From the IMG/VR virus record IMGVR_UViG_2602041905_000009: a stretch of 5,103 bases of DNA, one strand, 5' to 3'. Positions 1-5,103 of this stretch are shown piece by piece. How positions within the stretch are numbered: the stretch's first letter is position 1; every line of letters begins with the position of its first letter. A program made the translations under genes and the position numbers. The notes below the pieces were generated by a model. The model saw only the letters and a program-made list of their open reading frames with translations, ran no database searches and was not told the origin of the DNA. The DNA is from a virus. Its lineage: Duplodnaviria > Heunggongvirae > Uroviricota > Caudoviricetes.

Positions 1-1172
1 GCGCTGAAGCTGTAGCGGAACGGCGCGCCATCATCCGGCATCACCACATTACTGCGGTTATAGGTCCACACCTTATCCGACGGTCGGTCCTGCACGAATG
101 TCAGCGTCTGCCCGTTCCATACCGGCATACAGCGCATCGCCGAGCAAAAATCACTGAGCACATCCCACGCCTTGCGCTGTGTGGTCAGGTACGCATTACA
201 GGTGATGCGCGGCTCCGTGCCGCCAAAGCCGTCCGGCACTGACTGGTCGCAATTCTGGCCGATGACATACAGCGCCCATTTATCCACATCTGCCGCACCA
301 AGACGTTTCCCCATGCCGTAGCGCGGATGGGTCAGCATATCCCACAGACACCAGGCCATGTTGTTGCTGTATGCTGGCTTAAACGTTCCGTCCCAGATAC
401 CGCTGTATTGCCGCGTCTGCGGGTTATAGTTCGACGGCACCTGCAGAATGCGCCCGCGAAGATGATAATTACGGCTCACCTGCTGGCTGCCGAACTGTTC
501 CGAGTCCACCTGCACGCCGACCAGTGCCGTGTTCGGGTAGCACTGTTTCACATCGATGATTTCGGTGTATGACGACCAGAGCGTTTTGTTCTGCAGCTGG
601 TCTGTGGTGCTGTCCGGCGTCATTCTGCGCATCCGGATATTAAACGGGCGCGGCGGCAGGTTATCCACCACCACCGAGGCCAGATACTGCGAGGTGGTTT
701 TGCCCTTAATGGTGATGTCTTTTTCCGTCACCCAGCCACCGTTACGCTGGATCTGAACCAGCAGGCGGACTTCCGACGGATTCCTGTCCCCCTTTGAGGT
801 GGTTTCCACCAGTGCCTGCACACCGAAGGTAAAGCGCAGACGGTCGATGTTTGCCGACGTGATGGTCCGGGTGATCGGCGTGTCATATTTCACTTCCGTA
901 CCCAGCACCGTCCCGGAGCCGGAGGATTCAAATCCCTCCGGCGGTGTCTGCTCCTGCTCACCTGCCCGGAACACCACCGTGACACCGGATATATTGGTAT
1001 TCCCCTCACTGTCCAGCACCGGCGTACTGTTCAGCAGCACGCTTTTTAATCCGTCCACCGGACCTTCAACCGGCCCTTCGCTGATGGCATCGATCACACT
1101 CAGCAGCTGCGTGGACTTCAGGTTGTCCCTCGCTTCGCGCGGGGTATGCCCCTTACTGCTTCCTTTACCCAT
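1..1172 (-). CDS. J: Tail tip attachment protein J (central tail fibre / host specificity protein), N-terminal ~390 codons; 3' end runs off the window start. Copy A.
   Basis: Minus-strand ATG at 1172..1170 translates to MGKGSSKGHTPREARDNLKSTQLLSVIDAIS..., matching lambda gpJ N-terminus from recall. Frame stays open to position 1; hand translation of 59..3 gives NRSNVVMPDDGAPFRYSFSA, also gpJ-like. Absent from the ORF track only because no stop codon lies inside the window. Confidence 0.9.
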   Translation of the reverse strand, partial: MGKGSSKGHTPREARDNLKSTQLLSVIDAISEGPVEGPVDGLKSVLLNSTPVLDSEGNTNISGVTVVFRAGEQEQTPPEGFESSGSGTVLGTEVKYDTPITRTITSANIDRLRFTFGVQALVETTSKGDRNPSEVRLLVQIQRNGGWVTEKDITIKGKTTSQYLASVVVDNLPPRPFNIRMRRMTPDSTTDQLQNKTLWSSYTEIIDVKQCYPNTALVGVQVDSEQFGSQQVSRNYHLRGRILQVPSNYNPQTRQYSGIWDGTFKPAYSNNMAWCLWDMLTHPRYGMGKRLGAADVDKWALYVIGQNCDQSVPDGFGGTEPRITCNAYLTTQRKAWDVLSDFCSAMRCMPVWNGQTLTFVQDRPSDKVWTYNRSNVVMPDDGAPFRYSFS

Positions 1173-1214
1173 TCCTCACACTCCATAAACAACAAAGCCG
1201 CCCAAAAGGCGGCT
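499..1214. repeat. Direct repeat, copy A of the J 5' region plus upstream hairpin; pairs with 1657..2373 (copy B) at roughly 95% nucleotide identity (hand-estimated)
   Basis: Visual alignment of 499..1214 against 1657..2373: about 35 mismatches over about 700 nt, with a cluster of differences about 40..80 nt inside the J 5' end. The plus-strand antisense track ORFs 556..756 / 1715..1909 and 799..1188 / 1958..2347 are near-identical pairs, reflecting this repeat. Confidence 0.9.
1196..1214 (-). terminator. GC-rich stem-loop (7-bp stem agccgcc / ggcggct, 5-nt loop) followed on the minus strand by TTGTTGTTTAT; candidate intrinsic terminator for the upstream lipoprotein gene, located 22 nt upstream of J copy A start
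   Basis: Perfect inverted repeat read directly from the sequence; U-rich tract follows on the minus-strand transcript; a homologous hairpin sits at the same place upstream of J copy B (2354..2373). Confidence 0.5.
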
Positions 1215-1238
1215 CATGAGTTACGACAGGATTAACTA

Positions 1239-1577
1239 TTATTTACATGCATTAACACTATCAGCAAAAATTTTTGGCGTTAATGCTGGTACACGTTCAT
1301 AAAGAGTAAAACTACTGCCATTTCCTGCTTTTTTGATATCAAGCACAACATCATATCCCCCCATAGCCTGTGGAACTAAAAGGCTTACCCCATTCTCAAT
1401 AGGAAGGGATGTTATAGGTGTTCCATTACCAGCCCATTGTCTGGATATGCAGCCTGACAATTCATCAATATTTTTTAATGAATTACCTTCCATTACAGGT
1501 TTTCCGGATTTTACGTAATCCAAAGATTTACATCCTGTTAAGGCAATAATCGTGCAGAATAAAATCGTTTTGTTCAT
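1239..1577 (-). CDS. Small predicted lipoprotein (112 aa precursor), unknown family; AT-rich moron-like gene
   Basis: ORF with ATG at 1577..1575 and TAA stop at 1241..1239. N-terminus MNKTILFCTIIALTGC has a basic n-region, hydrophobic core and lipobox L-T-G-C (signal peptidase II type), with Cys16 as predicted lipidation site and Lys at +2. Two further Cys in the mature part (..SGCISRQ.. and C-terminal ..NACK). Strongly AT-rich compared with flanking tail genes. The track ORF 1239..1589 begins at an upstream TTG; the ATG at 1577 is the more likely start. Confidence 0.6.
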   Translation of the reverse strand: MNKTILFCTIIALTGCKSLDYVKSGKPVMEGNSLKNIDELSGCISRQWAGNGTPITSLPIENGVSLLVPQAMGGYDVVLDIKKAGNGSSFTLYERVPALTPKIFADSVNACK

Positions 1578-1646
1578 ATAGCTAACCAATAGAATAATTA
1601 TCAGTGTTCGATATAAATATTAAATTAGTTAGAACATGAGTAAAAT
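1578..1646 (-). promoter_or_regulatory. AT-rich upstream region of the lipoprotein gene with a candidate -10 element (GATAAT, minus strand, original coordinates 1597..1602); truncated by the assembly gap
   Basis: Sequence inspection only; -10-like hexamer about 19 nt upstream of the ATG, no convincing -35 and no strong Shine-Dalgarno. The region is cut off at the N run, so the true promoter may lie beyond it. Confidence 0.25.
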
Positions 1647-1656
1647 NNNNNNNNNN
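1647..1656. other. Assembly/scaffold gap (10 x N)
   Basis: Literal run of n characters in the sequence. Confidence 0.99.
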
Positions 1657-2331
1657 CTCCGAGTCCACCTGTACGCCGACCAGTGCCGTGTTCGGGTAGC
1701 ACTGTTTCACATCGATGATTTCGGTGTATGACGACCAGAGCGTTTTGTTCTGCAACTGGTCTGTGGTGCTGTCCGGCGTCATCCTGCGCATCCGGATATT
1801 AAACGGGCGCGGCGGCAGGTTATCCACCACCACCGAGGCCAGATACTGCGACGTGGTTTTGCCCTTAATGGTGATGTCTTTTTCCGTCACCCAGCCACCG
1901 TTACGTTGAATCTGAACCAGCAGGCGGACTTCCGATGGATTCCTGTCCCCCTTTGAGGTGGTTTCCACCAGTGCCTGCACGCCGAAAGTAAAACGCAGAC
2001 GGTCAATGTTTGCCGACGTGATGGTCCGGGTGATCGGCGTGTCATATTTCACTTCTGTACCGAGCACCGTCTCGGAGCCGGAGGATTCAAATCCCTCCGG
2101 CGGAGTCTGCTCCTGCTCACCGGCCCGGAACACCACCGTGACGCCGAATATATTGGTATTCCCCTCACTGTCCAGCACCGGCGTACTGTTCAGCAGCACG
2201 CTTTTTAATCCATCCACCGGACCTTCAACCGGCCCTTCGCTGATGGCGTCTATCACGCTCAGCATCTGGGATGATTTCAGGTTGTCCTTCGCTTCGCGCG
2301 GGGTATGCCCCTTACTGCTGCCTTTACCCAT
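1657..2331 (-). CDS. J: Tail tip attachment protein J, N-terminal 225 codons, copy B; interrupted by the assembly gap at its 3' side
   Basis: ATG at 2331..2329; translation MGKGSSKGHTPREAKDNLKSSQMLSVIDAISEGPVEGPVDGLKSVLLNSTPVLD... matches lambda gpJ from recall. The track ORF 1582..2331 is a read-through across the N run into unrelated AT-rich sequence and is not a real single gene. Confidence 0.9.
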
Positions 2332-2353
2332 TCCTCATGCTCCATAAACGATA

Positions 2354-2373
2354 AAACCGCCCGGAGGCGGTTT
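2354..2373 (-). terminator. Conserved stem-loop in the I-J intergenic region (8-bp stem aaaccgcc / ggcggttt, 4-nt loop); possible attenuator/terminator or mRNA-stabilising hairpin
   Basis: Perfect inverted repeat read from the sequence; on the minus-strand transcript it is followed by a U-rich stretch (UUUUAUCGUUUAU) and then the J Shine-Dalgarno (GGAG) and start codon. Confidence 0.45.
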
Positions 2374-2391
2374 CACATAAAACATTTTGCA

Positions 2392-3063
2392 TCAGCGACC
2401 AATCACCACAACCTGACCACCATCCCCTTCGTCTGCCGTGCTGATCTCCTGAGAAACCACGCGTGACCCCACGCGCATTTCACCGTACAGAACCGGCAGA
2501 ACATTGCCCTGGGCAACCATGTTATCCAGTGAGGAGAAATAGGTGTTCTGTTTGCCGTTATCCGTTGTCTGTGTACGGGGAGTTCTGGCTTTCGGTGCCA
2601 GCATCTGCGCCACACCACCGAGCACCATACTGGCACCGAGAGAAAACAGGATGCCGGTCATACCACCGGCCCCAATGGCTGCCCCCCATGCTGCAAGGGT
2701 GGCTCCGGCGGTAAAGAATGATCCGGCAATGGCGGCAGCCCCCAGGACAATCTGGAATACGCCACCTGACTTGGCCCCGGCGACTCTGGGAACAATATGA
2801 ATCACAGCGCCATCAGGCAGAGTCTCATGTAACTGCGCCGTTAACCCGGACGTGCTGACGTCCCGCCCGGCAATCCGTACCTGATACCAGCCGTCGCTCA
2901 GTTTCTGACGAAACACCGGGAGCTGTGTGGCCAGTGCGCGGATGGCTTCAGCCCCCGTTTTCACACGAAGGTCGATGCGGCGGCCAAATCGTTGTAAATC
3001 CCCGTAAAGGCAGATGCGCGCCATGCCCGGTGACGCCAGAGGGAGTGTGTGCGTCGCTGCCAT
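2392..3063 (-). CDS. I: Tail tip assembly protein I (223 aa)
   Basis: Complete ORF; translation MAATHTLPLASPGMARICLYGDLQRFGRRIDLRVKTG... ending ...GGQVVVIGR is essentially lambda gpI from recall. Its start lies inside the 3' end of K in another frame. Confidence 0.92.
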   Translation of the reverse strand: MAATHTLPLASPGMARICLYGDLQRFGRRIDLRVKTGAEAIRALATQLPVFRQKLSDGWYQVRIAGRDVSTSGLTAQLHETLPDGAVIHIVPRVAGAKSGGVFQIVLGAAAIAGSFFTAGATLAAWGAAIGAGGMTGILFSLGASMVLGGVAQMLAPKARTPRTQTTDNGKQNTYFSSLDNMVAQGNVLPVLYGEMRVGSRVVSQEISTADEGDGGQVVVIGR

Positions 3064-3704
3064 TTGTCGGTATACCTCTCTCGTTTACTCAGTTGTTCAG
3101 GAATATGGTGCAGCAGCTCGCCGTCACCACAGTAAATAGCGGCATGATTCGGCACCGATGAACCAAAGCAGCACAGCAGCACATCGCCCGGCTGCGCCGC
3201 TGACAACGGCACCTGATACAGCCCTGTGGCCTCCAGATTATCAAGATAGAGATTCTGGCCGTTACGCCACCAGTCATCCTCACGATGAAAGTCCGGCATC
3301 TCAATCCCCGCCAGATGGTAAGCGTCCCGGAACAGCGTGTAACAGTCCGTCACCCCGTGCTCAAAGCGCCGCCCGGTGAGATGCGGCACACAGCGGAACT
3401 TATGAATCGCCCCCCGGCAGACCAGCCACCACGGCAAATCACTCTGCACCTGCAGCCGCCGGTCGGCCTCACTCAGCCAGGGCAGACCACCGGGATGACT
3501 GTGGACCAGCGCCACAATCTCACCCTGCATCTCTGCCTGCAGCCAGTCCTCCGGAGCCATCCGGAAATACGCCTCCGGCTCACCGGAGATATTCACGCAG
3601 GGAAAATATCTTTCCCCCTCCGGCGCTCTCACCACGAAGCCGCACGACTCCGCTGGCGCACATCGCCGGGCATGCGCCAGAATCGCTGATTCTGTCTCTG
3701 TCAT
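2961..3704 (-). CDS. K: Tail tip assembly protein K (247 aa as longest ORF), with MPN/JAMM-like and NlpC/P60-like peptidase motifs
   Basis: Translation MTETESAILAHARRCAPAESCGFVV... matches lambda gpK from recall. It contains an H-x-H-x7-S-x2-D motif (HSHPGGLPWLSEAD) typical of JAMM/MPN metalloenzymes and a downstream Cys/His arrangement (..DCYTLFRDAY.. ..NHAAIY..) consistent with NlpC/P60. An internal ATG at 3560 would give a 199-aa product; the ATG at 3704, 5 nt after the L stop, is preferred because it includes the conserved N-terminal region. Confidence 0.88.
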   Translation of the reverse strand: MTETESAILAHARRCAPAESCGFVVRAPEGERYFPCVNISGEPEAYFRMAPEDWLQAEMQGEIVALVHSHPGGLPWLSEADRRLQVQSDLPWWLVCRGAIHKFRCVPHLTGRRFEHGVTDCYTLFRDAYHLAGIEMPDFHREDDWWRNGQNLYLDNLEATGLYQVPLSAAQPGDVLLCCFGSSVPNHAAIYCGDGELLHHIPEQLSKRERYTDKWQRRTHSLWRHRAWRASAFTGIYNDLAAASTFV

Positions 3705-3709
3705 GGGAT

Positions 3710-4408
3710 TTACTGCGAAAGTTTGTTAATGGAAAGGAAGCCGCCAAAGTTGCCGACGTTATTGCGAAACTTACAGCCGCTCAGGCATTTGCTGCATTTA
3801 TCCTTCGTGATATCGGAAGTCGGCTGATCATATTCATCCGCGACCGCCGGACCGTGATAACCGCACTCATCACCGCGATAGGTCCAGGTGCAGGTATTAG
3901 CCAGCATGATGCGCCCCGGAAAAACGGCACCATCCGTTTCCGTCGGTGTGGACAGTACAAAGGAGGCACTGACCGCACTCAGTTCGCTGCACTGCTCGAT
4001 GCGCCAGCGGCTGATCACCTCCTGCTCCGGATCGGCGTCGCTGTTTCCGTTGACGAAGTTCACCGCATCCAGAAAACGGGCGTAAACCTTACGCCTGACC
4101 ACCGTTCCGCCGACCAGACTCTGCAGATCTTCCACCATCCCGGTGACCATACCGTACAGGTTAGAAACCGTCAGCGTGGGGCGCGTACTGGTGCCTTTGC
4201 CATTCAGTTCAAAACTACTCCCCTGAATGGGATACGGCTGATACTGTCGCCCCTGCCAGGTGACCGGCTCACCTTTTTCGTTCTGCTCATTACAGAAAAA
4301 ATAACGTTCTCCACCGACCTCTGTCAGATCGATTTCCCAGAGCACCACGCTGGCCGACTGCTCCGCACGGGTGCATTCATTCAATGTTTCCTGCCGGATA
4401 TCCTGCAT
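3710..4408 (-). CDS. L: Tail tip protein L (232 aa)
   Basis: Complete ORF; translation MQDIRQETLNECTRAEQSASVVLWEIDLTEVGGERYFFCNEQNEKGEPVTWQGRQYQPYPIQ... matches lambda gpL from recall. Its start codon overlaps the M stop (TGATG on the minus strand). Confidence 0.92.
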   Translation of the reverse strand: MQDIRQETLNECTRAEQSASVVLWEIDLTEVGGERYFFCNEQNEKGEPVTWQGRQYQPYPIQGSSFELNGKGTSTRPTLTVSNLYGMVTGMVEDLQSLVGGTVVRRKVYARFLDAVNFVNGNSDADPEQEVISRWRIEQCSELSAVSASFVLSTPTETDGAVFPGRIMLANTCTWTYRGDECGYHGPAVADEYDQPTSDITKDKCSKCLSGCKFRNNVGNFGGFLSINKLSQ

Positions 4409-4737
4409 CAGTTCACCACCTGTTCAAACTCTGCGCTGAACTCAACACGCAGCATACTGACCCGCGACGACCATTTTGCGCAGGTCACCTTTATCTGCCT
4501 GTAACCATAAGGCGGCGTCCACAGAAAGGCCTTCCAGCCCCCGTGCTCAGCCAGAAACGACTCCAGCGCCGTGGCCTCCTCACGGGAGACAGACAGCGTC
4601 ACGCTGTACGTTTTCAGGTCAGCGTTCAGCCCGGCAGGCGCACGCTGGGAATAGCCATCACCAAAGCGCACCTCCCTGACGGAAGGAGCCGATGTCACAT
4701 CCATCCCGGGTTTCACTTTCCAGCGGAAGGTTTTCAT
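4408..4737 (-). CDS. M: Tail tip protein M (109 aa)
   Basis: Complete ORF; translation MKTFRWKVKPGMDVTSAPSVREVRFGDGYSQRAPAGLNADLKTYSVTLSVSREEATALESF... matches lambda gpM from recall. ATGA overlap with the stop codon of H. Confidence 0.92.
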   Translation of the reverse strand: MKTFRWKVKPGMDVTSAPSVREVRFGDGYSQRAPAGLNADLKTYSVTLSVSREEATALESFLAEHGGWKAFLWTPPYGYRQIKVTCAKWSSRVSMLRVEFSAEFEQVVN

Positions 4738-5103
4738 CGTCCACCTCCGGAGAACAGACCACTATCGCGCATCTGTGCCTGGATTTCATCACGGGCACCC
4801 TTGCGGGCCATGTCATACACCGCCTTCATCATCTGTGGACCTGGCAGACCATTCGTACCGTCGTTCTGAATCACCACGTTGTTGTTCTGCTCAAACCTGA
4901 TACCCTCTGAACGCCGCATTTGCGCCGGACTTCCGGTGCCACCGACATAACCGCCGGTGGCATAGCCGCGCATCAGCCGGTAGAGATTTCCCACGCCAAT
5001 CCGGCTGGTTGCCTCCTTCGTGAAGACAAATTCACCACGGTGAACAATCCCCGCTGGCTCATATTTGCCGCCGGTTCCCGTAAATCCTCCGGTTGCAAAA
5101 TGG
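4734..5103 (-). CDS. H: Tail tape measure protein H, C-terminal ~122 codons (5' end outside the window)
   Basis: Frame is open from the window edge to the TGA at 4736..4734. Hand translation of 5102..4995 gives HFATGGFTGTGGKYEPAGIVHRGEFVFTKEATSRIG, continuous with the track ORF (V)GNLYRLMRGYATGGYVGGTGSPAQMRRSEGIRFEQNNNVVIQNDG..., the lambda gpH C-terminus from recall. The start at 4994 in the track is an internal GTG, not the real start. Confidence 0.9.
   Translation of the reverse strand, partial: HFATGGFTGTGGKYEPAGIVHRGEFVFTKEATSRIGVGNLYRLMRGYATGGYVGGTGSPAQMRRSEGIRFEQNNNVVIQNDGTNGLPGPQMMKAVYDMARKGARDEIQAQMRDSGLFSGGGR

Follow-up and report, generated by a model that had tools for sequence, protein, structure and literature searches.

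The 5,103-nucleotide stretch of DNA analyzed here (hereafter, the window), a Caudoviricetes sequence taken from the IMG/VR virus record IMGVR_UViG_2602041905_000009, is almost certainly a short-read draft scaffold that joins contigs of two lambdoid prophages from one E. coli chromosome, and the adjacency it displays is false. The host is an extraintestinal-type E. coli that carries at least two lambdoid prophages. An initial annotation had noted two partial copies of the tail-tip gene J separated by an assembly gap and offered two explanations: the J genes of two prophages had been joined by scaffolding at a contig break caused by a repeat, or J had undergone a genuine tandem partial duplication. 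The first explanation is borne out by finished genomes, in which the flanks of the gap lie 148–150 kb apart and the break falls at the edge of an exact repeat.

The list of open reading frames (ORFs) places all genes of the window on the minus strand. Read in the direction of the genes, their order is the 3′ end of H, M, L, K, I, the first 675 nt of J, ten Ns, an islet that encodes a lipoprotein, and a second J of 1172 nt (Table 1). The placement of H-M-L-K-I upstream of J, which is seen in the ORFs of the window as well as in annotated finished loci, is the gene order of a siphovirus tail module. The ten Ns constitute the only N run in the window. Ten Ns are a common minimum gap length in scaffolding; our search of the literature on this ten-N convention found nothing relevant. 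We designate the sequences on the two sides of the N run segment A (1–1646; islet and 5′ part of J) and segment B (1657–5103; 3′ part of H, M, L, K, I, and 5′ part of J), and the corresponding prophages and alleles carry the same letters (J_A and J_B, I_A and I_B). The RefSeq annotation of I_B covers 2392–2964 only, which is shorter than the form listed in Table 1.

Table 1 Features of the window.
Feature	Position	Strand	Remarks
J shared block (nt 676–1172, codons 226–390)	1..497	-	Contiguous with allele A; exact repeat of both J alleles, written once
J allele A, first 675 nt (codons 1–225)	498..1172	-	Pfam FNIII-A_GpJ; gpJ annotated in MS8345, N68, and 19AR1321
GC-rich hairpin followed by T-rich tract; I-J intergenic element upstream of J_A start	1195..1215	-	Terminator-like match; RNA fold z-score -2.35
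AT-rich islet (moron) with lipoprotein gene	~1216..1646	-	Lies between I and J of prophage A in real genomes
Lipoprotein CDS, 112 aa, lipobox LTGC	1239..1577	-	Annotated as hypothetical protein between tail assembly protein and gpJ (MS8345, N68, 19AR1321)
10-N run	1647..1656	.	Very probably a scaffold join of two contigs; the 10 bases do not represent a measured gap
J allele B, first 675 nt	1657..2331	-	Contig end cuts at first base that differs from allele A
Hairpin upstream of J_B start	2353..2374	-	Homologous to 1195–1215; RNA fold z-score -3.64
Gene I of prophage B (tail assembly protein), long form overlapping K	2392..3063	-	Pfam Lambda_tail_I 9.7e-29, residues 14–97
Gene K of prophage B (C40 family peptidase)	2961..3704	-	ORF list and RefSeq annotation of matching locus
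Gene L (minor tail protein L)	3710..4408	-	ORF list and RefSeq annotation of matching locus
Gene M (phage tail protein)	4408..4737	-	ORF list and RefSeq annotation of matching locus
Gene H, 3′ end (tape measure protein), runs off window	4734..5103	-	Tape measure CDS at locus 11078–13639 corresponds to window 4734 onwards

Comparison of the two J copies reveals that positions 1657–2331 align without gaps to positions 498–1172 at an offset of 1159, with 645 of 675 nucleotides identical (95.6%). A repeat search of the window recovers the same pair, and a likeness of this length and degree is far beyond chance. These values agree with the initial annotation, which had assigned both 1–1172 and 1657–2331 to the N-terminus of gpJ and put their identity at ~95%. 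Its view that the copies are distinct alleles rather than a duplicated read also holds, in that the 30 nucleotide differences translate into 5 residue changes over the 225 codons common to both. The two copies lie in direct orientation, begin with the same sequence (MGKGSSKGHTPREA), and maintain intact reading frames up to the gap. Their similarity extends ~40 nt upstream of the ATG (to ~1215 and 2374, respectively), crosses a conserved hairpin, and then ends. The 390-amino acid product of 1–1172 contains PF24801 (FNIII-A_GpJ; 9e-42) followed by PF13550 (Phage-tail_3; 2.6e-10). Taken at face value, a scaffold that shows two J copies in this order and direct orientation, both in frame up to the gap, is what would be expected if a single prophage had undergone a local tandem partial duplication to yield H-M-L-K-I-J′ (675 nt)-short unknown sequence-islet-J. 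The location of the two segments in finished genomes, the sequences that adjoin them there, and the position of the break make such a duplication very unlikely.

The two segments were located in complete E. coli genomes. Segment B matches many complete chromosomes with 100.0% BLAST identity, including those of APEC O1, MS8345, PA45B, SF-468, SF-088, ZJ3920, and HS13-1; direct comparison with MS8345 shows 1 mismatch. Segment A is covered over at least 80% of its length in 335 complete genomes, with the best match in strain N68 (99.9%) and an identity of 99.2% in the UTI89/APEC O1 group. In MS8345, segment B occupies 1,208,372–1,211,818 and segment A occupies 1,362,000–1,363,645 on the same strand, 150 kb away, and each lies inside a complete, separately annotated lambdoid tail cluster. 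Prophage B adjoins sitABCD and contains a full-length J_B of 3483 nt. Prophage A has the order K-I-hypothetical protein (the lipoprotein)-J-lom-tail fibre. The spacing between the two segments is 148–150 kb in eight genomes (MS8345, PA45B, ZJ3920, HS13-1, SF-468, SF-088, APEC O1, and EC21GDE043) and ~977 kb in one, MS15052. In N68, the region ~150 kb from segment A contains sit/iuc and plasmid-like genes, and prophage B was not found there. Mapping of both segments to finished assemblies thus assigns the flanks of the N run to different prophages at distant loci in finished close relatives.

The junction displayed by the window was sought with a 300-nt query in which 1497–1646 was joined directly to 1657–1806 without the Ns. 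None of 5426 finished E. coli genomes covers at least 80% of this query at one place; its halves are found separately. A second query that consists of the end of the islet and the 3′ end of gene I is fully covered in 334 finished genomes over a 404-nt span, which indicates that the islet directly abuts gene I in these genomes. The same conclusion is reached outside the finished set. An exact 37-mer from the end of the islet (1610–1646) was found in 10 contigs from IMG/VR and 18 from metagenomes, with no match in the genome-contig collection. The 37-mer is followed in 28 of 28 contigs by AATATTA, the start of the I_A 3′ end. I_A continues normally in 27 of them (26 are identical over the next 40 nt and 1 has a single substitution), and the remaining contig has a deletion inside I. 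Neither the ten-N junction nor an islet beside an internal fragment of J appears in any of the 28 islet-end contigs from IMG/VR and the metagenomes.

These comparisons supply the sequence that actually belongs on each side of the N run. Position 1646 is followed by AATATTACCGCCC..., the 3′ end of I_A, in 28 of 28 public contigs, and the I_A-specific sequence reads ...GGTAATTGGGCGGTAATATT. Position 1657 is preceded by ...GCCGAACTG, which belongs to J_B. The bases that flank the N run therefore do not continue each other's true sequence. We also asked whether the Ns conceal genuine sequence and rejected this: the 10 bases that truly follow 1646 are AATATTACCG, next comes CCCAATTACC..., and the latter mismatches the window from 1657 onwards. 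A tandem duplication is difficult to reconcile with these findings. Its junction is absent from all 5426 finished genomes, gene I rather than a J fragment precedes the islet in the 334 finished genomes and in every one of the 28 other contigs, and the sequence across the junction is itself interrupted by ten Ns. The suggestion in the initial annotation that a tandem duplication, if genuine, would furnish a local substrate for recombination is likewise not supported. Nor would homologous recombination be expected to generate the order shown. Unequal exchange between the two J genes would yield an I_B-J_B 5′-J_A 3′ hybrid accompanied by a 150-kb deletion, or the reciprocal duplication, and would never place the 5′ end of J_B beside the islet.

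The position at which segment B ends provides further evidence for a false join. Base 1657 is a C, and the corresponding base at 498 is a T; this is the first position that separates allele B from allele A. Beyond this point, J_B of MS8345 matches window positions 1–497 at 497 of 497 positions, so the contig end at 1657 falls just where an exact repeat of at least 497 nt begins. J_A of N68 differs from window 1–1646 by 1 base, and from the break onwards it is identical to J_B over 698 nt. Even the J_A and J_B of MS8345 have an exact run of 191 nt in common that starts at the break. The longest exact run within the duplicated 675 nt is 82 nt. The exact repeat beyond the break is longer than the usual k-mers and short reads, which means that the two J copies can be separated up to nt 675 and not beyond. 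If J had truly been truncated, its fragment would have to end at the start of the repeat by coincidence; moreover, relatives carry an intact J_B whose 5′ end is identical to this fragment.

J_A of MS8345 carries 12 differences at window positions 27–306, where the window and J_A of N68 carry a J_B-type tract. These alignments show that J is mosaic among prophages that are related or reside in the same host, with a long tract in which the copies are identical. The suggestion in the initial annotation that the J copies recombine can be retained for exchange between distant prophages only, to which the J_B-type tract at window positions 1–497, inside a J_A gene, points; it does not extend to a local tandem substrate.

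These findings suggest a model for how the scaffold arose. Contig B (1657–5103) very probably stems from the prophage that adjoins sitABCD, of which it covers H-M-L-K-I-J, and contig A (1–1646) very probably represents the islet-J region of a second prophage in which the lipoprotein gene lies between I and J. The J alleles of these prophages differ by ~4.4% over their first 675 nt and are then identical for at least 497 nt (191–698 nt in finished genomes). In an assembly graph, this configuration would create a fork with two allele-specific 5′ branches that enter one collapsed J body. The assembler would write the shared J body once, on branch A, and end branch B at its last allele-specific base. 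Mates of reads near the end of contig B would probably fall in the shared J body within contig A, which would cause the scaffolder to place A after B. We infer that the estimated gap was negative and that no overlap was found, upon which a minimal N run would have been inserted. The outcome would be the order J′(B)-gap-islet-J(A) and the appearance of a tandem partial duplication. The contigs are joined in the order and orientation in which the 5′ end of J_B truly connects to the J body, which argues against a random concatenation of contigs. One could instead imagine a rearrangement private to this strain in which illegitimate recombination fused a 675-nt remnant of J_B to the upstream edge of the islet, either with removal or relocation of ~150 kb or with copying of the J 5′ end. 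The break would then fall on the repeat boundary by accident, and we regard such an event as highly improbable.

The contig end at 1646 lies 4 nt before the stop codon of I_A in all reference loci, and a search for a repeat that would account for it found none at this boundary. Exact runs shared by the N68-type I_A and I_B of the window begin only beyond it, the first of at least 31 nt starting 75 nt past 1646 and the first of more than 100 nt starting 114 nt past 1646. A stretch of 23% GC occupies 1555–1624, just before the end of contig A. We speculate that coverage was lost in this stretch or that the scaffolder trimmed the end of the contig. It is also possible that the strain harbors another allele of I or a third prophage. 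A search with the 3′ 200 nt of I_A retrieved only 257 records at 99% identity or higher, fewer than the 334 islet carriers, and did not detect the I_A allele outside islet-carrying prophages.

The end at 1646 bears on yet another reading, in which the two segments represent a single locus with and without the islet. Both flanks would be shared, and the two branches of the resulting bubble would have been written one after the other; the source could be a mixed culture, a metagenome bin, or two prophages whose I sides are nearly identical too. Both internal contig ends do lie on homology boundaries (1657 where the shared J body begins and 1646 at the edge of the islet, 4 nt from the I stop codon). 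Ends of this kind resemble those of graph branches, and the reading accounts for the end at 1646. However, finished relatives hold both versions in one chromosome, and I, K, L, M, and H of prophages A and B in these relatives are ~94–96% identical rather than identical. An I_B-type gene was found beside the islet in no finished genome, with a chimeric query of islet plus I_B reaching at best 96.8%, and a crossover inside I would leave I_A-type bases beside the islet. We therefore consider this reading improbable, albeit somewhat less so than a tandem duplication or a private fusion. It is likewise an assembly artefact and not a tandem duplication.

Apart from the question of duplication, the islet of prophage A has features of its own. 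Its GC content is 0.34, as compared with 0.57–0.58 in the flanks. The lipoprotein belongs to phrog_914, to which no function is assigned, and matches no family in Pfam or NCBIfam; the only signal in the latter is a sub-threshold, signal-peptide-like match to VirB7. Homologues with 50–62% identity are found in Klebsiella, Enterobacter, Kluyvera, and Jejubacter, and in four Klebsiella-type loci the homologous gene lies between K and I on the strand of the tail genes. A confident AlphaFold model built from 14 sequences (pLDDT 84.1, pTM 0.75) predicts a small α/β fold, the best PDB match of which is weak (Francisella lipoprotein Flpp3; E 6e-3, TM 0.52).

Several consequences follow for the use of this record. 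The scaffold should be split at 1647–1656, and annotation of the 225-codon J ORF that runs into the Ns as a tail-tip gene that is truncated or duplicated should be avoided. No recombination scenario should rest on the adjacency of J′ and the islet. The uncharacterized lipoprotein gene in the tail-tip module is the only item of mild interest and is separate from the matter of duplication. Long identical tracts in prophages are known to fragment assemblies of short reads and to be a mark of recombination among prophages that share a host. The window resembles other repeat-induced misjoins of short-read assemblies in poly-lysogenic E. coli in its N gap, in a contig end at the start of an exact repeat, and in flanks that belong to different prophages. 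It differs from them in the contig end at 1646, for which our search found no coinciding repeat.

The standard lambda H-M-L-K-I-J module is present twice in this poly-lysogenic E. coli. Its likeness to the tail-tip module of lambda extends from gene order to the FNIII-A_GpJ and Phage-tail_3 domains in J, whose lambda counterpart gpJ is the tip attachment (host specificity) protein, and the Lambda_tail_I domain in I, and the RefSeq names agree. Prophage A departs from lambda in having an additional gene, for a lipoprotein, between I and J; lambda is not known to have one at this position. Phages encode lipoproteins and other morons near their receptor-binding genes, as exemplified by lom and bor of lambda, Llp of T5, and Cor of phi80 and N15. 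The islet of prophage A differs from these systems in that its lipoprotein has no sequence-family match to any named protein. It shares with them the character of a short, AT-rich insertion into the late operon that encodes a lipoprotein with a lipobox beside a tail-tip gene, and by analogy we speculate that the islet lipoprotein may have a role in superinfection exclusion.

The stretch of gene J at the left end of the window (positions 1–497) was compared with the corresponding regions of two other loci, L001 (8001–8497) and L002 (7504–8000). Over 497–698 nt, the allele of prophage A in the window, like that of strain N68, matches the allele of prophage B without differences; in the finished E. 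coli relative MS8345, the A allele carries 12 substitutions, located between window positions 27 and 306. This mosaic pattern fits a model in which recombination or gene conversion between the J genes of different prophages would have generated the tract.

In both prophages, the start codon of J is preceded, at a distance of approximately 20 nt, by a GC-rich hairpin that has a T-rich tail. Its stems (GAGCCGCC/GGCGGCTT in prophage A vs AAACCGCC/GGCGGTTT in prophage B) differ by paired changes that preserve the pairing. The element resembles a terminator within the late tail operon, where it separates J from I (or from the moron).

Features of the J-proximal region
Feature	Window position	Strand	Description
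Hairpin, prophage A	1195–1215	minus	GC-rich, T-rich tail
Hairpin, prophage B	2353–2374	minus	GC-rich, T-rich tail
Moron	1216–1646	minus	AT-rich; GC 0.23–0.44
Lipoprotein CDS	1239–1577	minus	112 aa; lipobox LTGC
Gene I, RefSeq in matching genomes	2392–2964	minus	
Gene I, longer ORF	2392–3063	minus	223 aa; start at 3063; 103-nt overlap with K

The lipoprotein encoded by the moron belongs to phrog_914, a family of unknown function that appears to be confined to Enterobacteriaceae. Its gene is flanked by I and J in the window; in Klebsiella-type prophages (L034–L037, 5001–5339), its neighbours are K and I. The AF2 model of the protein is confident, and its sole fold likeness, a weak one, is to Francisella Flpp3. 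A part for the lipoprotein in receptor blocking or superinfection exclusion is speculative.

Contig A, which carries the moron, ends at position 1646, 4 nt before the stop codon of its I allele. This end is preceded by a stretch of 23% GC; a search for an exact repeat coinciding with it identified none. In a low-coverage metagenome contig (L031; PPYF01424523.1, ~541–577, reverse strand), the end of the moron followed by AATATTA runs straight into the interior of gene I (GGTGTTCTGTTTGCC...); either I has lost ~150 nt from its 3′ end here, or the contig is chimeric. The N68 chromosome (NZ_CM165878.1, 2885000–2934000) contains, in the place occupied by prophage B in relatives, a single block of sitABCD, iucABCD-iutA, and the plasmid genes sopA, parB, psiB, ssb, and hok. 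This arrangement points to the integration of part of a ColV-like plasmid or to an assembly error.

RefSeq annotates a shorter gene I than the open reading frame available in the window. Because the Pfam Lambda_tail_I domain begins at residue 14 of the longer frame, the long form is probably the real gene I, as in phage lambda.

What the first reader, a model, noticed from the sequence alone, without database searches (positions are those of the whole stretch)
1239..1646. AT-rich moron encoding an unknown small lipoprotein sits where gene I should be, immediately upstream of a J copy
The tail-tip operon is normally a tight H-M-L-K-I-J block, and copy B shows I followed by a hairpin and J. In copy A the same hairpin and J are present, but upstream of the hairpin the sequence is a strongly AT-rich islet with its own promoter-like region. 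It encodes a 112-aa precursor with a textbook lipobox (LTGC) and two additional cysteines. Small phage-encoded lipoproteins placed next to receptor-binding or tail-tip genes are a recurring architecture for superinfection exclusion (T5 Llp and the Cor family, which block FhuA; established knowledge), and lambda Bor is a lipoprotein moron. I do not recognise this sequence as Bor, Cor, Llp or Rz1, so it may be an uncharacterised exclusion or host-fitness factor. The functional assignment is inference.
Basis: partly seen in the sequence, partly recalled or inferred. Interest (0 to 1): 0.75.

Follow-up and report, generated by a model that had tools for sequence, protein, structure and literature searches.

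The report
Uncharacterised lipoprotein moron between tail genes
A small, AT-rich extra gene for a predicted outer-membrane lipoprotein of unknown function is inserted between tail genes I and J of a lambda-like E. coli prophage; it is real, conserved and mobile, belongs to an already catalogued but unstudied phage family, and does not replace gene I as first thought.

Summary
The ORF is real: minus strand 1239-1577, 112 aa, lipobox LTG|C, GC 0.36 against about 0.58 in the flanks. It is under purifying selection. It does not sit "where gene I should be". The window is two assembly pieces joined by 10 N, and piece A stops 4 nt after the gene I stop codon. In UTI89 and 333 other complete E. coli genomes the order is I–lipoprotein–J.

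The protein belongs to PHROG 914 (function unknown). It has no Pfam, PADLOC or PDB sequence match. A family member, phiKO2 gp19, is already annotated "putative moron gene product".

Relatives occupy three different slots of siphovirus tail operons: I–J, K–I and T–tape measure. They always point the same way as the tail genes and are followed by a terminator. No consensus σ70 promoter was found upstream.

The AlphaFold model (pLDDT 84) is a generic helix-grip domain. It is not related to Cor, Llp, Rtp45, mEp021 Lpp021, Bor or Rz1.

The same lipoprotein pairs with at least four J receptor-binding types, and phage Fraca carries both a family member and a separate Cor. Cor-like blocking of the phage's own receptor is therefore disfavoured. 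An envelope-level exclusion role remains the most likely function, but it is an inference. This is a new member of a known kind, of moderate interest.

The parts
1239..1577 (-). Lipoprotein gene (PHROG 914 family). The precursor is 112 aa with signal peptide residues 1-15, lipobox LTG|C16 and Lys at +2. The mature domain is 96 aa with conserved C43 and C111.
   Evidence: ORF listing. phrog_914 E=7.3e-33 over the full length. 100% identical DNA in UTI89, annotated WP_001332187.1 hypothetical protein. Three invariant Cys in 50 members. dN/dS 0.06-0.5. AF2 pLDDT 83.7.
1578..1646 (-). AT-rich leader (GC 0.22) between the gene I stop and the lipoprotein start. Piece A ends here, 4 nt after the I stop codon as seen in UTI89.
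   Evidence: No consensus σ70 promoter on the coding strand.
1647..1656 (.). Run of 10 N: a joint between two assembly pieces, not biological sequence.
   Evidence: Piece A is colinear with UTI89 up to 1646, and piece B restarts inside a second J copy.
1196..1216 (-). Terminator-like hairpin GAGCCGCCttttGGGCGGCTT followed by a T-rich tract, just upstream of J. It belongs to the I-J backbone and is shared with copy B at about 2344-2363.
   Evidence: The phiKO2 record annotates a putative terminator between I and J, and another after gp19.
1..1172 (-). 5' part of tail-tip gene J, copy A (start codon at 1172).
   Evidence: Pfam FNIII-A_GpJ E=9e-42 and Phage-tail_3. UTI89 annotation gpJ.
1215..1641 (-). 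Extent of the roughly 420-bp insertion relative to the moron-less copy B, bracketed by a 7-bp direct repeat ACTCATG (1215-1221 and 1635-1641, read on the minus strand).
   Evidence: Alignment of filled against empty junction. The predicted exact empty site was not found in viral contigs, so the repeat's meaning is unconfirmed.
1657..2331 (-). 5' part of J, copy B (second prophage), preceded directly by gene I with no moron. It serves as the 'empty site' comparator.
   Evidence: Pfam FNIII-A_GpJ E=3.6e-43. 95.2% identical to copy A over 705 bp.
2392..3063 (-). Gene I (tail assembly protein I), copy B.
   Evidence: Pfam Lambda_tail_I E=9.7e-29.
2961..4737 (-). Genes K (2961-3704), L (3710-4408) and M (4408-4737), copy B.
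   Evidence: Pfam Prok-JAB + NLPC_P60, Phage_tail_L and Phage_min_tail.

Best explanation
Identity (confidence about 0.9). The finding is a roughly 420-bp AT-rich single-gene cassette, a classic phage 'moron'. It is inserted between the stop codon of tail gene I and the hairpin that precedes tail-tip gene J, in a lambda-like E. coli prophage. That prophage is the one next to trp/ompW in UTI89-type strains. The cassette encodes a 112-aa prolipoprotein of the uncharacterised phage family PHROG 914.

Predicted processing (inferred). Lgt and Lsp process it at LTG|C. [quoted passage not shown] There, a 96-residue helix-grip domain faces the periplasm. This domain is probably stapled by a C43-C111 disulfide.

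Expression (inferred). The gene points the same way as the tail operon and is followed by a terminator. It is therefore at least co-transcribed with late genes. Whether it also has its own lysogenic promoter is not shown.

Function (inferred, about 0.35). It most likely modifies the cell envelope to hinder other phages, or to hinder re-adsorption of progeny. It would do this by binding a periplasm-facing outer-membrane component or an incoming tail-tip or tape-measure part. Unlike Cor and Llp, it would not be a blocker matched to the phage's own J receptor.
For: - The order I-Lpp-J is found at 100% identity in complete genomes (334 of 5426 E. coli genomes) and in 59 viral contigs with mosaic backbones.
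- The insertion is defined against moron-less copy B.
- GC is 0.36 against 0.58, and low GC holds across the family whatever the host.
- PHROG 914 match: E=7e-33, and 50 of 50 diverse members match.
- About 125 clusters at 50% identity, nearly all about 112 aa, with the lipobox Cys and two further Cys invariant.
- Purifying selection.
- Confident fold: pLDDT 83.7.
- The same family occupies three tail-operon slots: I-J, K-I and T-H.
- Terminators follow the gene in each slot.
- phiKO2 gp19 is annotated 'putative moron gene product'.
- Precedent: lipoprotein genes inside or next to tail modules have been shown experimentally to cause superinfection exclusion (PMC11893012, PMC12685063, PMC9586334).
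Against: - No experiment or expression data exist for any member.
- No consensus σ70 promoter lies upstream in any slot. Lysogenic expression, part of the strict moron definition, is therefore unproven.
- There is no homology to any proven exclusion lipoprotein beyond the signal peptide.
- The mature domain (96 aa) is larger than those of Cor or Lpp021 (about 55-60 aa by my count) or Rtp45 (~6 kDa, PMC12685063).
- The disulfide and outer-membrane sorting are inferred, not measured.
Confidence: 0.55

Rival explanations
1. Host-fitness or virulence moron of the Bor/Iss or Lom type. Under this reading the lipoprotein is expressed from the prophage and benefits the bacterium in its animal host, for example through serum resistance, envelope robustness or adhesion. 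It would not act against phages.
For: The exact allele is common in extraintestinal pathogenic strains (UTI89, S88, APEC O1, IHE3034, NU14) and in O104:H4 outbreak strains. It lies in the same tail-end accessory region as an Ail/Lom-family gene. The nearest structural match is Flpp3, a lipoprotein whose PDB entry is titled 'F. tularensis Virulence Determinant'.
Against: The family also occurs in free phages from non-clinical sources, such as LMessi from rotten tomato. It occurs in Klebsiella, Enterobacter, Kluyvera, Yersinia and Shimwellia prophages, and in many metagenome-only clusters. No promoter for lysogenic expression was detected. There is no sequence relationship to Bor/Iss (no Pfam hit). 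The Flpp3 similarity is at fold level only (6-9% identity).
Confidence: 0.2
2. Cor/Llp/Rtp45-type exclusion. Under this reading the lipoprotein binds the periplasmic face of the very receptor used by the adjacent J protein and blocks adsorption by the same phage and its relatives.
For: It is a predicted outer-membrane lipoprotein encoded directly upstream of J in E. coli. There is strong precedent for this architecture (PMC9586334, PMC12685063, PMC11893012).
Against: - An identical or 1-aa-variant lipoprotein is linked to at least four J C-terminal types, which are 51-69% identical or unrelated over the last 200 aa.
- In other genera the family lies between K and I, or upstream of the tape-measure gene, not next to J.
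- Phage Fraca encodes both a family member and a separate annotated Cor downstream of J.
- Homology to Cor and Lpp021 is limited to the signal peptide.
Confidence: 0.12
3. A late-expressed accessory with a lytic-cycle role only. It would act at the envelope at the time of lysis, for example by masking receptors on debris, and would have no role in the lysogen.
For: It is co-oriented with the tail operon. The spacer after K in Klebsiella and phiKO2 is only 32-36 nt, which leaves little room for a separate promoter. No σ70 consensus was detected.
Against: AT-rich leaders of about 70-85 nt precede the gene in the I-J and T-H slots, and these could hold non-consensus promoters. The terminator directly after the gene matches the moron transcription-unit pattern. 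This rival overlaps mechanistically with the best explanation.
Confidence: 0.1
4. Spurious ORF or decaying remnant with no function.
For: Three of 59 E. coli-type loci carry frameshifted or truncated alleles. The Shine-Dalgarno sequence in the E. coli allele is weak.
Against: pN is far below pS across orthologues at about 50% identity. Length, lipobox and two Cys are conserved across about 125 clusters. The fold prediction is confident.
Confidence: 0.02

Closest known systems
PHROG 914 / phiKO2 gp19 ('putative moron gene product; similar to Xanthomonas XCC2962')
   Same: Same protein family: phrog_914 E=7e-33 over the full length, and 26% identity to gp19 at BLASTP E=1e-7. Same length, lipobox and cysteine pattern. 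Same kind of placement inside the M-L-K-I-J block, followed by a terminator.
   Different: The slot differs (K-I in phiKO2, I-J here) and the sequences are divergent. Neither has a known function.
Cor (phi80/N15/HK022/T1), T5 Llp, Rtp45 and mEp021 Lpp021: small phage superinfection-exclusion lipoproteins
   Same: Phage-encoded predicted outer-membrane lipoproteins found in or beside the tail/receptor-binding module. It could plausibly work the same way, by acting from the periplasmic face of the outer membrane.
   Different: No sequence homology beyond the signal peptide. No PDB sequence or fold match to solved Llp or Rtp45 complexes. The mature domain is 96 aa, against about 55-60 aa for Cor and Lpp021 (my count) and ~6 kDa for Rtp45 (PMC12685063). 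It is not coupled to one J receptor-binding type. It coexists with Cor in phage Fraca.
HK97 gp15 moron (superinfection exclusion; the comparison rests on my own knowledge of Cumby et al. 2012 and Juhala et al. 2000)
   Same: A single-gene moron inside a siphovirus tail operon. Enterobacter relatives of this lipoprotein occupy what I recall to be the same slot as gp15, between the T chaperone gene and the tape-measure gene.
   Different: gp15 is, from memory, a small inner-membrane protein and not a lipoprotein. No sequence comparison was run here.
Lambda Bor / Iss and Lom (prophage-expressed envelope morons)
   Same: Envelope proteins carried as accessory genes of lambdoid prophages. A Lom-family gene lies just downstream of J in the same prophage.
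   Different: No Pfam match to any family, Bor included, at E<=1. Different location: Bor lies by the lysis genes (my own knowledge).
Francisella Flpp3 (DUF3568) and the BamC N-terminal domain: helix-grip lipoprotein domains
   Different: Only 6-13% identity. No Pfam DUF3568 hit. The fold is very common (TBP-like, Bet v 1-like, KA1, DUF302), so it says little about function.

Membership tests
PHROG 914 (unknown function) | Significant full-length match to the family HMM | tested here: met
   E=7.3e-33, residues 1-112 against profile 1-118 of 118. All 50 diverse relatives also match.
Phage moron (sense of Juhala et al. 2000; definition from my own knowledge) | Extra gene between two genes that are adjacent in related phages | tested here: met
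   Copy B in the same window has I followed directly by the hairpin and J. Copy A has a roughly 420-bp insert at that point. Relatives are in other slots.
Phage moron | Base composition distinct from the flanks | tested here: met
   GC 0.363 (ORF) and 0.217 (leader) against 0.57-0.58. The family-wide range is 0.36-0.42.
Phage moron | Terminator directly downstream | tested here: met
   Hairpin plus T-tract after the gene here, in Klebsiella L004 at 6366-6385, in Enterobacter L008 at about 6361-6385, and annotated in phiKO2. Caveat: in E. coli the hairpin is also present in the moron-less copy B, so it belongs to the backbone.
Phage moron | Own promoter giving expression from the repressed prophage | tested here: inconclusive
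   No σ70 consensus site (at least 9 of 12) on the coding strand upstream in any of the three slot types. The scan is crude and no expression data were available.
Bacterial lipoprotein (Lgt/Lsp substrate) | N-terminal basic and hydrophobic signal peptide ending in a lipobox [LVI][ASTVI][GAS]C | tested here: met
   MNKTILFCTIIA-LTG-C. The lipobox Cys is invariant in 50 members. No Asp at +2 in the 41 members read, which implies outer-membrane sorting by the E. coli Lol rule (established knowledge).
Bacterial lipoprotein | Actual acylation and membrane location | not testable with these tools
   Needs globomycin or palmitate labelling and cell fractionation.
Cor superinfection-exclusion family (phrog_1119) | Homology of the mature domain | tested here: not met
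   hhalign of the 50-sequence profile against Fraca Cor aligns only 30 columns, covering the signal peptide and lipobox. Only 2 of 50 members touch phrog_1119, at E about 5e-4.
Cor / Llp / Rtp45 / Lpp021 type exclusion lipoproteins | Genetic coupling to the phage's receptor-binding protein | tested here: not met
   The same lipoprotein occurs with at least four J C-terminal types. Relatives are in K-I and T-H slots. Fraca has a separate Cor.
T5 Llp and Rtp45 (solved structures) | Sequence or fold similarity to the solved proteins | tested here: not met
mEp021 Lpp021 (experimentally shown exclusion lipoprotein, PMC11893012) | Sequence homology | tested here: not met
   hhalign aligns only 20 signal-peptide columns at probability 50%. 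Lpp021 is 72 aa, downstream of J and on the opposite strand.
Lambda Bor/Iss; Rz1 o-spanin | Match to the Pfam family models | tested here: not met
   No Pfam family at E<=1 for the window protein, and none relevant among 50 relatives. The gene is in the tail operon, not the lysis cassette.
DUF3568 / Flpp3 | Sequence family membership as well as the fold | tested here: not met
Superinfection exclusion (as a function) | Reduced plating, adsorption or DNA entry of challenging phages when the gene is expressed | not testable with these tools
   No experimental data were found for any family member.

The most novel reading that the evidence does not exclude
PHROG 914 could be a new, structurally distinct class of phage-encoded outer-membrane lipoprotein, with a roughly 10-kDa disulfide-stapled helix-grip domain. 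It would protect cells against other siphoviruses at a step that does not depend on the carrier phage's own receptor. For example, it might interfere in the periplasm with the tail tip, the tape-measure protein or the DNA conduit, or with a shared outer-membrane machine. That would explain why it hops between tail-operon slots, coexists with Cor, and is uncoupled from the J receptor-binding type.
Probability: 0.25. Interest if true: 0.65.

Novelty: new member of a known kind. Interest (0 to 1): 0.4.

Why it matters
If it is an exclusion or defence factor, this gene would affect phage susceptibility in roughly 6% of complete E. coli genomes. These include ExPEC lineages (UTI89, S88, APEC O1) and O104:H4, which is relevant to phage therapy and prophage ecology. 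It would also add a structurally new type to the small set of characterised phage envelope lipoproteins. The three-slot distribution is a clean natural example of a moron cassette moving between intergenic sites of a conserved operon. As things stand it is a well-defined, easily testable candidate, not a surprise: morons in tail operons and phage lipoproteins are both familiar, and the family is already catalogued (function unknown).

Tried and rejected
- Sequence libraries. Pfam, NCBIfam and PADLOC gave nothing informative. The only hit was a VirB7 match at E 0.08 over the signal peptide.
- PDB sequence searches with two profiles found nothing meaningful.
- Homology to Cor and to Lpp021 was rejected: only the signal peptide aligns.
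- 'Replaces gene I' was rejected.
- Target-site-duplication idea. A 7-bp repeat ACTCATG flanks the insert. The predicted empty-site junction TTTTACTCATGAGCCGCC has no exact match in the viral collection. The E. coli search with a chimeric empty-site query returned filled sites first. The idea is unconfirmed.
- Literature searches for WP_001332187, XCC2962 and phrog_914 returned nothing. The phiKO2 paper (PMC355964) is not held.
- Context look-ups for more distant members failed or found nothing: P0006, P0025 and P0036. The broad alignment was too divergent for the search for related loci.
- Cluster names for ten distant members were all 'hypothetical protein' or 'Lipoprotein'.

Full report
**What is in the window**

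The window is not continuous. Positions 1647-1656 are N, so two assembly pieces have been joined.

- Piece A (1-1646) carries, all on the minus strand:
  - the 5' 1172 nt of a lambda-type J gene (Pfam FNIII-A_GpJ, E=9e-42);
  - a hairpin with a T-rich tail;
  - an ORF at 1239-1577;
  - a 69-nt very AT-rich leader.
- Piece B (1657-5103) carries a second J 5' end, then I, K, L, M and the end of the tape-measure gene. Pfam supports all of these except the last fragment.
- The two J starts and their upstream hairpins are 95% identical over 705 bp.

**Checking the observation**

The ORF encodes 112 aa from its ATG: MNKTILFCTIIALTG|CKSLDYV…NACK. It has a basic and hydrophobic signal peptide, the lipobox LTGC, and two further cysteines in the mature part (C43 and C111). 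There is also one Cys inside the signal peptide.

GC content is 0.363 in the ORF and 0.217 in the leader, against 0.58 in J and 0.57 in piece B. These parts of the finding are confirmed.

The ORF is a real gene, for four reasons:
- Its DNA is 100% identical in complete genomes.
- A profile search of 1.8 billion representatives finds about 125 clusters, nearly all around 112 aa.
- In 50 diverse members the only invariant residues are the lipobox Cys and the two other Cys.
- Between orthologues of about 50% identity, synonymous sites are saturated (pS 0.64-0.86). Nonsynonymous change is much lower: pN is 0.09-0.34 within the group at 48% identity or more, and 0.42-0.48 against the more distant Yersinia member. 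dN/dS is 0.06-0.5 where it can be calculated.

**"Where gene I should be" is a contig-break artefact**

Piece A aligns with E. coli UTI89 without gaps at 99.2% over all 1646 bp. In UTI89 the annotated order is K – I (tail assembly protein, Pfam Lambda_tail_I) – hypothetical protein WP_001332187.1 (this ORF) – J – Lom-family – tail fibre. This prophage lies next to trp/ompW.

The UTI89 sequence shows that piece A stops 4 nt after the gene I stop codon. That is the point where the unique AT-rich DNA gives way to a gene that is repeated in the second prophage, a typical place for a short-read assembly to break.

The order I–Lpp–J holds in 334 of 5426 complete E. coli genomes. It also holds in all 59 E. 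coli-type viral contigs I mapped. The gene is an addition between I and J and does not replace I.

Aligning the filled junction with moron-less copy B places the roughly 420-bp insert between the I stop codon and the pre-J hairpin. The hairpin therefore belongs to the backbone. phiKO2 and a Klebsiella prophage also have a terminator between I and J.

**Family and distribution**

The protein matches PHROG 914 (function unknown) over its full length, E=7e-33. All 50 diverse relatives match it too. It has no Pfam, NCBIfam, PADLOC or PDB sequence match of any value.

Relatives lie in three different slots, always co-oriented with the tail genes:

| Slot | Where found |
|---|---|
| I–J | E. coli |
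| K–I | Klebsiella, Kluyvera, a Yersinia-type contig, phages Fraca, LMessi and phiKO2 |
| T–tape measure | Enterobacter; from memory, the slot of the HK97 gp15 moron |

In each slot an intrinsic-terminator-like hairpin follows the gene. The phiKO2 GenBank record calls its member, gp19, a [quoted passage not shown]. The kind of element and the family were therefore already recognised, but I found no functional study.

The consensus scan found no σ70 promoter on the coding strand upstream in any slot. In Klebsiella and phiKO2 only 32-36 nt separate K from the gene. Expression with the late operon is thus the safe inference, and independent lysogenic expression remains open.

**Structure**

With a 12-sequence alignment, AlphaFold2 gives pLDDT 83.7 and pTM 0.76. 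The model has an N-terminal helix, four to five β-strands and a C-terminal helix.

- KA1 domains;

All are at 6-13% identity. Foldseek against PDB also ranks Flpp3 first, but only at E 5e-3. This is a common helix-grip/TBP-like fold, and it does not assign a function.

C43 lies in the first long helix and C111 in the last. A stapling disulfide is plausible, but I could not measure the distance in the model.

**Testing the Cor/Llp analogy**

Four results bear on it.

1. Profile comparison with the annotated Cor of phage Fraca aligns only the signal peptide and lipobox. The same is true for mEp021 Lpp021, which was shown experimentally to exclude phages (PMC11893012).
2. The known exclusion lipoproteins are small. 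Cor and Lpp021 have mature parts of about 55-60 aa by my count, and Rtp45 is about 6 kDa. Those examined here (Fraca Cor and Lpp021) are encoded downstream of J (PMC9586334, PMC12685063). This protein's mature domain is 96 aa.
3. Among E. coli loci with intact J, an identical or 1-aa-variant lipoprotein is linked to at least four J C-terminal types. These are 51-69% identical to each other or unrelated over the last 200 aa.
4. Fraca encodes both a PHROG 914 member (K–I slot) and a separate Cor downstream of J.

Together these argue against a blocker matched to the phage's own receptor. They do not argue against an envelope-level anti-phage role in general.

**Most likely mechanism**

- Shown: a mobile, AT-rich, single-gene cassette in the tail operon encodes a conserved protein that has every sequence hallmark of a lipoprotein.
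- Inferred from established rules: Lgt/Lsp processing, and Lol transport to the outer membrane because residue +2 is not Asp.
- Inferred by analogy: it acts from the periplasmic side of the outer membrane to hinder infection by other phages, or loss of progeny on debris.

I put about 0.9 on the identity and anatomy and about 0.35 on the exclusion-type function. A Bor-like host-fitness role gets about 0.2, the strict Cor-like own-receptor model about 0.12, and a purely late lytic-cycle role about 0.1.

**Novelty and interest**

This is a new member (an E. coli allele in a new slot) of a catalogued but uncharacterised moron family, so it is not a new kind of system. Several features make it a good, cheap experimental target:
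- wide distribution;
- strict conservation of the Cys pattern;
- movement between three slots;
- independence from J type.

None of this would greatly surprise a phage specialist. Interest: 0.4.

Noticed in passing
window 1647-1656: A run of 10 N joins two assembly pieces. Piece B restarts inside a second J copy, at a position homologous to piece A position 499. Both breaks fall at the edges of DNA repeated between two lambdoid prophages, so adjacency across the gap is not real.
   Followed up: yes
window 1215-1221 and 1635-1641 (minus-strand reading ACTCATG): A 7-bp direct repeat brackets the roughly 420-bp insert. Copy B has a single related stretch there (TTTTATGTGAAACCGCC). This could be a target duplication or a microhomology scar. 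The predicted exact empty site was not found in viral contigs.
   Followed up: partly
window 1196-1216 and about 2344-2363; L004 7018-7037; L082 8007-8029: A terminator-like hairpin followed by TTTATGGAG…ATG lies between I and J in both window copies, in a Klebsiella prophage and in phiKO2. It looks like a conserved feature of the late operon just before J, and its role is not explained here.
   Followed up: partly
L083 2523-7000; L070 3051-6970: In a Yersinia-type contig and in another contig, the K-I gap is about 4-4.5 kb. It holds Arc/CopG-like and Bro-N/KilAC antirepressor-like ORFs and an HTH ORF. The lipoprotein gene follows, and is the last gene before I in L083. The K-I junction is a general cargo hotspot.
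   Followed up: partly
L070 7406-7855: A second, unrelated predicted lipoprotein (149 aa, MMKKLAIIGFAALVLSGCANQ…) lies between the PHROG 914 gene and gene I.
   Followed up: no
L002 8725-8994; L003 8647-8994: Phages Fraca and LMessi have another small unannotated ORF (90-115 aa) directly upstream of their PHROG 914 gene in the K-I slot.
   Followed up: no
L085 1959-2525 (mEp021): Phage mEp021 has a putative HNH endonuclease gene in the I-J slot. The I-J junction therefore accepts other insertions too.
   Followed up: no
L067, L068 and one further E. coli-type locus: Three of 59 E. coli-type loci carry frameshifted or truncated alleles of the lipoprotein gene, for example …QAMGDMMLCLISKK…. This shows occasional decay.
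   Followed up: no
L011-L069: The lipoprotein gene stays 99-100% identical. Meanwhile the upstream V/G/T/H modules range from 27% to 100% identity and J from 73% to 100%. Very different tail backbones thus share the same I-Lpp-J junction, which points to recent spread by recombination.
   Followed up: partly
L001 16127-16190 (UTI89): The annotated UTI89 gene I (191 aa) probably starts too late. An upstream in-frame ATG gives the same MAATHTLPLASPGMARI… N-terminus as the 223-aa copy B protein and overlaps K, as in the window.
   Followed up: no
H33-H47: The identical I-lipoprotein-J arrangement is present in O104:H4 2011-outbreak-lineage genomes as well as in B2 ExPEC strains.
   Followed up: no
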